From positions 28,246 to 92,245 of the forward strand of contig CAVUKB010000007.1 in the NCBI GenBank assembly GCA_963741955.1: 64,000 bases of DNA, given 5' to 3'. Position numbers and translations under genes: made by a program. The DNA comes from an uncultured Acidobacteriota bacterium (GTDB lineage: Bacteria > Acidobacteriota > Thermoanaerobaculia > Gp7-AA8). Positions within the stretch are counted from its first letter, which is position 1. Every line of letters begins with the position of its first letter. Positions 1 to 64,000 of the stretch are shown here, one piece after another. The notes beneath the pieces are model-generated. The model saw only the letters and a list, made by a program, of their open reading frames with translations, was not told the DNA's origin and searched no databases.

Positions 1-1
1 C

Positions 2-3000
2 TCCTCCGGGAGCAGCTGGCAGGTCACGCCGCTCGCCGGATCGATCGCACCGGGGCATTACTATCTGGTGCAGGAAAACGCGGGCAGCGGGGGCTCGGTG
101 AATCTTCCCGCTCCCGACGCGACGGGGGGCATCTCGATGTCCGCGTCGTCGGGTAAAGTGGCGCTGGCGGCTTCGGCCTCTCCCCTCGCCGGGACGTGTC
201 CGTCCGTCGTCGACTTCGTCGGATTCGGTTCGGCCAACTGCTTCGAAGGAGCCGCGGCCACACCCGGCCTGTCGAACACAACCGCGGCCTTCCGGAATGA
301 AGATGGGTGCGCGGACACGGACGACAACACGGGAGACTTCTCGACCGGCAGCCCCTCGCCCCGCAACAGCGCCTCGCCGGTGCATTCGTGCGGAGCGGTC
401 GTTCCATCACCCCCGACGGGCATCGGCCAGGCCGATCCGAACAGCGTCAGTCCGGGAGCCGTGACCCTGCTCACCGTGACCGTGACCGCGGGGACGCTTC
501 CGCCGAGCACGGGGATCACTGTGGCCGCGGACCTCGGGTCGATCGGCGGAGTCTCGTCGCAGCCGTTCTACGACGACGGCACGCACGGCGACATCACCGC
601 GGCCGACGGCACGTATTCGTTCGCCGCTCACGTCGCGAGCTCGACACCTCTCGGCGCGACGAGCCTTCCGGTCCAGATCGGCGACGCGGAAGGGAGAAGC
701 TCCACGACGACGATCGACTTCAGTGTCGATTCGCCGACCCTCGCTCCCGGAACCGTCGTCATCAGCCAGATCTACGGAGGCGGCGGGAACTCGGGAGCGA
801 CACTGAAGAACGATTTCATCGAGCTCTTCAACCGTAGCGACTCACCGGTCGATCTCAACGGATGGAGTGTCCAGTACATCAACTCGAGCGGGTCGTTCGA
901 CGGTGCGATGACTCTCCTCTCCGGAGTGATCGAGCCGCACGGCTACTTCCTGATTCAGGAAGCGCAGGGGACTGGAGGAACGCTCGACCTCCCGACTCCC
1001 GATCTCTCCGGCGCGATCGCGATGGGCGCGGGCGGCGGGAAGATCGCACTGGTCGCATCGGCGGCCGCGCTCAGCGGCGCGTGCCCGACCGGAGGGGGGA
1101 TCATCGATTTCGCAGGCTACGGCAATGCGAACTGTTCCGAAACGACCTCCATCGGAAATCTTTCGAATACCACCGCCGCGTTCCGTAAATCGGGCGGCTG
1201 CAAAGAGACCAACGACAACGCCCACGACTTCTTCGTCGCCGCTCCCGCGCCGCGGAACTCCTCGACGCCGGTGAACGACTGCAGCACGGTCGAGCCGCCG
1301 TCGGCCCCGCATGTGGTGATCAGCCAGATCTACGGAGGCGGCGGAAACTCCGGCGCGGTGTACAGCAACGACTTCGTCGAGCTGTACAACCCGACCGCAG
1401 CGGCAGTCGATCTCGAGAACTGGTCGATTCAATACGCGTCGTCCACCGGGAACACCTGGGGTTCGAACAGCCAGCCTCTGGGCGGAGTGATCGAGCCCGG
1501 CGGCTACTTCCTGATCGAGCTCGGCGCCGGTGCCGGAGGGGGCACTCCCGTTCCGTCGCCCCGCATCGTGAGCGACATCAACATGAGCGCTTCGAGCGGG
1601 AAGCTCGCGCTGGTGAGACGGGTCGAAGGGCTCACCGGCAACTGTCCGATCGGCGATCCCTTCCTGGTCGACTTCATCGGTTACGGGTCGGCCGACTGTT
1701 ACGAAGGGGGACTGAACGCACCTTCGCTGAACAACTCTCAGTCACTTCTCCGGGCCAATGGCGGGGAGACCGACACAGACCAGAACAGTGACGACTTCAC
1801 CCGCGGCACGCCCGACCCGCGCGGGAGCGGAGCTCTGGTCGATCTCGCTCCGCGCATTACGGGCGTCGATCCTTCCGGAGCGGACGCTCCGTTCGACGCG
1901 AGCGTCACCATCAACTTCAGCGAGCCGGTGATGGTCACCGGGCCGTGGTTCACCATCGGATGTTCGAGCTCCGGTCCGCACAGTGACGTCGAAGTGGCAT
2001 CCGCATTCTCGGCAAGCACGTGGATTCTCACGCCCAACGTCACGCTCATACCGGGCGAGCTCTGTACGGTGCACGTCGTCGGAGGCCTGATCACGGATCT
2101 CGACGGTGCTCCTCAGAATCTCCCTTCGGACGTCGAATGGACGTTCACCGTCGCGACGGGGACACCGGTGGAGACGGCCGGTGTTCATCTCACGATGGGA
2201 ATCCCGTCGAATGCGTCGCTCGACGATCCCGACGACTACCTGATGGAAAAGCCGGAGTTCGCGCTCTCGTACAATCGGGATCGCGGCACGGCGAACTGGG
2301 TGAGCTGGCACCTGAGTGACGAGTGGACCAGTGGTGGCTCCGGTGGCCGGACCGACACGTTCCGCCCCGATCCGGCGCTGACGCGCGAGTGGTACCGCGT
2401 CCTTCAAACCGACTACGCGGGCTCCGGTTTCGACCGCGGCCACATGTGCCCGAGCGCCGATCGCACCGCGGACATTCCGGTGAATCAGGCGACGTTCCTG
2501 ATGGCCAACATGGTCCCGCAGTCTCCGGACAACAACCAGGGACCGTGGGAGCAGTTCGAGAGCGATCTCCGCGCGCTCCTTCCCGGGAACGAGATCTACA
2601 TCGTCTCCGGGCCGGAAGGAATCGGAGGGAGTGGCAGCAACGGGTACGCGGAGACCATCGCCGGCGGGCACGTCACCGTTCCCTCCAGCACATGGAAGGT
2701 CGCCCTGGTGCTCCCGAAGATGAATGGCGATGACGTGTCGAGGGTCACGGCTGCAGTACGGACCATCGCCATCGACATTCCGAACGTTCAGGGAATCCGG
2801 ACCGATCCATGGACGAAGTACCTCACCACGGTACGATCGATCGAGGACCGTACCGGGTACGACTTCTTCTCCAACGTTCCGGAGATCGTCCAGAACAGCA
2901 TCGAGGAAGGGGTGAACGGCGCGAATCCGCCGGGAGTCGCGGATCAGACCGAGACCGTCGAAGCGGGAACCGCGACGCCGCTGCTCCTGATGGCGGTCTC

Positions 3001-3541
3001 GCCGAATGACGGACCACTGACGTACTCGATCCTGACGGAGCCGGCTCATGGTGAGCTCACCGGCGCCAGCTCCGAGGCGACTCACACCTACACCCCGGCG
3101 ACGTGGTTCGTCGGTGAAGACGCGTTCACATTCCGCGTCAGTGACGGGACGAGCGATTCGATCCCCGCGACGGTCCACCTCGACGTGGTCGATACGACTG
3201 CGCCGGTGATCTCGACCCTCGTGCCGAGTCTCACTCGCCTCTGGCCGGTCAACCACAAGATGGTCGGCGTGACGCTGGAGTACTCGGTGACCGATCTCGG
3301 AGACGATTCGCCGGTCTGTTCGCTGCACGTCATGAGCAACGAATCGCCGGACGGGACGGGCGACGGTACGACCTCTCCCGACTGGGAGGTCACGGATGCC
3401 CATCACCTCCTGCTGCGGGCCGAGCGTGCCGGAACGGGCAACGGCCGGGTCTACACGATCGGCGCGGAGTGCGCAGATCGGTTCGGAAATCTCTCGACCA
3501 GCGACGAAGTGACGGTCACCGTCCCGAAGTCGCTGGATTGA
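2..3541 (+). CDS. Secreted DNA/RNA non-specific endonuclease with N-terminal lamin-tail (LTD) repeats, Ig-like and cadherin-like domains. The gene is 5'-truncated by the window edge.
   Basis: The reading frame is open from base 2 and continues the LTD pattern (GSIAPGHYYLVQE). There are about 2.5 LTD repeats (VVISQIYGGGGNSGA...NDFIELFN...DLNGWSVQY...GVIEPHGYFLIQ). The NUC-family active-site motifs DRGHMCPSADR and FLMANMVPQSPDNNQGPWEQFE are present. C-terminal Ig/cadherin-like segments follow. Confidence 0.8.
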   Translation, partial: SSGSSWQVTPLAGSIAPGHYYLVQENAGSGGSVNLPAPDATGGISMSASSGKVALAASASPLAGTCPSVVDFVGFGSANCFEGAAATPGLSNTTAAFRNEDGCADTDDNTGDFSTGSPSPRNSASPVHSCGAVVPSPPTGIGQADPNSVSPGAVTLLTVTVTAGTLPPSTGITVAADLGSIGGVSSQPFYDDGTHGDITAADGTYSFAAHVASSTPLGATSLPVQIGDAEGRSSTTTIDFSVDSPTLAPGTVVISQIYGGGGNSGATLKNDFIELFNRSDSPVDLNGWSVQYINSSGSFDGAMTLLSGVIEPHGYFLIQEAQGTGGTLDLPTPDLSGAIAMGAGGGKIALVASAAALSGACPTGGGIIDFAGYGNANCSETTSIGNLSNTTAAFRKSGGCKETNDNAHDFFVAAPAPRNSSTPVNDCSTVEPPSAPHVVISQIYGGGGNSGAVYSNDFVELYNPTAAAVDLENWSIQYASSTGNTWGSNSQPLGGVIEPGGYFLIELGAGAGGGTPVPSPRIVSDINMSASSGKLALVRRVEGLTGNCPIGDPFLVDFIGYGSADCYEGGLNAPSLNNSQSLLRANGGETDTDQNSDDFTRGTPDPRGSGALVDLAPRITGVDPSGADAPFDASVTINFSEPVMVTGPWFTIGCSSSGPHSDVEVASAFSASTWILTPNVTLIPGELCTVHVVGGLITDLDGAPQNLPSDVEWTFTVATGTPVETAGVHLTMGIPSNASLDDPDDYLMEKPEFALSYNRDRGTANWVSWHLSDEWTSGGSGGRTDTFRPDPALTREWYRVLQTDYAGSGFDRGHMCPSADRTADIPVNQATFLMANMVPQSPDNNQGPWEQFESDLRALLPGNEIYIVSGPEGIGGSGSNGYAETIAGGHVTVPSSTWKVALVLPKMNGDDVSRVTAAVRTIAIDIPNVQGIRTDPWTKYLTTVRSIEDRTGYDFFSNVPEIVQNSIEEGVNGANPPGVADQTETVEAGTATPLLLMAVSPNDGPLTYSILTEPAHGELTGASSEATHTYTPATWFVGEDAFTFRVSDGTSDSIPATVHLDVVDTTAPVISTLVPSLTRLWPVNHKMVGVTLEYSVTDLGDDSPVCSLHVMSNESPDGTGDGTTSPDWEVTDAHHLLLRAERAGTGNGRVYTIGAECADRFGNLSTSDEVTVTVPKSLD

Positions 3542-3559
3542 CGTTTCGCTGATCCGGCG

Positions 3560-4420
3560 ATCATGGATCCGCACCGCTCGGGAACCTTGCAGGTTGAGGG
3601 GTGCGGATCCTCCGATCCGCGGCGAGAATCGCGTTCGAGCGCAATGAGACGGCGCTGTCGGCTGAGGCGAAGCCGCTCTCGCGAGACTCGCGCACTCCAC
3701 CGACGCTGCGCGCAACGCGACAGTCTCCGTCTTCCTCGGCTTCGACACGATCGTCGCCACTCGGGACCCCCGCAGATTGAGGGGTGCAGATCCTCCGATC
3801 TGCCGCGGACGTGGTGTTCGAGCGCAATGAGACGGCGCTGTCGGCTGAGGCGAAGCCGCTCTCGCGAGACTCGCGCATTCCACCGACGCTGCGCGCAACG
3901 GGACAGTCTCCGTCTTCCTCGGCTTCGACATGATCGTCGCCACTCGGGACCCCCGCAGATTGAGGGGTGCAGATCCTCCGATCTGCCGCGGACGTGGTGT
4001 TCGAGCGCAATGAGACGGCGCTGTCGGCTGAGGCGAAGCCGCTCTCGCGAGACTCGCGCATTCCACCGACGCTGCGCGCAACGGGACAGTCTCCGTCTTC
4101 CTCGGCTTCGACATGATCGTCGCCACTCGGGACCCCCGCAGATTGAGGGGTGCAGATCCTCCGATCTGCCGCGGACGTGGTGTTCGAGCGCAATGAGACG
4201 GCGCTGTCGGCTGAGGCGAAGCCGCTCTCGCGAGACTCGCGCATTCCACCGACGCTGCGCGCAACGGGACAGTCTCCGTCTTCCTCGGCTTCGACATGAT
4301 CGTCGCGGCGGATCAGAGGATCCGCACCCCCTCGGGGTCCCTGCAGGTTGACCCCCGAATTCCACCGACGCTGCGCGCAACGCCGCGGTCTCCGTCTTCC
4401 TCGGCTCCCCTCGCGCGGAG
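3560..4420. repeat. Intergenic tandem repeat array: 183-bp unit, about 4.6 copies. Each unit contains short hairpins, and the array is bracketed by a ggatccgcacc...ggtgcggatcc palindrome.
   Basis: Units start at about 3593, 3776, 3959 and 4142, exactly 183 bp apart, plus a partial diverged fifth copy. Copies are near-identical. ORFs through the array on both strands give repeating Arg-rich peptides and are unlikely to be coding. Confidence 0.85.
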
Positions 4421-4550
4421 TCGGCCGCGGGCGGGCTTTCCGAGGAGGAATCACGAACCCGCCGATCGCGAACTGGTCCGCAATTCGCATCGGCTCTGTC
4501 CGCCAGCCGGAACGTCAACACCTAAATCCGCCGTCGAACAGGAGCGTCGA

Positions 4551-6836
4551 ATGAGCACCGTCGAACCGCAAGCGCCCTCTCTCCCGGAGTTCGAAAAAGA
4601 AGTCGCCGAAACGCAGGAATGGCTCGACAGCCCCCGCTTCCGGGAGATCACCCGTCTCTACTCCGCACGACAGGTCGTCGAGCAGCGCGGCACGATCCGC
4701 ACGGAATACAGCGTCGCTCGCGACGCCGCGGTTGCTTTTTACGACCGCCTCCGCGAGCTCTTCCGCGAAAAGAAAGCGGTCACCACGTTCGGTCCCTATT
4801 CGCCCGGACAGGCGGTCGCCTTGAAGCGCATCGGAATCGAGGCGATTTACCTCGGCGGTTGGGCGACGTCGGCCAAGGGCTCGACCCACGAAGATCCCGG
4901 ACCCGATCTCGCCAGCTATCCCCTCAGTCAGGTCCCGGATGAGGCAGCGGTTCTGGTCCGCGCGCTCCTCGCGGCGGACCGCAACCAGCAGTTCCTTCGG
5001 TCGCGGATGAGCGAACAGCAACGGGCCAAGACGCCGGTCTACGATTTCCGCCCGTTCATCATCGCCGATGCAGATACGGGACACGGAGGCGATCCGCACG
5101 TACGGAATCTCGTGCGGCGCTTCGTCGAGGCAGGGGTGTCCGGGTACCACATCGAGGACCAGCGGCCGGGGACGAAAAAGTGCGGACATCAGGGGGGGAA
5201 GGTCCTGGTCGGATCGGACGAACAGATCAAGCGCCTGAACGCGGCGCGCTTTCAGCTCGACGTGATGCGCGTCCCTGGAATCATCGTGGCGCGAACGGAT
5301 GCCGAAGCGGCGACTCTCATCGACAGCCGCGGAGACGAGCGCGATCAGCCGTTCATCCTCGGCGCGACGAACGTGAACCTTCCCGCGTACAAGGCTGCGT
5401 TTCTCGCGCTGATGCGCCGGTTCCACTCACTCGGGGTGAAAGAACTGAACGGGTTCATGCTCTACGAACCGTCGGATGAAGAGATGCGGGACGCCGACGA
5501 GTGGCTCGAGCGGACCGGTCTGGCCGCCGAGGCGAAGGGAGCCATCGATCGGATCACCCGGAATGAAGGTTTCTCGGTCGATGCGCTCTTCGACAGCGTT
5601 GCGTCGCATCTGATCGAGATCTGGGAGGCGGAGGCGGGGCTCGAGACGTACAGCGAGGCGGTTGCGGACGTACTCGAGTTCCAGCAGAGCGAAGGCGAAC
5701 CGATCGAGATGACGCCGGAGGAATGGCGGATCTACGCGTCGCGCGCGTCTCTCTACGCGGCCCGGAAGACGGCGCGCTCGCTCGGAGTGAACATCGTCTG
5801 GAACTGCGAGCACGCGAAGACGCCGGACGGCTACTACCAGGTCCGTGGCGGAATCGAGTACGCCATCGCGAAGTCACTGGCTGTCGCCCCCTTCTCCGAC
5901 ATTCTCTGGATGGAAACGAAGACGGCGGATCTCGCCGACGCGAAGAGATTCGCGGACGCGATCCACGCGCGGTTCCCGGACAAAATGCTCGCCTACAATC
6001 TCTCGCCCTCCTTCAACTGGGATTCCACCGGAATGACTGATGACGACATGCGGGCGTTCCCCGGTGAGCTCGGTAAGATGGGATTCGTCTTCAACTTCAT
6101 CACCTATGGTGGCCATCAGATCGACGGACTGGCGGCAGAGGAGTTCGCGACCGCGCTGCGGCAGGACGGGATGCTCGCGCTCGCGAGGCTGCAGCGGAAG
6201 TTCCGGCTGGTCGAGTCGCCGTACCGCACGCCCCAGACGCTGGTCGGCGGCCCCCGTCTCGATGCCGCGCTCGCCGCATCGTCCGGCCGGACCGCCACCA
6301 CGAAGGCGATGGGGAAAGGATCGACGCAGCACCAGCATCTGATCCAGACCGAAGTCCCGAAGAAGCTGCTCGAGGAGTGGCTCGGAATGTGGGCCGACTA
6401 CTACCAGCTGCGAGGACCTCTCACCGTGGATCTGAGGCCGCAGCGGGCGGGGTCAGAGCTTCTGGAGCTGGCCATCGTGCGCAGCGACGAGAAGGAGGCG
6501 AACGTCATCTTCGCACCGATCCTGGACCGGCGGGAACGGACGATTCTTTCCGTACGCGACCAGAACACGTTCGACGAAGAGCTTCGAAGAAAGCGGCTGA
6601 TGACGCTGATCCACCTCTTCCTGATCCACCGCTACAAAGCCGAGTCGGTGCACTACGTCACTCCGACCGAGGACAACCAGTACCAGACCTCGAAGATGAA
6701 GTCGCACGGGATCTTCAGCCAGGTGAACACGGAGGTGGGACAGATCATCGTTGCGGATGTGAATCACCCGCGGATCGCCGAGCTCCTCGCGCCGGACCGC
6801 GAAGCTCTGTGGAAGTTGATCCGGAAAGAGGGGTAG
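4551..6836 (+). CDS. aceA: Isocitrate lyase, long form (ICL2/AceAb-like, about 761 aa)
   Basis: [12 protein letters not shown] catalytic signature. N-terminal MSTVEPQ... typical of ICL. ATG at 4551 with a GGAG RBS. The track ORF from 4296 is an upstream extension into the repeat array. Confidence 0.9.
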
Positions 6837-6973
6837 ACGAGATTTCGCCACGACGGCGTCTGCCGTCTCGGGATCCTCACGGGCTCAGCGATCAGCCTGA
6901 GACCACCGGATAGCGCGGCCGATTGAAGTGTGCCACACTTATCTCCGATCCGAAAAGACATCGAAGCGGCCGT

Positions 6974-7003
6974 GAACCAGGGGAGGTGCGACCAGCCGCT
7001 CCT
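6974..7003. terminator. Putative bidirectional hairpin terminator between the convergent aceA and 7018..7848 genes
   Basis: ggggagg-N13-cctcccc stem-loop followed by a T-containing tail, immediately after both stop codons. Confidence 0.35.
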
Positions 7004-7017
7004 CCCCTGGAATGATT

Positions 7018-7848
7018 TCATTCGGCACCCGGAACGATGACGGTGACGTGCTGAGTGATGTCACTCGTCACCGTCATCATTGTCCAGTAAGGCACATCCC
7101 CGTCGGGTGGTATCACTTCGATGCCTGCATCGTCCGGGATCACGCCAGCGGGCAAATCACCTGTCAGATCGTAACTCGCGGCATACCACGGGAAACTCGA
7201 ATCCGCATCGCTATCGCAGTGCGAGCCGTCGGCCCAAGTCCACGGTAAGGTCATGCTGCTGATCGTGCTACCGTCCTTGGTCTTGAATAACCTCACTCTG
7301 AACGTTCGCACATCGTCGCAGAAACGTTCTGTGAACCGGTAGATTCGGATGGACAGTCGGAAGCCCGAGGTCAACGGGATAGGTGCGAACCAGGTAGCCC
7401 CGCGGCGAACGTCGCGGGAACGAACGACCGGAATCGAGGTCCCCCACGTCGTTTCGGCGCGCGAGGAGTCGCGTACGCCCAACGAGAACGAGACCTGTGC
7501 GGCCACGTCAGCATTCACGTACAAGAGGCGCGATGGGAGGGCGAATGCGAAATCGCGGTTGTCCGGATGGAGCTCCTCGGCCGCTCCGGGAGCGAGCAGA
7601 CGGTCGTGCCCGCAGGGAATCGAGGCTCCACAATCGATGACTTCTCCGCTTACCTCGAAGTAGAGCGACAAGGCTCGCTCGAGCCCATTCGTTACCCACA
7701 AGTGCGAACTCCAGTTCGAGCCAAATGCCCCGGGAACGTCATAATATACGGCAGGGACCAGTATCACTTCCCTGGGTGGATCAGCGGCAATACTCTTCGT
7801 GGCCACACAGGCCAGGCAAAGAGCAGCCAAGACGATACGGAAACTCAT
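7018..7848 (-). CDS. Secreted hypothetical protein (signal peptide MSFRIVLAALCLACVA)
   Basis: ATG at 7848 overlaps (ATGA) the stop of the upstream gene. N-terminal signal peptide. No recognisable family. Confidence 0.55.
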   Translation of the reverse strand: MSFRIVLAALCLACVATKSIAADPPREVILVPAVYYDVPGAFGSNWSSHLWVTNGLERALSLYFEVSGEVIDCGASIPCGHDRLLAPGAAEELHPDNRDFAFALPSRLLYVNADVAAQVSFSLGVRDSSRAETTWGTSIPVVRSRDVRRGATWFAPIPLTSGFRLSIRIYRFTERFCDDVRTFRVRLFKTKDGSTISSMTLPWTWADGSHCDSDADSSFPWYAASYDLTGDLPAGVIPDDAGIEVIPPDGDVPYWTMMTVTSDITQHVTVIVPGAE

Positions 7849-8456
7849 GAGCCTACCTCCTGATCGCATGGCCTCGTTCTCGCGAGCTTGATCTGGCCGG
7901 CGTGAAGAGGGTCGCCGGTATTCACCAACACCTGTGAGTACGTGAGAAGTTGGCTCCACACGTCGCCGGGGCTGAGGTTCGGATCGTGTGCATACGGAAC
8001 GGCGACGGTGGTGTGGCGGAACTCGGGGAGGTATTTCCATACCGGATCGGAGATGACCAGCTTCCCGTCCTCCTCGAGCATCATCACGCCGACGCTGACG
8101 ATCGCTTTCGTCTGGGACGCGATCCGGAACATCGAATCATCGCGCATCGGCACGCGCGCTTCGCGATCCCGTGCGCCGAACGTGTCGAGGAAGGCGATCT
8201 TCCCGTGCCGGGCCACCAGGATTACCCCGCCCGGGAGCCGGTCCTCCCGGACGTAGCGTTCCATCGTCGAGTGGAGTCGTTGCAGCCTTTCCGTGGAGAG
8301 CCCGACGCTCTCCGGTGTGGCCCGATCGAACGAGCTTCTCCCGGCCGTTTGTGCCGTCGCGAGCGACGCGACGAGAACGATCGAGACAGCGAGAAGGGTG
8401 GCCGCCGAAGCGACTCGGCGTCGAGAGCAGTCGAGGTTTTTCGGTTTCATCTTCAT
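7845..8456 (-). CDS. Serine hydrolase (beta-lactamase / class C family) N-terminal fragment, about 204 aa. Possibly truncated or a pseudogene.
   Basis: Signal peptide MKMKPK...ATAQTA. The SxxK motif FRIASQTKAI and typical LPGGVILVARHGKIA are present, but no YxN or KTG motifs follow before the stop. A GGAG RBS precedes the ATG at 8456. Confidence 0.5.
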   Translation of the reverse strand: MKMKPKNLDCSRRRVASAATLLAVSIVLVASLATAQTAGRSSFDRATPESVGLSTERLQRLHSTMERYVREDRLPGGVILVARHGKIAFLDTFGARDREARVPMRDDSMFRIASQTKAIVSVGVMMLEEDGKLVISDPVWKYLPEFRHTTVAVPYAHDPNLSPGDVWSQLLTYSQVLVNTGDPLHAGQIKLARTRPCDQEVGS

Positions 8457-8698
8457 CTCCGGACGAGCAGCGATCACGAGATATCTGAACGACTGCCAAC
8501 TTACTCCCCCGATCGGAGGCGAGGCAATCACGGGAATCTCTGTTACGTCTTCGCAACACCATTGACGGAGAAAGGCCGACGGCCCGGACGGCCCGTCGCC
8601 CTGTGCCTCGCGTCACAGTTTCGCCCGATTCGCCAACGATAGAGTCCTCCCGTAAGAGTGCCCGGATCCCGAACGATCCGGAGAGGAGACGTCCTTCA

Positions 8699-9982
8699 AT
8701 GGCTGCCAACAACAACGCTTTCGTCACCGCGCAACGCCAGTTCGACCGGGTCGCCGACATGCTGGAGCTCGACGCTTCCACCCGTGCGCTCCTTCGCTGG
8801 CCTCTGCGCGAATATCACTTCGCCGTTCCGGTTCGCATGGACGACGGGAAAGTCGAGATCTTCCGCGGCTTCCGCGTACAGCACAACGACGCCCGTGGCC
8901 CGGGGAAGGGCGGCATCCGCTTCCACCCCGCCGAGACCATCGACACGGTCCGCGCCCTGGCGATGTGGATGACGTGGAAGTGCGCCGTCGTCGACATCCC
9001 GCTCGGTGGGAGTAAAGGTGGGGTGATCGTCGACGCCCACAATCTCAGCGCCCGTGAGACCGAATCGCTCTGCCGCGGGTGGGTGCGGCAGATCGCCCGT
9101 GACATGGGTCCGTTCCGCGACGTTCCCGCCCCCGACGTGATGACCAATCCGCAGAACATGCTTTGGATGCTCGACGAGTTCGAAGCGATCCATGGCGGAC
9201 GGTTCCCCGGATTCATCACTGGAAAGCCCATCGGAATGGGCGGATCGCAGGGTCGGAAAGAGGCCACCGGGTACGGCGTGGTCTTCACCATCCGCGAAGC
9301 GCTCCGCGAGCTGAACATGGATCCGGAGAAGACCACCGCCAGCGTTCAGGGTTTCGGCAACGTCGCCCAATACGCGGTGGAGCTTCTCGGCAAGATCGGG
9401 GTGACTGTCCGCTGCGTTTCGAGCTGGGACCAGTCGGAGCAGAAGTCGTTCACCTTCCGTCGCGAGAGCGGCGTCGATTTCGCCGAGCTGCTGAAGATCA
9501 CCAGCCCGTTCGGTGAGATCGACCGTGCGAAGGCGACGAAGCTCGGCTACGAGGTGCTTCCGGCCGAAGCCTGGATCGAGCAGGACGTCGATATCCTCGT
9601 TCCTGCGGCGCTCGAACATCAGATCACGGAAGAAAACGTAGGGAAGATCAGCGCCCGGGTCCGGATCATCGCCGAGGGAGCCAATGGCCCGACGACGATG
9701 GAAGCGGATGAAGCGCTCGCGAAGCGGGGGATCTTCCTGATCCCCGACTTCCTGGCCAACGCCGGTGGGGTGACCACCAGCTATTTCGAGCAGGTTCAGA
9801 GCAACATGAACTACTTCTGGGAGAAGGACGAGGTTCTCGCGCGCCTCGACACGAAGATGACCGCGGCGTTCCATGCGGTCCTCGACGTGGCGAAGAAGCG
9901 GAAGGTCTCCATGCGCGATGCGGCGTACATCATCTCCATCAGCAGAGTGGCGCAGGCCTGCCGCGATCGGGGCTGGGTGTAG
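8699..9982 (+). CDS. gdhA: Glutamate dehydrogenase (Glu/Leu/Phe/Val dehydrogenase family)
   Basis: KGGIRFHP and GGSKGG motifs. About 427 aa. A GGAGAGGAG RBS lies before the ATG at 8699. Confidence 0.9.
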   Translation: MAANNNAFVTAQRQFDRVADMLELDASTRALLRWPLREYHFAVPVRMDDGKVEIFRGFRVQHNDARGPGKGGIRFHPAETIDTVRALAMWMTWKCAVVDIPLGGSKGGVIVDAHNLSARETESLCRGWVRQIARDMGPFRDVPAPDVMTNPQNMLWMLDEFEAIHGGRFPGFITGKPIGMGGSQGRKEATGYGVVFTIREALRELNMDPEKTTASVQGFGNVAQYAVELLGKIGVTVRCVSSWDQSEQKSFTFRRESGVDFAELLKITSPFGEIDRAKATKLGYEVLPAEAWIEQDVDILVPAALEHQITEENVGKISARVRIIAEGANGPTTMEADEALAKRGIFLIPDFLANAGGVTTSYFEQVQSNMNYFWEKDEVLARLDTKMTAAFHAVLDVAKKRKVSMRDAAYIISISRVAQACRDRGWV

Positions 9983-9998
9983 AAGAGAAGACGGTCCA

Positions 9999-10159
9999 GG
10001 AGTCTGCGCGGTAGAAACTGTCCTACTGCGAAAACGGATCAGCGGTCCAGATCCGTCCGGATTTTCGGCGAGTAGCCACCGCTACGCACCTCAAATTCGA
10101 ACGAAGTTGGCCTCGCTGCTCCGCCTTCTCGCGACGGACGTTCCTACCGTGCAGACTCC
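9999..10159 (+). mobile_element. MITE (A-type, about 161 bp) with 16-20-bp TIRs ggagtctgcgcggtagaaac / gtt(c/t)ctaccg(t/c)gcagactcc. Copy 1.
   Basis: Near-identical copies at 26272..26432 and 36393..36553. Its TIRs match the ends of the IS at 34798..36390. Confidence 0.8.
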
Positions 10160-10337
10160 TCGGCTCGCAAAGTTCCGGATTCGGAGCGAAGATGGGAAGC
10201 AGGAGCGGGCCGCGCGAGCGCGCGGTCCGTTCCGCCCCCTGAGCGTTCAGGCGAAGGGGAGGATTCGATCCGGGCTGAGATCGGAGTCGCCAAGGCGGAC
10301 GGGTCCGGCTCCCTGAGAGAGCCCTCGAGAGGGCCGC

Positions 10338-12167
10338 ATGAAGAAGGTCACCGATCAGGACGTGCTCGACGGGGTCAGGTCTTTCGACCGGACGTTCTTC
10401 GATCCCTCTGCACGTCTGAAGGTGATCGGCTCCGGTTCGCTCGGAGGGAAGGCCCAGGGGCTGGCTTTCGCGCGGATGGTTCTCGACTCCTCGTTTCCCC
10501 ATGGCCGCTTCCCGCGAATCGAGGTCGGAATCCCAAGCATGACCGTCCTCCGCACGGGGGTGTTCGACGCATTCGTCGAACGGAACGGCCTCGGGAAATT
10601 CAGGGACATTACGACCGAGAGTTCATCGGAAACCGCAACATCGCGCCTGACTCCCCCCTTCATCGGGATGAGAGATGAACCGGAATCGGCGGAACGGTCC
10701 GACGAGGAGATCGCACGCGCGTTTCAACGTGGCGACATGCCGGTGGAAGTGCTCGGCGACCTGCGCGCGCTCGTAGAGCAGGTGAAGACTCCTCTTGCGA
10801 TCCGGTCGTCGAGTCTCCTGGAGGACGCACTCGGCGAGCCGTTCGCCGGCGTCTACCAGACCAAGATGATCCCGAACAATCAGCCGAGTCCGGACGACCG
10901 CTTCCGGCCGCTGGTGGACGCGATCAAGCTGGTATGGGCCTCGACCTTCTTCAGCGGCGCACGCCGCTACCGCGCGGCCGCGGCCGACATTCGCGAAGAG
11001 AAGATGGCGGTGATCATCCAGGAAGTGGTCGGTGACCGCTACGACCAGCGCTTCTACCCGTACGTCTCCGGCGTCGCTCGCTCGATCAACTACTATCCCA
11101 CCGGGCGCGCGCGTCCCGAAGATGGCGTCGCGAATCTCGCCCTCGGTCTCGGCAAGACCATCGTGGACGGGTCGGTCTGCTGGACGTACTCGCCCGCGTT
11201 TCCCGCCGCCGCACCGCCGGTCGGGTCACCACTGGAGCTGGTGAAGACCACCCAGACGAGCTTCTGGGCGGTGAACATGGGGAAGCCCCCGGCATACGAT
11301 CCGATTCACGAGACGGAGTTCCTCGTGCAGCCGGGGCTCGACGACGCCGAGAACGACGGATCACTCGACTGGGTCGCGTCGACGTTCGACGCGGCCGCGG
11401 GGAGGATCACTCCGGGGATCGGACGAAGCGGCCCGCGGGTGCTCGACTTCGCCATGATCCTCGCCCTCCGCGAGCAGCCGCTGAACGACATCGTCCGCGA
11501 GCTCCTGACGCTCTTCGAGAAGTCACTGGAGGCCCCCGTGGAGATCGAGTTCGCGATGAGCCTCGAGCCGGCTCGCTTCGGATTTCTCCAGGTCCGTCCG
11601 ATGATGGTCTCCTCCGCGATCGTGGAGATCGACGAAGACGATCTCTTCGGTCCCGATGTTCTGGTGGCTTCCGAGCGCGTTCTCGGAAACGGGGAGATCG
11701 AGACGATCCGCGACGTGGTCTACGTTCGTCCGGACCGTTTCGACGCGAAGGAGACGCCCCGGATCGCTCTGGAGCTCGAGCAGATCGACCGGGTGGTATC
11801 ACGAACCGGCGGGCCGTATCTTCTGATCGGGTTCGGACGATGGGGGAGCAGCGATCCATGGCTCGGGATCCCGGTGAGCTGGCCGCAGATTGCGGGAGCA
11901 CGGGCGATCGTCGAAGCGATGACCACGAGGATGAACGTCGATGCGAGTCAGGGATCGCATTTTTTCCACAACCTGACCAGCTTTGGAGTTTCCTACTTCT
12001 CGATCTCCGCCCGCGGGCCGTACGCGATCGACTGGGAATGGCTCGAAAGGCAGACTGCGGGAGAGGAAACTGAGCTCGTACGCCACGTCCGTCTCGATGC
12101 GCCGCTGACGGTGAAGGTTGACGGACGTACGGGGCGAGGGGTGATCATGAAGGGCGGAAGGCGATGA
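10338..12167 (+). CDS. PEP-synthase/PPDK N-terminal-like ATP-binding (ATP-grasp, PF01326-like) domain protein without a phosphohistidine domain
   Basis: GSGSLGGKAQGL, IRSSSLLEDALGEPFAGVYQTK, MAVIIQEVVG and GVARSINYYP match the PpsA nucleotide-binding domain. The C-terminal domain is shared with the downstream paralog (GFGRWGS, GSHFFHNL). No GGxTSHAAIxARE swivel motif. Confidence 0.75.
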   Translation: MKKVTDQDVLDGVRSFDRTFFDPSARLKVIGSGSLGGKAQGLAFARMVLDSSFPHGRFPRIEVGIPSMTVLRTGVFDAFVERNGLGKFRDITTESSSETATSRLTPPFIGMRDEPESAERSDEEIARAFQRGDMPVEVLGDLRALVEQVKTPLAIRSSSLLEDALGEPFAGVYQTKMIPNNQPSPDDRFRPLVDAIKLVWASTFFSGARRYRAAAADIREEKMAVIIQEVVGDRYDQRFYPYVSGVARSINYYPTGRARPEDGVANLALGLGKTIVDGSVCWTYSPAFPAAAPPVGSPLELVKTTQTSFWAVNMGKPPAYDPIHETEFLVQPGLDDAENDGSLDWVASTFDAAAGRITPGIGRSGPRVLDFAMILALREQPLNDIVRELLTLFEKSLEAPVEIEFAMSLEPARFGFLQVRPMMVSSAIVEIDEDDLFGPDVLVASERVLGNGEIETIRDVVYVRPDRFDAKETPRIALELEQIDRVVSRTGGPYLLIGFGRWGSSDPWLGIPVSWPQIAGARAIVEAMTTRMNVDASQGSHFFHNLTSFGVSYFSISARGPYAIDWEWLERQTAGEETELVRHVRLDAPLTVKVDGRTGRGVIMKGGRR

Positions 12168-15100
12168 TCGACGAGAATCAGATTCCGATGGAGAAGCTCC
12201 TCAACGCTCTGCAGGAGCGGACCAAGGAGCTCGGGTGCCTCTATCGGGTCGAGGAGCTTTTCAGCCAGCCGGGGATCACGTTGCCGGAAATTCTGGAGGG
12301 GATCGTCCAGGCGATACCTGCGGGTTGGCAGTACGTCGACGTCTGCGAAGCTCAGATCACGATCGGCTCGCTGGTGGTGACTTCGCCGGGATACCGCGAC
12401 ACCCCGTGGACGATCGAGTCGCCTCTGACGGTGCAGGATCAGATCGTCGGGCGCATCATGGTCGTCTATCTGGAAGAGCGTCCCGCGGAGGATGAAGGAC
12501 CCTTTCTCAAGGAAGAGCGAAAGCTGATCGACACCATCGCCGACCGGCTCGAGCGTCGAATCCTCCACGAGAACCTCCGTCTGGTCTTCGAGCGCGAGCG
12601 GGAGAGAGCGACCACCGGAGTGGAGTGGCGGATCATCATCGACCTCCTCCGGAGGACCGACCCGAAGCTCCTTGCGCGCATCTCGCGCAAGATGCTCTAC
12701 CACCTCGCGTGGGCCGGCGTCGACGACGTCAATCCGATCATCGAAGATTTCAGCAACAACGCGCGGGAGGAAGGTGATCCGGAAGTCGACGAGAACCGAC
12801 CGCTTCCGCTCACACTGCGCCGCGACTTTCTCGACATGACCGAGCAGATCTTCGAGATCGCGGCGAACCACATCAGCGAATCGGAGATCCTGTCGAACAT
12901 CCAGAAGTGGATCAAGGAAGACCGTTCGGGCTTTCTGGTCCGCATCCTGGAGAATCCGGTCTCCTCGCTCGCCGAGATCACCAACGCCATCGAGCGTTTC
13001 CATCATCTCGCCCCACAGGGGCTGGAGCTCTCGCTCCCGCGGGAACGCTCGTTCCGCGTCTCCCTGATCCGGCGACTCCTCAGCGATCACTCGGCGTTCA
13101 TCGGTGCGGCGAAGCACTTCATCGACGTCGACGACTTCTTCGATCTCCTCCGTCACGTGATCCATCCCGCCGGGAGCCACGGGAAGCTCGGCGGAAAAGC
13201 GGCGGGCCTGGTGCTCGCCTCCCACGTTCTCGAGCGCGACCACACCCGCTCCGAGATCTTCGGCGACGTTCGCACGCCGCGGACCTGGTACCTCACCTCG
13301 GACGGGATTCTCAACTTCATCGACAGCAATGATCTCGAAGAGATCGTGGAGCTGAAGTACGAAGATCTCGCGCGCGTGCGGCAGGAGTACCCGTACGTCG
13401 TTCACGTCTTCAAGAACTCCCCTCTACCGCCGGAGATCCTGAACGGTTTGTCCGTGGCTCTCGACGATCTTCCGGAGACACCTCTCATCGTCCGCAGCTC
13501 GAGTCTGCTCGAGGACCGGCTGGGGACGTCGTTCGCGGGGAAGTACAAGAGCCTCTTCATCGCGAATCAGGGATCGAAGCGGGAGCGCCTCGCGTCGCTG
13601 GTGGACGCGATCACTGAAGTCTATGCGTCGACGTTCGGGCCCGATCCGATCGAGTACCGGTCGGAGCACGGGCTGCTCGATTTCCACGAGGAGATGGGCA
13701 TCCTGATCCAGGAAGTAGCGGGAGCGAGGGTGGGACGCTATTACATGCCCGCGTTCGCGGGAGTGGCGTTCAGTCACAACGAGTTCCGCTGGTCGAAACG
13801 GATCCGCCGCGAAGATGGATTGATCCGGATGGTGCCGGGGCTCGGGACCCGTGCGGTGGACCGGATGAGCGACGACTACCCGATTCTGGTCGCTCCGGGG
13901 CAGCCGTCTCTCCGGGTGAACGTCACACTCGACGAGAAGGTGCGCTACTCGCCGAAGATGATGGACGTGATCAATCTGGAGACCAATTCACTCGAAACGG
14001 TGGAGGTCGATGATCTGCTGCGCGAGTTCGGCGACGAGTACCCGATGCTCCACCAGCTCGTCTCGATCCTCCGGGAGGACCGGCTGGTGCAGCCGACAGC
14101 GCTCGGGATCGAGCCGCAGAACGACCGGCTGGTGATGACGTTCGAGCGGCTGATCTCCGAGACGACGTTCGTCGAGCAGATCCGGACCATTCTCGACGTG
14201 CTGCAGCAGGAGCTCCGGATGCCGGTGGACATCGAGTTCGCGCACGATGGAAAAGATCTCTACCTGGTGCAGTGCCGGCCGCAGAGCTACGGCGCAGCGT
14301 CGATTCCGGCGGTCATCCCCCACGACCTCCCCCACGAGAGGATCGTCTTCACCGCCAAGCGTTACGTCTCGAACGGAACCGTTTCGGGAATCACTCACAT
14401 CGTCTACGTCGATGCAGATCGATACGACGAGCTCCCGGATCGGGCGGACCGGCTCGCGGTCGGCCGCGCGGTCGGGCGGCTGAACCAGATCCTTCCCAAG
14501 AGGCAGTTCATTCTGATGGGCCCGGGTAGATGGGGAAGCCGTGGGGACATCCGGCTCGGAGTGAGCGTCACGTACTCCGACATCCACAACACGTCCATGC
14601 TGCTGGAGATCGCGAGGAAGAGGCGCGACTACGTTCCGGAGCTCTCGTTCGGAACGCATTTCTTCCAGGACCTGGTCGAGGCGAATATCCGCTATCTGCC
14701 GCTCTACCCCGATGAGCCGGACGTGATCCTGAACGAAGATCTGCTCATCAGATCGCGAAATGCACTTCCCGATCTCCTTCCCGATTTCGCCCGATTCGCC
14801 GACGTGATCCGGGTCATCGACGTACCGGCTGAAACTGGAGGCATGACCCTCCAGGTCCTGATGAACGGCGACTCGGATGAAGCGATGGGTCTGTTGACCG
14901 AAACCACGCCCGAGATTCAGGAGCCTCAGGTGACCGCTCGGTTCAGTGAAGCCGTCCAGCGAGTCGACGACAGTCATTGGCAGTGGCGGCTCAGGATGGT
15001 CGAACAGATGGCGTCGGTGCTCGACGCGCAGCGCTACGGAGTTCACGCGCTCTACCTGTTCGGAAGCACCAAGAACGCGACCGCAGGCTCGGAGAGCGAC

Positions 15101-15379
15101 ATCGATCTCCTGATTCACTTCAAGGGTGAGGAACACCAGCGCCGCGAGCTTTCGGCATGGCTCGATGCCTGGAGCCTGGCGCTCGGACATCTGAATTACC
15201 TCCGGACGGGGAGGCGAATCGAACGGCTTCTCGACGTCCATTTCGTGACCGACGAGGACCTGCGTCGGAGAACGAGCTTTGCGGCCAAGATCGGGGCGGT
15301 CACGGATGCTGCCCGTCCAATTCCGCTCGCCGGAAGGGTCGGCACTCCGAGCCGCTCGGGACCGGTCACAGCTCCGTAG
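12164..15379 (+). CDS. Multidomain protein: N-terminal GAF-like sensor, PEP-synthase-like ATP-binding domain, paralogous C-domain, and C-terminal minimal nucleotidyltransferase (Pol-beta/MNT-like)
   Basis: ATGA overlap with the upstream paralog. GGKAAGLVLAS, VRSSSLLEDRLGTSFAGKYKS, MGILIQEVAG, GPGRWGS and GTHFFQDL are present. The C-terminal LFGSTKNATAGSESDIDLLIHF is a GS...DxD NTase motif. Confidence 0.75.
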   Translation: MIDENQIPMEKLLNALQERTKELGCLYRVEELFSQPGITLPEILEGIVQAIPAGWQYVDVCEAQITIGSLVVTSPGYRDTPWTIESPLTVQDQIVGRIMVVYLEERPAEDEGPFLKEERKLIDTIADRLERRILHENLRLVFERERERATTGVEWRIIIDLLRRTDPKLLARISRKMLYHLAWAGVDDVNPIIEDFSNNAREEGDPEVDENRPLPLTLRRDFLDMTEQIFEIAANHISESEILSNIQKWIKEDRSGFLVRILENPVSSLAEITNAIERFHHLAPQGLELSLPRERSFRVSLIRRLLSDHSAFIGAAKHFIDVDDFFDLLRHVIHPAGSHGKLGGKAAGLVLASHVLERDHTRSEIFGDVRTPRTWYLTSDGILNFIDSNDLEEIVELKYEDLARVRQEYPYVVHVFKNSPLPPEILNGLSVALDDLPETPLIVRSSSLLEDRLGTSFAGKYKSLFIANQGSKRERLASLVDAITEVYASTFGPDPIEYRSEHGLLDFHEEMGILIQEVAGARVGRYYMPAFAGVAFSHNEFRWSKRIRREDGLIRMVPGLGTRAVDRMSDDYPILVAPGQPSLRVNVTLDEKVRYSPKMMDVINLETNSLETVEVDDLLREFGDEYPMLHQLVSILREDRLVQPTALGIEPQNDRLVMTFERLISETTFVEQIRTILDVLQQELRMPVDIEFAHDGKDLYLVQCRPQSYGAASIPAVIPHDLPHERIVFTAKRYVSNGTVSGITHIVYVDADRYDELPDRADRLAVGRAVGRLNQILPKRQFILMGPGRWGSRGDIRLGVSVTYSDIHNTSMLLEIARKRRDYVPELSFGTHFFQDLVEANIRYLPLYPDEPDVILNEDLLIRSRNALPDLLPDFARFADVIRVIDVPAETGGMTLQVLMNGDSDEAMGLLTETTPEIQEPQVTARFSEAVQRVDDSHWQWRLRMVEQMASVLDAQRYGVHALYLFGSTKNATAGSESDIDLLIHFKGEEHQRRELSAWLDAWSLALGHLNYLRTGRRIERLLDVHFVTDEDLRRRTSFAAKIGAVTDAARPIPLAGRVGTPSRSGPVTAP

Positions 15380-15389
15380 GGGCGACCTC

Positions 15390-15530
15390 ACTTTCCGAGG
15401 ATCGGAAAAGCATCGCGGATCGAGGATTGAGGATCGCGGATCTGAAAAGCATCGCGGATCGAGGATTGAGGATCGCGTATCTGAGGAGCATTGGGGATCG
15501 GGGATCGGGGATCGGGGGTTGGGGAAAGCC
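15390..15530. repeat. Short tandem repeat: about 39-bp unit GATCGCGGATCTGAAAAGCATCGCGGATCGAGGATTGAG at about 2.7 copies, followed by (GGGGATCG)x3
   Basis: Seen directly after the stop of the 12164..15379 gene, in a convergent intergenic region. Confidence 0.7.
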
Positions 15531-15609
15531 CCGGAGGGGCGTTTGACAAGAGCCCGGGACGCAGTCGTGGGATTTCTGTATTCGCGCTCTGCCGCTCCGA
15601 TTGCTGGCA

Positions 15610-16455
15610 TCAGAGGAGCTCGCGCGTCGCTTCGTGCGGAGACTCCGGATCGAACCGGACCAGGGCGAGCTCCGGGCCGTCGTGTGCCGCACCGAGGATC
15701 GTCGTCGAACCGATCCGCTCTTTCCACTGGCCGGTGATCCGTGCGGATTCGTGGACGTGCCCGTGCAGGGTCACCAGAGGCTGAGATGATTCGATGAAGC
15801 GGCGGATCGCGATGGATCCGATGTGAGTGTCGAGCGGAACGTGATCGACTGCCACTCCGTCGAGCGCCGCGCGGTCGAGAGGCGTCTGGTAAGGCGGAGA
15901 GTGGAACAGGCAGATCGCATGCGAGAGATCGACGCCCTTCGTCAGCTCCTCGAGGTCGCGCGCGATCGTTCCGTACTTCACGTCCGACTCGTCGGCATCC
16001 ACGCTCCTCCACCCCTCTTCCGGTGAGATGCACCCCGGATCGACGTACCGCGATACGTCGTACCGCTCCCAGTCTTTCAGCCGGAATGGAGTCGGAGGCA
16101 CGCAGCAGTAGCCGAGAACGGGGGAGGACCCGAGGCGGCTGCGCCTCCGGTGGAGATAAACGAGGAGCCCTTCCGACTCCATCTCGAGCAGCTGCGACTC
16201 GAATTCGCGCGGGTCATCGTTTCCGAAGATGAGGAAGATTCGCGGATATCCCGATTGCAGGAGAGCTCGGAGCCTGCGGAGGCGCGGCGCGAAGTCCTCC
16301 CTCAGGAATGTCGCAAGAGCGCCCTGATGCGGCGCGGGAAGAATATCGCCGCCCATGAAAACCGCCTCGGGCCGCTCCGAAGCGATGGTGCGCACGAGCG
16401 CGTCATAGCGATGCGCGCTTCCATGCAGATCCGAGACGAAGAACGCGAGGGTCAT
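15610..16455 (-). CDS. Metallophosphoesterase (calcineurin-like phosphoesterase)
   Basis: FFVSDLHGS...GGDILP...FGNDD...GHVHE metallophosphatase motifs. ATG at 16455. Confidence 0.75.
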   Translation of the reverse strand: MTLAFFVSDLHGSAHRYDALVRTIASERPEAVFMGGDILPAPHQGALATFLREDFAPRLRRLRALLQSGYPRIFLIFGNDDPREFESQLLEMESEGLLVYLHRRRSRLGSSPVLGYCCVPPTPFRLKDWERYDVSRYVDPGCISPEEGWRSVDADESDVKYGTIARDLEELTKGVDLSHAICLFHSPPYQTPLDRAALDGVAVDHVPLDTHIGSIAIRRFIESSQPLVTLHGHVHESARITGQWKERIGSTTILGAAHDGPELALVRFDPESPHEATRELL

Positions 16456-16490
16456 CAGCGCCCATTGTGTCGCAAACCTCGATCGAGGGA

Positions 16491-19022
16491 TCAGGCGTGA
16501 TGGGTCGACATGACTTCGAGCGGGAGATTCCGAGCCAGCGCAGCCTCGAGCTCCGACTGCTTCGTCGGCTTCGACAGATAGTCGTCCATCCCCGCGGAAA
16601 GACACTTCTCCCGGTCGCCCTGCAGTGCGTGCGCGGTCATCGCGACGATCCGCGTCCGGTTCGCGCTGGTCTGTTTCCGGCGGATCTCGACCGTCGCTTC
16701 GTAGCCATCCATCACCGGCATCTGGCAGTCCATCAGGACGATGTGGTAATCACCGTTCAGGACCGCATCCACCGCCTCGGCGCCGTTCGTCGCGACGTCT
16801 GCCCGGTAGCCGAGGTTCTGGAGCTGCCCGAGCGCGACCTTCCGGTTGAGCGGTTTGTCCTCCACCAGGAGAATTCGAACCCGCTCTCTCACTTCCGGCG
16901 GCACCACCACGGGCTTTTCTTCGGAGGGCGGCCCCGCGGCCGCATCGATCGCCGGCATCTCGCGCGCGAGAACCGTGCTCAACGCATCGAAAAGATCGGA
17001 TGGGGCGACCGGTTTGTTGATGTAGGCCCCGATTCCTGCCGCCCGCGCCTTCGAGTCGTCGATGATCTCGCCGAGCGGAATCATCATCACCAGACCGGTC
17101 GACGCGATCGATGGATCGGCCTTGACCAGTCGGGCGAAACCGATTCCGTCGATCTCCACGAGTTGACGGTCGAACACCGCGATCCGGTACGGCTCGCCGA
17201 GCGAGGCTTCGCTTCGCAGCCGTTCGAGCGCTTCGGTGTAATCACCGGCGGCGCGGGTTCGCATCCCCCACGACGCGAAGATGTGCGAAAGCACCTTGCG
17301 ACTCGTTTCGCTGCGGTCGACGATCAGCGCCCGCATGCCGGGGAATCCGCTCTTCATCGCGGTGACCGTGATCCGTTCGGCAGTCTTCTTCTGAAACGGG
17401 ACGGTGAACCAGAAGGTCGAGCCGATACCTTCTTCACTGGTCACCCCGATCTGGCCCCCCATGATCTCGACCAGCTGCTTCGAGGTGGTCAGGCCGAGGC
17501 CGGTGCCGCTGTGCTCCCGCGTGCTGGAGCTGTCGACCTGAAAGAAGGGATCGAAGATTCTCGGGATGGCATTCTCCGGGATCCCGACGCCGTGATCGGT
17601 GATCTCGAAGCGGATCAGATAGTGGGAATCCGTCTCGTTCTGCCCGCGCACCCCGATCCGGACCGTGCTCTCCCCGCTGAATTTGATCGCATTCCCGAGA
17701 AGATTGGTGAGTACCTGCCTCAGGCGGGCGACGTCGCCGCGAACGATGGGAGGAATGTCCTCGTCGACTTCGGCGCGGATGGTGACCTTCCGCTCCATTC
17801 CCACCACGTTCATCACATCGACGATCCGCTGCACGCTGCTTCGAAGATCGAAGTCGGCCAGCGTGATGGAAAGCTTTCCCGACTCGAGCTGCGAAACGTG
17901 GAGGATGTTGTTGATGATGCCGAGAAGAGTCTCGGCGCTTCCCTGGGCGGTCTGCACGTAGTCGCGTTGTTCCGCGGTGAGAGTCGTACTGTCACCGAGG
18001 AGCTGGAGCATGCCGAGAATCACGTTCATCGGCGTGCGGATCTCGTGAGTGATGTTGGTCAGGAACTGCGACTTGGCGCGCGAGGACTCGAGAGCTTCGT
18101 CCCGCGCCTTTCCGAGCTCGATCTCCGACATCTTCCGTTCGGTGATGTCCCGGAAGATCACCCGGGCGAGGATCACGCTTCCGTTCACCACCTTCGGGAT
18201 GAGACTTCCTTCGACGATCAGCCTCCGGCCGTCCGCCGCGAGGAACTCGGTCTCCACTGTTTCGGCGACTCCGGTCCGGATGATCTGCTGAAACATACGG
18301 TTGAAGTCGGGGAGCGCATCGGGGTGGATCGCATCTTCAATCGTCGGTCGATGGAGCGTACCGTCGGCTCCCGCCAGCGTCTCGATCGCGGCCCGATTGA
18401 GGTGCATCAGCCTGCCGTCGGAACGGATGCTCATGATCATGTCATCGGCCGAATCGAACAGATCCTGGAAGCGCTCGTCGCTCTCGCGCAGCGCTTCACG
18501 GACTTCGGCAGTATCGGCGAGCTGGAGGTCGAGCCGCTCGAGACGGCGGCGAAGGTCGAGCTCAGCACCGACCTCGCGTGCGAGCGTCCGCAGCGCGTTC
18601 ACCTGTACATTCTGGAGTTGACGGGGAACCCGGTCGAACACTTCGAGCGATCCGACGACCATTCCGTCCGAGGTCACGATCGGCGCTCCGGCGTAAAACC
18701 GGACGTTGGGCGGGGCCGTCACCAGGGGATTCGAAACGGCGCGCGGATCCTTCTGTGCATCCTCGATGAGAACGACGTCGTTCGCATCGACGACGAAGCG
18801 CGCGAACGCGGCCTCGCGAGGGAACTGGCTCACATTCCAGCGGAATCGCGACTTGATCCAGTAGCGGTCCTGGTCGAGGAATCCGAGAATGGCGACAGGA
18901 GCTCCGCAGATCTCGGCGGCGAAAGCAGTCAGCTGGTCCAGGTGCGGCTCTGCGGGAGTGTCGAGAATGCCGCACTCCTGCAGGGTAAGAAGTCTCATTC
19001 GATCATTGGTGGAATCGGTCAT
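16491..19022 (-). CDS. Hybrid sensor histidine kinase (GAF/PAS, HisKA, HATPase, two receiver domains)
   Basis: H-box ITHEIRTPMN. G-boxes GTGLGL and DHGVGI. Receiver motifs ILLVEDKPLNRKV...VLMDCQMPVMDG. Confidence 0.85.
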   Translation of the reverse strand: MTDSTNDRMRLLTLQECGILDTPAEPHLDQLTAFAAEICGAPVAILGFLDQDRYWIKSRFRWNVSQFPREAAFARFVVDANDVVLIEDAQKDPRAVSNPLVTAPPNVRFYAGAPIVTSDGMVVGSLEVFDRVPRQLQNVQVNALRTLAREVGAELDLRRRLERLDLQLADTAEVREALRESDERFQDLFDSADDMIMSIRSDGRLMHLNRAAIETLAGADGTLHRPTIEDAIHPDALPDFNRMFQQIIRTGVAETVETEFLAADGRRLIVEGSLIPKVVNGSVILARVIFRDITERKMSEIELGKARDEALESSRAKSQFLTNITHEIRTPMNVILGMLQLLGDSTTLTAEQRDYVQTAQGSAETLLGIINNILHVSQLESGKLSITLADFDLRSSVQRIVDVMNVVGMERKVTIRAEVDEDIPPIVRGDVARLRQVLTNLLGNAIKFSGESTVRIGVRGQNETDSHYLIRFEITDHGVGIPENAIPRIFDPFFQVDSSSTREHSGTGLGLTTSKQLVEIMGGQIGVTSEEGIGSTFWFTVPFQKKTAERITVTAMKSGFPGMRALIVDRSETSRKVLSHIFASWGMRTRAAGDYTEALERLRSEASLGEPYRIAVFDRQLVEIDGIGFARLVKADPSIASTGLVMMIPLGEIIDDSKARAAGIGAYINKPVAPSDLFDALSTVLAREMPAIDAAAGPPSEEKPVVVPPEVRERVRILLVEDKPLNRKVALGQLQNLGYRADVATNGAEAVDAVLNGDYHIVLMDCQMPVMDGYEATVEIRRKQTSANRTRIVAMTAHALQGDREKCLSAGMDDYLSKPTKQSELEAALARNLPLEVMSTHHA

Positions 19023-19235
19023 CCGTCACGCGCTCCCAGCGCCGTATATGTGTTGAAAGAAACCTGTGCCGGCGGGAACACTCTCAATGTAATGCCGCAC
19101 CGGCAGAGTTTGCTGCACGAATAAAAATGTCCGCTCATTCTCCACCTCAGCGGGGCGGACTGCAAGATCCCCTAACTTTGGTTGAGGTCCTTTCGTTGCA
19201 GTATGTTGGGACGGGCGGATCCGTTTCGACGACCC

Positions 19236-19318
19236 TTCCCGGTAGGAACGTCCGGAGCGAGAAAGCGGAGCAGCGAGGCCAGATTCGTTCGGATTTGGGC
19301 CGCTGATCCGCTTTCGAG
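19236..19318 (-). mobile_element. Internally deleted remnant of the A-type MITE, reverse orientation, abutting the fdhD stop
   Basis: ggtaggaacgtccggagcgagaaagcggagcagcgaggccagattcgttcggatttg...gatccgctttcg matches the reverse complement of the MITE with about 45 bp of the centre missing. Confidence 0.55.
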
Positions 19319-20182
19319 CTAGCGCAGCCGCTCGGCTCCGGCGTAGACATTGAAGCGGCGATTCCGGACGAACCCGAGGAGCGTCATCCCTGCCTCGCGC
19401 GCCAGATCGACCGCGAGGGAGGAAGGCGCTCCGACCGCGGCGAGGAGGGGGATACCTGCGACCGCAGCCTTCTGGACGAGCTCGAAGCTCGCCCGGCCGC
19501 TGACCATCAGCACCGAGCTTGCGAGCGGAACGCGCCCGGCGAGAAATTCGCGGCCGATCACCTTGTCCAGAGCGTTGTGCCGGCCCACGTCTTCGCGGAG
19601 AGCTCTGAGCTCTCCCTCCCGCGAGAAGAGCCCCGATGCGTGCAGGCCGCCGGTCACGTCGAACGTCTCCTGTCGGCCGCGTAGCTCTTCTTCGAGCCGA
19701 TGGATGGTCGCCGAGTCGATCGAAAACGCCGAGGCGGACGAACGCACATACGGGATCCGAACCGCTTCGATCGAAGTCTTTCCGCAGATGCCGCAGCTCG
19801 AGGCGGTGTAGAAGTGACGCTCGAGTCGCGCGAGATCGGGGCTGATCGAGGAAGAGAGCGTCACCCGGACGATATTGGATCCGCCGTGGGGCTGCTGCGG
19901 CCCGCATGCGGCGATCTCTGCGATCTCGCCACGCTCCCGCACGATTCCTTCGGTGAAGAGAAAACCTGCCGCGAGCTCGTCGTCCTCCCCGGGAGTGCGC
20001 ATGGTGATGGAGATGGTCTGGCGCTGCGGCGCCCCTCCGTCCATCCATTCGAGCCGGATCTCCAGAGGCTCCTCGATGGCGACGGCGTCTTCGCGATTCG
20101 CGATCCGTTCGTCCGAGCAGAGCCCGATGCGATCGAGACGGAAACTCGAGATCGACGATCCGTCCGGCGGCGATAGAGACAT
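19319..20182 (-). CDS. fdhD: Formate dehydrogenase accessory sulfurtransferase FdhD
   Basis: SCGICGK motif and GGLHA...RHNALDK. About 287 aa from the ATG at 20182 with a GGAGGG RBS. The longer track ORF (507 aa) is an upstream extension. Confidence 0.85.
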   Translation of the reverse strand: MSLSPPDGSSISSFRLDRIGLCSDERIANREDAVAIEEPLEIRLEWMDGGAPQRQTISITMRTPGEDDELAAGFLFTEGIVRERGEIAEIAACGPQQPHGGSNIVRVTLSSSISPDLARLERHFYTASSCGICGKTSIEAVRIPYVRSSASAFSIDSATIHRLEEELRGRQETFDVTGGLHASGLFSREGELRALREDVGRHNALDKVIGREFLAGRVPLASSVLMVSGRASFELVQKAAVAGIPLLAAVGAPSSLAVDLAREAGMTLLGFVRNRRFNVYAGAERLR

Positions 20183-20356
20183 GTTCCCTCCGCATGCAAT
20201 TTCCGTGGAAGGAGGATTCACGCGGCCTGCCGCTTGCATCACTGCGAGTCGATTCGGACCTGAACGAGCGGAGGCGGCATGATCGGTGATCTTTTTCGCG
20301 ACTGGCCCCTGGTGCGGCAGATCCTCGAGGGAGGAGACGGTACCGGAGAGGAATCG

Positions 20357-23300
20357 ATGAGCCGCAGGACCCGTGAGCTCCGGCCGCGGAACGAAGACGC
20401 CGACGTCGCACGCTCGATCTGTCCCTACTGCGGGGTGGGCTGCGGACAGCTCATCTTCCACAAGGAAGGAAGGATCGTCTCCATCGAAGGAGATCCGGAG
20501 TCGCCGATCTCGCGCGGGCATCTCTGTCCGAAAGGTGCAGCGAGTCAGGAACTGCTCACCCATCCCGGGAGGCTCACGAAAGTCAGGTACCGCGCGCCCT
20601 ACACCACCGAGTGGCAGGAGATCTCTCTCGAGCGGGCCATGGAGATGATCGCCGACCGGGTCTGGCGCTCGCGCGAGAGGACGTTCGAGCAGAAGCGGGA
20701 CGGACGGACTCTGATGCAGTGCGGTGGCATCGCGCATCTCGGCGGGGCGACCCTCGACAACGAAGAGAACTACGTCATCAAGAAGCTCTTCACCGCAGGC
20801 CTCGGCATGGTGGCAGTCAGCAACCAGGCCCGGATATGACACAGCTCCACGGTGCCCGGTCTGGGCACCTCGTTCGGACGCGGCGGAGCAACCACCGCAC
20901 AGCAGGACCTCGCCAACGCAGACGCCATTCTGATCATGGGATCATCCATGGCCGAGAATCATCCGGTCGGATTCCAGTGGGTGGTCGAGGCGCGTGAACG
21001 AGGAGCGAAGGTCATCCACGTCGACCCCCGCTTCACCCGGACCTCTGCGATGGCCGATTACTGGGTTCCTCTTCGTCCCGGTACGGACATCGTCTTCCTC
21101 GGCGGGATGGTCAACTACGTACTGCAGAACGACCGCGCTTTCCGCGAATACGTCGCGCACTACACCAACGCTCCCACCATCCTGAAGGAGGAGATGCAGG
21201 ACACCGAGGACCTCGGCGGCCTCTTCTCGGGATGGAATGACGACAAACAGCAGTACTCGCCGGAGAGCTGGTTCTACGAAGGTGCGAAGCGTAAGAGAAG
21301 ACCGAAGTCGAAGGAGCGTGAAGTCGCCGGACACGAGCCCGAAGGGGGAGGTCATGGGAAAGACCGCGGCGGCGAAGCTCAGAGCGTCAAGGACGGAGCG
21401 ATCGATCGTGATCCGGCCCTCGAGCATCCGCGCTGCGTCTACCAGGTATTGAAGCGACACTTCGAGCGCTACACGCCGGAGATGGTCGCCCGCTGCTGCG
21501 GTATTCCGAAGGAAGCCTTCCTGGAGGTGGCGGAGACGTTCGTCGCGGCGTCCGGTCCGGAGAAGACCGGCGCGATCTGCTACGCGGTGGGATGGACCCA
21601 GCACTCGACCGGCGTGCAGATCATCCGCACCGCAGCGATCCTCCAGCTGCTGCTCGGAAACATCGGACGCCCCGGCGGTGGAATCCTCGCCCTGAGGGGT
21701 CATGCCTCCATTCAGGGCTCCACCGACATTCCGACGCTCTACGACATCCTCCCCGGCTATCTCGCGATGCCCTTCTTCGAGGCGGATTCCGATTCCCTCA
21801 AGCAGTACATCCGGAAGCATTCCGCGAAGACCGGCTGGTGGGCGAACTTCGACAAGTACATCGTCAGCCTCCTCAAAGCCTACTTCGGCGAAGCAGCGAC
21901 GAAGGAAAACGAATACGGATTCCATTGGCTGCCGCGGGTGACCGGCGACCACTCGCACCAGGGCTACTGGCTGGAGATGATGGACGGCGGACTCGAGGGG
22001 CTGTTCGTGATGGGACAGAACCCTGCGGTCGGTGCGCCGAACGCAGGGTTGGAGCGGAAAGCGCTCGCGAAGCTCAAATGGCTCGTGGTGCGCGACCTCG
22101 TCGAGACGGAGACGGCGAGCTTCTGGTACGACTCGGCGGAAGTCAGGCGCGGGGAGGTGAAGCCGGAAGAGATCGGGACGGAAGTCTTTCTGATGCCCGC
22201 GGCCGGGCACGCCGAGAAGGAAGGGACGTTCACCAACACGCAGAGGCTCCTGCAATGGCACGAGAAGGCGGTCGATCCCCCCGGCGACGCCCGGAGCGAG
22301 ACGTGGTTCGTCGTCCATCTCGGCAATCTCCTCAAGGAAAAAGCGAAGGCGGAGGGGGGGCCGCGTAACGAAGGACTGAACGCACTCTGGTGGGACTACG
22401 AGCTCGAAGGACGGATGGGCGAGCCGAACGTTCAGCAGATTCTCGCGGAGATCAACGGCTGGACGGTGAAGGACCGGAAGCTCGTGAGCGGCTTCACCGA
22501 CCTGAAGGCGGACGGCTCCACCGCTTGCGGATGCTGGATCTACTCCGGAGTCTTTCCGTCTCACGACGAGAACAAGGCTCACAAGCGCGATCCTCGAGGC
22601 CCGTACGGTCACGGGTGGGGATTCGCCTGGCCCTCGGACCGGAGGATTCTCTACAACCGCGCGTCGGCCCGGCCGGACGGGCAGCCCTGGAGCGACAAGA
22701 AGAAGCTCATCTGGTGGGATGAAGAGAAGGGCGAATGGACGGGAGACGACGTTCCGGATTTCACGAAAGACAAACGCCCGGACTACAAGCCGAAGAAGAC
22801 GTCGAGAGGCGATGCGGGAACGGCCGGCGACCAGCCGTTCATCATGCATTCGGATGGAGTCGGATGGATCTGGGTTCCGTCGGGACTGAAAGACGGACCG
22901 CTCCCGACCCATTACGAACCGCTGGAGTCGCCGGTCAGAAATCCGCTGTACGAGACGCAGGTCAACCCGGCCGCCGACCGGAAGGAACGCCCCGACAATC
23001 CGTACGCGTCGTCACCTGATCCGAAGTTTCCCTACGTCCTCACGACGTACCGGCTGACCGAGCACCATACCGCAGGCGGGATGACCCGGCCGCTCTCACA
23101 TCTCGCCGAGCTTCAACCGGAGCTGTTCTGCGAGATCTCGCCCGAGCTCGCCGCGGAAGCGGGAGTCGAGCATGGGTCGTGGGCGAGGATCTCCACCCCG
23201 AGGGGAGAAATCCGCGCGCGGGTGATGGTCACCGGAAGGATGCGGTCGATGGAGGTGGAGGGGAAAGTCATCCATCAGGTGGGACTGCCGTATCACTGGG

Positions 23301-23434
23301 GATCGAAGGGACTGGTCCAGGGAGACGTAGTGAACGACCTGGTCGCGATGTCCGAAGAACCGAACGTCAGGATCATGGAGACGAAGGCCCTGCTGTGCAA
23401 CCTCGAAAGCATCGGGGAAGCATCTGATATCTGA
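20357..23434 (+). CDS. fdhA: Formate dehydrogenase catalytic (molybdopterin) subunit, selenocysteine-containing. In-frame TGA at 20837..20839.
   Basis: ORFs 20279..20839 and 20852..23434 are in the same frame. CPYCGVGCG FeS motif. The sequence VSNQARI-TGA-HSSTVPGLGTSFGRGG aligns with E. coli FdnG/FdhF ...ARV-U-HGP(S/T)VA.LA..FGRGAM. The start could also be 20279. Confidence 0.8.
20851..20869 (+). promoter_or_regulatory. SECIS-like hairpin 11 nt downstream of the in-frame UGA
   Basis: ggugccc-GGUCU-gggcacc stem-loop with G/U in the apical loop, as in bacterial fdhF SECIS. Confidence 0.6.
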
Positions 23435-23591
23435 TATCTGATATCTATTATCGATTATCTGACACGATAATTACGATCGCTATTAATTCATTAGATATCA
23501 GTTATCAATAACGATTGGATATAAACACACAAACCACAGACCCGAATTACTGACAGATAATAGATAATAGATAACAGATAATAGATAAACC
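23435..23591. repeat. AT-rich island (far below the local ~68% GC) between fdhA and fdhB with direct repeats (GATATCT)x3 and (AGATAAT/C)x5 in inverted arrangement at its two ends
   Basis: tctgatatctgatatctgatatctattatcgattatc ... cagataatagataatagataacagataatagataaacc. Occupies the entire 157-bp fdhA-fdhB spacer. Confidence 0.7.
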
Positions 23592-24374
23592 ATGTCTCTC
23601 ACAGGATTTCTCACCGACTCGACCCTCTGCATCGGCTGCAAGGCATGCGAAGTGGCGTGCAAGGAATGGAACGAGGTGCCGGAGGATGGCCTCGTCTGGA
23701 GCGGGATGTCGTACGACAACACCCTCGCTCTCGGCGGATCGACCTGGCGGCACGTGAAGTTCCTCGAATTCGATCCGGAGATCGGGAAGGGAGGAAACTC
23801 CGCGGAGCGGGTGACGTGGGAGTTCTCCTCGGATGTCTGCAAGCATTGCGAAGTCGCCGGATGCCTCGAGGCGTGTCCGACCGGCTCGATCGTCCGCACC
23901 GAGTTCGGAGGCGTCTACGTCCAGCCGGACGTCTGCAACGGATGCGGATACTGTGTGGTCACCTGCCCGTTCGGGGTGATCGACAAGCGCATCGAAGACG
24001 GACGGATGTTCAAGTGCACGTTCTGCTACGACCGTCAGAAGGCGGGGGCGGAGCCTGCCTGTGCGAAGGCGTGCCCGACTCAGTCGATTCTGTTCGGCGA
24101 TCTCGACACGCTGCGGGAGCGTGCAGGTGAACGAATCCGCGAGCTCCAGTCCGCGGGGATGGACGACGCGACGCTGTGGGATCCGCAGCACACCACGGTG
24201 GAAGGAACGCACGCGATCTTCATCGTGCGTGGGGATCCGGCGAGTTACAACCTTCCCCCGAATCCGGAAGTACCACAGGCGAAGCTCTATGCCGGATGGA
24301 TGTCGGCCGCCGTCACGGCCGGGGCGATCCTTCTCGGTTCGGTGGTCGCGTTCGCCGCAGGAGGCCGCCGATGA
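23592..24374 (+). CDS. fdhB: Formate dehydrogenase iron-sulfur subunit (4x[4Fe-4S], FdnH-like) with a C-terminal TM anchor
   Basis: CIGCKACEVACKEWN, CKHCEVAGC, CNGCGYCVVTCPFG and CTFCYDR clusters. C-terminal hydrophobic helix. Confidence 0.85.
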   Translation: MSLTGFLTDSTLCIGCKACEVACKEWNEVPEDGLVWSGMSYDNTLALGGSTWRHVKFLEFDPEIGKGGNSAERVTWEFSSDVCKHCEVAGCLEACPTGSIVRTEFGGVYVQPDVCNGCGYCVVTCPFGVIDKRIEDGRMFKCTFCYDRQKAGAEPACAKACPTQSILFGDLDTLRERAGERIRELQSAGMDDATLWDPQHTTVEGTHAIFIVRGDPASYNLPPNPEVPQAKLYAGWMSAAVTAGAILLGSVVAFAAGGRR

Positions 24375-25378
24375 AGGAACGGATTCCGAGCCGGGTCAGC
24401 GAAGCGCGCCTCGACCAGCTCCGTCAGGAAGCAGAAATCCGGGGACGGGTGAAGGAGCCGGGGATCCGACCGCTCGGCGCTCCTTTCCCGCAGGCGACCC
24501 CGGAGCACGGCTACTACGGACTTCCTCTGCTCAAGAAGCCGACCTGGAAGTGGGAGATCCCGGCATACTTTTTCGTCGGCGGCGCGGCAGGAGCCGCTGC
24601 GGTCGTCGGTGCTGCGGCCCAGCTGAGTGGTGACGAACGGCTGGTGCGTGAGGCACGCTGGGTTGCCGCGGCCGGAGCGACTCTTTCTGCTCCGCTGCTC
24701 GTCTCCGACCTCGGCCGGCCGGAACGTTTTCTCGCCATGCTCCGGGTGTTCAAGCTCCAGAGCCCGATGTCGGTCGGTGCGTGGACGCTGACCGCATTCG
24801 GTTCGACCAGTGCGGCAGCGGCGTTCGCGAAGTTGATCGAGGAGAAGAGCGAGGGGCGCACGCCGGTTCGCATTCTCGGCGACGCGGCTGCGGCGCTCTC
24901 CGCGGCGACCGGTCTCGGAATGGCGACCTACACCGGAGTCCTCGTCGGCGCGACGGCGATCCCGGTGTGGCAGGAGAACGTGCGGCTCCTCCCTCTCCAC
25001 TTCGGCGCGTCGGCTCTCGCCTCGGCCGTCTCCCTCCTCGAGCTTCTCGGCAATCGCAACGGCGCGCTGAACGCACTCGGCTTCGGCGCCGCGGTGGTCG
25101 AGACCGGAGTCGGAGCGGTCTTCGAGAATGAAACCGGACGCGCGTTCAAGCCGCTCAAAGAGGGAGAGAGCGGAACGATCACCCGAATCGGCGGCGTCCT
25201 CTCCGGACCGGCGCCGCTTCTGCTCCGTCTCGCCAGTGCACTGGTCGGGAGCGGATGGCGCCTCCGTCAGGCCGCAGCGGTCTCCAGTCTCGCCGGATCG
25301 CTGATCACACGCTACGCATGGCTCGAAGCGGGAAAAGAATCGGCGAAGGATCCGACGATCCCGCTCGAGATCGAGTGA
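24371..25378 (+). CDS. Formate dehydrogenase membrane subunit, NrfD/PsrC-like polytopic anchor
   Basis: ATGA overlap with fdhB. About 8 predicted TM helices rich in Gly and Ala. Start at the internal Met of track ORF 24176. Confidence 0.65.
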   Translation: MKERIPSRVSEARLDQLRQEAEIRGRVKEPGIRPLGAPFPQATPEHGYYGLPLLKKPTWKWEIPAYFFVGGAAGAAAVVGAAAQLSGDERLVREARWVAAAGATLSAPLLVSDLGRPERFLAMLRVFKLQSPMSVGAWTLTAFGSTSAAAAFAKLIEEKSEGRTPVRILGDAAAALSAATGLGMATYTGVLVGATAIPVWQENVRLLPLHFGASALASAVSLLELLGNRNGALNALGFGAAVVETGVGAVFENETGRAFKPLKEGESGTITRIGGVLSGPAPLLLRLASALVGSGWRLRQAAAVSSLAGSLITRYAWLEAGKESAKDPTIPLEIE

Positions 25379-25406
25379 ACCGCGTCGTTCGGACGAAAGA
25401 CTCCAG

Positions 25407-25940
25407 CTACGGCCCGACCGTGAAGCGGTCGATCATCCACTGACCGCTCTCGGCTTTGCGGAACCTCACCCGCGAAGGCTGTGGTCCGGGAGCCGGGATC
25501 TGCTGCGATTGCCGTCCGAACGCCGTCGGTTCCCAGTCCCACGTGAATTCGACGTCGGCCATCCGCTCATCGGCATTGACGGTCTTCACGTCCTTGAGCT
25601 GCCGGTGAGCGGTCGGGATCTTCCAGAGCGTCAGTGAGCCGTACGGTTCGCTCTTCCACCCCTTCGACGCTTCTCTTCCCTTCGCAGTCAGCTGGCAGCT
25701 CCCGGCGCCGCCTCCCTCCGGGAACTGGCAGGCGATGAAGCCGTTCGCGGTCGCGGCCATCTGTGACGCGTAGTAGCTGTACTCCTCGGTCAGTCCGTCT
25801 CCGGTATAGATCTGACCGACTGCGGGCTCGCTGAATTCCTTCGACTGCTCGATCAGCTTCGTCGCTTCCTCTTTCGGAATCCCGGAAGAACAGGCGAGCA
25901 CGAAGAAGGACGCGGCGGCAAGGATGGCGAGACGTTTCAT
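25407..25940 (-). CDS. Lipoprotein, hypothetical (lipobox LAC)
   Basis: MKRLAILAAASFFVLACSS signal/lipobox. No family recognised. Confidence 0.6.
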   Translation of the reverse strand: MKRLAILAAASFFVLACSSGIPKEEATKLIEQSKEFSEPAVGQIYTGDGLTEEYSYYASQMAATANGFIACQFPEGGGAGSCQLTAKGREASKGWKSEPYGSLTLWKIPTAHRQLKDVKTVNADERMADVEFTWDWEPTAFGRQSQQIPAPGPQPSRVRFRKAESGQWMIDRFTVGP

Positions 25941-26090
25941 CGACTCTTCCTTTCGCCCGGACGATGAACGGTGAGAGCTCCGGGCCGGGTCGTTTGCACG
26001 CCGATGTTATCAAAGTGTCGCGATGGAGGGTCATCTCCTCCGAGGCGGATTTTCGCATTCGGAGCAGGTTCTGCTGATGAGGAGGGGCCA

Positions 26091-26269
26091 GCCCGCATTT
26101 CTCACACCGTCTCGTCGCGAGGAGGCGGAGAGTGGCTTGGATGCAAGGCGCGCGCAGTTTCGGCGACGAAGGCATAGTGGTGACTATGTTGAGGAGCCGA
26201 AGCTGTGCGCAACGTGGCAGACAGGCCGCTATCCGTCTCCGCAGCAGAGACGATGTGAGAAATGCGGGC
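26091..26269 (+). mobile_element. B-type non-autonomous element (about 179 bp) with 16-bp TIRs gcccgcatttctcaca / tgtgagaaatgcgggc. Copy 1.
   Basis: Second copy at 34617..34795 (about 90% identical). Both are followed by TA and then an A-type TIR. Confidence 0.7.
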
Positions 26270-26271
26270 TA

Positions 26272-26432
26272 GGAGTCTGCGCGGTAGAAACTGTCCTACT
26301 GCGAAAGCGGATCAACGGTCCAAATCCGCCCGGATTTTCGGCGAGTAGCCACCGCTACGCACCTCAAATCCGAACGAATTTGGCCTCGTTGCTCCGCTTT
26401 CTCGCTACGGACGTTTCTATCGCGCAGACTCC
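26272..26432 (+). mobile_element. MITE A-type, copy 2
   Basis: About 95% identical to the copies at 9999 and 36393. Perfect TIRs. Confidence 0.8.
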
Positions 26433-26446
26433 TAGAAGTCCGATCG

Positions 26447-27187
26447 CTACTGCAGCTCGCGGAACCAGCGGTTCGCGCGGGGAAGGAAGTAGTGGCCGTA
26501 ATCGAGCGAGAACGCCACCGCGGTGGCTCGGCCGACGATGCGCTTGCGGGGGATCGGCCCGAGATAACGGCTGTCGTAACTGTCGTCGCGATTGTCGCCC
26601 ATCACGAAATACGAATTCGGGGGGACCTGGATCGGACCATACGTGCGAAGGGCTGGAGCATCGGGGAGAAGCATGATGTCGTGATGCACGCCGTCGAGGT
26701 TTTCCTGTGCGATCTCGACGCGTGAGCCGCGGCGCACTCCCTCCGCATCGACGGCGTCTCCTTCGAGCAACCGGTACGACATCGCTCTTCCGTTGATCAC
26801 CACCCGTTCGTCGCGGATCTCGATCACGTCACCGGGAAGCCCGATCACCCGTTTCACCAGGCGCGTGCCGTCCTTCGGTGAGAAAAAGACGACGATGTCG
26901 CCGCGTTTCGGATTGGTCCAGGTCGAGATGTGCGTGGTGGTGAAGGGAACCTTCAGGTCGTACGCGACCTTGTTCACCACGACACGGTCGCCTTCGACGA
27001 TGGTCGGTTTCATCGAAGCGGTGGGGACGTCGTTCCAGTCCGCGAGGGCCGAGCGGAGCGACCCGAGGCAGATGGCGATGATCAGAAACGGAAGAATCCA
27101 CTCTTTCCAGAGGTAGCGTGCACCTCGAGTCACACTGCTCTCCGGCTCTGCGGCGTCGCCGGCCGTCTCTCTGATCGCGTCGGACAT
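26447..27187 (-). CDS. lepB: Signal peptidase I
   Basis: SMKPTIVEGDRVVVNK (S26 box B), GDNRDDSYDSRY (box E). Start uncertain (27187 or 27247). Confidence 0.85.
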   Translation of the reverse strand: MSDAIRETAGDAAEPESSVTRGARYLWKEWILPFLIIAICLGSLRSALADWNDVPTASMKPTIVEGDRVVVNKVAYDLKVPFTTTHISTWTNPKRGDIVVFFSPKDGTRLVKRVIGLPGDVIEIRDERVVINGRAMSYRLLEGDAVDAEGVRRGSRVEIAQENLDGVHHDIMLLPDAPALRTYGPIQVPPNSYFVMGDNRDDSYDSRYLGPIPRKRIVGRATAVAFSLDYGHYFLPRANRWFRELQ

Positions 27188-27284
27188 GCTTAGGATCCCT
27201 TTCGTGCCTGCCGGACAGAACATCGGGGTACGGTTCATTGCTTCCATCAGGGACCGCCGCGCACGGCGGCGGAGGTTTCGAGAG

Positions 27285-28559
27285 ATGCGCCGAACCGGCT
27301 ACAATGACTCACTCACCGTGACGACCACTGCCGAATCGATCCCTCCCTCCGTTTCCACGATTGCAGCGCCGGTCGAAGGGGTGCGCGAGCGCCTGACGTC
27401 GCTCGACGTCTTCCGCGGCATCACCATCGCGGGGATGCTCCTGGTGAACGATCCCGGCAGCTGGGGGGCGATCTATCCTCCGCTCGAGCATGCGCCGTGG
27501 CACGGCTGGACTCCGACGGACCTGATCTTCCCGTTCTTCCTCTTCATCGTCGGAATCACGACCCATCTTTCGCTCACGGCGCGACGTGCTCGCGGAGCGG
27601 ACGAGCGGGAACTGCTCCGGCAGATCCTCCGCCGCGGGACGATCATCCTTCTGATCGGACTCTTCCTGAACGCATTCCCGTTCTTCGCCTGGTGGAAACT
27701 CGACGGCATTGCGAACCCGACCTTCATGCAGCGCGTGGTGTGGCGGTTCGCGCACATGCGCTTTCCCGGAGTGCTGCCGCGGATCGGGGTCGCGTACATG
27801 ATCGGAGCGCTCCTCACGTTCCGTACGTCGGTCCGCCAGCAGCTGGCGATTCTCGGCGGAATCCTGGTCGGATACTGGGCGGTGATGACTCTGGTGCCCG
27901 TGCCGGGGACGGGAGTGATCGGGGCACAGCTTCTCGACCGGCCGGAACTCGTCCTCTCGGCGTGGCTCGACCGGATCGTCTTCGGCCCGCACCTCTGGGC
28001 GCAGACGAAGACGTGGGATCCGGAGGGACTCCTCTCGACCGTTCCCGCGGTCGGCACGGTGATTCTCGGCGTGCTGGCGGGGAGGTGGATCGGAAGCGGG
28101 CGACCCCTCCAGGAACGGCTGAACGGACTCTTCGCCGTCGGCTCGCTGACCATGGTCGCGGGGCTGGCGTGGAACTGGGTGTTTCCCATCAACAAGAATC
28201 TCTGGACCAGCTCCTACGTCCTCTTCACCGCGGGCATGGGAGCGGTCACTCTCGCGACGTGCATCTGGATCATCGACGTGAAGAAGATGCGCGGATGGTC
28301 GAAGCCGTTCGTGGTGTTCGGCATCAACCCGATTCTCGCCTTCGCCGGATCGGCATTCATGGCGCGGATGATCTATTCGCTGATCAAAGTGACCTACCAG
28401 GGGAGGACGGTGCCGATCGAGGCCGCGATCTACCATGGCGCATTCGCCAGCTGGTTGCCGCCACGCCCCGCATCGCTCGCTTTCGCGATCTGTTTCGTCC
28501 TTCTCTGGCTGGCGATCCTCTGGCCACTTCACGAACGAAACATCATCATCAAGATCTGA
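27285..28559 (+). CDS. Membrane acyltransferase, DUF1624/HGSNAT-like (heparan-alpha-glucosaminide N-acetyltransferase family)
   Basis: RLTSLDVFRGITIAGMLLVN and WHGWTPTDLIFPFFLFIVG motifs. About 10 TM segments. Start at the internal ATG at 27285. Confidence 0.6.
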   Translation: MRRTGYNDSLTVTTTAESIPPSVSTIAAPVEGVRERLTSLDVFRGITIAGMLLVNDPGSWGAIYPPLEHAPWHGWTPTDLIFPFFLFIVGITTHLSLTARRARGADERELLRQILRRGTIILLIGLFLNAFPFFAWWKLDGIANPTFMQRVVWRFAHMRFPGVLPRIGVAYMIGALLTFRTSVRQQLAILGGILVGYWAVMTLVPVPGTGVIGAQLLDRPELVLSAWLDRIVFGPHLWAQTKTWDPEGLLSTVPAVGTVILGVLAGRWIGSGRPLQERLNGLFAVGSLTMVAGLAWNWVFPINKNLWTSSYVLFTAGMGAVTLATCIWIIDVKKMRGWSKPFVVFGINPILAFAGSAFMARMIYSLIKVTYQGRTVPIEAAIYHGAFASWLPPRPASLAFAICFVLLWLAILWPLHERNIIIKI

Positions 28560-28568
28560 CCCCTTTCG

Positions 28569-29213
28569 ATGCGCGCCCTTCGAATCGCCACGCTCCTGAT
28601 CCTGATCGCGGCCTCTGCGGCCGTCGCGGGTGATCTGCGCATCATGATTTTCGACCCGTCGCAGGGAATCGCGGGGTGGGAGTCGAAGAGCTTCGCAGGG
28701 AAGACCGAATACACGCTCGGCGCACGCGAGGGACGGATGTGCCTGCACGCGGCCAGCAGCGACAGCGCCTCTGCGCTGATCCACTCCGTGGACGTCGATC
28801 TCGAGAAGACTCCCTACCTTCACTGGTCGTGGAGGATCGCGGCAACGATGGGTAGCGTCGACGAGCGCACGCGCAAAGGCGATGATTACCCGGCGCGGAT
28901 CTACATCGTCTTCGCACGAACGACGCTTTTCTCTCTTCCTTCGGGGATCAACTACGTCTGGACATCGCAACTGCCGGCGGGAACGGTCTGGACGAACGCT
29001 TTCGTCTCACGCGTGCGGATGATCGCAATTCGCTCGGGGATGGAACAGGCGCGCTCGTGGATCGACGAGCGACGAAACGTCCTGGCGGACGCGCGCTCTC
29101 TCTTCGGGGAGGACGTTCCCCGCGTCGTCGCGGTCGGCCTGATGACCGACAGCGACAATACCGGCGGTCGCTCGTCCGCCGATTACGGACAGATCTGGTT
29201 CGCGAACGACTGA
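28569..29213 (+). CDS. Secreted hypothetical protein (possibly DUF3047-like)
   Basis: Signal peptide MRALRIATLLILIAASAAVA. Coding-like composition. Confidence 0.5.
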   Translation: MRALRIATLLILIAASAAVAGDLRIMIFDPSQGIAGWESKSFAGKTEYTLGAREGRMCLHAASSDSASALIHSVDVDLEKTPYLHWSWRIAATMGSVDERTRKGDDYPARIYIVFARTTLFSLPSGINYVWTSQLPAGTVWTNAFVSRVRMIAIRSGMEQARSWIDERRNVLADARSLFGEDVPRVVAVGLMTDSDNTGGRSSADYGQIWFAND

Positions 29214-29321
29214 GCGCGCACCTTCCCGTCACCGTGTTCCGGAACGCCTGTCGCTTTCTCTCGGAGAAGCGGTCGTGAACCCCTGAGCGCCGGCTGTCGT
29301 AGTGTTCCGCCGCCGCTACCC

Positions 29322-30332
29322 CTACTTCGATTCCGCGGTGAGGGCGTCCGTCCGGTATCCGAGTTTTCGGAGCAGCGGGTCGAACTGATCGAGGCGGGAG
29401 ACGCTCTTCGACCACGGAGTCAACATGGTGTAGAACCTCGTCCCGGTCACCGCCGGATCGCCGAAGTCCTTGTCCATTCCGATCATCGGGTCGAGGATGA
29501 GCAGCCCGAGTGTGAGCCCTTCCACCGGACTCCACGCCCCGCGGACGTGCCCCTTTCGGAACCCGCTGGTGTAGAAGAACGACGCCTCTTCTCCTTCTCT
29601 CCCGATCACCGGAAGGTGGTGAAGATCATCCATCGGGCGGAGCTCGAGCTGCTGCGCGACGCCGTCAGGCACGGTCTCGGTCGAGGTCATGGTGTGGACG
29701 CGGTGGGTGCGCGAATCCATGGCGACGAGGAGGCGGCGATGCGGGATCAGCGGATGCGGAACGATCGCGTCGAGCTGTTTTCCCCACACCTTCTTCGTCC
29801 CCTCGGGATATCCGTCGGGTAGGACGGCTTTCGGAAGGAGATCGGTGGGGAGAAGCGCTCGATAGCAGCCGCACGTGTACACCGTGGTGACGAAAAGGGG
29901 GTCGAGCGTTAGGGCATCGAGAGTGACGAGGGTAAGGAGACCCGCGTTGCGGTGACGTTCGTAGAAGACGTGCGGGGTCAGCGGGAGTGCGGTGAAGTGG
30001 ATGCGGTAGAGCAGATGGACGACGTCGCGGCCTCCGATCCGGTCTCGGAGAGTGGAGACGAACACGGTATGGCGGTCGGGGTCGACGCCGACGTGCTCGC
30101 GTCCGTTCACCGCGCGGACCTCGGGCGTCCCGATCCGGTTGAACTCCAACTGGCCGTCGTCGATCTCGAAGATCGGCGCATAGCACGGGAGAAGCTGTTG
30201 CGGTTCCCGGCTCGCAGCCTGCTCCGGAGAGCACTCGGGGGCGGAGTAGACCCACGACTCTGCGCGTGCCGTCGGTGAAAAGACGAGCGCTGCCATGAAC
30301 ACGGCGAGTACCGCGATGCTCTTCTCCATCAT
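29322..30332 (-). CDS. Secreted hypothetical protein
   Basis: Signal peptide MMEKSIAVLAVFMAALVFSPTARA. No family recognised. Confidence 0.5.
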   Translation of the reverse strand: MMEKSIAVLAVFMAALVFSPTARAESWVYSAPECSPEQAASREPQQLLPCYAPIFEIDDGQLEFNRIGTPEVRAVNGREHVGVDPDRHTVFVSTLRDRIGGRDVVHLLYRIHFTALPLTPHVFYERHRNAGLLTLVTLDALTLDPLFVTTVYTCGCYRALLPTDLLPKAVLPDGYPEGTKKVWGKQLDAIVPHPLIPHRRLLVAMDSRTHRVHTMTSTETVPDGVAQQLELRPMDDLHHLPVIGREGEEASFFYTSGFRKGHVRGAWSPVEGLTLGLLILDPMIGMDKDFGDPAVTGTRFYTMLTPWSKSVSRLDQFDPLLRKLGYRTDALTAESK

Positions 30333-30554
30333 GTCTCCTGTTGGATGTTCTGCAGCGAAGAACGTGACGGATGCGCGGTCTGTTCCGCACAACGCGCGAT
30401 GGGAGCTCCCGCGGGAACGCCCGAGCGGCAGGCGGTCTATTCTTTTGTGAGGCTCTGCTAAAGAATAATATTCTGTATGGACAGATCTTCCGCGAATTTA
30501 GTTCTGTCAATCGATTCCTGCACCGAACACTCCGCCGTACGGAGAGGTGCCGGA

Positions 30555-31780
30555 TCACTCGTACCGCAGCGCTTCGATCGGATCGAGCCCGGCGGCTTTC
30601 CGCGCGGGGTACACACCGAAGACGATTCCGATGCCGGCGGCGCAGCCGAATGCGAGCGCGATGGAGCTGGATGTGACCGAGACGGGCCAGCCCGCCGCGT
30701 GCGACAGCATCCGCGACGCGCCGACTCCGAGAAGCACTCCGATCGCTCCTCCTGCGACGGAAAGGGCGATCGCCTCCAGTAGGAACTGGAGGAGCACGTG
30801 CCTTCCCTTCGCGCCCACGGCCATCCGGATGCCGATCTCCCGGGTCCGCTCGGTCACCGAGACGAGCATGATGTTCATGATCCCGATTCCGCCGACGATG
30901 AGGGAGATCGCGGCGACCGACCCGAGGAGCAGCTTCAGCGTGCGCGAGGTATCTGCGGCGCGTGAGGCGATCTCCTCCTGGGAGCGCATCATGAAATCGG
31001 TGTCCTGACCCGGCTGGATGTGATGCCGCTGGCGCAGGACGGCGTCGATCTCGTGCTGCGCCTCCTCCACCCGGCTCTCCGAGACTGCGGAGACGTAGAT
31101 GATCTGGAGTTTGGTGGTGCCGATCAGCCGCTTCATCGCCGTGGTGTACGGGATCACGATGGTGTCGTCCTGATCCTGCCCCATGGTCGATCCACCCTTC
31201 CGTTCCAGCACGCCGTCCACCCGGAACGGGACGTTTCTGATCCGGATCACCTGTCCGACCGGATTCCCCTCCGGGAAGAGATTCTCCGACACGGTTTTTC
31301 CGATCACCGCGACCTTCGAACCTGCCTTGACTTCGCCGTCGGTGAAGAACTCCCCTTCGTCGACGTTCCAGGCCCGGATCATCGGCCAGTCGACGTCGAC
31401 GCCGTTGATCGAGGTTCCCCAGTTCATCTCCCCGGCCACGACCTGGGCCGCGGTGCGGACGCCGGGGGAGACGTACGCCACGCTCGGGCACTCGGTCTTG
31501 ATCGCCTGCGCGTCTTCGGGGGTGAGGTTCGACTGGCCGGTGAAGATGTGCGCGCCGGATTGGGTCGAGGCCCCGGGAAAGATCATGATGAAGTTGCTGC
31601 CGAGCGAGTTGATGGTCGCCTGAACCGACTGCGAAGCGCCGCTCGCGACGGCGACCATCGCGATCACGCACGCCACACCGATCACGATCCCGAGCATGGT
31701 CAGTGCGGAGCGGAGCTTGTTGCGTGCGATCGCCTTCAGCCCGACCCGCGAGATGTTCCAGAAGCGGAGTACGGAAGCTC

Positions 31781-31784
<4 letters not shown>
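30555..31784 (-). CDS. ABC transporter permease, MacB/FtsX family
   Basis: N-terminal TM, large periplasmic domain, C-terminal FtsX-like four-TM region. ATGA overlap with the upstream ATPase gene. Confidence 0.85.
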
Positions 31785-32508
<724 letters not shown>

Positions 32509-32512
<4 letters not shown>

Positions 32513-33768
32513 AATCGTCCCATCCGCGGGCCGCGCCGCCCCTCTTCGGCCTTCGCCGTCACCTTTCCGACGACCACTTTGTCGCCCGGCTTCAGTTCTC
32601 CGTCCACCACGGCGGTGAACCGTCCGTCGCTGATGCCGGTTCGGATCTTCACCGGACGGAGTGCGTCGTTCGGCCCGAGCACATACACCGTCTGCATGTG
32701 CCGGTCGTGCCGGCGCCCGCCGACGGCGGCACCCATCGCGCCGATTCCGCCTCCTTCACCGCTCGTCGCGACGGAGCGCTCGAACGACGTGGAAGGCCCG
32801 GTCTCGGGTCCGTTGCCGCTCTTCCTGCCGGTGGCGTCCGGGTCGGGGCGGAACCGAAGTGCCGCGTTCGGGACGCGGAGCACATTCGGGACGGACGCGA
32901 CGTCGATGGTGACATTGGCGGTCATCTGCGGTCGAAGTCGTTTGTCGGGATTCGGGACCTGAATGATCACGGGGTACGTGACCACGTTCTGGTTGGTAGT
33001 CGCGTTGAGCCGGATCTGCGAGATCTTTCCCTGGAACGTCTCTTCCGGATAAGCGTCGACGGTGAATCGTGCGGTCTGGCCGACGCGGACGCGGCCTATG
33101 TCCGACTGATCGACGTCGGCCTGGACCTGCATCTTGGTGAGGTCCTGGGCGATGGTGAAGAGCGTCGGAGCCTGAAACGAAGCAGCCACCGTCTGGCCGA
33201 CGTCGTACTGGCGCGCCGCGACCACCCCATCGATCGGGGAGAGGATCCTGGTGTACTGCAGATTCGTCTCGGCCTGCCGCAGTGCCGCACGTGACATGTC
33301 GAGCTGCGCACGCGCCGCATCGTAGGCCGCCTTTGCCGTGTCGAGATCGGCCTGGGCGGTCAGTCCCTGATCGACGAGACGCTTCTGGCGCTGGTAAGTG
33401 ATCTGCGAATTACGAACTTCCACCTCCGAGCGCTCGGCGTCAGCCCGTCGCTGTTCCACCTGTGCCTGGAACGGCGTCGGATCGAGCTCCGCGATCAGCT
33501 GTCCCTTCTTCACCGGGCTGTTGAAGTCCGCGTAGAGCCGGGAAATGACACCCGAGACCTGACTTCCGACCTGCACGGTGGTCACCGCCGAGAGCGTGCC
33601 GGTCGCGGTCACGGTCATGGTGACGGTGCCGCGATCCGCAGCGAAGGAGCGGTAGGCTTCTTCCGATTTGTTCTTTCGTCCGGCGAATGCTTTCCATCCG
33701 AGAACGAAGATGATGCCGAGCACGAGAATTGTGACGGCCCAGCGAAGGGGGGTTCTTCTCTTTTCCAT
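32509..33768 (-). CDS. Efflux periplasmic adaptor (HlyD/MacA family)
   Basis: N-terminal TM. Coiled-coil (AQVEQRRADAERSE...). Beta-barrel and membrane-proximal segments. ATG at 33768 with an AGGGAG RBS. The track ORF to 34212 is an extension. Confidence 0.8.
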
Positions 33769-34059
33769 GGGGCTCCCTGGACGATCCGGGCGACGACTCT
33801 GACACTCATTGCGGCCCGGCGATTCGACAATTCTGTAACGTTTCGTCGCACGGCCGTCTTCCTCTAACTGCCCCCCAGGTCGTGGCTGAAGTGTGACGAT
33901 CTCCCCATCCTTTCCTGACAGGACCGTGCGATTGTAAAAACGGAGTAATTCCACCCATTTGGGGGATGACGCCGGGGGAGCCGCGGGCCGATCATGAAGA
34001 TCCGGGATGAAACGGAAGCGGTGGGGAAGACACCCAGTCATGCAGGAGGCGGGACTCAA

Positions 34060-34617
34060 ATGGGTCGCTACATCCAGAAGGTATCGATCGGATCGAGGGA
34101 GACGTGGGTCGGCTGGATCCTCGACGGCATCGAAGGGGAGATCGACGGATTGACTCCGGCCGACGAGATGTCGGAAGAGGAGCTTGCCCTGAAAGGGGTC
34201 CGCGAGTTCCATCAGGCTCCGCGGGCCATGCTCGGTCAGGTCGAGAAGCGTCGTCGTCGCCGGATCCGGCTCTCGGCGCCCCTGCAGGCGAACGTCAATT
34301 CACGGACGGCGGAAGTGTGGGATCTGAGCTCGAGCGGAGTCGGGATCCAGCACCAGTTCAAGCTCAAACCCGCCACGGAGATCACGGTGGAGATCCAGGG
34401 CCCGGAAGGCCGGAGGTCACTCCGGTTCGAGGTGCTTCGCTGCGAGCTCTCCCGGAGTCTGAAGGCGACCGGAGAGATCCTCTACTACTCGGCGCTCAGA
34501 CTCGCGGATGGAGCGATGGACGCCGGCGAGTTTCTCCGGCGGTTGATGGACCGCAATGCGGACAACGCGTTCGGCCTCCCGGACGGGGCGGCGCGTTCAC
34601 GTCACGCATTCCTCTAG
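34060..34617 (+). CDS. PilZ domain protein (c-di-GMP receptor)
   Basis: RRRRRIR (RxxxR) and DLSSSGVGI (DxSxxG) motifs. AGGAGG RBS before the ATG at 34060. Confidence 0.6.
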   Translation: MGRYIQKVSIGSRETWVGWILDGIEGEIDGLTPADEMSEEELALKGVREFHQAPRAMLGQVEKRRRRRIRLSAPLQANVNSRTAEVWDLSSSGVGIQHQFKLKPATEITVEIQGPEGRRSLRFEVLRCELSRSLKATGEILYYSALRLADGAMDAGEFLRRLMDRNADNAFGLPDGAARSRHAFL

Positions 34618-34795
34618 CCCGCATTTCTCACACCGTCTCGTCGCGAGGAGGCGGAGAGTGACTTGGATGCAAGGCGCGCCCGGCTTCGGCGACGAAGGCA
34701 TAGTGGTGACTATGTCGAGGAGCCGAAGCGGGGCGCAACGCAGCAGACACACCGCTATCCGTCTCCGCAGCAGAGATGGTGTGAGAAATGCGGGC
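34617..34795 (+). mobile_element. B-type element, copy 2, directly 5' of the IS
   Basis: Same TIRs as 26091..26269. The junction reads gcgggc-TA-ggagtctgcgcggtag. Confidence 0.7.
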
Positions 34796-34797
34796 TA

Positions 34798-36390
34798 GGA
34801 GTCTGCGCGGTAGGACGAAACTTCGGCGCTTCCTGAAGATCTCGGAAGACGTCCACTCGCGAGCGGCACAACCGCGGCACCGAAGCGCCTTCAGGTTGAT
34901 GGTGCCGTTCTCGGGGAGTTGGCAGCGCGAAACACTTGTTCGGCGGGACTTTTCGGGGGTTGGATACTGCTCTGCCGCGGCTATTCGAGCGCAACCAGAG
35001 CGCTCATTCGCTTTAGATTGATCACCAGGCACACCAGAGCCCATTCGCCGGCAACTTTGCGCATCCCGCGGAGACTGAATCGTCGAAAGCCGAGAACGTT
35101 TTTGACCCAGCCAAACACCGGTTCAACGATTGCCTTTCGCCGGCGATAGACCGCCTTGCCTGGAGGTGAGTCCAACTTCTGCTTCATCCGCAGAGTCGCG
35201 GGGAGCGTCGTCTCAGCTGCGGCTTCTTTACCTTCTCGTCCGAGAGAAACATAGGCATCGATCTTCTTCTGCTCCAACTCGATGAACGAGGTTTCCGATC
35301 TGTAGCCGGCGTCTGCAACAACCTGGTCGGGAGTTGTTTCGCAATTCTGTTCGACCACCTCGACCAAAGGCAGGAGTGATCCGCTGTCCGCCGCAGATTG
35401 TGTGATCTCGAATCCAACGATGAGTTGGTTATAGGCATCAACTGCGATCTGCGCGTTGTAGCACTGCTGAAATCCTTCCTGGGACTTCATGATTCGGCTC
35501 TCGGAATCGGTGAAGTTTTCTTGCGCTTTGTCATCAGGTACGCCGAACTTCCGTTTGAATGGCTTACCCTTCTTCCTGGCCGGATCATCGTCGCCTTCGG
35601 AGCGACCATCCTTCGTGTCCTGTTCCCGCTGCCGTTGTTCGAGTCGCTCTCGTGCCTCTTTGATTTTTTGGATACGAGTCTCCCGGCGCTGGAGCTCTTC
35701 GGGCAACTCATCCCCGCGTCGATCAACTCCGTACTCGGCATCCTCCCGGGCATCCTCCTCCGCCGCGGTGGCCAAAATGTCCGCGATCTCCTTCTCGAGT
35801 TTTGCTTGTTCCTTCTTCATCCGATCGTAGCTCATCGCCTTGTGCTTGCTGGCATTCGCTCGGACCTTCGACCCGTCGATTGCAATCCTCCCGAGCGTAA
35901 CTAACCCTGTTTCCTGGGCGGTCCGAATGATCTGGACCAGTAAGGAGCTGAACGCGTCCACATGCTCGAGCCGAAAGTCGCAGATGGTTCGATGCGACGG
36001 AAAGTTCCCGGCCGCAAGATACCGGACGGCGACATCTTCATCGATCCGCCGGGCAATCTTGCGCGAGGAGAACGTTCCCGTCAGGTACGAATAGATGATC
36101 AACTTGAGCATCATCCTTGGCTCGTACGGCTGCTTCCGTCTCCCGTCGCCTTTGTACGGCTCGTAGAATGCACTCAGATCGAGCTGATCGACGATGTCGA
36201 AAACGAAGTGCGCCAAGTGACCCTCAGGGAGCCAGTCATATGGCGAGGGCGGAAGCAGCAGCGACTGCTCCGGTCGGTATGGCCTATACGTGGTCGGCAT
36301 GACCCAATCTTACCATATTATTGTTATTACTAATCATACCCTTTTATCATGTTCCTTTGCCGTGCACCGGTTTTCTACCGCGCAGACTCC
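34798..36390 (-). mobile_element. Complete IS element, IS1182-like (IS5 superfamily), about 1.6 kb, with TIRs ggagtctgcgcggtag shared by the A-type MITEs
   Basis: Left end ggagtctgcgcggtaggacgaaac. Right end gttttctaccgcgcagactcc. One DDE transposase ORF inside. Confidence 0.75.
34981..36300 (-). CDS. IS1182/IS5-superfamily DDE transposase
   Basis: N-terminal DUF772-like MMLKLIIYSYLTGTFSSRKIARRI. DGSKVRANAS. Coiled-coil insert. C-terminal VEPVFGWVKNVLGFRRFSLRGMRKVAGEWALVCLVINLKRM. Confidence 0.8.
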   Translation of the reverse strand: MPTTYRPYRPEQSLLLPPSPYDWLPEGHLAHFVFDIVDQLDLSAFYEPYKGDGRRKQPYEPRMMLKLIIYSYLTGTFSSRKIARRIDEDVAVRYLAAGNFPSHRTICDFRLEHVDAFSSLLVQIIRTAQETGLVTLGRIAIDGSKVRANASKHKAMSYDRMKKEQAKLEKEIADILATAAEEDAREDAEYGVDRRGDELPEELQRRETRIQKIKEARERLEQRQREQDTKDGRSEGDDDPARKKGKPFKRKFGVPDDKAQENFTDSESRIMKSQEGFQQCYNAQIAVDAYNQLIVGFEITQSAADSGSLLPLVEVVEQNCETTPDQVVADAGYRSETSFIELEQKKIDAYVSLGREGKEAAAETTLPATLRMKQKLDSPPGKAVYRRRKAIVEPVFGWVKNVLGFRRFSLRGMRKVAGEWALVCLVINLKRMSALVALE

Positions 36391-36392
36391 TA

Positions 36393-36553
36393 GGAGTCTG
36401 CGCGGTAGAAACTGTCCTACTGCGAAAGCGGATCAACGGTCCAAATCCGCCCGGATTTTCGGCGAGTAGCCACCGCTACGCACCTCAAATCCGAACGAAT
36501 TTGTCCTCGTTGCTCCGCTTTCTCGCTACGGACGTTTCTACCGCGCAGACTCC
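36393..36553 (+). mobile_element. MITE A-type, copy 3, separated from the IS right end only by TA
   Basis: Junction gactcc-TA-ggagtc forms a palindrome. Confidence 0.8.
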
Positions 36554-36657
36554 TAGCGGCGAGGAGGGATTCCGCGACGTGATTCGTCCCTCCCGGCGGA
36601 GTCGCTGAACCTTCGTCTCCCTCTTCTCTTCGGATCTCATGCGATAATCGCCCGGTT

Positions 36658-38166
36658 TTGCATCCGATCGATCTCGTCATCATTTTTCTCTACGTCGCGG
36701 GCGTCCTGATCGCCGGGGCCTGGTTCGGCCGCCGCCAGCGCTCCACGGCTCACTATTTCTTCGCCACTCAGCACGTCCCCTGGTGGGCGGTCGGCGCGTC
36801 GATCGTCGCCACCGAGACATCGACCATCAGCTTCATCTCCGTCCCGGGGATCGCATACGCACGCGGGGGAAACTTCACCTTTCTCCAACTCGTCTTCGGA
36901 TATCTCGTGGGACGGGTGATCATCTCCTTCCTCTTCATCCCCTCTTACTTCAAAGGAAAGCTGACCACCGTCTACGAGCTTCTCCACGGACGCTTCGGAC
37001 AGGCGGTGACCTCCCTCTCCGCCGCGCTCTTCGTGATCATGCGATCGATCGCGGATGGGGTGCGGCTCCTCCTCACCGCGATCGTCCTCGCCGGGGTATA
37101 CCGGACCTTCGTTCCCTCGGCAAACATGACCTCGGCGTTGACCGGTTCGATCCTCGCGCTCGGCGTGGTCATGGTGGTTCTCTTCTATCTCGGCGGGATG
37201 GAAGCGATCATCTGGGTCGAGTTCGTGCAGCTGTTCATCTACATCGGAGGGGCGATCGCTGCGGGCGTCGTGCTCGTGCATGGAATCCCGGGAGGGCTCG
37301 GAGCGGCACTCGACATCGGCCACCAGTACGGGAAGTTCCAGCTCCTCGACTTCTCGGCCAGCCTGACGCGCTCTTTCACGTTCTGGGCAGGAGTGATCGG
37401 CGGATGCTTTCTCACCATGAGCACGCACGGAACCGATCAGTTCATGGTTCAGCGCTATCTCTCGACCGCCGGCCCGCGCCCTGCAGCCGCAGGGCTGCTG
37501 ACTTCGGCGGTGGTGGTGCTCGTCCAGTTCATCGGATTTCTCTTCCTCGGGGTGCTTCTGTTCGCGTGGTACGCGCCGTACAAGCTCGCGACGTGGGCCA
37601 CCGGCAGTCCGGCTGCACCCTTCATCTCACCGGACCAGGTCTTCCCCAACTTCATCACCCATCACCTGCCGACCGGCCTGTCGGGACTGGTGGTCGCTGC
37701 GATTCTGGCGGCAGCCATGTCGTCGTCGATCAACTCCATCGCGGCGACGGCGATGTCGGACCTCTACCGCCCGATCTTCCGGGGACGGAGCGACCGGCAC
37801 TACCTGAACGTCTCGAAGGTTCTGACCATCGTCGCCGGAATCGTGCAGATCGGCGTTGCGCTCGGAATGGCCGGCATGACTCGCTCGGCACTCGACACCG
37901 CCCTTTCGGTCGCGTCGCTGATCAACGGCCCGGTACTCGGAGTCTTCCTCCTCGGCGCAGCGAAACGGGGCCGGACCACGGCGGCACTGAGCGGAATGAC
38001 GGCCGGCATCATCGCCGTCGCGGTGGTCTGGCTCGGCACGCCGCTCGCGTGGCCCTGGTACACCGTGGTGGGGTCCGTCACCACGTTCGCGGTCGGGCTT
38101 TTCGTGTCGCTCGTGAAGGGAGAGACGGCGAGCGAGATTGCGCTCGGGACCGGCGAGGCGGAGTAG
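36658..38166 (+). CDS. Sodium:solute symporter family (SSS) transporter
   Basis: About 13 TM helices. N-terminal HPIDLVIIFLYVAGVLIAGAWFGRR and WWAVGASIVATETSTISFISVPG typical of SSF. Confidence 0.8.
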   Translation: MHPIDLVIIFLYVAGVLIAGAWFGRRQRSTAHYFFATQHVPWWAVGASIVATETSTISFISVPGIAYARGGNFTFLQLVFGYLVGRVIISFLFIPSYFKGKLTTVYELLHGRFGQAVTSLSAALFVIMRSIADGVRLLLTAIVLAGVYRTFVPSANMTSALTGSILALGVVMVVLFYLGGMEAIIWVEFVQLFIYIGGAIAAGVVLVHGIPGGLGAALDIGHQYGKFQLLDFSASLTRSFTFWAGVIGGCFLTMSTHGTDQFMVQRYLSTAGPRPAAAGLLTSAVVVLVQFIGFLFLGVLLFAWYAPYKLATWATGSPAAPFISPDQVFPNFITHHLPTGLSGLVVAAILAAAMSSSINSIAATAMSDLYRPIFRGRSDRHYLNVSKVLTIVAGIVQIGVALGMAGMTRSALDTALSVASLINGPVLGVFLLGAAKRGRTTAALSGMTAGIIAVAVVWLGTPLAWPWYTVVGSVTTFAVGLFVSLVKGETASEIALGTGEAE

Positions 38167-38175
38167 GATGCGCGC

Positions 38176-39060
38176 ATGCCGGAGCTGCCGGATGTCGCCG
38201 TCTATGTCGATGCGCTGGAAAAGCGGATCTCCGGCCAGACGCTGCTGAACATCCGCTTCGCAAATCCGTTCGTTCTCCGCACCGTCGAGCCGTCGAAAGA
38301 GGAGCTGGTCGGACGCAGAGTGACCGGGCTGCGGAGGATCGGGAAACGGATCGTGATCGGGCTCTCCGAGGAGCTCTTCATCGTGATCCATCTGATGATC
38401 GCGGGAAGATTCAGATGGCTGGCAGAGGGCGCGAAGATCCCCGGGAAGATCGGTCTCGCCGCGTTCGATTTTTCCAGTGGTACCCTCGTGCTGACGGAAG
38501 CCGGCTCGAAAAGAAGGGCTTCGATCCATTTCATCCGCGGAGTGGATGCTCTCCGTTCCCTCGACCCGGGCGGTGCCGAAGTGTTCGAGATCTCTCTCGA
38601 AGAATTCGCGCGCATCGTGAGGAGGGAGAACCACACCCTCAAGCGGAGCCTCACCGATCCGCGCAATTTCAGCGGAATCGGTAACGCGTATTCGGATGAG
38701 ATTCTGTGGGCCGCGCGGCTCTCGCCTCTCGTGCTGACGCAGAAACTCGGAGACGAAGAGATCGAGCGGCTGTTCAGCGCGACGCGTGCGACGTTGAAGG
38801 AGTGGACCGAGCGGTTGCGAGAAGCGTACGGCGGGAAGTTCCCGGAGAAAGTCACCGCGTTTCGGGAGGGGATGGCGGTCCACGGGCGTTTTGGTGAGCC
38901 GTGTCCGGCGTGCGGAAGCAAAGTGCAGCACATCGTCTATGCCGACAACGAGACGAACTACTGTGCCCGTTGCCAGACCGGAGGAAAGCTTCTCGCAGAC
39001 CGCGCGATGTCGCGCCTGCTGCACGGCGACTGGCCTAATTCGATCGACGAGCTCGAGTGA
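38176..39060 (+). CDS. Fpg/Nei family DNA glycosylase / AP lyase
   Basis: N-terminal MPELPDV (catalytic Pro2/Glu3). H2TH region. C-terminal zinc finger CPACGSKV...CARCQ. Confidence 0.85.
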   Translation: MPELPDVAVYVDALEKRISGQTLLNIRFANPFVLRTVEPSKEELVGRRVTGLRRIGKRIVIGLSEELFIVIHLMIAGRFRWLAEGAKIPGKIGLAAFDFSSGTLVLTEAGSKRRASIHFIRGVDALRSLDPGGAEVFEISLEEFARIVRRENHTLKRSLTDPRNFSGIGNAYSDEILWAARLSPLVLTQKLGDEEIERLFSATRATLKEWTERLREAYGGKFPEKVTAFREGMAVHGRFGEPCPACGSKVQHIVYADNETNYCARCQTGGKLLADRAMSRLLHGDWPNSIDELE

Positions 39061-39106
39061 AGAACGCGCGCTGCGGAGGGGAAGGAGCGACGTGCGTGCG
39101 CAGTGG

Positions 39107-39586
39107 TCAGGATTGCTTCGGCCGCGAGATCGTCCCGGTACGGGCCTCCGTCACACGCGCGTAATCGGCGGGATCGAGGAGAATCTGGGTTCCGCGGACT
39201 CCCGCAGAAACGGAGATGAGATCCCAATCGAGAGCACTCCGGTCGAGGTAGACCGGAAACTTCTTTTTCGCACCGAGAACCGTCACGCCTCCGCGGATGT
39301 AACCGGTCAGCGGCTGGACCTCCTTGAGGGCGACGGTGTCGACCTTCCGGTCGCCACTGAGCTTCGCCAGCGCCTTGAGGTCGAGCTCGAGATCGCCGGG
39401 AACCACGGCGAAACAGACTCCGTGCCGGTCGCCGCGTGCGACGAGCGTCTTGAAGACCTGTCGTGCCGGGAAGCCGATCTTCGCGGCCACCGCCTCCGCG
39501 GAAAGATCGTCGGGATCGACGTCGTACTCGCGGCATTCGTACCGGACACCGAGCGAGTCGAGAAGGCGTGCTGCATTCGTCTTCAT
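39107..39586 (-). CDS. ybaK: Cys-tRNA(Pro)/Cys-tRNA(Cys) deacylase YbaK
   Basis: MKTNAARLLDSLGVRYECREY... full-length match to the YbaK family, about 159 aa. Confidence 0.85.
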   Translation of the reverse strand: MKTNAARLLDSLGVRYECREYDVDPDDLSAEAVAAKIGFPARQVFKTLVARGDRHGVCFAVVPGDLELDLKALAKLSGDRKVDTVALKEVQPLTGYIRGGVTVLGAKKKFPVYLDRSALDWDLISVSAGVRGTQILLDPADYARVTEARTGTISRPKQS

Positions 39587-40410
39587 CCGGTGATTTCCGA
39601 TGCGGCGAACGCGCCGGCCGTTCCCGCCTCCACGCCGCGGATCCAGTCGCGGAGCACCTCAGTCAGGCGCGCCGGCTGTTCCATCACCAGGCCGTGGCCG
39701 CAGTCTTCGAACAGCGCGAGCCGTGCTCCGGGGATCCGGCTTGCGAGCTCTTTCGACTCGGCGGGAGGGAATGTCACGTCGTGGTCCGCCGCGACGACGA
39801 GGGTGGGCGCGGTGATTCGAGGAAGCAGCGGAGTGAGGTCGAGATTCTCGAGCGCGAGGAGGGAGTCGGCGATTCCGCGGAACCACCAGTCGGGAAGATA
39901 CGCGACCTGCTGGCGCCGCAGGGCGAGCGTCGCGGCTTCCCGCGTCCGGTAGCTCTCGCTGAAGGTGTGCGCGGTCAGGATGTCGTAGAGGTTCTGCCGA
40001 TCCCCGCCGGCCGCTGCATCGAGGCAGGCTTCACGAAGCAGAAGCGTCTTCTCCCACATTGCCGGCCGGACGCGATCGGAAGCGGTGATCGCGATGACGG
40101 ATGCGGTCCGGGAGGGATGCTCGGCTGCGAACTGGAGAGCGACGAATGCGCCGAAGGAAGTTCCTGCGACGTGTACGCGATCGCAGCCCAGCGAGTCGAG
40201 CAGTGCTGCGACGTCCTCCACGTGACCGCCGATGGTGCGAGGAGGATCACCCGGAGAGAGGAGCTGCCCGCGGAAGTCGCAGCGGATCACACGGTAGTGC
40301 GCAGCGAGTGGTGCCGCGATCTCCTCCCACGCCGCGAAGGACATCATCCCTCCGTTCAGGAGAAGAAGAGCGGGGCCGGTGCCGTCGGATCGGTGAGTCA
40401 GAAGTTCCAT
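39583..40410 (-). CDS. Alpha/beta hydrolase
   Basis: Nucleophile elbow GTSFG. HGxP-like LLLLNGGMMS. ATGA overlap with ybaK. Confidence 0.75.
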   Translation of the reverse strand: MELLTHRSDGTGPALLLLNGGMMSFAAWEEIAAPLAAHYRVIRCDFRGQLLSPGDPPRTIGGHVEDVAALLDSLGCDRVHVAGTSFGAFVALQFAAEHPSRTASVIAITASDRVRPAMWEKTLLLREACLDAAAGGDRQNLYDILTAHTFSESYRTREAATLALRRQQVAYLPDWWFRGIADSLLALENLDLTPLLPRITAPTLVVAADHDVTFPPAESKELASRIPGARLALFEDCGHGLVMEQPARLTEVLRDWIRGVEAGTAGAFAASEITG

Positions 40411-40609
40411 CAGCGCACTCCTCGTAAAACCGAATGGCGGATCGGTTTTTACCGATCATCGGTTCTCGGGTGCGACGTGTCAAGGTGGATCGAGCCGAGC
40501 GCCGCACGATCTCGCGGTCGAGCTCGAACGAAATTCGAGCCTTCCGTCCATCGGCGCGCAGCGGGCGGAGTCACTTCAGTCGCCGGGAGTCCACCTCGCG
40601 GCAAAAGCC

Positions 40610-41989
40610 TCAGATCGCAGCGTCCGGCTCGGTCTTGTGCTTCCCGAAGAGAACCGACTCGTCGATCTCCCCTTCGCTGTGAGCCACCACCAGCGCCGTG
40701 ACTGCGTCGCTGGTGACGTTCACCGCGGTGCGGGTCATGTCGAGGAGCCGGTCCACGGTCCAGATGATCGCGGTGTACGCCACGGGCAGCCCGACCGCCT
40801 GAAGGATGATCACCATCATCACCAGTCCGGCGTGAGGAATTCCCGCCGCACCGATACTCACCATCAGTGCGAGGAAGACGATGATCAGCTGGGCGCTGAA
40901 CGTGAGCGTGAAGTGCGGATCGATCATCGAATGGATCTGGGCGATGAAGATCACGCTGACGCACTCGTAAAGAGCGGTGCCGTTCATGTTGATCGTCGCG
41001 CCGAGCGGGAGAACGAAGCTGGTGACTTCGTTCGAGATTCCTGCACCGTCTTCCGCCCGCTCCATCGTCACGCCGAGCGTACCGCTGCTGGAGGCGGTCG
41101 AAAACGCCGTGAGGAGAGCGGGGGTGAGCACCCGATAAAACTTGATCGGATTCCGGCGGGTGAGGATGAGCACGAGCAGAGGGAGAGTGATGAAAAGGTG
41201 GATCAGAAGCGCCGACAGGACCGTGACCACGTACCAGAGCATGCTGATGAAGATCTCGGGACCGGTCGTCGCGACCATCCTGCCGATCAGAGCTGCGATG
41301 CCGACCGGCGCAAGGGCGATCACGAAACGGGTCATCTTCAGCATGATCTCTCCACCCGAGTCGATGAACGCGAGCATCGGAGCCTGCTTCGCTTCGTCGA
41401 TGCTCAGCAGGAAGATGCCGAAGAGGAGGGTGAAGAAGATCACTCCGATCAGGTCGAAGTTCGCCGCGGACGCGACGATGTTGTCCGGGACCATCGCCTG
41501 GAGCACGGTCCAGAACGATTCGGGAACTGCGGCGCTCACTTCGGCCGCCGCAGGGAGAGTCAGATGAATGCCGTAGCCGGGACGGATGGTATTCACCAGC
41601 AGCAGTCCGGTGACGATCGCGATCAGGCCGGTGAGGAGGTACATGCCGAGCGTCTTCCACCCGATGCGCCAGAGGCGCTTCATGTTCCCCATTCCCGCCA
41701 CTCCGCCTGCGAGCGAAAAGAAGACGAGAGGGATGACGATCAGCTTGAGGAGCTTGAGAAAGATCTCCGCGATCCCCTCGAGGGCCTGATAGAGATCCGT
41801 CTTCTCCAGGTTCGCCTTCAGTTTCGTCGCAATGTCGGCGGCATGCGCGGTCACCTCGGCGCGCGTATACGAGGGGCCGAGCACTTCGACCCGCGCCTCG
41901 TGGATGTTCGCGCGATAGATTGCGGTACCGATCAGGGCGCCTGCGAGGACGCCGAGGAGAACCCACCAGTGGAGACCGATTCTTCGCAT
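40610..41989 (-). CDS. Dicarboxylate/amino acid:cation symporter (DAACS, GltP/DctA family)
   Basis: Full-length similarity to sodium:dicarboxylate symporters. The overlapping 505-aa Arg-rich ORF in another frame was rejected. Confidence 0.85.
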   Translation of the reverse strand: MRRIGLHWWVLLGVLAGALIGTAIYRANIHEARVEVLGPSYTRAEVTAHAADIATKLKANLEKTDLYQALEGIAEIFLKLLKLIVIPLVFFSLAGGVAGMGNMKRLWRIGWKTLGMYLLTGLIAIVTGLLLVNTIRPGYGIHLTLPAAAEVSAAVPESFWTVLQAMVPDNIVASAANFDLIGVIFFTLLFGIFLLSIDEAKQAPMLAFIDSGGEIMLKMTRFVIALAPVGIAALIGRMVATTGPEIFISMLWYVVTVLSALLIHLFITLPLLVLILTRRNPIKFYRVLTPALLTAFSTASSSGTLGVTMERAEDGAGISNEVTSFVLPLGATINMNGTALYECVSVIFIAQIHSMIDPHFTLTFSAQLIIVFLALMVSIGAAGIPHAGLVMMVIILQAVGLPVAYTAIIWTVDRLLDMTRTAVNVTSDAVTALVVAHSEGEIDESVLFGKHKTEPDAAI

Positions 41990-42116
41990 GACGGACGGAA
42001 CTATAGCAGGAACGTAAACTGCGTTCGAAGCGCCGGCCGTGCGTGCCGCGATCAGCGAGGCGAATGACGATCCGGTACCCGGTGGGGGGAAGACTCAGGA
42101 AGAGCCGACGACATGA

Positions 42117-43385
42117 TCACGATGCCGCGTCGGCGGCGGAGATCACTTTCGCCAGGACGGCCGCTCTCGCAGGAACGCGCTTCATGTAATGCGTCGTTTC
42201 GCTGAGTGACCGGATCAGACCTGCGCGCAGCCGGGTGATGTTGACCTCACCGGCGTTGTACAGCGCCGCGGTCCACTCGTCCAGTCCGGAGTGCGGAACG
42301 CCGAGCCGGGTCGCTTCCTGTTGCTTGGTCGTGAGGTGCTGCGAGAGGAATGCGGCCATCGCCTGCGGCGAGAATCGAACGTCCAGAACCTTTCCGAGAT
42401 ATTCACCGGCCTCGTATGGATGCTGCTGGATGATCGTGTCCGGCTTCGCGTGGTAGTGCTGCCGCAGGATCGCATCGCGGCGCGAGGTCAACTGGCGCTG
42501 GTACTTGCTCCAGCCGGCCCGCTGCAGGTTTCGCAGGTACCGGTAGTCGCGGCGGATCCGGTTCCGGTACCGGATCAGCGAGCGGCGCGATGCCCGATGG
42601 TCGATCAGCCGTCCGAGCTCTGCGAGAGCTTCACGGTTGTGCGCGTCGGCCGCGGTGATGTGGCGGTAAAAGACGTCGTTGGCGACCGGACGAAGCGCTT
42701 CGAGCTCGCCCATGCCGACCCGGCGCAGCTTCTGCGCGGACGCGAGAAGCCGCTTCGCGTTGCGCCGCGTCTTCGCGTCGTTCCTGCGGATCAGCATCGA
42801 AGCGATCCGGTCGGCATCGTTGAGAGGCTTCTTCATGATGTACGCACGCGTTCCGATCAGATACGCGTTCGTGACGTAAAGCTTCCCGTTCCCTCCCTCA
42901 GAGAGGTACGCGGCCGGGGTTGCCTGGGCCAGTCCCGCCGCGCCGGCGGGAGAGATCGCCAGGACCTTTCCGCGCGTCTCTGTCCACGCGATCGCGAGGA
43001 GGTAGTTCAGGGGGATCGGACTGTTCTGCTGATCGACGGTCGTACGCAACACGTGAACGAGCTTCGCCGGATGTCGGGTCTTCCACTGCGCCAGCTCGGA
43101 GGTGAGGGCCTTCTCGACCGCGGCAGGAGCCGCGTCGGCCGCGGTCTCGGGAGCGGTCACGTTGGTGATCAGCGGCCGGTTGCCCATCTCGAGTTGAACC
43201 GGCGGAGAGGCGGGGCTCGCCTGGTGAACGGCTTCTGATTGCTCGACGCGCACCGGCGGAGGCGTAGTGTTTCGGCTGCCGAGCGAGGGCATCAGCGCAG
43301 TCGCTGCGGTCAGAGCCGCCGTTCCGGCCGCGATTGCGAGGGCGGTCACCAACGTCCGTCCAGGTGTCTTTCGTCGTCCTTTCAT
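42117..43385 (-). CDS. Lytic transglycosylase (SLT domain) protein, secreted
   Basis: LLAIAWTETRGK...SPAGAAGLAQATPAAY SLT catalytic-Glu region. Signal peptide after MKGRRK. AAGGAGG RBS upstream of the ATG at 43385. Confidence 0.65.
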   Translation of the reverse strand: MKGRRKTPGRTLVTALAIAAGTAALTAATALMPSLGSRNTTPPPVRVEQSEAVHQASPASPPVQLEMGNRPLITNVTAPETAADAAPAAVEKALTSELAQWKTRHPAKLVHVLRTTVDQQNSPIPLNYLLAIAWTETRGKVLAISPAGAAGLAQATPAAYLSEGGNGKLYVTNAYLIGTRAYIMKKPLNDADRIASMLIRRNDAKTRRNAKRLLASAQKLRRVGMGELEALRPVANDVFYRHITAADAHNREALAELGRLIDHRASRRSLIRYRNRIRRDYRYLRNLQRAGWSKYQRQLTSRRDAILRQHYHAKPDTIIQQHPYEAGEYLGKVLDVRFSPQAMAAFLSQHLTTKQQEATRLGVPHSGLDEWTAALYNAGEVNITRLRAGLIRSLSETTHYMKRVPARAAVLAKVISAADAAS

Positions 43386-43616
43386 CCGCGCGTGCTCCTC
43401 CTTTCGCTCTCCGTCGAGCGGCATGGTTCAAGCTTCAACTACTTGAAAAATAAGTGTCTTTGCCGCGTTACTACTAATAACATACGCGGCCGGCCGACGA
43501 TTCCAAAAGAGTGCGTTTGGGGCGTCTGGCGCAAGAATGACGAGGCAGGATTTGCGTGTTATGCAAACTGGGCGAGGCGGGCGCCCAACCCCGAAGCCGA
43601 GCGCGTCTCGGGTCGG

Positions 43617-44918
43617 TCAGTGGCCCTCTGCAGCGACCGGCTTATCGAGCTCTTCGATTGTCGCATCCGAGGCCTGCCGGCTCCGGCGGAGGCGCTCGGC
43701 TGTCGCCTCGACGCCGCGCATCACCCGGAGAACGTTCAGTCCGGCGATCTTCTCGAGATCGGCATCGCTGTAGCCGCGACGCACCAGTTCGGCAAAGAGA
43801 AAGGGAAAACGGTCCACTCCTTCCAGTCCCACCGGGGTCGAGCCGATGCCGTCGAAATCACTCCCGATGCCGATGTGGTCGATCCCAGCGACGTCCCGGA
43901 GATGGTCGATGTGGTCGGCGACGTCGCTGAGCGTCGCCCGAGGCATCGGATGCGCCGTTGTCCACTGGTCCATTTTCTGTTTCACGACATCGGGCTGTCC
44001 CTGATAAAGCTCCTCGAGGCGTCCGCGCTCCGCGTGTTGGTCGCCCACCCAGAGCCGGAGCGCCTCGGAGTCGAACGAGGGTACGAACGTCACCATCACT
44101 ACGCCGCCGTTCTTCGCCACTTTCCGGAGAACTTCATCGGGGACGTTGCGAGGATGATTCGTGAGCGCACGCGTGGACGAATGCGAAAAAATGACCGGAG
44201 CCTCCGTCGTCTCGAGCGCATCGGACATCGTCTCGGGAGAGGTATGAGAGAGATCGACGATCATCCCGAGCCGGTTCATTTCCTTCACCACTTCGCGTCC
44301 GAATGGAGTGAGGCCGTGATGGACGGGAGTGTCGGTGGCCGAGTCCGCCCATTCGGTGTTCTTCGAATGCGTGAGGGTCATGTACCGCCCCCCGAGCCGG
44401 TAGAGGTCGCGGAGGACCGCAAGGGAGTGGTCGATCGAGTGACCACCCTCGACGCCGATGAGCGAAGCGATCTTTCCTTCGCGATGGATCCGCTCCACGT
44501 CGTTGGCGGTCAGCGCCATCTCCAGCTGGCCTGGGTATGCGGCAGTCATCCGGTGCACCAGATCCATCTGCTCGAGCACCGCCTGGACCGCGCTCGCTCC
44601 TTCGAGCTCGACGGGGACGTAGACGGACCAGAACTGCGCTCCCACTTCCCCGTTCCGGAGACGCCCGAGATCGGTCATCAGAGGCTTTTCGAGTTTCGAC
44701 GTGTCGCTCCGGAGATCGATTTTCGAGAGGTGCGAGTCGAATTGCGTGCGGATCTCCCATGGAAGATCGTTGTGTCCGTCGATGAGTGGAACCTGATGCA
44801 GAATGGACCGCGCATGTTCCAGCATGGCCGGTGTCGGAACGGGAGCGGCCGGCTGCGCTCCGGCAGGCGGAAGGAATCCGAAGACGGACAGCAGCAGCAG
44901 AGAGACGACTCGCTTCAT
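43617..44918 (-). CDS. Membrane dipeptidase (peptidase M19, renal dipeptidase family), secreted
   Basis: DGHNDLPW and zinc-ligand HxD/E...H motifs. Signal peptide [16 protein letters not shown]. Confidence 0.85.
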
Positions 44919-45121
44919 CGAAAGACCTCCTGATTGGACTCGGCCGCCATTGTAGACCTCAGGACTTCTGCTGCGGAGCGCGATCCGGGCCTCTCTGCGG
45001 GGTCAGACGACGATGTTGCTCCTCAAGGTAGTGCAGCGATGACGCCTCGTCGCAAGATCGCCATCTTCCTTGCATCCATCCCCCTTTGCGGGATCGCACT
45101 CCTCGCGACGAAATCCCGTGA

Positions 45122-45679
45122 ATGATCCGGGCTAGAATGCGGAACAGCAACACGATCGAACGGTCCTCGCCCGTGAAACAGATCTCAGACTGCACAGGGA
45201 TTCTCGACTGGATCCCCTCGAGCGCGCTTCGTCGCGACAGCGTCCTGCGTCACGCAGACGACGTTTATGCGGAGCTTCAGTGGAAGCGCTCCTTCGGTGC
45301 GATCGCGGAGGCGGAGACTTTCGAAGCGAAGTGGTCGCTGAAGCTGGAGGGATTTCTCTTCCGGCAGTGGGTCACGATCCGGAAGCCCGGCGAGTCGATG
45401 CCGGTGGCGATGTTCCAGGCCTCTCCCAGCTTCAACGGCACACTCGAGTTTCCCGACGGACATCGCTACCACTGGGACTCGAACTTCTGGCTCACCCGGT
45501 GGATCTGGAGCGATACACGCGGAATGGAGCTGATCCGCATGCAGCGCCATCTCTCGCTCCGGACCGAAGGGTGCGTCGAAGTGGTGTCCGACGAGAGTAT
45601 CGGCAACCCGGACCTCCCGCTCCTCACGGTCCTCGGGTGGTACCTGATCGTTCTGGTGACGGACCTCAGACCAGGATGA
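45122..45679 (+). CDS. Hypothetical protein
   Basis: Coding-like codon usage. C-terminal hydrophobic helix. No family recognised. Confidence 0.4.
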   Translation: MIRARMRNSNTIERSSPVKQISDCTGILDWIPSSALRRDSVLRHADDVYAELQWKRSFGAIAEAETFEAKWSLKLEGFLFRQWVTIRKPGESMPVAMFQASPSFNGTLEFPDGHRYHWDSNFWLTRWIWSDTRGMELIRMQRHLSLRTEGCVEVVSDESIGNPDLPLLTVLGWYLIVLVTDLRPG

Positions 45680-45747
45680 GGGAGGGAGGCGGCGACCGGC
45701 GCGCTCGTCCGGCCGCCCGCGCCTGATGCGAGGTAGAATGTTCGCCG

Positions 45748-46395
45748 ATGAGCGGAGTCGAGCGTCGAGCGTTTCAGCGGCTTCTCCTCGAGCAGCCCGT
45801 CGGAGGAAGCTTCTCCGGACAAGGTGTTCAGATCCTCGAGATCGGGGTGATCGGTGCGTTGATCTCCAATCACGTTCCCTTCGACCGGGGAGCTCAGTCC
45901 ACTCTCGGATTCGAATGGAAAGACGAACGGATCTCGCTCGAAGCCGCGGTCGTGCGCACCGAGTGCCACAGCTCCCCGGGAATGCCGGTGATGATGTACC
46001 AGACCGCGCTGCGATTCGTTCGTGCGATCGGAAACTCCGATCGCGCATTGCGTGACATGCTCACCTGCCAGGTCCGGCAGCTGCTGACCGAATATCACTG
46101 CGCGGAGGAGAGAGTCCCGATCCGCGAAAACTTCGACGCCGACGAGACGATGAAGATCCGGGAGGGATTCGTCACGTACTACCTCTCGGAGGGCGAGTGG
46201 CACCGGCGTCCGACTCTCCTTCCGGACCAGCCGGTCGCCGGCTTCACCGTCGCCTCCGATGAAGACCCTTCCGAAGTATCGCAACTGCGACGCTTCTACG
46301 AAGAAGCGGACAACGAGGGGATGCACCTGATCCGGCTGTTCGCTGAGCTGAGCGTCTGCCGGGCCGCGGGCATCCCCTTCAGAAATCCGCAGTGA
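45748..46395 (+). CDS. Hypothetical protein (weak PilZ-like RRxxxR at the N-terminus)
   Basis: ERRAFQR near the N-terminus. No clear DxSxxG, so only tentatively PilZ-like. Confidence 0.4.
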   Translation: MSGVERRAFQRLLLEQPVGGSFSGQGVQILEIGVIGALISNHVPFDRGAQSTLGFEWKDERISLEAAVVRTECHSSPGMPVMMYQTALRFVRAIGNSDRALRDMLTCQVRQLLTEYHCAEERVPIRENFDADETMKIREGFVTYYLSEGEWHRRPTLLPDQPVAGFTVASDEDPSEVSQLRRFYEEADNEGMHLIRLFAELSVCRAAGIPFRNPQ

Positions 46396-46413
46396 CCGAT
46401 TCGCGGACGACGA

Positions 46414-46758
46414 TCAGGCGGTCGCCACATCCGGGGCGTGACCACTGATCAGCCGCACCAGGTGTTCTTCGGGAACCAGTCCTACGATCCGCTCGGCAAC
46501 TTCTCCGTTCTTGAATAAAATGACCGTCGGAATCCCCTGAATGCCGAATTTCTGCGCGGTCGCCGGGTTGTCATCCACGTTCAGCTTCGCGACCTGCACC
46601 CGTCCGGCGAAGCGATCGGCGAGAGAGTCGACGACCGGACCGAGCACGCGGCAGGGGCCGCACCAGGGGGCCCAGAAGTCGACCAGAACCGGAGTCTCGG
46701 ACCGAAGTACATCCTGCTCGAAAGTTGCATCGCTGGTGTGGTTCACGTGATTGCTCAT
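46414..46758 (-). CDS. trxA: Thioredoxin
   Basis: WAPWCGPC active site. About 114 aa. Confidence 0.9.
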   Translation of the reverse strand: MSNHVNHTSDATFEQDVLRSETPVLVDFWAPWCGPCRVLGPVVDSLADRFAGRVQVAKLNVDDNPATAQKFGIQGIPTVILFKNGEVAERIVGLVPEEHLVRLISGHAPDVATA

Positions 46759-46876
46759 CTCAACTCCTTCCGAGGCGTCCGCCTCTTCACTTGTTCGTCA
46801 ATCGTCGAACAAAGCCGCGGAAGGGTTTATTCTTGACCTCGAGCGGACGCCGTAGCTCGGAGTCCCTGATGAATCC

Positions 46877-47197
46877 ATGAAGACGCTCTACCATCCGGAC
46901 CGTGAGGCGATCGAGCTTCCGGCGGTCCTCTACGCCCTCTCCGACCCGGTGCGGCTGGAGATCGCGCGGCGCCTCTGGAACCAGAAGGAGCTCTCCTGCG
47001 GCGCGTTCGAGCTTCCGGTGGCGAAATCGACCGCCTCTCACCACTTCAAGGTGCTGAGAGAGGCAGGGGTGATCCGGGTGCGACAGGAAGGGACGTCGCG
47101 GTTCGTCTCGCTCCGGCGCGATGATCTCGATGCGCTTTTCGAGGGGCTTCTGCCGTCCATCCTCCGCTCTCTCGGAACCAAGAAAAAGGAACTATGA
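46877..47197 (+). CDS. ArsR/SmtB family transcriptional regulator
   Basis: LSDPVRLEIARRL...ELSCGAF...STASHHFKVLREAGVI HTH region. Confidence 0.8.
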   Translation: MKTLYHPDREAIELPAVLYALSDPVRLEIARRLWNQKELSCGAFELPVAKSTASHHFKVLREAGVIRVRQEGTSRFVSLRRDDLDALFEGLLPSILRSLGTKKKEL

Positions 47198-47207
47198 TCC
47201 TCCGGAC

Positions 47208-47543
47208 ATGAAACCGAAGTTCATCGACGTGATGGGAAGTGAACTCGCGCTGGTCTGGGAAGACGGGCACGAGTCGTACTTCCCGCTCGACTATCTCAGA
47301 AAGCGCTGCCCGTGCGCGTACTGCGCGGGCGAGCCCGACCTGTTCGGCAATGTGAGCAAGCCGCCGGAGGAGCCTCTGACGCCGCTCTCGTTCCAGCTCA
47401 GCGGAATCGAACGGGTCGGGAATTACGGACTTCAGCTCAACTGGGCCGACCGGCACCAGTGGGGCATCTGGACGTTCGAGCGCCTCCGCTCTCTCTGTCC
47501 CTGTGAGGCCTGCCGGAGTCGTTCCGAGGGAGAAGACAGATGA
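47208..47543 (+). CDS. DUF971 (gamma-butyrobetaine hydroxylase-like N-terminal) domain protein
   Basis: Paired CPCAYC...CPCEAC Cys motifs and overall DUF971 pattern. Start at the internal ATG at 47208 so that it does not overlap the arsR-like gene. Confidence 0.6.
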   Translation: MKPKFIDVMGSELALVWEDGHESYFPLDYLRKRCPCAYCAGEPDLFGNVSKPPEEPLTPLSFQLSGIERVGNYGLQLNWADRHQWGIWTFERLRSLCPCEACRSRSEGEDR

Positions 47544-48514
47544 ATGCACCCGAAGCGCGCCGCGAACTCTACCCGGTCATCGAGCCGTACCTGACCGGAA
47601 GGCTCCGCGTGTCGCCGATCCACGAGCTCTACTACGAAGAGTGCGGAAATCCCGAAGGAATCCCGGCGGTATTCCTCCACGGCGGTCCTGGTGGAGGTCT
47701 GACCCCCGACTACCGCCGCTACTTCGATCCGGCCAGGTACCGGCTGGTCCTCTTCGATCAGCGGGGATCCGGACGGAGTACCCCGCACGCCGAGCTGCGC
47801 GAGAACACCACCTGGGATCTGGTCGCCGACATCGAGCGTCTGCGTGAGCACGTCGGAGTCGACGCGTGGCTCGTCTTCGGCGGTTCATGGGGAAGCACCC
47901 TCTCTCTCGCGTACGCCGAGACGCATCCGGAGCGCACGACGGCCCTGGTGCTGCGCGGCATTTTTCTCTGCCGGCCGAGAGAGATCGCCTGGTTCTACCA
48001 GGAAGGTGCCGACGCGATCTATCCGGACGTCTGGGACGCTTTCGTGAACGTCATTCCTCCGGAGGAACGGGGCGACATGGTCAAGGCGTACCATCGCCGG
48101 CTGACGAGCGACGATGAAAAGACTCGTCTCGACGCCGCAAAAGCGTGGAGCATCTGGGAAGGGAGCACTTCGAAGCTCCGTCCCGACGCGAATCTGATCG
48201 ATGAATTCGGCGAGCCGCAGATGGCACTCTCCCTCGCGCGTATCGAGTGCCACTACTTCACCAACAACGTGTTCTTTCCCACCGACAACTACCTGATCGA
48301 GAATGTCGGCAGGATCCGCAAGATCCCCGGAGTGATCGTTCAGGGCCGGTACGACGTCGTCTGTCCTGCGATGAGTGCGTGGGAGCTCCACCGCGCGTGG
48401 CCCGAAGCGAAGCTCGAGATCATTCCGGATGCAGGACACTCGATCACCGAACCGGGAATCATCGACGCTCTGGTCCGCGCCACGGATCACTTCCGGGACG
48501 TCCTCGGAGACTGA
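47540..48514 (+). CDS. pip: Prolyl aminopeptidase (proline iminopeptidase, S33)
   Basis: VFLHGGPGGG. GGSWGSTL nucleophile. ATGA overlap with the upstream gene. Full-length match. Confidence 0.9.
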   Translation: MNAPEARRELYPVIEPYLTGRLRVSPIHELYYEECGNPEGIPAVFLHGGPGGGLTPDYRRYFDPARYRLVLFDQRGSGRSTPHAELRENTTWDLVADIERLREHVGVDAWLVFGGSWGSTLSLAYAETHPERTTALVLRGIFLCRPREIAWFYQEGADAIYPDVWDAFVNVIPPEERGDMVKAYHRRLTSDDEKTRLDAAKAWSIWEGSTSKLRPDANLIDEFGEPQMALSLARIECHYFTNNVFFPTDNYLIENVGRIRKIPGVIVQGRYDVVCPAMSAWELHRAWPEAKLEIIPDAGHSITEPGIIDALVRATDHFRDVLGD

Positions 48515-48585
48515 CGCCGGGACGAGAAATCCTCTTGCACAGGCGGCGATTCTGGCGCATTCTCATCACCATCAGGGAGGATTCG

Positions 48586-49200
48586 ATGAAGACCATGCTG
48601 ACCCGTGCGGTCGTGCTCTGTGCCCTCTTTACGCTCGCGCTTCCTCTTCTCGCTCGAGGCCGGAAAGCCGGACCGACCGAGCCGGGAACCTACAAGGACT
48701 GGGGGGGTGAGGTCGACCAGCTGGTCATCGAGAGCCCGTTCCACCTTTCCGACTACCAGTTCGTGCGGGTCGAGGAGTTCGACACCAGCGAGACCCCTCT
48801 ACCGGAAGAAAAGGACAACACGTATGCTCCGGTGAAGAAGGTTCTCGCGGACGTCTCCACTCCCTTCGTGAAGGGGCTGGAACAGGAGCTCGGTGACCGC
48901 CTGAAGATCGACTCCTCGACCGGAGAGCCGGGAGCGGGAACGATCGTGATCCGCGGAAAGATCGAGACGATGGATCCGGGATCCAAGGCTGCGCGCTACT
49001 GGGCCGGATTCGGCGCCGGAGCGGCGCGGACCAGGATCGTCGGCGAAGCGATCGACGCTTCGAGCGGCAAAGTTCTCTTCCACTTTACCCAGGAACGACG
49101 ATCAGGCGTCGGAATGATGGGCGGTGACTACGTCGGTCTGATGGACCGCAACCTATCCGCCATCGGGAAAGACGTCGCCGGCGTTCTGAAGGCATTCTGA
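48586..49200 (+). CDS. Secreted hypothetical protein
   Basis: AGGGAGG RBS. Signal peptide MKTMLTRAVVLCALFTLALPLLA. Confidence 0.55.
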   Translation: MKTMLTRAVVLCALFTLALPLLARGRKAGPTEPGTYKDWGGEVDQLVIESPFHLSDYQFVRVEEFDTSETPLPEEKDNTYAPVKKVLADVSTPFVKGLEQELGDRLKIDSSTGEPGAGTIVIRGKIETMDPGSKAARYWAGFGAGAARTRIVGEAIDASSGKVLFHFTQERRSGVGMMGGDYVGLMDRNLSAIGKDVAGVLKAF

Positions 49201-49251
49201 CCCTTCGGCATCGAGCCCGGATTGCGCTTCGCAGCAGAAGGTCCGTGACCA

Positions 49252-49273
49252 GGCCGGGCTTCGAGTCCCGGCC
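49252..49273. terminator. Possible hairpin between convergent genes
   Basis: ggccggg-cttcgagt-cccggcc. No clear U-tract. Confidence 0.25.
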
Positions 49274-49281
49274 TCGACCCG

Positions 49282-49869
49282 TCAGTCGTGGATGACCATC
49301 GTGACCGGCTGGTCGAGGTAGATCACCCTGGTCGATCTGCTGTGGAAGATCCGCCGGTACCACGGTTCCGGTCGCGGTTCTCCTCCGTGATCCATCAGGT
49401 ACTTTGCGACTTCCGCGGCCTCCTTCGGAACCATCCGGATGCAGCCGTGTGACGCTGCCTCGCCGATCGAATCAGGATCGTTCGTGCCGTGGATGTAGTA
49501 GTCCGGCTCCTGAAAGAAGATCTTCACCATCTTCATCGGATTGTCGGGATCTCCAGGCTTCTTCGCCTCGGCGTTCTTCGCCCACGCTGCGTCGGGTGGT
49601 GGAACCCAGCCGGGATTCCAGATGATCTTCCGCACATTGAACTCACCGGTCGGGGTCGGATGACCGTCTTTCCCGACTGCAACACCGTAAGTGGAGACGA
49701 CATCGGATCCCAGGTGAACCTCCAGCTGCTTCTTCGACAGGCTCACTTCGATCCACGGAAGGTCACTCGAAGTTTCGTTCGTATTGCGCGCGAATGCGCT
49801 CGTCGCGGCGACGAGCATCAGTATGGCCGCGAGAGTTGCGAGTACAGGTCTCCTCCAGGGAGGGGTCAT
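49282..49869 (-). CDS. L,D-transpeptidase (YkuD domain), secreted
   Basis: HGT...SHGCIRM catalytic motif. Signal peptide MTPPWRRPVLATLAAILMLVAATSAFA. The 628-aa track ORF is a 5' extension. Confidence 0.8.
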   Translation of the reverse strand: MTPPWRRPVLATLAAILMLVAATSAFARNTNETSSDLPWIEVSLSKKQLEVHLGSDVVSTYGVAVGKDGHPTPTGEFNVRKIIWNPGWVPPPDAAWAKNAEAKKPGDPDNPMKMVKIFFQEPDYYIHGTNDPDSIGEAASHGCIRMVPKEAAEVAKYLMDHGGEPRPEPWYRRIFHSRSTRVIYLDQPVTMVIHD

Positions 49870-50051
49870 GTGGGGTTCCTTTCGATCGGTATTGCGGGGC
49901 GCGGACTTCGATGGCGGCTCTCGCTCGCCTCCTCTCGGACTGTGCCAGTCGAGGCGACGGATACGGCGGCGACACTTCCGCCAGGCCGCTCCCACACTCA
50001 CTCTTTTTGCAATGCGAATACCCATTTTCGAGCCGATCCGACGTTCCGGGA

Positions 50052-51431
50052 TCAAGGCGTTATCGGGGGCGCGATGGGTTTGATTCCTCGGGCGGAACGC
50101 ACGAGAAAGCGGGCGAGGAGAAGTGCAGCGACGACCGTCAGACCGGCGCAGAGTCCCCACCAGAGTCCGACCACTCCCATCTTCCGGTAGAACCCGAAAA
50201 AGAGAGCCACCGGAAATCCGACCAGCCAATGCCCGAGGATGTTCGCGACGAACGTGAATCGGGTCTCGCCCGCACCACGGAGGACGCCCGCGCCGACTCC
50301 CTGGATTCCGTCCGAGATCTGAAAGAGCGCGGCGATCCCGAGAAGCGGAATGGCCGCGGCGATCACTCGCGGCTTGTCGGTGATGAGGAGTGCGAGCCAT
50401 CCCGGCACGGTGAGAAACACGAGGGCGGAGAGCGACATGAATGCCGCCCCTGACGCGAATGCGACGATTCCGGCCCGGCGCGTTCCTTCCCGATCTCCGG
50501 CCCCGATCGCTCTTCCGACCCGCACCGACCCGGCGGAACCGATTCCCACCGCCACCGTGAACGTGAACGCGGCGAGGGTGAGCGTGACCTGGTGTGCGGC
50601 CAGCTCGACCTCTCCCAGCGTTCCTGCCAGCACTCCCACCAGCGCGAACACCGCGACTTCCGCACCCATGTGCAGCCCGACCGGGAGTCCGATCCGGAAC
50701 GCGTGGCGGATCTCGGGGCCGTGAATGCGCCGATGCGGAGATCCGTCGCTCTCGACCGGGATGCGGCCGATCGCACGCGCGAGCACCCAGACGAACAGAA
50801 GACTCCCGAGAACCGACGCGATTGCGGCGCCGCGGATTCCCATCGCCGGCAGGCGGTGAAGCGCGCCACACCATTCCGGAAGAATCGAACCGCCGAAGAC
50901 CAGCAGAATGTCTGCGGCGAGGTTGAAGACATTCCCGATCACCATCGCTGCCACGATCGGGCGCGTCACCAGGCGCGCCTGGAGGTAGGCCCGGAGGACC
51001 ATGAAGACGAGCAGCGGGATCAGGCTCGCGATCCGGATCATCAGGTAGGCCGACGCCGTGTCGATGATCGCCTGGTCGATCCTGAAGGCGCGGAGAAGAA
51101 GGGGTGACAATGCGAGAGGGAGTGACATCACACCGCCGATGAAGATCGAGAGCCAGACTCCCTGCCACATGATCCTTCGAGCGCGGAACGGTTCACCCGC
51201 GCCGAGTGCCTGCGCGGCGAGAGGATCGATTCCCATCACCACTCCGGCGGCGAAGATGGAGATCGAAAAGAAGAGCGCATTCGCGATCCCGATCGCACCG
51301 AGCTGCGTTGCGCCGAGCCGGCCGACCACTGCGGTGTCGACCACTCCCATCGCCTGCATTCCCGCCTGCGCCGCAGCGAGTGGAATGGCGAGCTCCCACA
51401 ACCTCCTCAGCTCGCGTCCGTATGCTTCCAT
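50052..51431 (-). CDS. MATE family efflux transporter
   Basis: 12 TM helices. N-terminal LAIPLAAAQAGMQAMGVVDTAVVGRLG typical of NorM/DinF. Confidence 0.85.
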   Translation of the reverse strand: MEAYGRELRRLWELAIPLAAAQAGMQAMGVVDTAVVGRLGATQLGAIGIANALFFSISIFAAGVVMGIDPLAAQALGAGEPFRARRIMWQGVWLSIFIGGVMSLPLALSPLLLRAFRIDQAIIDTASAYLMIRIASLIPLLVFMVLRAYLQARLVTRPIVAAMVIGNVFNLAADILLVFGGSILPEWCGALHRLPAMGIRGAAIASVLGSLLFVWVLARAIGRIPVESDGSPHRRIHGPEIRHAFRIGLPVGLHMGAEVAVFALVGVLAGTLGEVELAAHQVTLTLAAFTFTVAVGIGSAGSVRVGRAIGAGDREGTRRAGIVAFASGAAFMSLSALVFLTVPGWLALLITDKPRVIAAAIPLLGIAALFQISDGIQGVGAGVLRGAGETRFTFVANILGHWLVGFPVALFFGFYRKMGVVGLWWGLCAGLTVVAALLLARFLVRSARGIKPIAPPITP

Positions 51432-51572
51432 CGCTTCGGGATTCTAGCCCGGATTTCCGATCCGCCTGGTCGCACCGAAGCGAGGAGTTCGAAAGCCCTT
51501 CAGGCGGAGGAGTGGACCAGTGAGGCGGCTCTCGTCGGACGCCGCGCACGACCGCGTTCGAGAAGTGTCGGG

Positions 51573-52553
51573 CTACGAATGTCCGAGCACAGGGTGCGGC
51601 AGGTACGGTTCTTCCAGCGCGGCAATCTCCTCTGACGAGAGCGAGAGGTCGACTGCGCATATCGCCTGTTTCAGGTGCTCCATCTTCGACGCTCCGATGA
51701 TCGGCGCCGTCACTCCCGGCTTGTGGAGGATCCACGCGAGCGCCACCTGGGCCGGAGTGACTTCGCGTGCGGTCGCGATCTCCTTCACCCGGTCGACCAC
51801 TGCGAAATCGGCGTCCTGGTAATACATGGAATGGGCGAAGGTATCCGTACGGGCGCGTTCCGTGGTTCCCTCACTGCTCCGGCTCCGGTTGCCCGCAAGA
51901 AACCCGCGGGCGAGAGGACTCCACGGAATCACTCCGATCCCCTGATCCTCACAGAGCGGAATCATCTCCCGCTCTTCTTCCCGATAGATCAGATTGTAGT
52001 GGTTCTGCATCGACACGAACTTCGTCCAGCCGTGACGCTCGGATGTGGCGAGCATCTTCGCGAACTGCCACGCATACATGCTCGACGCTCCGATGTAACG
52101 TGCCTTTCCGCTCTTCACCACGTCGTGGAGAGCTTCGAGAGTCTCTTCGATCGGAGTGTCGTAATCGAAGCGATGGATCTGGTAGAGATCGACGTAGTCG
52201 GTGCCGAGTCGCCGCAGCGAATTGTCGATCGCATGAAAGAGGTGCTTACGCGAGAGTCCGTGATCGTTCGGAGCATCGGTCAGCGGGAAGTAGACCTTCG
52301 TTGCGATCACCACCCGGTCACGGTTGCCCAGATCGCGGAGCGCGCGGCCGAGAACCTCTTCGCTCTTTCCGATCGAATACATGTCTGCGGTATCGAAGAA
52401 GTTGATCCCCCCCTCGAACGCCTCGCGTATGAACGGTCGCGACTCTTCCTCGTCCAGAACCCAGCTGCGCCACTGGCTCGATCCGTAGGTCATCGCTCCG
52501 AGGCAGATCTTCGACACTTCCAGGCCGGTACGACCGAGTTTCACGTACTGCAT
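51573..52553 (-). CDS. Aldo/keto reductase
   Basis: MQYVKLGRTGLEVSKICLGAMTYG. AKR catalytic tetrad context (D, Y, K, H). Confidence 0.9.
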   Translation of the reverse strand: MQYVKLGRTGLEVSKICLGAMTYGSSQWRSWVLDEEESRPFIREAFEGGINFFDTADMYSIGKSEEVLGRALRDLGNRDRVVIATKVYFPLTDAPNDHGLSRKHLFHAIDNSLRRLGTDYVDLYQIHRFDYDTPIEETLEALHDVVKSGKARYIGASSMYAWQFAKMLATSERHGWTKFVSMQNHYNLIYREEEREMIPLCEDQGIGVIPWSPLARGFLAGNRSRSSEGTTERARTDTFAHSMYYQDADFAVVDRVKEIATAREVTPAQVALAWILHKPGVTAPIIGASKMEHLKQAICAVDLSLSSEEIAALEEPYLPHPVLGHS

Positions 52554-52556
52554 CAC

Positions 52557-53102
52557 TCAGACTCCTTTCCGCGGAGGGAGCGATTCAGCGGAATCCCCTC
52601 GCTCCGCCGGAGGTGAGAGGAGCGCATGAAGCAGGAGCAGAATCACTCCGGTCATGATTGCCGTGTCTGCGAGATTGAACGTCCACCAGTGAAAATAGCG
52701 GTGCGAGGTGCGGATGTAGAAGTCGAGAAAATCCGTGACCGAGCCATAGCGGACACGATCCGCGATGTTTCCCACCGCTCCCCCCATGATGAGGTGAATT
52801 CCGATCTGAAGAGCGAAATCGCGGGGGGGGTTCCGGAGCGAGTAGAACGAGAGAAAGAGCAGGAGAAGGATTCCCGCCGCCGAGAGAATCACGCGGGTGG
52901 TCTCGGGTCCGAGGGAGGAGGCGATCCCGAAGATGATTCCGGAATTTCTCACGTGGGTGAGTGAGAAGAATCCGGGAATCACTTCCACTCCACGTCCGAC
53001 GGGGAATCGCTCGATGATCCGGGCTTTTGTGACCAGGTCGGCCGTGACCACGGCCACGGCGAGCAAGCCGTACCCGATGCGGAGGATCAAGGAGCGATTC
53101 AT
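52557..53102 (-). CDS. lspA: Lipoprotein signal peptidase (signal peptidase II)
   Basis: Four TM helices. Conserved FNLAD and GGAxGN(x)DR motifs (GGAVGNIADRV). Confidence 0.85.
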   Translation of the reverse strand: MNRSLILRIGYGLLAVAVVTADLVTKARIIERFPVGRGVEVIPGFFSLTHVRNSGIIFGIASSLGPETTRVILSAAGILLLLFLSFYSLRNPPRDFALQIGIHLIMGGAVGNIADRVRYGSVTDFLDFYIRTSHRYFHWWTFNLADTAIMTGVILLLLHALLSPPAERGDSAESLPPRKGV

Positions 53103-53140
53103 CGGGGGAGTCTACCATCGGCGAGTGCGCCGAATCGGAG

Positions 53141-55204
53141 TCAGGCGACGTCGATCATCGAACGGTTGTGCTGGATGAATTTCTCGAAGAGAACCGGAGC
53201 GAGTGGACGACTGAAGAGAAATCCCTGAAGCCGGTCACAGTCGCTTCGCTTGAGGAAATCGAGCTGACCGAGCGTTTCGACTCCCTCGGCGAGGACCATC
53301 AGCTTGAGACTGTGTGCCATGGCGATCACCCCGCTCGCGATCGCTCCATCTTCAGGCACGGTGATCTCTCGCACGAAGGATTGATCGAGTTTCAGCGTGT
53401 CCACCGGGAACTGCCGCAGATAGCTGAGGGACGAGTAACCGGTGCCGAAGTCGTCGATCGCGATCCGTACTCCGAGCTCCTTCAGCTCCCGGAGAATGCG
53501 GATGCTGGCCTGCACGTCCCGCATCGCGCTGCTCTCGGTGATCTCCAGCTCGAGATAGCGAGCACGCAATCCGCTCTCCTCGAGTGCTTCGCGGACGTGC
53601 TCGATCAGATTCGATTCGTGGAACTGTCGGGCCGAGAGATTCACACAGACGATCAGATCGAAGCCGAGTTGACGCTGCCATCCGCGGGCCTGCGCGCACG
53701 CCTCCTTCAAGACCCACTTTCCGATCGGTACGATCAGACCGGTGCTCTCCGCCGTGGAAATGAACGACTCGGGAAGCAGCAGGCCACGGGTGGGATGTTG
53801 CCATCGGAGGAGGGCTTCCAGGCCGAATACGCGTCCCGACGCGAGGTCGATCAGCGGCTGGTAGTGAAGCGAGAATTCGCCGCGACCGAGTGCGCGACGG
53901 AGATCGTTCTCCAGCTCGAGGAGTTCCAGCGAACGGGCATTCATCGACGGGGTGTAGAACTGGAAGTTGTCGCGTCCCTGCTCCTTGGCCCGATACATCG
54001 CGGTGTCGGCGTTCTTCACCAGGGTCTCGATGTCGTTGCCGTCGTTGGGGAAAACGGCGATGCCGATACTGCTGGTGACCACCACCTCCCGCTGGCCTGC
54101 CCGGAACGGAAGGGCGAGAGCATCGAGAGTCTTCCGGGCGACTTTTCCGGCATCCTGGATATTGCCGTTGATCTGGGTGAGGATCACGAACTCGTCTCCG
54201 CCGAAGCGGGCCACGGTATCGTCCTGCCGAACGACCTTCCGGATGCGCTCTGCCACGGTCTTCAGGAGAGTGTCGCCGACCGAGTGGCCGAGGGAGTCGT
54301 TGATGGTCTTGAACCGATCGAGGTCGAAAAAGAGGATCGCGAGGCGGTGACCGTGCCGGGTGGCGTGAGCCATCGCGACGATCAGACGATCGAAGAAGAG
54401 CGCGCGGTTCGGGAGCCCGGTCAGGAGGTCGTGATACGCGATGTGCTCGACCTGAGATGCGGCGAGTACGGCGGCTTCCCTCTCGTCCTCCAGGAGCGAG
54501 ATGGTGATGCCGAGAGCGATCGCTCCCTGGAACACCAGATCGGTGATTCCGAACCGGATCGAGAGGGCGAGATTGCCTCCCTCGATCGCGTCGTGGAGAA
54601 AGACGCCCGACTGGGCGATCTGCACGGCGCCCCAGATGAGAAGTGAGATGGAGAAGAGAGCGAAAGGCGTGCTCTCTCCACGGTGGCGGCTGCGCCAGAT
54701 CCACCACCCTCCGAGACCAGCAGCCGCGCCGGCGAGAAACGAGTGAATGCCGAGCTGAAAGAATGTCTGCATCGCCGCATCCTGGCGTGCACCGAGAGTG
54801 ACCAATGCATTGACGGCTCCTGCCGCCGACAGGAGGATGATGATCCTGCGCGTTTCCAGTCGCGTCACGGGCCGGAATCGGGCGAGATCGCGACAGGCGA
54901 AGACGAGCCATCCGAGCTGGAGGAACCCGGCGATGGATGCGCCGAGTCCGGATAGAAAACGGAACGGATGTGCAGGGGCGTAGCCGGGGGCGAGAAGAAG
55001 CCAGACCGTGGTCAGGAGGGCGAAGCCGAGAAGGGCGGCGGAACTGTAGAGCCAGTGAAGGAGATACGGCTTGGAATGCCGCCTTCTCAGCGCGAGAACG
55101 AGCAGAACCACCGCCAGGGCTCCGGCGGCATCCAATCCCTGGGTCGCCAGCTCCATCAGGCGATCCGGCCCCATCTCTCCCGCCCGGGCGATCCACGACG
55201 GCAC
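53141..55204 (-). CDS. Membrane-anchored GGDEF-EAL protein (diguanylate cyclase/phosphodiesterase) with N-terminal 7-8 TM sensor domain
   Basis: GGDEF region RFGGDEFVIL. EAL motifs QPLIDLASGRVFGLEALLRW and DDFGTGYSSL. Start uncertain: GTG at 55204 or ATG at 55156. Confidence 0.85.
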   Translation of the reverse strand: MPSWIARAGEMGPDRLMELATQGLDAAGALAVVLLVLALRRRHSKPYLLHWLYSSAALLGFALLTTVWLLLAPGYAPAHPFRFLSGLGASIAGFLQLGWLVFACRDLARFRPVTRLETRRIIILLSAAGAVNALVTLGARQDAAMQTFFQLGIHSFLAGAAAGLGGWWIWRSRHRGESTPFALFSISLLIWGAVQIAQSGVFLHDAIEGGNLALSIRFGITDLVFQGAIALGITISLLEDEREAAVLAASQVEHIAYHDLLTGLPNRALFFDRLIVAMAHATRHGHRLAILFFDLDRFKTINDSLGHSVGDTLLKTVAERIRKVVRQDDTVARFGGDEFVILTQINGNIQDAGKVARKTLDALALPFRAGQREVVVTSSIGIAVFPNDGNDIETLVKNADTAMYRAKEQGRDNFQFYTPSMNARSLELLELENDLRRALGRGEFSLHYQPLIDLASGRVFGLEALLRWQHPTRGLLLPESFISTAESTGLIVPIGKWVLKEACAQARGWQRQLGFDLIVCVNLSARQFHESNLIEHVREALEESGLRARYLELEITESSAMRDVQASIRILRELKELGVRIAIDDFGTGYSSLSYLRQFPVDTLKLDQSFVREITVPEDGAIASGVIAMAHSLKLMVLAEGVETLGQLDFLKRSDCDRLQGFLFSRPLAPVLFEKFIQHNRSMIDVA

Positions 55205-55387
55205 CGCCGAGTCGCTCTCGTTTTCATTTCAGAAAACCACCCGTCCCATCCCGACACCAGAGCTGCCTCGCCGCAGCCTGTGCGAGCGCTGCAGGTACGG
55301 TCCGTTGGATTGTAGCAATGTCGCTTCGAATTTTCAGATTATTTTTCGAGAGGTATTTTCCTTCATTTTGAACCGACTGCCCAAACA

Positions 55388-55418
55388 GAAAAGGCAGGTG
55401 CGTACACCTGCCTTTTGC
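55388..55418. terminator. Rho-independent terminator (bidirectional)
   Basis: aaaaggcaggtg-cgta-cacctgcctttt perfect 12-bp stem flanked by A and T runs, 20 nt after the stop of the 55439..56065 gene. Confidence 0.8.
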
Positions 55419-55438
55419 GACATCTTCGGGAAAGGATC

Positions 55439-56065
55439 TCAGCTGTTCTGATCTTTCGCTTTATCGGCCTGCTTCTGCACCGGAGCGGGAGTGGCAGCCG
55501 GGGCGGTGGTGTTCGCCTTCGCAGCCGCGGGTGCACTCTCCTTCACCTCGAACGACCCGAACGAGTTCGTGATCTCGGGCGCCTGCCGCGTCGACTGATC
55601 GAATCCGAGATAGATCAGCTGAAACATCGAATCGTTGGAAATGACCAGATCGGTCCGGGCGAAGATCGGACGTGGCGAGCTCGCGGAATAGAGAATGCTC
55701 CGTCCCGGATGACCCTCGAATTCCTTCTTGCTCTCGTTTTCGAGAGTGGCGTTGAGGCTCTTGAGAAGAGAATCACGGCCGCTGTCCATCATCGCTTTCG
55801 GATCGAGAATTTTTCCGGGCATCTTACTGAGCGAGACGATGAACGCCGAACCGTCCTTCGCTTTCGAGACCCAGGTGGTCTGTTTGATCGGGCCGTTCGG
55901 CGAAGCGACGGTCTGCTCCTGCTTCGCGAACTGGCCGAATCCGGCCGGCAGGGTCAGCGTGAACTGCGAGTTGTCGACGTGCGGTCCGGTCTCTGCGATC
56001 GCCGCGGGAACGACGAGTGCTCCGGTCAGGAGCAACGCCGGAAGGGTTCTGCGAAACGGAATCAT
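55439..56065 (-). CDS. Secreted hypothetical protein with Ala/Pro-rich C-terminal tail
   Basis: Signal peptide MIPFRRTLPALLLTGALVVPAAIA. Confidence 0.5.
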   Translation of the reverse strand: MIPFRRTLPALLLTGALVVPAAIAETGPHVDNSQFTLTLPAGFGQFAKQEQTVASPNGPIKQTTWVSKAKDGSAFIVSLSKMPGKILDPKAMMDSGRDSLLKSLNATLENESKKEFEGHPGRSILYSASSPRPIFARTDLVISNDSMFQLIYLGFDQSTRQAPEITNSFGSFEVKESAPAAAKANTTAPAATPAPVQKQADKAKDQNS

Positions 56066-56325
56066 GATGGGCTCCTCTCCCTCTGTTGATCGAACTTGAT
56101 TGATTCGAATCGGTGACAACAACCACCGAGACCGGACTTAATCCTCGGGGACGCAGTTCGCTATTCCCGGCATTTTTCCCGTGTTGCTCCGAAGGCTGCA
56201 AAAGCTGTCGCGGAAGGGGTTAGGTCGCACGGGCGCACTTCTCCGGCCGCTTTCCATCCGTGACGGGTCACAATCTTCGGTGACTTTGGTCCTCCCTGGC
56301 GGGGTCCGGAGAGTTTACCGTATCT

Positions 56326-56460
56326 TCAGAGCCTGCGGGGCAGAAAACGTCCTGCTGAGACAGCGGATCAGCGGTCCGGATCGCTCCGGAACTCCGGCGC
56401 GCACCCGGCCGCGCTGCTCCTCTTTCTCGCAACGGGATTTCTGGCGTGCAGGATCCTGCA
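56326..56460 (+). mobile_element. Degenerate A-type MITE-like sequence upstream of, and overlapping, the 5' end of the 56488 gene
   Basis: gcctgcggggcagaaaacgtcctgctgagacagcggatcagcggtcc... is about 70% similar to the MITE consensus. Confidence 0.4.
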
Positions 56461-56487
56461 CCGCTGGTCGCAGAAGAGGGATTCAGC

Positions 56488-57891
56488 ATGATGAAAAAAG
56501 TTCCGGACACCATCGATCAGACGGTTTCTCCCGATGCGGAGCTCCTCGCCGCCGACAGAGACGCCGTGTCGCTTCGTGACTCGGAATTCAGTCGTCTGGT
56601 CCGATCCGGCGAGACTTACGTCGACTACACCGGCGCAGCTCTCTACCCGGAGTCGCTCGTCCGCGATCACCACGCGCTGCTGCTGGAGGAGGTCTCGGGA
56701 AATCCGCACTCGACGAGCCCGGCCGCCGCCCGTTCGACCCAGCGGCTCACCGGGACGCGCGATCGCATTCTCGCGTTCTTCAACGCACCGACCGACGAGT
56801 ACGAGGTGATCTTCACTCCGAACGCGTCGGGCGCTCTTCGCATCGTCGGCGAAGCGTACCCGTTCGGATGCAACGGGCGGTACCTGCTGACCTCGGACAA
56901 CCACAACTCCGTCAACGGCATTCGTGAATATGCCCGCGCGCGCGGTTCCGACGTCCGCTACATCCCGATCACCCTCTCGGATCTGCGCCTCGACGCGGCC
57001 GTCCTCGCCGCGGAGCTCGAGGGAGGGTGCCGTGTTTCGCCACGTCTGTTCGCGTATCCGGCTCAGTCCAACTTCTCCGGCGTGCAGCATTCCCTCCAAT
57101 GGATCGAGAAGGCGCACCAATGCGGGTGGGACGTGCTGCTCGACGCCGCAGCCTTCGTTCCGACCAACCGGCTCGATCTGTCGCTCCACAAGCCGGAATT
57201 CGCGGTGGTCTCCTTCTACAAAATGTTCGGCTATCCGACCGGGATCGGTGCGCTCATCGCCAAGCGATCCGCGCTCGCGCGGCTGCACCGTCCATGGTTC
57301 GCCGGAGGGACCATCACCGTGGCGTCCGTGAAGGCAGAGCGCTACGCGCCGGCGCGCGACGAGGCCGCGTTCGAAGACGGTACCCAGGATTTCCTTTCCA
57401 TCCCCGCGATCGCTCTCGGCCTCGATTACCTCGAACGCCTCGGAATCGATCGAATCCATCGGCGGGTGGAGCTTCTCACCGGCTGGACCCTTCGGGAGCT
57501 CGAATCGCTCCACCATGCGAACGGCAGTCCGCTGGTGCACATCTACGGTCCGCTCGGCTCGGAAGAGCGCGGAGGAACCATCGCGCTGAATGTATTCGAC
57601 GCGTCGGGCGAAATGGTGGATCACCGGGTGGTCGAAGCTCTCGCGTCTCGTGCCGGCATCTCACTACGGACCGGCTGCTTCTGCAATCCCGGTGCGGGAG
57701 AGACGGCGCTGGAGATACCCAAACAGCGGATCGTCACCTGCTTCGAGGAGTCCGACGGGAGGCTCACGCTCGATGACTTCAAGGTCTGCCTGCACGGCGG
57801 CAGCGGCGCGGTCCGGATCTCGTTCGGATACGCGAGCGTCCTCGAGGACGCTCGGCGGGTCGTGGAGTTCGTCTCGCGATTCCTCGACTGA
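56488..57891 (+). CDS. Aminotransferase class V, molybdenum cofactor sulfurase (MOCOS) NifS-like domain family
   Basis: VSFYKMFGYPTGIGAL and full-length PLP-fold similarity. About 467 aa. Confidence 0.7.
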   Translation: MMKKVPDTIDQTVSPDAELLAADRDAVSLRDSEFSRLVRSGETYVDYTGAALYPESLVRDHHALLLEEVSGNPHSTSPAAARSTQRLTGTRDRILAFFNAPTDEYEVIFTPNASGALRIVGEAYPFGCNGRYLLTSDNHNSVNGIREYARARGSDVRYIPITLSDLRLDAAVLAAELEGGCRVSPRLFAYPAQSNFSGVQHSLQWIEKAHQCGWDVLLDAAAFVPTNRLDLSLHKPEFAVVSFYKMFGYPTGIGALIAKRSALARLHRPWFAGGTITVASVKAERYAPARDEAAFEDGTQDFLSIPAIALGLDYLERLGIDRIHRRVELLTGWTLRELESLHHANGSPLVHIYGPLGSEERGGTIALNVFDASGEMVDHRVVEALASRAGISLRTGCFCNPGAGETALEIPKQRIVTCFEESDGRLTLDDFKVCLHGGSGAVRISFGYASVLEDARRVVEFVSRFLD

Positions 57892-57995
57892 TCCCGTGCG
57901 GACTCCGGCTGGTTTCTACCCGATAATGAAAACACATATCGACTTATGATATGTGCGAGTAAGTATACGCTCGGCTAAAGATATTCTTTATCTCT

Positions 57996-58032
57996 GAATG
58001 TCGTCCGGTGCCGGGAGTCTGCGCAGTAGGAT
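57996..58032. repeat. Minimal solo-TIR element: A-type left and right TIRs back-to-back (ggagtctgcgcagtag-gatg-gtttctaccgcgcag)
   Basis: Seen directly. Preceded by another TIR-like fragment (ggtttctacccgat at about 57912) and a low-GC hairpin island. Confidence 0.55.
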
Positions 58033-58058
58033 GGTTTCTACCGCGCAGCCTTCAGTAG

Positions 58059-60383
58059 CTACGATTCGGTCCGGAAGTAGACCGTGTCGAACTGGCTGCA
58101 CTGCTGGCAGCGTCGCGACACGATCGTGAGCGGGTGTCCGAGATAGCGGGCGGTCTGACGCATCTCGCTGCCGGGAGGAAACTCCGCGCCGCAGGGGCAG
58201 GGGCGGACCGCGAGGAGAGCCCCGACCTCCGCGCTGCCGGAGACCGGAATCGGAGAGGCCGGAGTTCGACCGTCCGGTGCGTCTTTCAGCTCGGAGAGAC
58301 GAGTGGATCTCCGCGGAGTTCCCCCTCCGCGCTGCGCGAACGAAGAGGCCAGCTTCCAGCCGGCGAACAGCGCGCCGCCGAGGATCAGGAGCGATACGAT
58401 TGCCACGCCCCCGGCGAGTACCGGGAAGGAGGGAGTCATCGACGCGGCGACCGGCGCCGGAACATCGTCACGAAGCTCGTAGTCGAGCACTGCTCGCGCC
58501 TTGTCCACGTGGTCGAGGAACTCCGGGATGCGCTTCCGCGGAACGGAATCGGAGAGGCTCCGGTAGCGGTAGCGCAGCCGCAACATCCTCTCGCTGACCG
58601 TAGAGTCGAACCAGAACCGGAACGCCGGGTCATCGACCTCGAGGTGCTCGGGATGAATCGAGAGCCGGCGTGGGAGCTCGACCCGGATCTCGTGCACCAC
58701 GTGAGCGGGGTGGATCAGCCCGTACGGCCCGGAGCGCTGGACGGACGCGGGGCGGGAGAGCCAGTCGTCCATGGCCCACGCGAAGAGATCCCTCCGGTGA
58801 TTCTTCCAGAACGACGGAATCGAGTAACGCTCGGTGACGACGATTCTGTTGGCCGACCTGTCGTCTTTCACCACCGGGCGCTCGAGCGCGGTCACCTTCG
58901 CATCGAACTGTGCGTAATGGTTGACGTAGTTCCGGGCGAGCTCCGCGTTGGAGGTGGAGTCGAAGTAGCCGCGCATGTCATCGGCGTCTTCTCCGGTGTA
59001 AACGCTCTTCACCTCGAGCTCTGCTCCGGCTCCTCCCTCTCCCACGCGATAAATCTCTTCGATGGAGGTCGTGGGCCGCGGCATCTCCGGCGGAGGGATC
59101 GGTACCAGAGCCGTGGTCGTGCGGTCGACGAGGAGCGCGCGTCCGAAATCGGGCGGCGCCAGTGCATCGAGGGATCCCCCTTCGTCGGAACGGGTCGCAT
59201 CGATCCAGTGCGAACGGCCGTCGAGCACGACGTGGACGATCACGTGATCGAACGCGAATGGTGAGGGAAGGACCTCGTCGAGCGTTTCGCGAGCGGTGGT
59301 GTTCACCAGGGCTGGCCGGGCCTGGAATCCGAGTTTCTGCAACAGGACCGTCAGGAGGAGCGCCTTGTCCTTGCAGTCACCGAAGCGCTGCCGGAGCACC
59401 TGGTCCGGCGGATGCGGCTGATGGGTGTTGGGACCGATCTCGATCCCGAGATAGCGGATCTGATCCTGCACGAAACGGACGGCGGCGAGGACTTTCCCCT
59501 CGTCCGTCGATTCGCCGGTCGCGATCGATCGCGCCAGTGCGGTCATCCGGCTGCCACCGTTCCCGGCGTGGTCGAAGAGGTCGGAAGCCCATCGCGCAAC
59601 TTCGTTCCAGTCCCGGAATTCCGAGAGCTCCACCCGGGGGAAGGGATCGAACCAGACCGGTGTGTCGCTGTCCCACTCGATTGCGGGAACATCGTCTGCG
59701 GCCCAGGTCCAGGAGTGGAACGTCCCTTCGCGACGGACGCTTCCGGGGATCTTCGACTGGAACTCGCGGGGAGTGATCGTACGTCCGGCCGGGATGAGAG
59801 CTCTCGCATAGAGTCGCGCGACGGGAACCTGATACCCGAGATCGAGCTCGCCGGCGAATCGTCCATGGAGGATCGGATTCGCGCCGCGAAGCGAGTACGC
59901 GTAGTCGACGATGTCTCCCGGTCGAAGGTCGCGGAGAAAGAAGAGGGCAGTGAGGGTGCCGTCGTACATCCGTTCGGATCGATCACGCTCCCGTTCGATG
60001 ACCCTCACCTGCTCCGGAGAAAACGCGCGGATCCGGCGGCCGTCGCGGATGATGTCGACGAAATGGATGGTCAGGCTCTGCCAGGTCGGATCGAAGTCGA
60101 AGTGAAGCTCCGAGAAATTCCGGACGCCGCTGCTCGAGACGATCTTTCTCGCCCGGCGGACCCACCTCTCCGTCGTCCGCCCGATTCGGATCTGGTCGTC
60201 GACGAGCAGATGCCACGTGCCGTCGCTGATCTGCCCCGCCGGTTCGGCTTTCGTGGCCGGAAGATCGACGCGGGTGATCCAGTCGGGAGGTGGCGCGACG
60301 GAGAAAGGACGTCCGGCCGCGAGAGCGCCTGGTGCGGGGAGAAGAATGGCCAGAAGTGAGAGCAGAAGAGGAAGGCGTCGCAT
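58059..60383 (-). CDS. Secreted DUF3857-like / transglutaminase-like cysteine protease domain protein with a C-terminal TM helix and a cytoplasmic Cys4 zinc-ribbon-like tail
   Basis: Transglutaminase core RFGDCKDKALLLTVLLQKLGFQARPALVN. Signal peptide MRRLPLLLSLLAILLPAPGALA. TM helix VLAGGVAIVSLLILGGALFAGW. Tail motifs CPCG...CQQC. Confidence 0.65.
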   Translation of the reverse strand: MRRLPLLLSLLAILLPAPGALAAGRPFSVAPPPDWITRVDLPATKAEPAGQISDGTWHLLVDDQIRIGRTTERWVRRARKIVSSSGVRNFSELHFDFDPTWQSLTIHFVDIIRDGRRIRAFSPEQVRVIERERDRSERMYDGTLTALFFLRDLRPGDIVDYAYSLRGANPILHGRFAGELDLGYQVPVARLYARALIPAGRTITPREFQSKIPGSVRREGTFHSWTWAADDVPAIEWDSDTPVWFDPFPRVELSEFRDWNEVARWASDLFDHAGNGGSRMTALARSIATGESTDEGKVLAAVRFVQDQIRYLGIEIGPNTHQPHPPDQVLRQRFGDCKDKALLLTVLLQKLGFQARPALVNTTARETLDEVLPSPFAFDHVIVHVVLDGRSHWIDATRSDEGGSLDALAPPDFGRALLVDRTTTALVPIPPPEMPRPTTSIEEIYRVGEGGAGAELEVKSVYTGEDADDMRGYFDSTSNAELARNYVNHYAQFDAKVTALERPVVKDDRSANRIVVTERYSIPSFWKNHRRDLFAWAMDDWLSRPASVQRSGPYGLIHPAHVVHEIRVELPRRLSIHPEHLEVDDPAFRFWFDSTVSERMLRLRYRYRSLSDSVPRKRIPEFLDHVDKARAVLDYELRDDVPAPVAASMTPSFPVLAGGVAIVSLLILGGALFAGWKLASSFAQRGGGTPRRSTRLSELKDAPDGRTPASPIPVSGSAEVGALLAVRPCPCGAEFPPGSEMRQTARYLGHPLTIVSRRCQQCSQFDTVYFRTES

Positions 60384-60462
60384 CAGCGATTCCGATCGGC
60401 AGGTCAAGATCGGGACGATTATAGATCGCCCTCGCTCCGAACCGCTCCGTCCGGGGACGGTT

Positions 60463-62502
60463 TCATCGGACGCTCATCCGGCGGGGAGCCTGGTCGAAGA
60501 TCTCCACTCGGTTCTTCCCGTTCCGCTTTGCGACGTAGAGAGCTTCGTCGGCCCGCACCAGCGCCTCTTCTTCCGTGCAGAGTTGATCGGGCGAGGCGAG
60601 GCAATACAGACCGAAACTCAAGGTGACCAGCAGAGTGACCGGAGCGATCTGGTCCAGATCGACTTCCCTCGTCTCGATCTCCGCGCGCAGTTCCTCGAGG
60701 TGCCGGTAGGCGCCGTCGCGCGGAGTATCGGGAAGGACGAAGACGAACTCCTCCCCGCCGAAGCGGGCGACGATGTCCGTCGACCGGGACCGTTCCGAGA
60801 ACGCCCGCGCGATCGCTCGGATCACCACGTCCCCCGCGTGGTGGCCCCAGGTGTCGTTGATCTGTTTGAAATCGTCGATATCGGCGAATGCGATGGCGAG
60901 AGGGTGGAACGAGCGGGTTGCGCGTCGAAGCTCCTCACGCAGCCTCTCCACCGCGACCTGCCTCCGCGGGAGGCGGGTCAGCGGGTCGTGCGTTGCGAGA
61001 TCGAACAGCCGCGCATTCTCGAGCATGGCCGACGCCTGTTGCGCGATCTGGTCGAGAATCTCGAGGTCGTCCCGATCGAGCGCTGCTCCACGGCCGAGCT
61101 TTCCGAGTGCGAGCACCGCCACCAGCCGGTCCTTTAGGCGGACCGGCACGACGTATTCGGTCTCGAGAAGATCGAGCATGCCGCGCAGTTCGGCCGGCTC
61201 GTCGTCCGATTCGAAGCGCCGCATCGGAACCCTCGGCCGGAGGCTCGACCAGTTCTGCAGCTCCTCGGCCGTCAGGACGACATTGCGCGCAGTTTCGTCG
61301 CCGGTCATTCGACCCGAGATCGCCCGCACCCGGTAGTACTCTCCCCCCTGATCGGCGAGCAGCAGCGCCGCACCGCGCAACGAGAGCGACGTATGGATCC
61401 GTTCGATCAGGTGAGCGGCGGCCTCGTCGATCTCCGTGAACCCGGCCAGCTCTCCGATCAACGACGCCTCGAGGCGGCGGAGGGCGATCTTTTCGCTGAA
61501 CAATGCCTGATCGATCCGGCTCTCGACTGCTCGCGAAAGAGGTTGAAAGAATGCTCCTCCGATGAAGAAGAGGAGCGCGATCCACCAGAGGGTGATGTGG
61601 ATCCCGAGGACGTGAGCGGCGAACAGACCGATCAGGGCGCCGGCCAGATAGACGCTCGCGCCGAGCATCCCCATCGTCAGGACGTAGATGAGGCCTCGCC
61701 GGAGAAACGACCCGAGATCGAAAAGGTGGAAGTGAAAGATCGATACGTAGAATCCCGCCGGAACGAGCATCACTGCGAATGGCTCGATCACCCCGGCTGC
61801 GGTGTCGCGCCACGCCGGGATGAAGAGCCATGCGGTGATGTTCGCCGCCCACGGAAGGATTCCCGCGAGAACCACCAGAGCCTGAAGCCGCCCTTCCCGC
61901 GTCTCTTCCCGTCGCGCGGCCGACTGGAGGAGCCAGACGCTGATGCAGGCCCCGGCGACGTACGCCGAGAGCGACATCTCTGCGCGAACCTGGAGCGCAG
62001 AGGGAAGTGTCACTCCGAACCATGCGCTTCCCCGTGATGCAGAGAAAACGAGAAGCCAGCTCACGACGGTCAGGAGAGCCCCGGTCGCATACGTGCCGCC
62101 GACGATCCAGCGATGGCGCCGCGTGATCGGGTTCGCACGCGGAATCAGCGACGCCATGTGGACCACGACTGCGAAGTTCATCATGTAGACGGAGGAATAG
62201 AGGAACAGCAGAAGGTCGTCCCATGCCGATGCGCCGGGGCGGATGACCGCGGCATCGAAGAGGATGGTCAGCGAAACGGCGAAGCCGGTGAACATGAAGA
62301 GAATGACGCGAGGATCGCGGGGACGCCGTACGACGGCGGCGACGGTGAGTCCCCCGTACAGGAGGAGTGTCGCTGCGTAGATCGCCCAGGTTACGCGCAC
62401 GTCTTCTGTTCCGAGCGCGTAGCTCGGAAGAACGACGAGCGCGAACGCAACGCCATAGAACAGGAGCGTTGCGGCGACGGCACTTTTCCCGGACCGTAGC
62501 AT
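60463..62502 (-). CDS. Membrane-integrated diguanylate cyclase (multi-TM sensor, GAF-like linker, GGDEF)
   Basis: RFGGEEFVFVLP GGDEF motif. RxxD I-site-like region. About 10 N-terminal TM helices. ATG at 62502. The 771-aa track ORF is an extension. Confidence 0.8.
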   Translation of the reverse strand: MLRSGKSAVAATLLFYGVAFALVVLPSYALGTEDVRVTWAIYAATLLLYGGLTVAAVVRRPRDPRVILFMFTGFAVSLTILFDAAVIRPGASAWDDLLLFLYSSVYMMNFAVVVHMASLIPRANPITRRHRWIVGGTYATGALLTVVSWLLVFSASRGSAWFGVTLPSALQVRAEMSLSAYVAGACISVWLLQSAARREETREGRLQALVVLAGILPWAANITAWLFIPAWRDTAAGVIEPFAVMLVPAGFYVSIFHFHLFDLGSFLRRGLIYVLTMGMLGASVYLAGALIGLFAAHVLGIHITLWWIALLFFIGGAFFQPLSRAVESRIDQALFSEKIALRRLEASLIGELAGFTEIDEAAAHLIERIHTSLSLRGAALLLADQGGEYYRVRAISGRMTGDETARNVVLTAEELQNWSSLRPRVPMRRFESDDEPAELRGMLDLLETEYVVPVRLKDRLVAVLALGKLGRGAALDRDDLEILDQIAQQASAMLENARLFDLATHDPLTRLPRRQVAVERLREELRRATRSFHPLAIAFADIDDFKQINDTWGHHAGDVVIRAIARAFSERSRSTDIVARFGGEEFVFVLPDTPRDGAYRHLEELRAEIETREVDLDQIAPVTLLVTLSFGLYCLASPDQLCTEEEALVRADEALYVAKRNGKNRVEIFDQAPRRMSVR

Positions 62503-62629
62503 TGACCGATATCGGGGCGGATGCTGCGAGTGTAGACCACACCGGAGTGGCGCACAAGAAAGTCGTGATGCGCCCGGGGCGCCGAAGCTGGCTGACGATT
62601 TGCTTCGAAAGACCGATTCTGAGGGACGA

Positions 62630-63802
62630 GTGAGAAATTTCGATGTCGCGATCGTCGGCTGCGGGCCCGCGGGAAACATCGCCGCGTGGCATCTTGCTGC
62701 ACGCGGAGTGGAGGTCGCCCTTCTCGAACGGGCCACCCTGCCGCGTCCGAAGACGTGCGGTGGCGGACTCTCACGCAAGACCCTCGAGGAGATTCCCTAC
62801 GACATCGATCCGGTCGTGGAGTCGGAGATCGAATCCGCATTCGTGACCAGCGGAGGCTCGACGTTTCTGCAGTCGAAAGAGCGGATCGGAGTCACGGTCT
62901 GCCGCGACAGGCTCGATTCATACATGGCCCGCCAGGCCGTCGAGAAGGGGGTTACGCTGCTCGAGTCGTGTACCCTCGAGAGTTTCAGCATCCGCCGGGA
63001 TCACGTCCGGCTCGAGACCTCACGCGGGGCATTCTCCGCCGGCGTTCTGATCGGCGCGGACGGCGTCTACAGCGGAGTACGCCGTGCACTCGACACCTCA
63101 TGCTCCCCTTTCTTCGCTCCCGCCATCGAGGCGCTGGTCTATGTCGAGCCGGCGCGCACCGGGCTCATTGACGGCGGCTGCATTCTCGATTTCGACGCAA
63201 TCCCCCATGGTTATGGCTGGGTGTTTCCGAAGCGGGATCATTACAACGTCGGACTCTATCGCTACCGGAGAAGCCGGGGCGGTCCCGGAATGCGGGGCAT
63301 GCTGCAAGCCTTCATCGAGCGCTTTCCCCAACTCCACTCCCCTCTCCGGGTCGTGACCAGGGGATATTCGATTCCGGTGCGGCGTGCGGCGACCGTGGTC
63401 GATCCCGGAGGCGTTCTTCTTGCCGGCGATGCGGCCGGGCTCGCGGAAAACGTCTATGGGGAAGGAATCTGTTTCGCTGTGCGAAGCGGGAGACTCGCCG
63501 CCGAAACCGTAGCCGCAACACTCGGCGGATCCGGCGATCTTTCCGAATATGCGCACCGACTGCGGCCGCTGATGCGTGAGCTGGCGCTCTCCAGGTTCAC
63601 CGCCTCGCTGGTGTATGCGGGCTCTCCGGGAATGCGACGGCGTCTCTCCCGCTCCGGACCGATCAGCCGCCGTTTCACCGGTCTTCTCACCGGAGACAAC
63701 GGCTACGCCGCATGTCTGATCGGAACGGCGGCATGTCTTCCGTTCGCGCCGCTCCTTCCGCAGAACCGTGAACAGAGGTCTCCTCTCGATCTGCAGACGT
63801 GA
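62630..63802 (+). CDS. FAD-dependent oxidoreductase, geranylgeranyl reductase family
   Basis: DVAIVGCGPAGNIAAWHLAARGVEVALLER Rossmann motif and KTCGGGLS. Start ambiguous: TTG at 62600 or GTG at 62630. Confidence 0.7.
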   Translation: MRNFDVAIVGCGPAGNIAAWHLAARGVEVALLERATLPRPKTCGGGLSRKTLEEIPYDIDPVVESEIESAFVTSGGSTFLQSKERIGVTVCRDRLDSYMARQAVEKGVTLLESCTLESFSIRRDHVRLETSRGAFSAGVLIGADGVYSGVRRALDTSCSPFFAPAIEALVYVEPARTGLIDGGCILDFDAIPHGYGWVFPKRDHYNVGLYRYRRSRGGPGMRGMLQAFIERFPQLHSPLRVVTRGYSIPVRRAATVVDPGGVLLAGDAAGLAENVYGEGICFAVRSGRLAAETVAATLGGSGDLSEYAHRLRPLMRELALSRFTASLVYAGSPGMRRRLSRSGPISRRFTGLLTGDNGYAACLIGTAACLPFAPLLPQNREQRSPLDLQT

Positions 63803-64000
63803 CCCCTGGCCCCAATGGCCCGAACTTAAGGGGCGCTGTGGGTGTTCACAGAGCAGATGCGTGGAGTTACTGCGCATCTGCCGCAGGTGTCGTCTCGTTG
63901 TGTTCTGAAGGCGATCTGCGCGGCCACGGCGGGAGCCGTGGCGCCCCTCGGAGAGGGGATCGTTCGCTGCCCAGCGAGCTCGCGCCGACTCCCGGCTGCG

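What the first reader, a model, noticed from the sequence alone, without database searches (positions are those of the whole stretch)
23435..23591. AT-rich repeat island (GATATCT x3 ... AGATAAT x5) between fdhA and fdhB in an otherwise ~68% GC operon
A 157-bp spacer with this composition inside a normally tightly coupled alpha-beta gene pair is unexpected. Its two ends carry tattatc-type repeats in inverted orientation. It could be an internal promoter or UP element, a nucleoid-protein (IHF/H-NS-like) binding platform, or the footprint of a small mobile element.
Basis: seen in the sequence. Interest (0 to 1): 0.5.

Follow-up and report, generated by a model that had tools for sequence, protein, structure and literature searches.

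The report
Inverted 7-base repeat insert splitting fdhA–fdhB
The AT-rich spacer is a real, lineage-specific insertion made of two opposed arrays of 7-base tandem repeats, folding into a long hairpin, that split a normally overlapping formate dehydrogenase gene pair; similar inverted 7-base arrays bracket a small gene of unknown function in several phyla.

Summary
Window 23422-23588 holds two arrays of degenerate 7-nt tandem repeats, TGATATC-type on the left and AGATAAY-type on the right. They lie in inverted orientation around a 90-nt AT-rich core. GC is 29%, against 63-68% for the operon.

Neither the 7-nt periodicity nor the arm complementarity was matched in any of 20,000 shuffles. The left array supplies the fdhA stop codon. 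The right array ends 3 nt before an fdhB ATG that has no Shine-Dalgarno sequence.

In 49 of 70 orthologous operons fdhA and fdhB overlap, 39 of them by 4 nt, so this is an insertion. Inverted heptamer arrays with other units were inserted independently at or near this junction in other Acidobacteria, and once in frame inside fdhA. All 10 PF05635 (23S-rRNA-IVS protein) genes I examined are bracketed by such arrays.

My best reading is an ORF-less, IVS-like palindromic insert. Its RNA hairpin (-46.6 kcal/mol, z -5.85) puts the fdhA stop and the fdhB start at the base of one helix, which would keep the two genes translationally coupled. That mechanism is inferred, not shown.

I found no support for a promoter, a terminator, an Rfam family or a high-copy MITE. 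The kind is known (heptanucleotide SSR arrays) but poorly understood; this is a new variant. I did not find the link to PF05635 in the literature I searched.

The parts
20279..23434 (+). fdhA, the selenocysteine-containing formate dehydrogenase alpha subunit, read through the TGA at 20837-20839.
   Evidence: Pfam Molybdop_Fe4S4, Molybdopterin and Molydop_binding. NF041513 at 1310 bits and TIGR01553 at 820.7 bits, above its 814.2 cut-off. The ARI-U-HSSTVPG motif is visible. A SECIS_3-like match lies at 20834-20892 (31.8 bits, below the gathering score).
23422..23462 (+). Left heptamer array: TGATATC x3, TATTATC, GATTATC, TGACA. It overlaps the last four fdhA codons and carries the stop codon (TGA 23432-23434). 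Its TGAs fall in all three frames.
   Evidence: TRF period 7, 5.9 copies. Motif positions. Sequence.
23463..23552 (+). AT-rich, non-periodic central core, which forms the loop region of the hairpin.
   Evidence: Sequence. Outside the arrays the period-7 signal is at background level. The MFE structure shows only small local stems here.
23553..23588 (+). Right heptamer array: (C/T)AGATAA x5, that is AGATAAT x3, AGATAAC and AGATAAA. It is the inverse complement of the inner part of the left array and ends 3 nt before the fdhB ATG.
   Evidence: TRF period 7, 4.9 copies, 92%. Inverted pairs I1-I4 and I8.
23415..23600 (+). Predicted long imperfect RNA hairpin of about 40 bp with single mismatches every 7 nt. 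Its base contains the fdhA stop codon on the 5' strand and the fdhB AUG on the 3' strand, where the AUG pairs with 23421-23423.
   Evidence: MFE -46.6 kcal/mol, z -5.85, 0 of 200 shuffles as stable.
23592..24374 (+). fdhB, the 4Fe-4S beta subunit. It has no Shine-Dalgarno sequence in the 25 nt upstream (atagataacagataatagataaaccATG).
   Evidence: Pfam Fer4_11. FDH-beta. Homologues start at the same residue. Most orthologues have a GGAG-type SD here.
24371..25378 (+). fdhC, an NrfD-type membrane subunit. It still overlaps fdhB by 4 nt, so the ancestral type of junction is retained at this position.
   Evidence: Gene calls in L001 mapped to the window. Pfam NrfD.

Best explanation
The spacer is a lineage-specific insertion of a palindromic 'inverted heptamer-array' element. 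It consists of two arrays of degenerate 7-nt tandem repeats (NGATAWY units, single-base relatives of the TAACTGA heptamer) facing each other across a 90-nt AT-rich core. It landed in the 3' end of fdhA and replaced the ancestral 4-nt ATGA overlap with fdhB.

I read it as an ORF-less member of the same architectural class as the array-bracketed cassettes that elsewhere carry a PF05635 (23S-rRNA intervening-sequence protein) gene. In other words, it is an IVS-like selfish insert rather than a purpose-built regulator.

It would be tolerated, and would 'work', for three reasons:

1. The left array provides stop codons in all three frames, so FdhA ends cleanly after a shortened, non-conserved tail.
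2. In the polycistronic mRNA the two arrays pair. This loops out the whole 157-nt insert and puts the fdhA stop and the fdhB AUG at the base of one helix.
3. A ribosome finishing fdhA melts the outer helix. That exposes the A/U-rich, SD-less fdhB start region, so fdhB translation stays coupled to fdhA.

Shown: the anatomy, that it is not chance, that it is an insertion, and that the architecture recurs.

Inferred: that it shares an origin or mechanism with the PF05635 cassettes, that the RNA fold forms in vivo, and the coupling mechanism.
For: - Anatomy and statistics.
- Insertion: 70 orthologous junctions were measured. 39 overlap by 4 nt and 49 overlap in some way, and no spacer of useful length (>=19 nt) is AT-rich; only the 13-nt L166 gap has comparably low GC (0.31). 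Thermoanaerobaculia relatives L209 and L211 overlap by 4 nt.
- The FdhA tail after the conserved C[ND] is 10 aa here against about 20-24 aa in orthologues, and its last codons and stop come from the array.
- Recurrence of the architecture in related operons, each with a different unit: L185 has GCAGCCT arrays that begin with the fdhA TAG and end 2-3 nt before the fdhB ATG, enclosing a PF05635 gene. L005 has (TGAGAGG)24 starting in the last fdhA codons. L130 has an AAGGCAG/CCTTCTG hairpin between a stop codon and the fdhB start.
- L127 and L211 carry a GGAAGGA/TTCATCC pair inserted in frame inside fdhA.
- 10 of 10 distinct PF05635 loci are bracketed by inverted short-unit arrays that abut neighbouring stop and start codons.
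- AGATAAY arrays are widespread and multicopy in unrelated genomes. They lie in sense orientation at the stop codon of a >=120-codon ORF in 23 of 62 low-GC loci, against 1 of 62 in antisense.
- RNA model: opening the fdhB start region costs 18.1 kcal/mol in free mRNA (9.4-15.3 for five other genes in the window). It costs 7.8 kcal/mol with a ribosome footprint on the fdhA stop.
- Several of the other long spacers at this junction are also significant hairpins (L120 z -7.3; L151, L165 and L195 z about -2.1 to -2.5; L127 and L158 are not).
- SD-less start codons directly behind heptamer arrays are the rule for TAACTGA arrays (PMC4679880).
Against: - There are no transcript or protein data, so the fold and the coupling are purely thermodynamic inference.
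- 18 kcal/mol could equally mean that fdhB is repressed or that the mRNA is cleaved.
- No PF05635 gene or fragment lies in the spacer or anywhere else in the 64-kb window.
- No second copy of the element occurs in the window.
- The rest of the source genome could not be searched.
- No closely related empty site is available. The nearest FdhB is 77-78% identical, so the insertion boundaries and any target duplication are undefined.
- Units differ between all the cassettes, so common descent is not demonstrated. Independent slippage plus template-switching could give the same architecture.
Confidence: 0.45

Rival explanations
1. Intercistronic processing or stability element. The roughly 40-bp imperfect duplex is an RNase III-type substrate, as the stems of 23S rRNA intervening sequences and Correia elements are. 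Cleavage would separate fdhA from fdhBC mRNA and set their relative stability and translation.
For: - A long, significantly stable helix.
- The architectural link to PF05635/IVS cassettes. That IVS stems are cut by RNase III is established knowledge, not tested here.
- No terminator follows the stem.
Against: - FDH needs equimolar alpha and beta subunits, so differential decay has no obvious benefit.
- The stem is A-U/G-U rich with a mismatch every 7 nt.
- There are no cleavage data.
- This is compatible with, not exclusive of, the best explanation.
Confidence: 0.2
2. DNA-level regulatory island. The AT-rich tract would act as an internal promoter or UP element for fdhBC, or as a binding platform for a nucleoid or heptad-repeat-binding protein, as the TTTTGAT heptads of the ctxAB promoter bind H-NS and ToxT.
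For: - The spacer is the most AT-rich 160 bp in a 63% GC window.
- One weak sigma-70-like match lies at 23424-23451.
- Heptad repeats are known protein platforms in the ctx promoter (bioRxiv 10.1101/2021.05.14.444153, listed). A regulatory role is also proposed in Nostoc.
Against: - The promoter scan is at chance level: 1 found, 0.6 expected, 9/12 match.
- A 7-bp spacing puts successive sites on different faces of the helix.
- Related arrays in other operons are GC-rich (TGAGAGG, GCAGCCT, AAGGCAG), so AT-richness is not the shared property.
- fdhB has lost its SD, which argues for dependence on upstream translation rather than independent expression.
Confidence: 0.12
3. Classical MITE: a non-autonomous transposon with terminal inverted repeats, mobilised in trans by a transposase and present in many copies in the genome.
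For: - A size of about 165 bp, imperfect terminal inverted repeats and an AT-rich body, inserted relative to orthologues.
- In Clostridia MAG Soudan_22, AGATAAY arrays form the ends of about 190-200-nt palindromic elements that share their internal sequence between copies.
Against: - No target-site duplication.
- No second copy or partial copy in 64 kb even with 3 mismatches allowed. A true 167-nt MITE-like family shows 3 full and 2-3 partial copies in the same window.
- In Kiritimatiellae and Oscillospiraceae MAGs the copies share only the arrays, not a body.
- The 'TIRs' are tandem repeats whose units differ from locus to locus.
Confidence: 0.1
4. Locally generated simple-sequence repeats, arising by polymerase slippage plus quasi-palindrome template switching. 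They would have no function, or would act as a phase-variable contingency locus.
For: - Heptanucleotide SSRs are over-represented in prokaryotic intergenic DNA (Mrazek 2007, as cited in PMC4692102).
- Copy number of an array differs between samples at one PF05635 locus: 14 against 8 units in L199 and L203.
- The window has another heptamer array, (GGGGATC)4.7, at 15493-15525.
Against: - The ancestral junction was a 4-nt overlap with no spacer to expand from.
- AT-rich units in a 63% GC genome are not what local slippage would amplify.
- The same AGATAAY units recur in many phyla.
- Four assemblies show no copy-number variation, but they are one strain.
- With stops in all frames, a change in unit number would not switch anything.
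Confidence: 0.1

Closest known systems
TAACTGA intergenic heptamer direct repeats (Beggiatoaceae, Cyanobacteria, Bacteroidetes; MacGregor 2015, PMC4679880)
   Same: Both are tandem 7-nt units with stop codons in the unit. They sit in forward orientation a few nt upstream of start codons that lack a Shine-Dalgarno sequence, and some overlap the end of the upstream ORF. The window's units are single-base variants: TGATATC and AGATAAC/T against the rotated TGATAAC.
   Different: The unit is not TAACTGA. Here two arrays lie in inverted orientation and form a hairpin, whereas only 1 of 170 sets in that genome was inverted. Multicopy status is unknown in this genome. The phylum is Acidobacteriota. 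The function of the TAACTGA arrays is itself only hypothesised (binding by S1, Csp or CsrA).
GGGNATC / GGGGAYT heptamer repeats of Xanthomonas and Nostoc (Rehm 2015, PMC4692102) and cyanobacterial STRR heptamers (Mazel 1990, from memory and as cited)
   Same: These are intergenic heptanucleotide arrays, some inside operons (pecE-pecF) and some as inverted pairs able to form stem-loops. They vary in length between close relatives. The window also has a (GGGGATC)4.7 array at 15493-15525.
   Different: Those units are G-rich and were discussed as G-quadruplex formers. The fdh spacer arrays are AT-rich and cannot form G4 structures.
23S rRNA intervening sequences and their PF05635 / TIGR02436 'four helix bundle' (Avd-like) ORFs
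   Same: An insert bounded by complementary ends loops out of a functional RNA as a long stem.
   Different: The window's element has no ORF and sits in an mRNA, not an rRNA. RNase III excision is untested. I did not find the array-IVP association stated in the literature I searched, so it is my observation, not an established defining feature.
Correia elements (Neisseria) and REP/BIME or RPE palindromic elements (from established knowledge, not tested here)
   Same: These are inserts of roughly 100-160 bp with inverted ends, located in intergenic or intercistronic DNA and co-transcribed into hairpins that affect mRNA processing and stability. RPEs insert in frame into genes, as the L127/L211 array pair does in fdhA.
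   Different: Those families have conserved, non-tandem sequences, are highly multicopy, and in the case of Correia elements have TA target duplications. Here the arms are tandem heptamers, and there is no duplication and no second copy in the window.
Translational coupling through long-range RNA pairing (MS2/Qbeta coat-replicase type; established knowledge)
   Same: The downstream start is sequestered by pairing with sequence in or next to the upstream cistron and is freed by ribosomes translating that cistron. This is the model proposed for the fdhA stop and the fdhB start.
   Different: It is an analogy of mechanism only. There is no homology and no experimental evidence here.

Membership tests
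Heptanucleotide tandem-repeat (SSR) arrays of prokaryotic intergenic DNA | At least 3 head-to-tail copies of a 7-nt unit | tested here: met
   TRF gives 5.9 and 4.9 copies. The period-7 signal was reached by 0 of 20,000 shuffles.
Heptanucleotide tandem-repeat (SSR) arrays of prokaryotic intergenic DNA | Intergenic position, close to start or stop codons | tested here: met
   The left array contains the fdhA stop. The right array ends 3 nt before the fdhB ATG.
TAACTGA repeat family (MacGregor 2015) | Unit sequence TAACTGA | tested here: not met
   The units are TGATATC, TATTATC and AGATAAY, which are single-base variants of the rotated unit.
TAACTGA repeat family (MacGregor 2015) | Many sets per genome | not testable with these tools
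   Only 64 kb of the genome is held.
MITE | Terminal inverted repeats and a small size (<500 bp) | tested here: met
   31 nt at 84% and 60 nt at 73% complementarity, in an element of about 165 bp.
MITE | Target-site duplication flanking the element | tested here: not met
   The flanks are ...GGGGAAGC and AAACCATG..., which share no direct repeat. The boundaries are uncertain because no empty site is available.
MITE | Multiple dispersed copies sharing the internal sequence | tested here: inconclusive
   No other copy occurs in the 64-kb window with up to 3 mismatches, whereas a real 167-nt family has 3-6 copies there.
PF05635 (23S rRNA IVS protein) cassette | Encodes a PF05635 / TIGR02436 protein | tested here: not met
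   jackhmmer over all window ORFs found none. The core is only 90 nt.
   Window. Cassettes: L117, L185, L072, L067, L199-206, L207, L208, L212, L213 and L215.
RNase III-processed intercistronic hairpin / IVS stem | Cleavage of the stem in vivo | not testable with these tools
   Only the predicted fold is available.
Intrinsic terminator | GC-rich stem followed by a U-run | tested here: not met
   The scan found 0 terminator-like sites in 22900-24100. The stem is A-U rich and is followed by AAACCAUGUCUC.
Sigma-70 promoter | -35 and -10 hexamers with 16-18 nt spacing | tested here: inconclusive
   One 9/12 match (CTGATA-16-TATTAT) against 0.6 expected by chance.
Any Rfam family | Covariance-model match | tested here: not met
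   Only SECIS_3 at the Sec codon matched, and nothing in the spacer, at E<=1.
Phase-variable contingency SSR | Copy-number polymorphism that switches frame or promoter spacing | tested here: inconclusive
   The four assemblies are identical, but they are 99.98-100% identical overall and so are one strain. Stops in all three frames make a frame switch irrelevant.

The most novel reading that the evidence does not exclude
Inverted heptanucleotide arrays are the cis-acting ends of a previously unrecognised, phylum-spanning family of insertion cassettes. The ORF-bearing form of the cassette carries the PF05635 (23S-rRNA-IVS / Avd-like four-helix-bundle) gene, and the fdhA-fdhB spacer is an ORF-less member.

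The arrays would serve two purposes. They would be the recognition or recombination sites, possibly bound by the PF05635 protein. They would also form the RNA stem that loops the insert out of host transcripts, which would let the cassettes settle inside operons, rRNA genes and even ORFs.

If true, this would give a mechanistic origin for the long-noted excess of heptanucleotide repeats in prokaryotic intergenic DNA and a function for PF05635.
Probability: 0.25. Interest if true: 0.85.

Novelty: new variant of a known kind. Interest (0 to 1): 0.6.

Why it matters
Heptanucleotide repeat arrays have been known in bacteria since 1990 and are statistically over-represented. Their origin and function remain speculative (PMC4679880, PMC4692102, bioRxiv 10.1101/2022.06.06.494920).

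This locus offers a clean natural experiment. An ancestrally overlapping, translationally coupled gene pair was split by a 157-nt inverted-array insert that took away the downstream Shine-Dalgarno sequence, yet the operon is otherwise intact, with a Sec codon, a SECIS-like element, and fdhB-fdhC still overlapping. That makes a concrete hypothesis testable with simple reporters: the paired arrays keep the two cistrons coupled, or alternatively mark the mRNA for RNase III.

The side observation may matter more. All ten PF05635 genes examined, from at least four phyla, are bracketed by inverted heptamer arrays. This links two orphan phenomena and suggests a family of operon-invading cassettes.

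Tried and rejected
- **Rfam:** an E<=1 scan of 19800-25800 found nothing in the spacer.
- **Promoter and terminator scan:** results were at chance level.
- **Other copies in the window:** searches for the arm motif and for other low-GC islands found none. The other islands look like ordinary intergenic DNA.
- **Genome-contig scan with CAGATAATNGATAATAGATA:** this was meant to find other copies in the source genome. It did reveal the wide distribution of AGATAAY arrays.
- **First orientation analysis:** a crude call of the longest open frame was too ambiguous. I replaced it with a stop/start-proximity test.
- **All-vs-all BLAST of array flanks:** there is no shared body in the Kiritimatiellae or Oscillospiraceae MAGs, only in Soudan_22.
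- **P0002:** its apparently high score came from an internal duplication in a short contig, not from a close relative. Its junction is a plain 4-nt overlap.
- **Identical spacer in L001-L003:** I rejected this as evidence of constraint because the assemblies are the same strain.
- **Viral-contig search for PF05635 relatives:** no confirmed hit.
- **Literature:** searches for PF05635 or IVS protein together with repeats, and for STRR, found no paper describing array-flanked IVP genes.
- **G-quadruplex, RNA thermometer and ribosomal bypass:** I considered these for the spacer and dropped them. There are no G-runs, the stem is too stable, and nothing suggests a fused product.

Full report
**1. 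What is there**

The window is 63% GC, and FdhB homologues place its source in a Thermoanaerobaculia (Acidobacteriota) MAG.

The genes around the finding are:

- fdhA, 20279-23434. It contains an in-frame TGA at 20837-20839 in the motif ARI-U-HSSTVPG, with a SECIS_3-like match directly behind it. It is therefore a selenocysteine formate dehydrogenase alpha subunit.
- fdhB, 23592-24374, a 4Fe-4S beta subunit.
- An NrfD-type fdhC, 24371-25378, which overlaps fdhB by 4 nt.

Between the fdhA stop and the fdhB ATG lie 157 nt of 29% GC, the lowest-GC stretch in the 64 kb.

The tract is built from two arrays of 7-nt tandem repeats:

- The left array, 23422-23462, reads TGATATC x3, TATTATC, GATTATC, TGACA. 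It begins four codons before the end of fdhA and contains its stop codon. Its three TGAs fall in all three reading frames.
- The right array, 23553-23588, is (C/T)AGATAA x5 and ends 3 nt before the fdhB ATG.

The arrays are inverse complements: 31 nt at 84%, and 60 nt at 73%. Neither the period-7 signal nor the arm complementarity was matched in any of 20,000 shuffles.

**2. It is an insertion**

I measured 70 orthologous fdhA-fdhB junctions, taken from metagenome contigs and two look-ups:

| Junction | Count |
|---|---|
| 4-nt ATGA overlap | 39 |
| Other overlaps (-1, -11, -26 nt) | 10 |
| 6-61 nt spacer | 12 |
| 94-197 nt spacer | 6 |
| More than 500 nt | 3 |

In all, 49 of the 70 overlap in some way. 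No spacer of useful length (>=19 nt) is AT-rich; only the 13-nt L166 gap has comparably low GC (0.31).

Two Thermoanaerobaculia relatives, L209 (FdhB 78% identical) and L211, overlap by 4 nt.

In orthologues the FdhA tail after the conserved Cys-Asn/Asp runs about 20-24 residues, and the fdhB Shine-Dalgarno sequence (GGAG) is embedded in it. In the window the tail is 10 residues (LESIGEASDI*), its end is encoded by the array, and no Shine-Dalgarno sequence precedes fdhB.

Four assemblies carry the identical spacer, but they are the same strain at 99.98-100% identity. This excludes an assembly artefact and says nothing about constraint.

**3. What kind of thing the repeats are**

The units are single-base variants of the TAACTGA heptamer when it is rotated to TGATAAC. 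MacGregor (PMC4679880) found TAACTGA as 170 intergenic sets in a Beggiatoa-family genome. Most lay in forward orientation a few nt upstream of start codons without a Shine-Dalgarno sequence, and some overlapped the upstream ORF's end.

Heptanucleotide arrays are a known, over-represented and functionally unexplained class of prokaryotic SSR. In Xanthomonas and Nostoc they include inverted pairs and operon-internal cases (PMC4692102).

AGATAAY arrays occur in Bacteroidota, Bacillota, Kiritimatiellota, Bdellovibrionota, cyanobacteria and others. They are multicopy in some MAGs, including a 64% GC Kiritimatiellae genome.

Among low-GC loci, 23 of 62 arrays lie in sense orientation at or within 40 nt after the stop codon of a >=120-codon ORF, against 1 of 62 in antisense. 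In 10 of 115 cases a second, inverted array follows within 500 nt.

**4. Inverted heptamer arrays behave as insertions in related operons**

In the roughly 0.5 Mb of orthologous Acidobacteria loci, TRF found several period-7 arrays that come as inverted pairs, each with a different unit:

- L130: (AAGGCAG)4.6 and (CCTTCTG)4.7, forming a hairpin between a stop codon and the fdhB start.
- L156: AAACCAG and TTCTGGT.
- L127 and L211: GGAAGGA and TTCATCC, inserted in frame inside fdhA and adding about 21 residues.
- L005, the closest FdhB relative: (TGAGAGG)24 beginning in the last fdhA codons, followed by a toxin-antitoxin-like pair (a 75-aa ribbon-helix-helix-type ORF and a 134-aa ORF with no Pfam hit).
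- L185: arrays of GCAGCCT that begin with the fdhA TAG and end 2-3 nt before the fdhB ATG. They enclose a PF05635 (23S rRNA intervening-sequence protein, TIGR02436, Avd-like) gene.

So the same junction was hit independently at least three times (window, L005, L185). Each time the first unit provides the fdhA stop.

**5. The PF05635 association**

Every PF05635 gene I could examine is bracketed by short-unit tandem arrays in inverted orientation. Nine loci have 7-nt units and one has 8-nt units. The arrays usually abut the stop or start codons of the neighbouring genes.

- L117, Bacteroidales: AGATAAY / RTTATCT.
- L067: CAGATAA.
- L072, Hyella (cyanobacterium): AGGCAAG / CTTGCCT.
- L185.
- L199-206: (CTTACGG)14 or (CTTACGG)8, depending on the sample, with CCGTAAG on the other side.
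- L207: 8-mers.
- L208.
- L212, Phycisphaeraceae: AGGCTTG / CCTCAAG.
- L213.
- L215, Vicinamibacterales.

Background density of such arrays in the held Acidobacteria DNA is roughly one per 30 kb, so 10 of 10 is not chance.

I found no paper stating this. Earlier papers note only that these genes sit inside rRNA intervening sequences and between cas genes.

The window's element has the same architecture but no ORF, and there is no PF05635 gene in the 64 kb. Its membership of a common mobile family is therefore a hypothesis, which I report as the novel case.

**6. How it most likely works**

As RNA, 23415-23600 folds into a long imperfect hairpin: -46.6 kcal/mol, z -5.85, with 0 of 200 shuffles as stable. 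The fdhB AUG pairs with 23421-23423, and the fdhA stop lies 9 nt into the 5' strand of the same helix.

Opening the fdhB initiation region (-20 to +13) costs 18.1 kcal/mol in free mRNA, compared with 9.4-15.3 for five other starts in the window. It costs only 7.8 kcal/mol when a ribosome footprint is placed on the fdhA stop.

With the Shine-Dalgarno sequence gone, the simplest working model is structure-mediated translational coupling. The insert loops itself out, and the terminating ribosome unzips the base of the helix and frees an A/U-rich start.

Several of the other long spacers at this junction are also significant hairpins (L120 z -7.3; L151, L165 and L195 z about -2.1 to -2.5), though L127 and L158 are not. 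This partly fits the idea that mainly self-pairing inserts are tolerated here.

This step is inference. The same helix could instead be an RNase III site, as in 23S rRNA intervening sequences and Correia elements, or could simply repress fdhB.

**7. Alternatives examined**

- **Promoter and terminator:** one 9/12 promoter-like match against 0.6 expected, and no terminator.
- **Rfam:** nothing in the spacer.
- **Classical MITE:** there is no target duplication and no second copy in the window. A genuine 167-nt GC-rich palindromic repeat family is present 3-6 times in the same 64 kb.
- **Local slippage or phase variation:** the ancestral junction had no spacer to expand, and the units are AT-rich in a GC-rich genome. 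Stops in all frames would neutralise any change in unit number, and no polymorphism is seen, though only one strain is available.
- **Nucleoid-protein binding:** this could not be tested.

**8. Verdict**

The feature is real and non-random, and it is an insertion. It belongs to the known but poorly understood class of prokaryotic heptanucleotide repeat arrays.

It is a distinctive variant in three respects. It is an inverted pair forming a hairpin. It splits an otherwise conserved coupled junction. And its architecture links it to array-bracketed PF05635 cassettes.

Its function is inferred, not shown. The main limit is that the rest of the source genome, and any close relative lacking the insert, could not be examined.

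Noticed in passing
window 20837-20839 and 20834-20892: fdhA has an in-frame TGA in the motif ARI-U-HSSTVPG, followed by a sub-threshold SECIS_3 match (31.8 bits, E 3e-4). The ORF list therefore splits the gene into 20279-20839 and 20852-23434.
   Followed up: partly
10 loci: L117:1330-1960, L185:1135-1713, L072:170-760, L067:7600-8000, L199:817-1442 (same locus in L200-L206), L207:677-1402, L208:850-1465, L212:651-1121, L213:621-1096, L215:524-1106: All 10 distinct PF05635 (23S rRNA IVS protein / four-helix-bundle, Avd-like) genes examined are bracketed by inverted tandem arrays of 7-nt units (8-nt in L207). The units differ from locus to locus. The arrays often abut neighbouring stop and start codons, and the loci come from Bacteroidales, a cyanobacterium, Acidobacteria and Planctomycetota. 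I did not find this in the literature I searched.
   Followed up: yes
L199:817-914 vs L203:534-589: The same PF05635 locus from different metagenome samples has (CTTACGG)14 in one and (CTTACGG)8 in the other, so these arrays change copy number within a population.
   Followed up: no
L211:492-567 and L127:2065-2161: An inverted heptamer pair (GGAAGGA... / TTCATCC...) lies inside the fdhA coding sequence, in frame. It adds about 21 residues relative to the window's FdhA, which recalls the in-frame Rickettsia palindromic elements.
   Followed up: partly
L005:4944-5115 and 5315-5950: In the closest FdhB relative (77%), fdhA is followed by (TGAGAGG/TGAGAAG)24 starting in its last codons. A toxin-antitoxin-like pair then lies on the opposite strand (a 75-aa ORF with a weak ribbon-helix-helix RH3_dom hit and a 134-aa ORF with no Pfam hit), giving a 1046-nt gap before fdhB.
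   Followed up: partly
L006-L118 (113 loci from genome contigs): (Y)AGATAA(Y) heptamer arrays are widespread. They are multicopy in some MAGs: Oscillospiraceae Hm464_bin22 (16 loci), Kiritimatiellae RGIG3612 (12) and Clostridia Soudan_22 (9). They lie in sense orientation at the stop codon of the upstream gene in 23 of 62 low-GC loci, against 1 of 62 in antisense. They are often followed by a terminator-like hairpin.
   Followed up: partly
L008, L049, L069, L081, L083, L096 (Clostridia MAG Soudan_22): These loci hold palindromic elements of about 190-200 nt with the layout (AGATAAY)n-AGTTAAGG-hairpin ... hairpin-CCTTAACT-(RTTATCT)n. Copies share their internal sequence, so they are MITE-like. 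A similar array-plus-AGTTGAGGG-plus-hairpin module occurs in Ruminococcus and other Clostridia MAGs, with compensatory changes in the hairpin.
   Followed up: partly
window 15399-15525: Directly after the stop of the 12164-15379 gene lies a complex repeat: a 39-nt unit x3 made of GGATCGN-type heptamers, then (GGGGATC)4.7. This is the G-rich heptamer type described in Xanthomonas and Nostoc.
   Followed up: no
window 9996-10162, 26269-26435, 36390-36556; partial copies at 19225-19297, 56329-56406 and about 57995-58040: A GC-rich 167-nt palindromic dispersed repeat with ends CTAGGAGTCTGCGCGGTAGAAAC..., which is a genuine MITE/REP-like family in this genome. A separate 198-nt repeat lies at 26090-26287 and 34616-34813 (93%).
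   Followed up: no
window 3577-4306: A 183-bp unit repeated 4 times in tandem at 97% identity. I did not examine it.
   Followed up: no
L120:816-965: Another orthologous fdhA-fdhB junction carries a 130-nt, 73% GC, strongly palindromic insert (MFE -101.5, z -7.3). L195 holds a further hairpin insert.
   Followed up: no

What the first reader, a model, noticed from the sequence alone, without database searches (positions are those of the whole stretch)
26091..26432. Second non-autonomous element (B-type, 179 bp, different TIRs) found twice, each time immediately 5' of an A-type element with a TA junction
The copies at 26091..26269 and 34617..34795 have their own 16-bp TIRs (gcccgcatttctcaca / tgtgagaaatgcgggc). 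In both places B is followed by TA and then the A-type TIR, once with a MITE and once with the full IS. Either B+A moves as a composite, or A-type elements target the B terminus. Both are unusual behaviours worth documenting.
Basis: seen in the sequence. Interest (0 to 1): 0.5.

Follow-up and report, generated by a model that had tools for sequence, protein, structure and literature searches.

The report
Two transposons stacked at CTAG sites
The 'B' repeat is a 177-bp hairpin-shaped miniature transposon derived from IS1380-type insertion sequences; it lies next to the 'A' elements (an IS1182-type insertion sequence and its miniature copies) because both kinds insert at the very rare sequence CTAG and duplicate it, so later arrivals land beside earlier ones, which is a tidy but ordinary case.

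Summary
Two 93%-identical B copies each abut an A-type element. The boundaries need one correction: B is 177 bp (26092-26268 and 34618-34794), its inverted repeats start at CCCGC, and the junction is a shared 4-bp target duplication, CTAG, not just TA.

B belongs to a widespread family of foldback MITEs. At least 120 metagenome loci carry its repeat, and 79 distinct complete copies stand almost always alone. Their terminal repeat is identical to that of 1.7-kb IS1380-family insertion sequences, and they carry 4-bp YTAR (mostly CTAG) duplications.

A is a 1591-bp IS1182-family element plus 159-bp MITEs. Every intact A-type copy examined elsewhere is flanked by CTAG on both sides, without B.

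CTAG is almost absent from this Thermoanaerobaculia genome: 9 in 64 kb against about 217 expected from base composition. Six of the nine are duplications flanking A or B, and one lies in an A relic.

So A and B are unrelated, independently mobile elements that compete for the same scarce target. Each insertion regenerates CTAG on both sides, which produces CTAG-B-CTAG-A-CTAG-A-CTAG stacks. A composite B+A unit is rejected: B copies differ at 13/177 positions, the adjacent A MITEs at 2/159, and the partners differ. This is a new member of known kinds and of low to moderate interest.

The parts
26088..26091 (.). Left target-site duplication of B copy 1, degenerate (CCAG instead of CTAG)
   Evidence: Sequence. 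The 4-bp YTAR duplication model comes from 79 family copies.
26092..26268 (+). B copy 1: a 177-bp foldback MITE of the IS1380-derived family, with terminal repeat CCCGCATTTCTCACA
26269..26272 (.). CTAG shared as the right duplication of B1 and the left duplication of the A MITE
26273..26431 (+). A-type MITE, 159 bp, with repeat GAGTCTGCGCGGTAG; 98.7% identical to the copy at 36394
26432..26435 (.). CTAG, right duplication of the A MITE; 12 nt beyond the stop of the signal peptidase gene (26447-27247, minus strand)
34614..34617 (.). CTAG, left duplication of B copy 2; its TAG is the stop codon of the PilZ-domain ORF 33994-34617
   Evidence: The same junction appears in three other assemblies.
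34618..34794 (+). B copy 2, 177 bp
34795..34798 (.). CTAG shared by B2 and the A-type IS
34799..36389 (-). A-type autonomous IS, 1591 bp, 15-nt perfect terminal repeats, IS1182 family
   Evidence: Transposase family assignment.
34981..36300 (-). IS1182-family transposase gene, 439 aa
   Evidence: NF033551 scores 376 bits against a cutoff of 270. Pfam domains DUF772, DDE_Tnp_1 and DDE_Tnp_1_6.
36390..36393 (.). CTAG shared by the A-type IS and the second A MITE
36394..36552 (+). A-type MITE, 159 bp
36553..36556 (.). CTAG, outermost duplication of the stack at locus 2
10000..10158 (+). Older A-type MITE standing alone (92.5% identical to the others; flanks CCAG/CTCG, degenerate)
19195..19335 (-). 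Degenerate A-type MITE relic with an internal deletion; contains the CTAG at 19319
   Evidence: Coordinates are approximate.
56329..56450 (+). Diverged A-like MITE relic (about 77% identity)
   Evidence: The right end is approximate.
58015..58052 (+). 38-bp A-type remnant: two terminal repeats separated by 7 nt

Best explanation
B and A are two unrelated, independently mobile transposable elements with the same insertion target.

B is a 177-bp non-autonomous foldback MITE. Its 15/16-nt terminal repeats are those of a clade of 1.7-kb IS1380-family insertion sequences, so it is presumably mobilised in trans by such a transposase (inferred; none lies in the window). A is a 1591-bp IS1182-family insertion sequence together with its 159-bp MITEs.

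Both insert at the palindromic tetranucleotide CTAG and duplicate all four bases. B tolerates YTAR more broadly; A was seen almost only in CTAG. CTAG is nearly absent from this Thermoanaerobaculia genome. Each insertion turns one CTAG into two, located in DNA where further insertions are harmless, so later insertions fall preferentially beside earlier ones.

Locus 2 is one ancestral CTAG (the C plus the TAG stop codon of a PilZ gene) that received three insertions and now reads CTAG-B-CTAG-IS(A)-CTAG-MITE(A)-CTAG. Locus 1 received two.

Shown: the element identities, the target duplications, their independence and the scarcity of CTAG. Inferred: the order of insertions and the trans-mobilisation.
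For: B is an independent MITE:
- A genome scan found B alone between CTAG duplications in another Acidobacteriota MAG (L001).
- The 4-bp flanks are identical in 35 of 79 copies (CTAG/CTAG 22, TTAG/TTAG 8, TTAA/TTAA 3), and the left and right flanks co-vary.

B has an autonomous relative:
- L042 475-2179 is 1705 bp, with a 16-nt perfect repeat CCCGCATTTCTCACAC and CTAG/CTAG flanks. It encodes a 465-aa transposase that matches IS1380 model NF033539 at 411 bits and PF13701 at 525 bits. L099 is similar.

A and its target:
- The A transposase matches IS1182 model NF033551 at 376 bits.
- A-type ISs whose transposases are 78% identical to the window's, and whose terminal repeat is identical, sit at no fewer than 5 distinct sites in L128-L141. 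All are flanked CTAG/CTAG and none adjoins B.
- L126 is flanked CTAG/CTAG and L127 CTAG/CTGG.
- A captured IS1182-family element, ISPse1, makes 4-bp duplications (PMC3281130).

CTAG scarcity:
- The window holds 9 CTAGs, against 217 expected from base composition and 41 from a Markov model.
- Six are A/B duplications, one lies in an A relic, and two lie in a repeated ATCCGGGCTAGAAT motif.
- In 28 kb of further contigs fetched because they carry an A or B element, all 6 CTAGs are A/B duplications and none is free; about 95 are expected from base composition.

Not a composite:
- B1 and B2 differ at 13/177 positions, the adjacent A MITEs at 2/159 (p = 0.007), and the partners differ.

Pile-ups of the same kind occur elsewhere:
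- A B copy nested in another B copy at a CTAG (L092).
- An A-type IS abutting an element that encodes a Transposase_29 protein through a CTAG (L129).
- An A-like MITE and a B copy 5 kb apart, not adjacent, on one contig (L014).
Against: - No empty (pre-insertion) site was recovered. The PilZ protein has no close homologue outside this population, and the other assemblies carry the same junction. The insertions are therefore inferred from duplications and family behaviour, not seen directly.
- All three B-type ends known in this species (two in the window and L126) have an A-type neighbour. The sample is tiny and compatible with CTAG scarcity, but it does not exclude an added preference for the GGG-CTAG context that B provides.
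- No IS1380-family transposase was shown to exist in the source genome (one search was saturated and uninformative), so current mobility of B there is unproven.
- B1's left duplication is CCAG, and the lone A MITE at 10000 lacks CTAG flanks. Both must be explained as post-insertion mutation.
- The CTAG count rests on 64 kb plus 28 kb of contigs that were fetched because they carry these elements, not on the whole genome.
Confidence: 0.85

Rival explanations
1. The A-type transposase recognises more than CTAG. It would prefer the B terminus itself (for example the GCGGG-CTAG context, or the base of the long B hairpin or cruciform), so that B acts as a specific landing pad.
For: There are three independent B-type-end/CTAG/A junctions in one species: two in the window and L126, which uses the opposite end of the IS. 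The base 5' of CTAG at the transposase-proximal flank of A-type ISs is G in most distinct sites, and B's end supplies GGG there.
Against: A-type ISs with the identical repeat sit in CTAG at five or more sites with unrelated flanks and no B, and so does the A-like MITE in L014. One A MITE inserted next to the A IS, not next to B. With essentially no free CTAG in the sampled DNA, adjacency is expected without any extra specificity.
Confidence: 0.1
2. B plus the adjacent A element form one composite or internally structured element that moves as a unit.
For: The same order and relative orientation (B, CTAG, A-type repeat) appear at both window loci.
Against: B is joined to a MITE at one locus and to the full IS at the other. 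B copies are 92.7% identical whereas the A MITEs are 98.7% identical (p = 0.007). B alone is the rule in the roughly 79 other copies. A occurs without B at every other site. In L126 the other end of the IS faces a B-type end. The outer flanks of the B+A unit are not a matching duplication at locus 1 (CCAG versus CTAG).
Confidence: 0.02
3. B is not a transposon but a host-encoded structured element that merely resembles a MITE, such as a REP-like palindrome, a 3'-end RNA stabiliser or a small RNA gene.
For: The end-to-end hairpin is conserved with strong covariation across three subfamilies: 19 of 54 pairs show compensatory changes and 96.6% of cells are paired. Copies often sit right at stop codons. 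One strand folds markedly better than the other.
Against: Flanking 4-bp duplications co-vary between the two sides. The terminal repeat is identical to that of IS1380-family ISs with the same duplications. Copies are nested within copies. Copies are scattered in unrelated contexts across many metagenomes. There is no Rfam match, no promoter or terminator signal, and no significant orientation bias relative to neighbouring genes (10:5). Being a MITE does not exclude a secondary RNA role.
Confidence: 0.03

Closest known systems
MITEPsy1 / ISPsy2 of Pseudomonas syringae (IS5 family)
   Same: A short MITE with repeats matching a parent IS. It inserts at CTAG or YTAA and duplicates 4 nt (PMC3189936). 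This is the same target logic as B (YTAR, 4 bp) and A (CTAG, 4 bp).
   Different: It belongs to a different IS family (IS5 group), is 100 nt long and is not described as a full-length foldback. Stacking with a second element family at the duplicated CTAG is not reported in the passages read.
MITEPye1 and IS1182-family ISs of Paracoccus yeei; ISPse1 (IS1182 family)
   Same: These are MITEs whose repeats match IS1182-family ISs, are bordered by direct repeats and fold into long stem-loops (PMC11578231). ISPse1 is 1653 bp with 16-bp repeats and a 4-bp duplication (PMC3281130). The A-type IS (1591 bp, 15-nt repeats, 4-bp CTAG) and its 159-bp MITEs fit this pattern.
   Different: The host phylum differs (Acidobacteriota, class Thermoanaerobaculia). 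The strict CTAG target seen here is not stated for those elements in the passages I read.
IS1380 family (e.g. IS1247, ISEcp1)
   Same: The full-length relatives of B encode IS1380-family transposases, have repeats beginning CC and make short (4-bp) duplications. The family's published duplication length is 4-5 bp; IS1247 is listed with 5 bp in PMC3281130. The 'CC' ends and the 4-5 bp range are from my own knowledge of ISfinder.
   Different: I found no description of IS1380-derived MITEs or of a YTAR/CTAG target for this family in the searchable literature. That is absence in a limited library, not proof of novelty.
IS5 (YTAR target) and IS630/Tc1-mariner (TA within CTAG)
   Same: IS5 inserts at YTAR, and CTAG is the rarest of these four sites in E. 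coli (PMC5009759). IS630 prefers the TA in CTAG (own knowledge). The same scarce palindromic target is shared by unrelated transposases.
   Different: These are different transposase families. IS630 duplicates only TA, whereas the co-variation of the outer bases shows that B duplicates all 4 bp.

Membership tests
MITE (miniature inverted-repeat transposable element), for B | Small size (under about 300 bp) with no coding capacity | tested here: met
   177 bp. The whole sequence forms one hairpin. No ORF is confined to it.
MITE, for B | Terminal inverted repeats | tested here: met
   A 15/16-nt perfect repeat, CCCGCATTTCTCACA(C), in both copies.
MITE, for B | Target-site duplication flanking the copies | tested here: met
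   CTAG/CTAG at B2 and in L001, CCAG/CTAG at B1. In the wider family 35 of 79 copies have identical 4-bp flanks, and the left and right bases co-vary.
MITE, for B | Multiple dispersed copies in unrelated contexts | tested here: met
MITE, for B | Terminal repeats shared with an autonomous IS that could mobilise it | tested here: met
   L042 (1705 bp) and L099 (1691 bp) carry the same repeat and encode IS1380-family transposases.
MITE, for B | Insertion polymorphism or demonstrated mobility (an empty site) | tested here: inconclusive
   No empty orthologous site was found. Nested insertion of one copy inside another (L092) is indirect evidence of mobility.
IS1380 family (parentage of B) | Transposase matching the IS1380 models, in elements bearing the B repeat | tested here: met
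   NF033539 scores 411 and 393 bits against a cutoff of 180; PF13701 scores 525 and 492 bits.
IS1380 family (parentage of B) | Ends beginning CC and a 4-5 bp duplication (ISfinder description, own knowledge) | tested here: met
   The repeat starts CCCGC. The base outside it varies G/A together with the target. A 4-bp duplication is supported.
IS1380 family (parentage of B) | A cognate transposase present in the same genome | not testable with these tools
   None lies in the 64-kb window. The homologue search saturated at 8000 hits, with none of the top 120 on the 1,299,627-bp source contig. The whole genome cannot be scanned here.
IS1182 family (for A) | Transposase matching the IS1182 equivalog model above its cutoff | tested here: met
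   NF033551 scores 376.4 bits against a cutoff of 270. Source databases name the protein an IS1182 family transposase.
IS1182 family (for A) | A single-ORF IS of about 1.3-1.95 kb with terminal repeats and a short duplication | tested here: met
   1591 bp, 15-nt perfect repeats and CTAG on both sides here and in L126 and L128-L141. ISPse1 has a 4-bp duplication.
Composite transposon (B+A as one unit) | Constituent parts move together: the same partners, equal divergence, and a matching duplication outside the unit | tested here: not met
   The partners differ. Divergence is 13/177 versus 2/159, p = 0.007. B and A each occur alone elsewhere.
REP/BIME-type host palindromes | No target duplication, and association with a RAYT (Y1 transposase) rather than a DDE IS | tested here: not met
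   B has co-varying 4-bp duplications and a DDE-type (IS1380) parent.

The most novel reading that the evidence does not exclude
The B-family foldback may be more than a passive MITE. Its roughly 85-bp stem is kept by compensatory changes across subfamilies, and one strand folds 15-30 kcal/mol better than the other in several independent subfamilies. This would fit a strand-specific constraint on master copies, either an RNA role at gene 3' ends or a single-stranded transposition intermediate. In addition, its GGG-CTAG termini might serve as preferred landing pads for CTAG-specific ISs in a genome that has otherwise purged CTAG. Pre-existing elements would then channel new insertions into safe sites.
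Probability: 0.15. Interest if true: 0.5.

Novelty: new member of a known kind. Interest (0 to 1): 0.25.

Why it matters
This explains an apparently odd association (B always next to A) by a simple, checkable rule: the same rare target, regenerated by each insertion. It shows how target scarcity alone can build stacks of unrelated elements in a high-GC genome where CTAG is almost purged.

For annotation, it defines two element families in Thermoanaerobaculia/Acidobacteriota with exact ends and duplications. One is an IS1380-derived foldback MITE family that is widespread in environmental metagenomes. The other is a CTAG-specific IS1182-family IS with its MITEs. These repeats break short-read assemblies exactly at their positions. 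None of this requires new biology.

Tried and rejected
- An Rfam scan of the whole window found no family.
- Promoter and terminator scans over both loci found nothing in B. B has no T-tract, so it is not an intrinsic terminator.
- Two metagenome copies (L015, L093) looked like further B-TA-GGAGTC junctions. The neighbour there is the 3' end of an IS3-like transposase gene, not A, so the resemblance is a coincidence of six bases.
- L002 and L044 (Clostridiaceae and a bioreactor sample) are single-arm chance matches with no second arm.
- I first read the duplication as 2-bp TA with G...C as part of the repeat. This was rejected because the 'G' varies G/A and co-varies with the far flank.
- The search for an empty site failed. 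PilZ has no close homologue outside this population, and three other assemblies show the same PilZ-CTAG-B junction and break inside B.
- The search for an IS1380 transposase in the source genome was uninformative.
- Two close A-transposase variants could not be located, and the large contigs carrying a third were not returned.
- L139's perfectly palindromic flanks around CTAG, and L017's two inverted B copies around an IS4-family IS, are probably assembler fold-backs through the terminal repeats. I did not use them as evidence.
- The 123 bp of B-type end next to the IS in L126 matches nothing else fetched, so its nature (a full IS or another MITE subfamily) is unknown.
- A naive arm-against-arm count of G.U versus A.C mismatches gave no clear asymmetry in the main cluster.
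- The folding-energy asymmetry is only suggestive against a mutated-palindrome null.

Full report
**1. The observation**

The two B copies are real. Copies 26091-26269 and 34617-34795 align without gaps at 92.7% identity (13 differences in 177 nt). Their terminal inverted repeat is perfect and occurs nowhere else in the window.

Each copy is followed by TA and the A-type repeat. At the first locus this belongs to a 159-bp MITE (26273-26431). At the second it belongs to the full insertion sequence (34799-36389), which is followed by another 159-bp MITE (36394-36552).

B also folds end to end as one long hairpin (DNA dG -63 kcal/mol, z = -10 against shuffles).

**2. Boundaries and the junction**

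The junction is CTAG, not just TA. I scanned one genome per species, and then metagenomes, for the B repeat plus its subterminal bases.

- The genome scan gave four Acidobacteriota loci and one chance hit.

When the element is redefined as starting at CCCGC, the 4-bp flanks of 79 distinct complete copies are identical in 35. These are CTAG/CTAG 22, TTAG/TTAG 8, TTAA/TTAA 3, and three further pairs. In the 51 copies with YTAR on both sides, the first bases agree in 40 and the last in 40.

B therefore makes a 4-bp YTAR duplication and is 177 bp long (26092-26268 and 34618-34794). Copy 2 has CTAG/CTAG. Copy 1 has CCAG/CTAG, with one base mutated.

**3. What B is**

Two metagenome contigs carry full-length elements with the same repeat.

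- L042 475-2179 is 1705 bp, with a 16-nt perfect repeat CCCGCATTTCTCACAC and CTAG/CTAG flanks.
- L099 149-1839 is 1691 bp.

They encode 465- and 452-aa proteins that match the IS1380 model NF033539 (411 and 393 bits; cutoff 180) and PF13701. B is thus a MITE derived from an IS1380-family clade.

The family is a foldback family. Seventy-six distinct copies have a median folding z-score of -7.6, with essentially all pairs in one end-to-end hairpin.

Across three subfamilies with different stems, 96.6% of cells are paired. Nineteen of 54 pairs show compensatory changes, far above the shuffled and slid controls.

B has no Rfam match and no promoter or terminator signal.

**4. What A is**

The 439-aa protein on the minus strand (34981-36300) matches the IS1182 equivalog NF033551 at 376 bits (cutoff 270). 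Source databases name it an IS1182 family transposase of a Thermoanaerobaculia MAG on a 1,299,627-bp contig.

The IS is 1591 bp with 15-nt perfect repeats, GAGTCTGCGCGGTAG. The MITEs share these repeats.

I fetched contigs encoding homologues of the transposase.

- Fourteen contigs carry ISs whose transposases are 78% identical to the window's. They have the identical repeat and represent at least five distinct left flanks and seven right flanks. All are flanked CTAG/CTAG, and none adjoins B.
- L126 (an identical transposase) has CTAG/CTAG, and L127 (94% identical) has CTAG/CTGG.
- An A-like MITE in L014 sits in TTAG/CTAG, 5 kb from a B copy on the same contig and not adjacent to it.
- A captured IS1182-family element, ISPse1, makes 4-bp duplications (PMC3281130).
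- IS1182-derived MITEs that fold into stem-loops are already described (MITEPye1; PMC11578231).

**5. Why they are adjacent**

CTAG is almost absent here. The window holds nine CTAGs in 64 kb, against about 217 expected from base composition and 41 from a Markov model. It is the most depleted palindromic tetramer.

- Six of the nine are duplications flanking A or B.
- One (19319) lies in the degenerate repeat of an A-type relic.
- The last two lie in a 20-nt motif, ATCCGGGCTAGAAT, present twice in inverted orientation.

In a further 28 kb of Thermoanaerobaculia and Acidobacteriota contigs, all six CTAGs are A/B duplications and none is free; about 95 are expected from base composition. These contigs were fetched because they carry an A or B element.

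Both elements need CTAG, and each insertion leaves a CTAG on both sides. Later insertions therefore fall next to earlier ones. Locus 2 reads CTAG-B-CTAG-IS-CTAG-MITE-CTAG, and its first CTAG contains the TAG stop of a PilZ-domain ORF. Locus 1 reads CCAG-B-CTAG-MITE-CTAG.

Analogous stacks occur elsewhere:

- One B copy is nested in another at a CTAG (L092).
- An A-type IS abuts an element encoding a Transposase_29 protein through a CTAG (L129).

**6.

A composite B+A unit is rejected for four reasons.

- The partners differ between the two loci.
- B copies differ at 13/177 positions, but the two adjacent A MITEs at only 2/159 (Fisher p = 0.007).
- B alone is the rule in other genomes, and A occurs without B at all other sites.
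- In L126 the opposite end of the IS faces a B-type end. L126 is from the same species, since its assembly carries the identical PilZ-CTAG-B junction.

That third junction shows that A does land at B-type ends repeatedly. CTAG scarcity is sufficient to explain this. I cannot exclude an added preference for the GGG-CTAG context, and I give that 0.1.

**7. What is inferred and what is missing**

- No empty site was recovered, so the insertion order and the single ancestral CTAG are inferences.
- No IS1380 transposase was shown in the source genome.
- The CTAG statistics rest on 92 kb, not the whole genome.

One strand of the B hairpin folds 15-30 kcal/mol better than its complement in the main cluster (42 of 43 copies) and in two independent subfamilies. 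However, a mutated-palindrome null gives differences of 20 kcal/mol or more in 13% of trials. Gene orientation relative to the better-folding strand is 10:5. This remains an unexplained hint of strand-specific constraint.

**8. Comparison with known elements, and verdict**

The target logic matches MITEPsy1/ISPsy2, which duplicate 4 nt at CTAG or YTAA (PMC3189936), and IS5, which targets YTAR (PMC5009759). The A side matches IS1182-family ISs and their MITEs.

The B side is an IS1380-derived MITE family. I found no description of such a family in the searchable literature, but it is of a well-known kind.

It is explained by ordinary transposon target specificity acting on a scarce site. These are new members of known kinds, and the interest is low to moderate.

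Noticed in passing
window 3566-4414: A tandem array of a 183-bp unit, with at least four copies (three at 93-100% identity and a fourth at 67%).
   Followed up: no
window 45125-45144 and 51435-51454: A 20-nt motif, ATCCGGGCTAGAAT..., is present twice in inverted orientation 6.3 kb apart. It holds the only two CTAGs of the window that are not tied to A or B elements. TAGAAT resembles a -10 box, and at 51444 it lies 9 nt upstream of an ATG on the minus strand.
   Followed up: partly
window about 19195-19335 (minus strand): A degenerate A-type MITE relic with an internal deletion, abutting the stop codon of ORF 19319-20842. It contains the CTAG at 19319.
   Followed up: partly
window 58015-58052: A 38-bp A-type remnant made of two terminal repeats separated by only 7 nt. 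It could be a deletion derivative or an excision-type footprint.
   Followed up: no
window 56329-56450: A diverged A-like MITE (about 77% identical to the others) directly upstream of an aminotransferase-like ORF that starts at 56489.
   Followed up: no
L092 6398-6816: A B-family copy interrupted by a second B-family copy (6493-6691) inserted at an internal CTAG. This is nested insertion within the family.
   Followed up: partly
L017 1-1675: An IS4-family IS (Nterm_IS4 plus DDE_Tnp_1, 418 aa) is flanked on both sides by CTAG and window-type B copies in inverted orientation that differ by one base. It is either a real B/IS/B arrangement or an assembler fold-back.
   Followed up: partly
L129 2003-3013: An A-type IS abuts, through a shared CTAG, another element that encodes a Transposase_29 (PF21804) protein. 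This is a stack of unrelated ISs at CTAG in a different metagenome.
   Followed up: partly
L126 1-127: The B-type terminal repeat next to the IS in this same-species contig belongs to an element whose interior matches no other B-family sequence fetched. It may be the end of a full-length IS1380-type element in the source species.
   Followed up: partly
B-family copies (window 26092-26268, 34618-34794; L001-L125): One strand of the hairpin folds 15-30 kcal/mol better as RNA than its complement in the main cluster and in two independent subfamilies, with more G.U pairs on the better strand. Against a null simulation this is only suggestive.
   Followed up: partly
L139 834-853 and 2460-2486: The flanks of an A-type IS form a perfect 44-bp palindrome centred on CTAG. 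Because L138 has the same left flank with a different right flank, this is probably an assembly artefact through the terminal repeats.
   Followed up: partly

What the first reader, a model, noticed from the sequence alone, without database searches (positions are those of the whole stretch)
34617..36553. Complete IS1182-like element whose terminal inverted repeats are identical to those of a 161-bp MITE family present in at least three intact copies
The IS (34798..36390) begins ggagtctgcgcggtag and ends ctaccgcgcagactcc. The 161-bp elements at 9999, 26272 and 36393 carry the same termini around a non-coding core. This is the classic parent-IS/MITE relationship, so the MITEs are probably mobilised in trans by this transposase. 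One MITE copy sits directly against the IS right end, separated only by TA, which produces a CC-TA-GG palindrome and suggests preferential insertion at TA next to existing element ends.
Basis: seen in the sequence. Interest (0 to 1): 0.6.

Follow-up and report, generated by a model that had tools for sequence, protein, structure and literature searches.

The report
ISKpn6-like insertion sequence with hairpin MITEs
An intact ISKpn6-type jumping gene sits between two miniature non-coding transposons, one of which carries exactly its end sequences; this is an ordinary kind of mobile DNA, though that mini-element proves to be an old hairpin-shaped family shared by two bacterial phyla.

Summary
Window 34798-36390 is an intact 1593-bp IS1182-family insertion sequence (IS) with perfect 16-bp terminal inverted repeats (TIRs). 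Its 439-aa transposase is 50% identical to that of ISKpn6, which has the same ends and CTA/TAG flanks. Three 161-bp elements (9999, 26272, 36393) carry the same TIRs. There is also a diverged copy, a remnant and a 40-bp mini-copy.

- 34618-34794 is a second 177-bp MITE family with IS1380-like ends. It also abuts the MITE1 copy at 26272.
- The insertion target is C-TA-G. CTAG occurs only 9 times in 64 kb, and 7 of those lie at edges of these elements. Each insertion recreates CTAG on both sides, which explains the back-to-back array.
- MITE1 shares only 16-19 bp with the IS, so it is not a deletion derivative. It is a whole-length hairpin found in Acidobacteriota and Gammaproteobacteria. Compensatory substitutions preserve the hairpin between lineages, whereas dispersed copies decay.

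Flank duplications, many genomic contexts and near-identical copies within genomes show MITE1 is mobile DNA, not an RNA gene. No empty site was found. Verdict: a new member of a known kind, of moderate interest.

The parts
34614..34617 (.). CTAG at the left edge of the array. Its TAG is the stop codon of ORF 33994-34617. It is the presumed original target, one of four CTAGs that tile the array (34614, 34795, 36390, 36553).
34618..34794 (.). MITE2 copy, 177 bp, with perfect 17-bp TIR CCCGCATTTCTCACACC. It is a whole-length hairpin with IS1380-like ends and CTAG on both sides.
   Evidence: D4; -120.5 kcal/mol, z -13.2. The ends resemble IS1380-family ends in L111 and L157.
34798..36390 (-). Intact ISKpn6-like IS1182-family insertion sequence, 1593 bp, flanked by TA on both sides (CTA...TAG).
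   Evidence: A 100% identical second copy lies in another context (L108).
34798..34813 (+). Terminal inverted repeat GGAGTCTGCGCGGTAG at the end distal to the transposase start.
36375..36390 (-). Terminal inverted repeat at the end proximal to the transposase start. It shares 19 bp with the MITE1 ends.
34981..36300 (-). Transposase gene, 439 aa, with DUF772 plus DDE_Tnp_1/DDE_Tnp_1_6 domains. It is 50.2% identical to the ISKpn6 transposase.
   Evidence: (376 bits, cutoff 270)
36391..36392 (.). TA shared between the IS right end and MITE1 copy C; centre of CCTAGG.
36393..36553 (+). MITE1 copy C, 161 bp, with perfect TIRs and TA/TA flanks. It is a whole-length hairpin.
   Evidence: RNA -94.3 kcal/mol, z -12; DNA -56.9 kcal/mol, z -11.2
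26092..26268 (.). Second MITE2 copy (93% identical over the 198-nt repeat D4). It abuts MITE1 copy B through a shared CTAG.
   Evidence: (D4)
26272..26432 (+). MITE1 copy B, 98.8% identical to copy C, with TA/TA flanks. It ends 14 bp from the stop codon of a signal-peptidase gene (the intervening bases include its TA flank).
9999..10159 (+). MITE1 copy A, an older copy 92.5% identical to B and C, with decayed flanks CA/TC. It lies between a glutamate dehydrogenase gene and a PPDK_N gene.
56328..56456 (+). Diverged, shorter MITE1 relative. It is 77% identical over the left arm, and both TIRs are decayed.
   Evidence: D3; E 7.9e-11
19235..19318 (-). Decayed MITE1 remnant lacking the centre and the outer TIR bases. 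It ends at the CTAG at 19319.
58014..58053 (.). 40-bp element made of the two TIRs only (GGAGTCTGCGCAGTAGGA...GGTTTCTACCGCGCAGCCTTC). It is a central-deletion derivative of the IS or of a MITE. Similar 40- and 41-bp forms occur in other genomes.

Best explanation
The interval is a back-to-back array of three transposable elements, each separated by one CTAG: MITE2 (177 bp, IS1380-like ends), an intact ISKpn6-like IS1182-family insertion sequence, and MITE1 (161 bp).

Shown: the IS transposase clade carries the terminal sequence GGAG(T/C)CTGCGCGG(T/C)AG wherever I could see its ends. Elements with these ends lie between CTA and TAG. This fits insertion at C-TA-G with duplication of TA; a 4-bp CTAG duplication gives the same sequence and cannot be told apart.

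Inferred: MITE1 has no coding capacity and the same 16-19-bp ends and flanks, so it is moved in trans by ISKpn6-type transposases present in the cell. These are the 100%-identical IS copies and/or the variant that is 93.5% identical in DNA (94% in protein).

Inferred: these elements start with G and end with C, so every insertion turns one CTAG into two. In a genome where CTAG is about 24-fold depleted, the elements supply most local targets. That produces arrays and repeated abutment with other CTAG-targeting elements.

Shown: MITE1 is not a deletion product of this IS. It is an independent hairpin-shaped lineage. Its stem is conserved by compensatory changes between lineages, but substitutions in individual inserted copies mostly break it. 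Inferred: the hairpin therefore matters for propagation rather than at each insertion site.
For: IS identity: NCBIfam IS1182 376 bits against a cutoff of 270; Pfam DUF772 plus DDE domains; 50.2% identity over 99% of the ISKpn6 transposase.

Same TIR and CTA/TAG flanks in relatives:
- ISKpn6 next to blaKPC-3 (L156).
- A Halomonas plasmid IS, 57.5% identical (L157).
- A Marinobacter plasmid IS (L158).
- The variant in the same genome, 94% identical in protein (L109), and the 61% relatives L110/L111.
- L074, L021 and L047.

Recent IS activity: a second 100% identical 1593-bp copy in a different context.

MITE1:
- TIR matches are far above chance.
- There are 66 full-length copies among 98 family hits in 107 loci plus the window.
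- Flank consensus is C 105/123, T 90/123, A 96/123.
- Flanking dinucleotides are TA/TA in 24 of 63 copies. Seven more have identical non-TA pairs (TG x5, GA, AT), which indicates a true duplication.
- Within one genome copies are 97% identical on average, with 13 identical pairs.
- 56 of 63 copies lie outside long ORFs.

CTAG:
- 9 sites in 64 kb, against 217 expected from composition and 41 from a Markov model.
- 6 are at MITE1/MITE2/IS edges and 1 is at the remnant.
- CTAG is 5-13-fold depleted in the other host genomes.

Abutment recurs in the window (twice), L108, L110/L111, L157, and about 12 of 62 MITE1 copies.

Hairpin and covariation:
- z -12 as RNA and -11 as DNA.
- 93% of cells paired, against 77.7% in shuffles.
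- 24 pairs with changes on both sides, against 15.7.
- 53 further pair types, against 40.8.
- All 0/500 shuffles; slid controls give 29-47% paired.

Within genomes, 37 of 57 substitutions in stem columns break the pair.
Against: No empty or polymorphic site was found, so movement is inferred and not observed. I could not scan whole genomes for the IS. Whether every genome with MITE1 also has an ISKpn6-like transposase is unknown; co-occurrence is shown only within the window's genome, and otherwise only at genus level (Marinobacter, different strains) and phylum level. MITE1 shares only 16-19 bp with the IS, so recognition by this transposase is assumed from TIR identity. The covarying stem and the conserved asymmetric apex (CACTATGCNCCTCAAA) have no role in a minimal model where only the TIRs matter. 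Substitutions within a genome are about 3-fold rarer per column in stems than in unpaired columns. That could mean some constraint on inserted copies, although substructure among subfamilies can produce the same effect.
Confidence: 0.8

Rival explanations
1. MITE1 is mobile, but its hairpin is functionally required. One possibility is that a single-stranded fold-back presents the ends to the transposase. Another is that the transcribed hairpin acts on neighbouring mRNAs and helps copies persist. On this view MITE1 is more than a passive carrier of TIRs.
For: Compensatory changes run along the whole stem, as far as about 65 nt from the ends, well beyond the 16-19 bp the IS ends share with each other. 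Length is conserved at 160-163 bp across phyla and the apex is conserved. Stem columns change about 3-fold less often than unpaired columns within genomes. There are weak concordant strand signals: 55 A-C against 28 G-U mismatches, and 25 antisense against 14 sense placements downstream of gene 3' ends.
Against: Most within-genome stem changes break pairs (37 of 57). Shorter central-deletion forms of 31-85 bp persist. A 160-bp element in a Myxococcales MAG has the same TIR and pairs only over its terminal ~20 nt, with a branched rather than hairpin interior. The strand signals are not significant and are not corrected for shared ancestry. Template-switch correction of quasi-palindromes could make arms symmetric without selection (established knowledge, not tested here).
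Confidence: 0.12
2. The 161-bp repeats are genes for a structured non-coding RNA, or a host-maintained repeat such as REP/BIME, and merely resemble the IS ends. They are not transposed by a DDE transposase.
For: Strong covariation and a very stable fold. Mostly intergenic location, often just after stop codons.
Against: No Rfam family matches at gathering score. Relaxed hits are only generic plant and animal miRNA hairpin models far below threshold. Copies occur in dozens per genome in unrelated contexts, with 2-bp flank duplications that include non-TA pairs. Termini are identical to those of ISKpn6-type IS over 16-19 bp in many taxa. There is no excess of G-U over A-C on the model strand and no significant orientation bias. 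REP elements are 20-40 bp and make no target duplication (established knowledge).
Confidence: 0.04
3. The adjacency of MITE2, the IS and MITE1 is one composite unit, or an assembly artefact at repeats, rather than three independent insertions.
For: The junction GAGAAATGCGGGC-TA-GGAGTCTGCGCGGTAG occurs twice in the window and once in L108. Short-read assemblies of the same strain break at these repeats.
Against: The partner next to the MITE2-type end differs: the distal IS end at 34798, a MITE1 at 26272, and the proximal IS end in L108. The IS in L108 lacks MITE1 at its other end. Each element has its own complete TIR pair and CTAG flanks. Independent assemblies agree at 100% where they overlap the window, including across copy A, but none of them spans the array itself.
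Confidence: 0.04

Closest known systems
ISKpn6 (IS1182 family; the IS downstream of blaKPC in Tn4401)
   Same: The transposase has the same length (439 aa) and is 50.2% identical over 99% of it. The ends are nearly the same: GGAGCCTGCGCGGCAG...CTGCCGCGCAGACTCC in ISKpn6, GGAGTCTGCGCGGTAG...CTACCGCGCAGACTCC here. The flanks are the same, CTA and TAG. Size is similar, 1540 against 1593 bp.
   Different: Only 50% protein identity. The host is a Thermoanaerobaculia (Acidobacteriota) MAG rather than Enterobacteriaceae plasmids. I know of no MITE reported for ISKpn6 (own knowledge). A search of the held papers for the terminal sequence returned only a KPC primer overlapping the ISKpn6 end.
ISMac2-associated MITEs of Methanosarcina acetivorans (IS1182 family; PMC3852290)
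   Same: These are MITEs attributed to an IS1182-family partner. They are 160 and 169 bp long, with 26- and 25-bp inverted repeats. One family has 4-bp direct repeats and the other has none. Copy numbers are 14 and 7. The length class and relationship are the same as here.
   Different: They are archaeal and I did not compare their sequences. No hairpin covariation or cross-phylum spread is mentioned in the passage I read.
IS5 and other CTAG (YTAR)-targeting IS5-family elements
   Same: The DDE transposase is distantly related (weak IS5 NCBIfam hits). The 16-bp TIR begins GGA. The target is centred on CTAG (IS5 properties from own knowledge).
   Different: The family assignment is IS1182, not IS5: IS5 models score 30-59 bits against cutoffs of 110-275.
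Correia/NEMIS elements of Neisseria, RUP of Streptococcus pneumoniae, and ERIC of enterobacteria
   Same: These are bacterial MITEs of about 100-160 bp with TIRs. Correia and RUP have a TA target duplication. They are intergenic and fold into long hairpins when transcribed (own knowledge).
   Different: The sequences and the associated transposase families are unrelated. MITE1 has an identified candidate transposase in the same genome and spans two phyla.
Stowaway MITEs and Tc1/mariner transposases in plants
   Same: The MITE shares only the TIRs and the target duplication with the autonomous element and is cross-mobilised rather than derived by deletion (own knowledge).
   Different: Eukaryotic, with an unrelated transposase superfamily.

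Membership tests
IS1182 family (ISKpn6-like clade) | Transposase matches the curated IS1182 family model above its cutoff | tested here: met
   NF033551 scores 376.4 bits against a cutoff of 270; the best IS5 model scores 59 against 140.
IS1182 family (ISKpn6-like clade) | Domain make-up: N-terminal DUF772 plus C-terminal DDE_Tnp_1/DDE_Tnp_1_6 | tested here: met
   PF05598, PF01609 and PF13751 all score above gathering.
IS1182 family (ISKpn6-like clade) | Single full-length transposase ORF bounded by terminal inverted repeats, total length about 1.3-1.95 kb | tested here: met
   1593 bp, a 439-aa ORF like its relatives of 439-445 aa, and a perfect 16-bp TIR.
IS1182 family (ISKpn6-like clade) | Clade-specific ends GGAGYCTGCGCGGYAG with CTA/TAG flanks | tested here: met
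   Seen in ISKpn6, the Halomonas and Marinobacter plasmid IS, L109, L110 and L111 at both ends, and at the single visible end of L074, L021 and L047.
IS1182 family (ISKpn6-like clade) | Catalytic DDE residues intact and transposition active | not tested
   Residues were not mapped. Activity is only suggested by a 100% identical second copy.
MITE (non-autonomous bacterial transposon) | Short, with no coding capacity, and bounded by TIRs | tested here: met
   161 bp. The ends match each other over 20 bp.
MITE (non-autonomous bacterial transposon) | Target-site duplication | tested here: met
   TA/TA in 24 of 63 copies plus 7 identical non-TA pairs. Flank consensus is C-T-A.
MITE (non-autonomous bacterial transposon) | Many copies in unrelated genomic contexts, with homogeneous subfamilies within each genome | tested here: met
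   66 full-length copies in the loci and window. Mean identity within one genome is 97%.
MITE (non-autonomous bacterial transposon) | TIRs match those of an autonomous element in the same genome | tested here: met
   16 of 16 bp with one IS end and 19 of 19 bp with the other.
MITE (non-autonomous bacterial transposon) | Insertion polymorphism or an empty site | tested here: inconclusive
   No empty site was found among the loci, the same-strain assemblies or the metagenome relatives.
MITE derived from the resident IS by internal deletion | Subterminal sequence beyond the TIR matches the parent IS | tested here: not met
   Similarity stops after 16-19 bp. There was no blastn match between the IS interior and MITE1-bearing loci. 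Only the 40-bp element at 58014 is compatible with such an origin.
Structured non-coding RNA gene | Match to a curated RNA family | tested here: not met
   Nothing at gathering score. Only spurious miRNA hairpin models appear at relaxed thresholds.
Structured non-coding RNA gene | Base pairs supported by compensatory substitutions | tested here: met
   24 of 39 pairs have changes on both sides. All five measures exceed all 500 shuffles.
Structured non-coding RNA gene | Strand-specific signal (G-U tolerated on the sense strand, consistent orientation to genes) | tested here: not met
   28 G-U against 55 A-C mismatches, and 14 sense against 25 antisense placements with crude gene calls.
IS1380-family-derived MITE (for MITE2) | Ends resemble those of IS1380-family elements, with 4-bp CTAG flanks | tested here: inconclusive
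   MITE2 ends in CCCGCATTTCT. This compares with CCCGGATTTCT at the start of the region holding the annotated IS1380-family gene in L157, and CCCGGATTATG before the DDE_Tnp_1_4 gene in L111. No IS1380-type transposase was seen in the window.

The most novel reading that the evidence does not exclude
MITE1 may be an ancient element, spread across phyla, whose 80-bp-arm hairpin and conserved apex are needed for its own propagation. For example, it might be mobilised as a folded single strand or a cruciform. In that case ISKpn6-type transposases, including the one next to blaKPC, would have a previously unrecognised structured substrate.
Probability: 0.15. Interest if true: 0.6.

Novelty: new member of a known kind. 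Interest (0 to 1): 0.35.

Why it matters
The result links an uncultured Thermoanaerobaculia genome to the ISKpn6 clade, known clinically from the blaKPC transposon Tn4401. It shows that this clade keeps one terminal sequence and one target (C-TA-G) down to about 50% protein identity.

It gives a simple, testable reason why such elements pile up end to end. Each insertion regenerates a tetranucleotide that the host genome otherwise lacks.

It also documents a MITE family shared by Acidobacteriota and Gammaproteobacteria. The family's hairpin is kept by compensatory change between lineages while individual copies decay. This is a usable natural data set for asking whether MITE secondary structure matters for mobilisation.

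For genome annotation, these 161-bp and 177-bp repeats break short-read assemblies of this organism. Without annotation they could be mistaken for RNA genes.

Tried and rejected
1. Empty-site searches, all negative:
- Virtual empty sites built from the flanks of every full-length copy, searched against all loci, gave no spanning match.
- Exact-protein look-ups of genes flanking copies A and B returned only 100% identical contigs of the same strain, from GCA_049580305.1 and Logan SRR27973573, with the MITE present or the contig broken inside it.
- The single metagenome scan, using the symporter downstream of the array, returned relatives at no more than 66% identity, with no conserved upstream gene and no MITE1.

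2. Rfam at gathering score found nothing. At relaxed E-value it found only generic miRNA-precursor hairpin models.

3. Plasmid collection searches with the window MITE1 and with a Marinobacter copy found no match.

4. Looking for MITE1 arms inside any IS end: no similarity beyond 16-20 bp. Derivation by deletion is rejected for the 161-bp family.

5. The IS1182-like gene in L041 (39% identity) has no recognisable GGAGTC end. It is a different family member and not a local parent.

6. A REP/RAYT-type origin was considered because of the 31-33-bp mini hairpins. I rejected it because of the flank duplications and the termini identical to a DDE-type IS.

7. Telling a 2-bp TA duplication from a 4-bp CTAG duplication is not possible from sequence, because both give the same string.

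8. Literature searches for the terminal sequence gave only KPC primers that overlap the ISKpn6 end.
Full report
**1. What is in the interval**

The IS runs from 34798 to 36390 (1593 bp). It begins GGAGTCTGCGCGGTAG and ends with the exact reverse complement. Allowing 3 mismatches, this 16-mer occurs 12 times in the window against 1.1 expected; none of 100 shuffles reached 12.

The only long ORF inside the IS is 34981-36300 on the minus strand (439 aa). It scores 376 bits on the NCBIfam IS1182 model (cutoff 270). It carries the DUF772 plus DDE_Tnp_1/DDE_Tnp_1_6 domains.

The three 161-bp elements at 9999, 26272 and 36393 align without gaps. B and C are 98.8% identical; A is 92.5% identical to each. 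Copy C is separated from the IS by TA only.

**2.

- The first 180 bp of the interval are a different element. MITE2 lies at 34618-34794 (177 bp) with a perfect 17-bp TIR, CCCGCATTTCTCACACC, and CTAG on both sides.
- A second MITE2 copy at 26092-26268 abuts MITE1 copy B in the same way.
- MITE1 also has a diverged 129-bp copy at 56328-56456 and a remnant at about 19235-19318.
- A 40-bp element at 58014-58053 consists only of the two ends.
- Both MITEs fold as whole-length hairpins. MITE1 gives -94 kcal/mol as RNA (z -12) and -57 kcal/mol as DNA (z -11). MITE2 gives -120 kcal/mol (z -13).

**3. Source and copies of the IS**

- The exact transposase is named by NCBI as an IS1182 family transposase of a Thermoanaerobaculia MAG.
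- Contigs of GCA_049580305.1 and of Logan run SRR27973573 are 100% identical to the window where they overlap. They break inside the repeats.
- A second copy of the 1593-bp IS, 100% identical, lies in another context (L108). It is flanked by TA/TA and again abuts a GTGAGAAATGCGGGC end.
- A variant 94% identical in protein and 93.5% in DNA is in the same assembly (L109) with near-identical ends.

**4. The IS belongs to the ISKpn6 clade**

In the plasmid collection the transposase is 50.2% identical over 99% of its length to the ISKpn6 transposase. ISKpn6 next to blaKPC-3 reads cta-GGAGCCTGCGCGGCAG...CTGCCGCGCAGACTCC-tag and is 1540 bp long.

The same ends and flanks occur in these relatives:
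- a Halomonas plasmid IS, 57.5% identical;
- a Marinobacter plasmid IS;
- the 61% relatives L110 and L111;
- L074 (52%), L021, and a Pseudomonadales contig whose end is followed by MPTRYRP.

The terminal sequence and the CTA/TAG flanks are therefore clade characters, not a coincidence of this window.

A literature string search for the end sequence returned only KPC primers that overlap the ISKpn6 end. MITEs attributed to an IS1182-family partner have been described before: the ISMac2 MITEs of Methanosarcina acetivorans, 160 and 169 bp long (PMC3852290).

**5. MITE1 outside the window**

An nhmmer profile found 98 non-overlapping family members in these loci plus the window. Of these, 66 are full length, nearly all 160-163 bp.

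The hosts are:
- several Acidobacteriota MAGs, with at least 20 full-length copies in OZ253580.1 and 12 in OZ241897.1 within this truncated sample;
- Gammaproteobacteria, including the isolates Tamilnaduibacter salinus and two Marinobacter, plus Granulosicoccaceae and Woeseiaceae MAGs;
- one Dehalococcoidia MAG.

Window copies are 75-78% identical over their full length to the other acidobacterial subfamilies. Within one genome copies average 97% identity, with 13 identical pairs. This is the pattern of amplification from a master copy in each lineage.

**6. Target and duplication**

The three bases outside each end are C (105/123), T (90/123) and A (96/123). The flanking dinucleotides are TA/TA in 24 of 63 copies. 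Seven further copies have identical non-TA pairs (TG five times, GA, AT). This indicates a real duplication rather than TA being part of the element. Most remaining combinations differ from TA/TA by a single base.

Several flanks are palindromes centred on the insertion (L104, L099, L067). A 2-bp TA duplication with G...C termini and a 4-bp CTAG duplication give the same sequence, so I cannot separate them.

**7. Why the elements sit back to back**

CTAG occurs 9 times in the 64-kb window. Base composition predicts 217 and a Markov model predicts 41. CTAG is the second most depleted tetranucleotide.

- Six of the nine sites are edges of MITE1, MITE2 or the IS.
- One is the edge of the remnant at 19319.
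- The other two (45132, 51444) sit against GCCCGGAT... sequences that look like further IS1380-type ends.
- CTAG is 5-13-fold depleted in the other host genomes sampled. About 20-35% of the CTAGs in those blocks are MITE1 edges, although the blocks were selected for containing the element.

These elements begin with G and end with C, so each insertion converts one CTAG into two. The array at 34614-36556 is tiled by exactly four CTAGs.

Abutment recurs elsewhere:
- MITE2-type ends next to MITE1 in L095, L042, L057, L029 and L058;
- another end type (GGAGGCTGTCCGAGAAT) next to MITE1 in four OZ253580.1 copies;
- IS1380-family genes next to the IS relatives in L111 and L157.

The stop codon TAG of ORF 33994-34617 supplies the leftmost CTAG of the array.

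**8. Is MITE1 a derivative of this IS?**

No. The IS ends share 16 bp with each other. MITE1 shares 16 bp with one IS end and 19 bp with the other, and nothing recognisable beyond that. No IS end seen in any genome extends the similarity.

The relationship is shared ends and shared target, as with Stowaway and mariner. It is not parent and deletion product. Only the 40-bp element at 58014 could be a deletion product of the IS; its left 18 bp read GTAGGA as in the IS.

Short symmetric forms of 31-85 bp occur in several genomes. They fit central deletions of a palindrome.

**9. The covariation question**

Covariation is present. On a 36-sequence alignment, RNAalifold predicts 39 pairs, 24 of them with changes on both sides. 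Counting on that structure gives the following:

| Measure | Observed | Shuffled mean |
|---|---|---|
| Cells paired | 93.0% | 77.7% |
| Pairs with changes on both sides | 24 | 15.7 |
| Further pair types | 53 | 40.8 |

All measures exceed all 500 shuffles. Sliding the partner by 1-3 columns gives 29-47% paired.

The rest of the criterion is not met:
- Copies are multi-copy, bounded by TIRs, flanked by duplications and located in unrelated places.
- A-C mismatches (55) outnumber G-U (28) on the model strand.
- Placement downstream of gene 3' ends is 25 antisense against 14 sense, using crude gene calls.
- No Rfam family fits.
- The ISKpn6-type IS occurs in both phyla and in Marinobacter, though on a plasmid of a different strain from those with MITE1.

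Within genomes, 37 of 57 substitutions in stem columns break the pair. Inserted copies therefore mostly decay, while differences between lineages are compensated. The simplest reading is that the hairpin matters for the copies that propagate, or that quasi-palindrome correction makes the arms symmetric. Which of these holds is open.

Two observations remain unexplained. Stem columns change about 3-fold less often than unpaired columns. The asymmetric apex CACTATGCNCCTCAAA is conserved across phyla.

A 160-bp element in a Myxococcales MAG has the same TIR but an unrelated, branched interior. A full hairpin is thus not obligatory for elements carrying these ends.

**10. What could not be shown**

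No empty site was found by any route. Movement and the identity of the mobilising transposase are therefore inferences from anatomy.

**11. Verdict**

The finding is real. Its core reading is right: an IS1182-family IS plus MITEs with the same ends, with insertion beside existing ends. It needs three corrections:
- the MITE is an independent, widespread hairpin lineage and not a derivative of this IS;
- the target is C-TA-G in a CTAG-poor genome;
- the array includes a second, IS1380-type MITE.

This is a new member of a known kind. Interest is moderate, mainly for the ISKpn6 link, the self-regenerating target and the covarying hairpin.

Noticed in passing
window 26092-26268 and 34618-34794: A second MITE family (177 bp, 17-bp TIR CCCGCATTTCTCACACC, CTAG flanks, hairpin -120 kcal/mol). 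In both copies it abuts a GGAGTC-type end. Its ends resemble those of IS1380-family elements that abut ISKpn6-like IS in L111 and on a Halomonas plasmid (L157).
   Followed up: partly
window, whole 64 kb: CTAG occurs only 9 times, against 217 expected from composition and 41 from a Markov model. TTAA, TTAG and CTAA are similarly depleted. 7 of the 9 CTAGs are edges of the elements described here.
   Followed up: yes
window 45117-45135 and 51444-51465: The two remaining CTAGs sit against lone GCCCGGAT... sequences (cgtgaatgatccgggCTAG and CTAGcccggatttccgatcc). These look like solitary IS1380-type ends. No partner end was sought.
   Followed up: no
L018 4278, L060 1422, L073 2647, L101 2702: Hairpins of 31-33 bp, GGAGTCTGCGCGGTAGAA..GCGCAGACTCC, mostly flanked by CTA/TAG. 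They occur in Vicinamibacterales, Tamilnaduibacter and Marinobacter. They are recurrent extreme central deletions of the element, or small mobile forms.
   Followed up: partly
L053 6210-6369 (Myxococcales MAG): A 160-bp element with the same TIR and CTA flanks on both sides, but an unrelated interior that does not form a hairpin. It is a separate MITE family of the same length using the same ends. The ISMac2 MITEs are also about 160 bp.
   Followed up: partly
L017 7263-7423 (OZ253580.1) and L094 7831-7990 (OZ241897.1): MITE1 copies in two different species-level genomes share a right flank that is 85% identical. This is either an insertion older than the split or a reused target.
   Followed up: no
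L042, L012, L017, L041 (OZ253580.1), right flank of MITE1: Four MITE1 copies abut the same further end type, TA-GGAGGCTGTCCGAGAAT. This is presumably a third CTAG-targeting repeat family.
   Followed up: no
window 36294-36350, + strand: Two sigma-70-like hexamer pairs in the AT-rich IS end nearest the transposase start. They point outward toward MITE1 copy C and the symporter gene at 36658. They are consensus matches only.
   Followed up: no
L021 6828-6860: Immediately before the IS end there is a partial duplicate of the terminus (cacTAGGAGTCGCTAGGAGTCTGCGCGG).
   Followed up: no
window 3566-4414 and 15396-15512: Tandem repeats unrelated to the finding: four copies of a 183-bp period (93% identical), and three copies of a 39-bp unit.
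   Followed up: no
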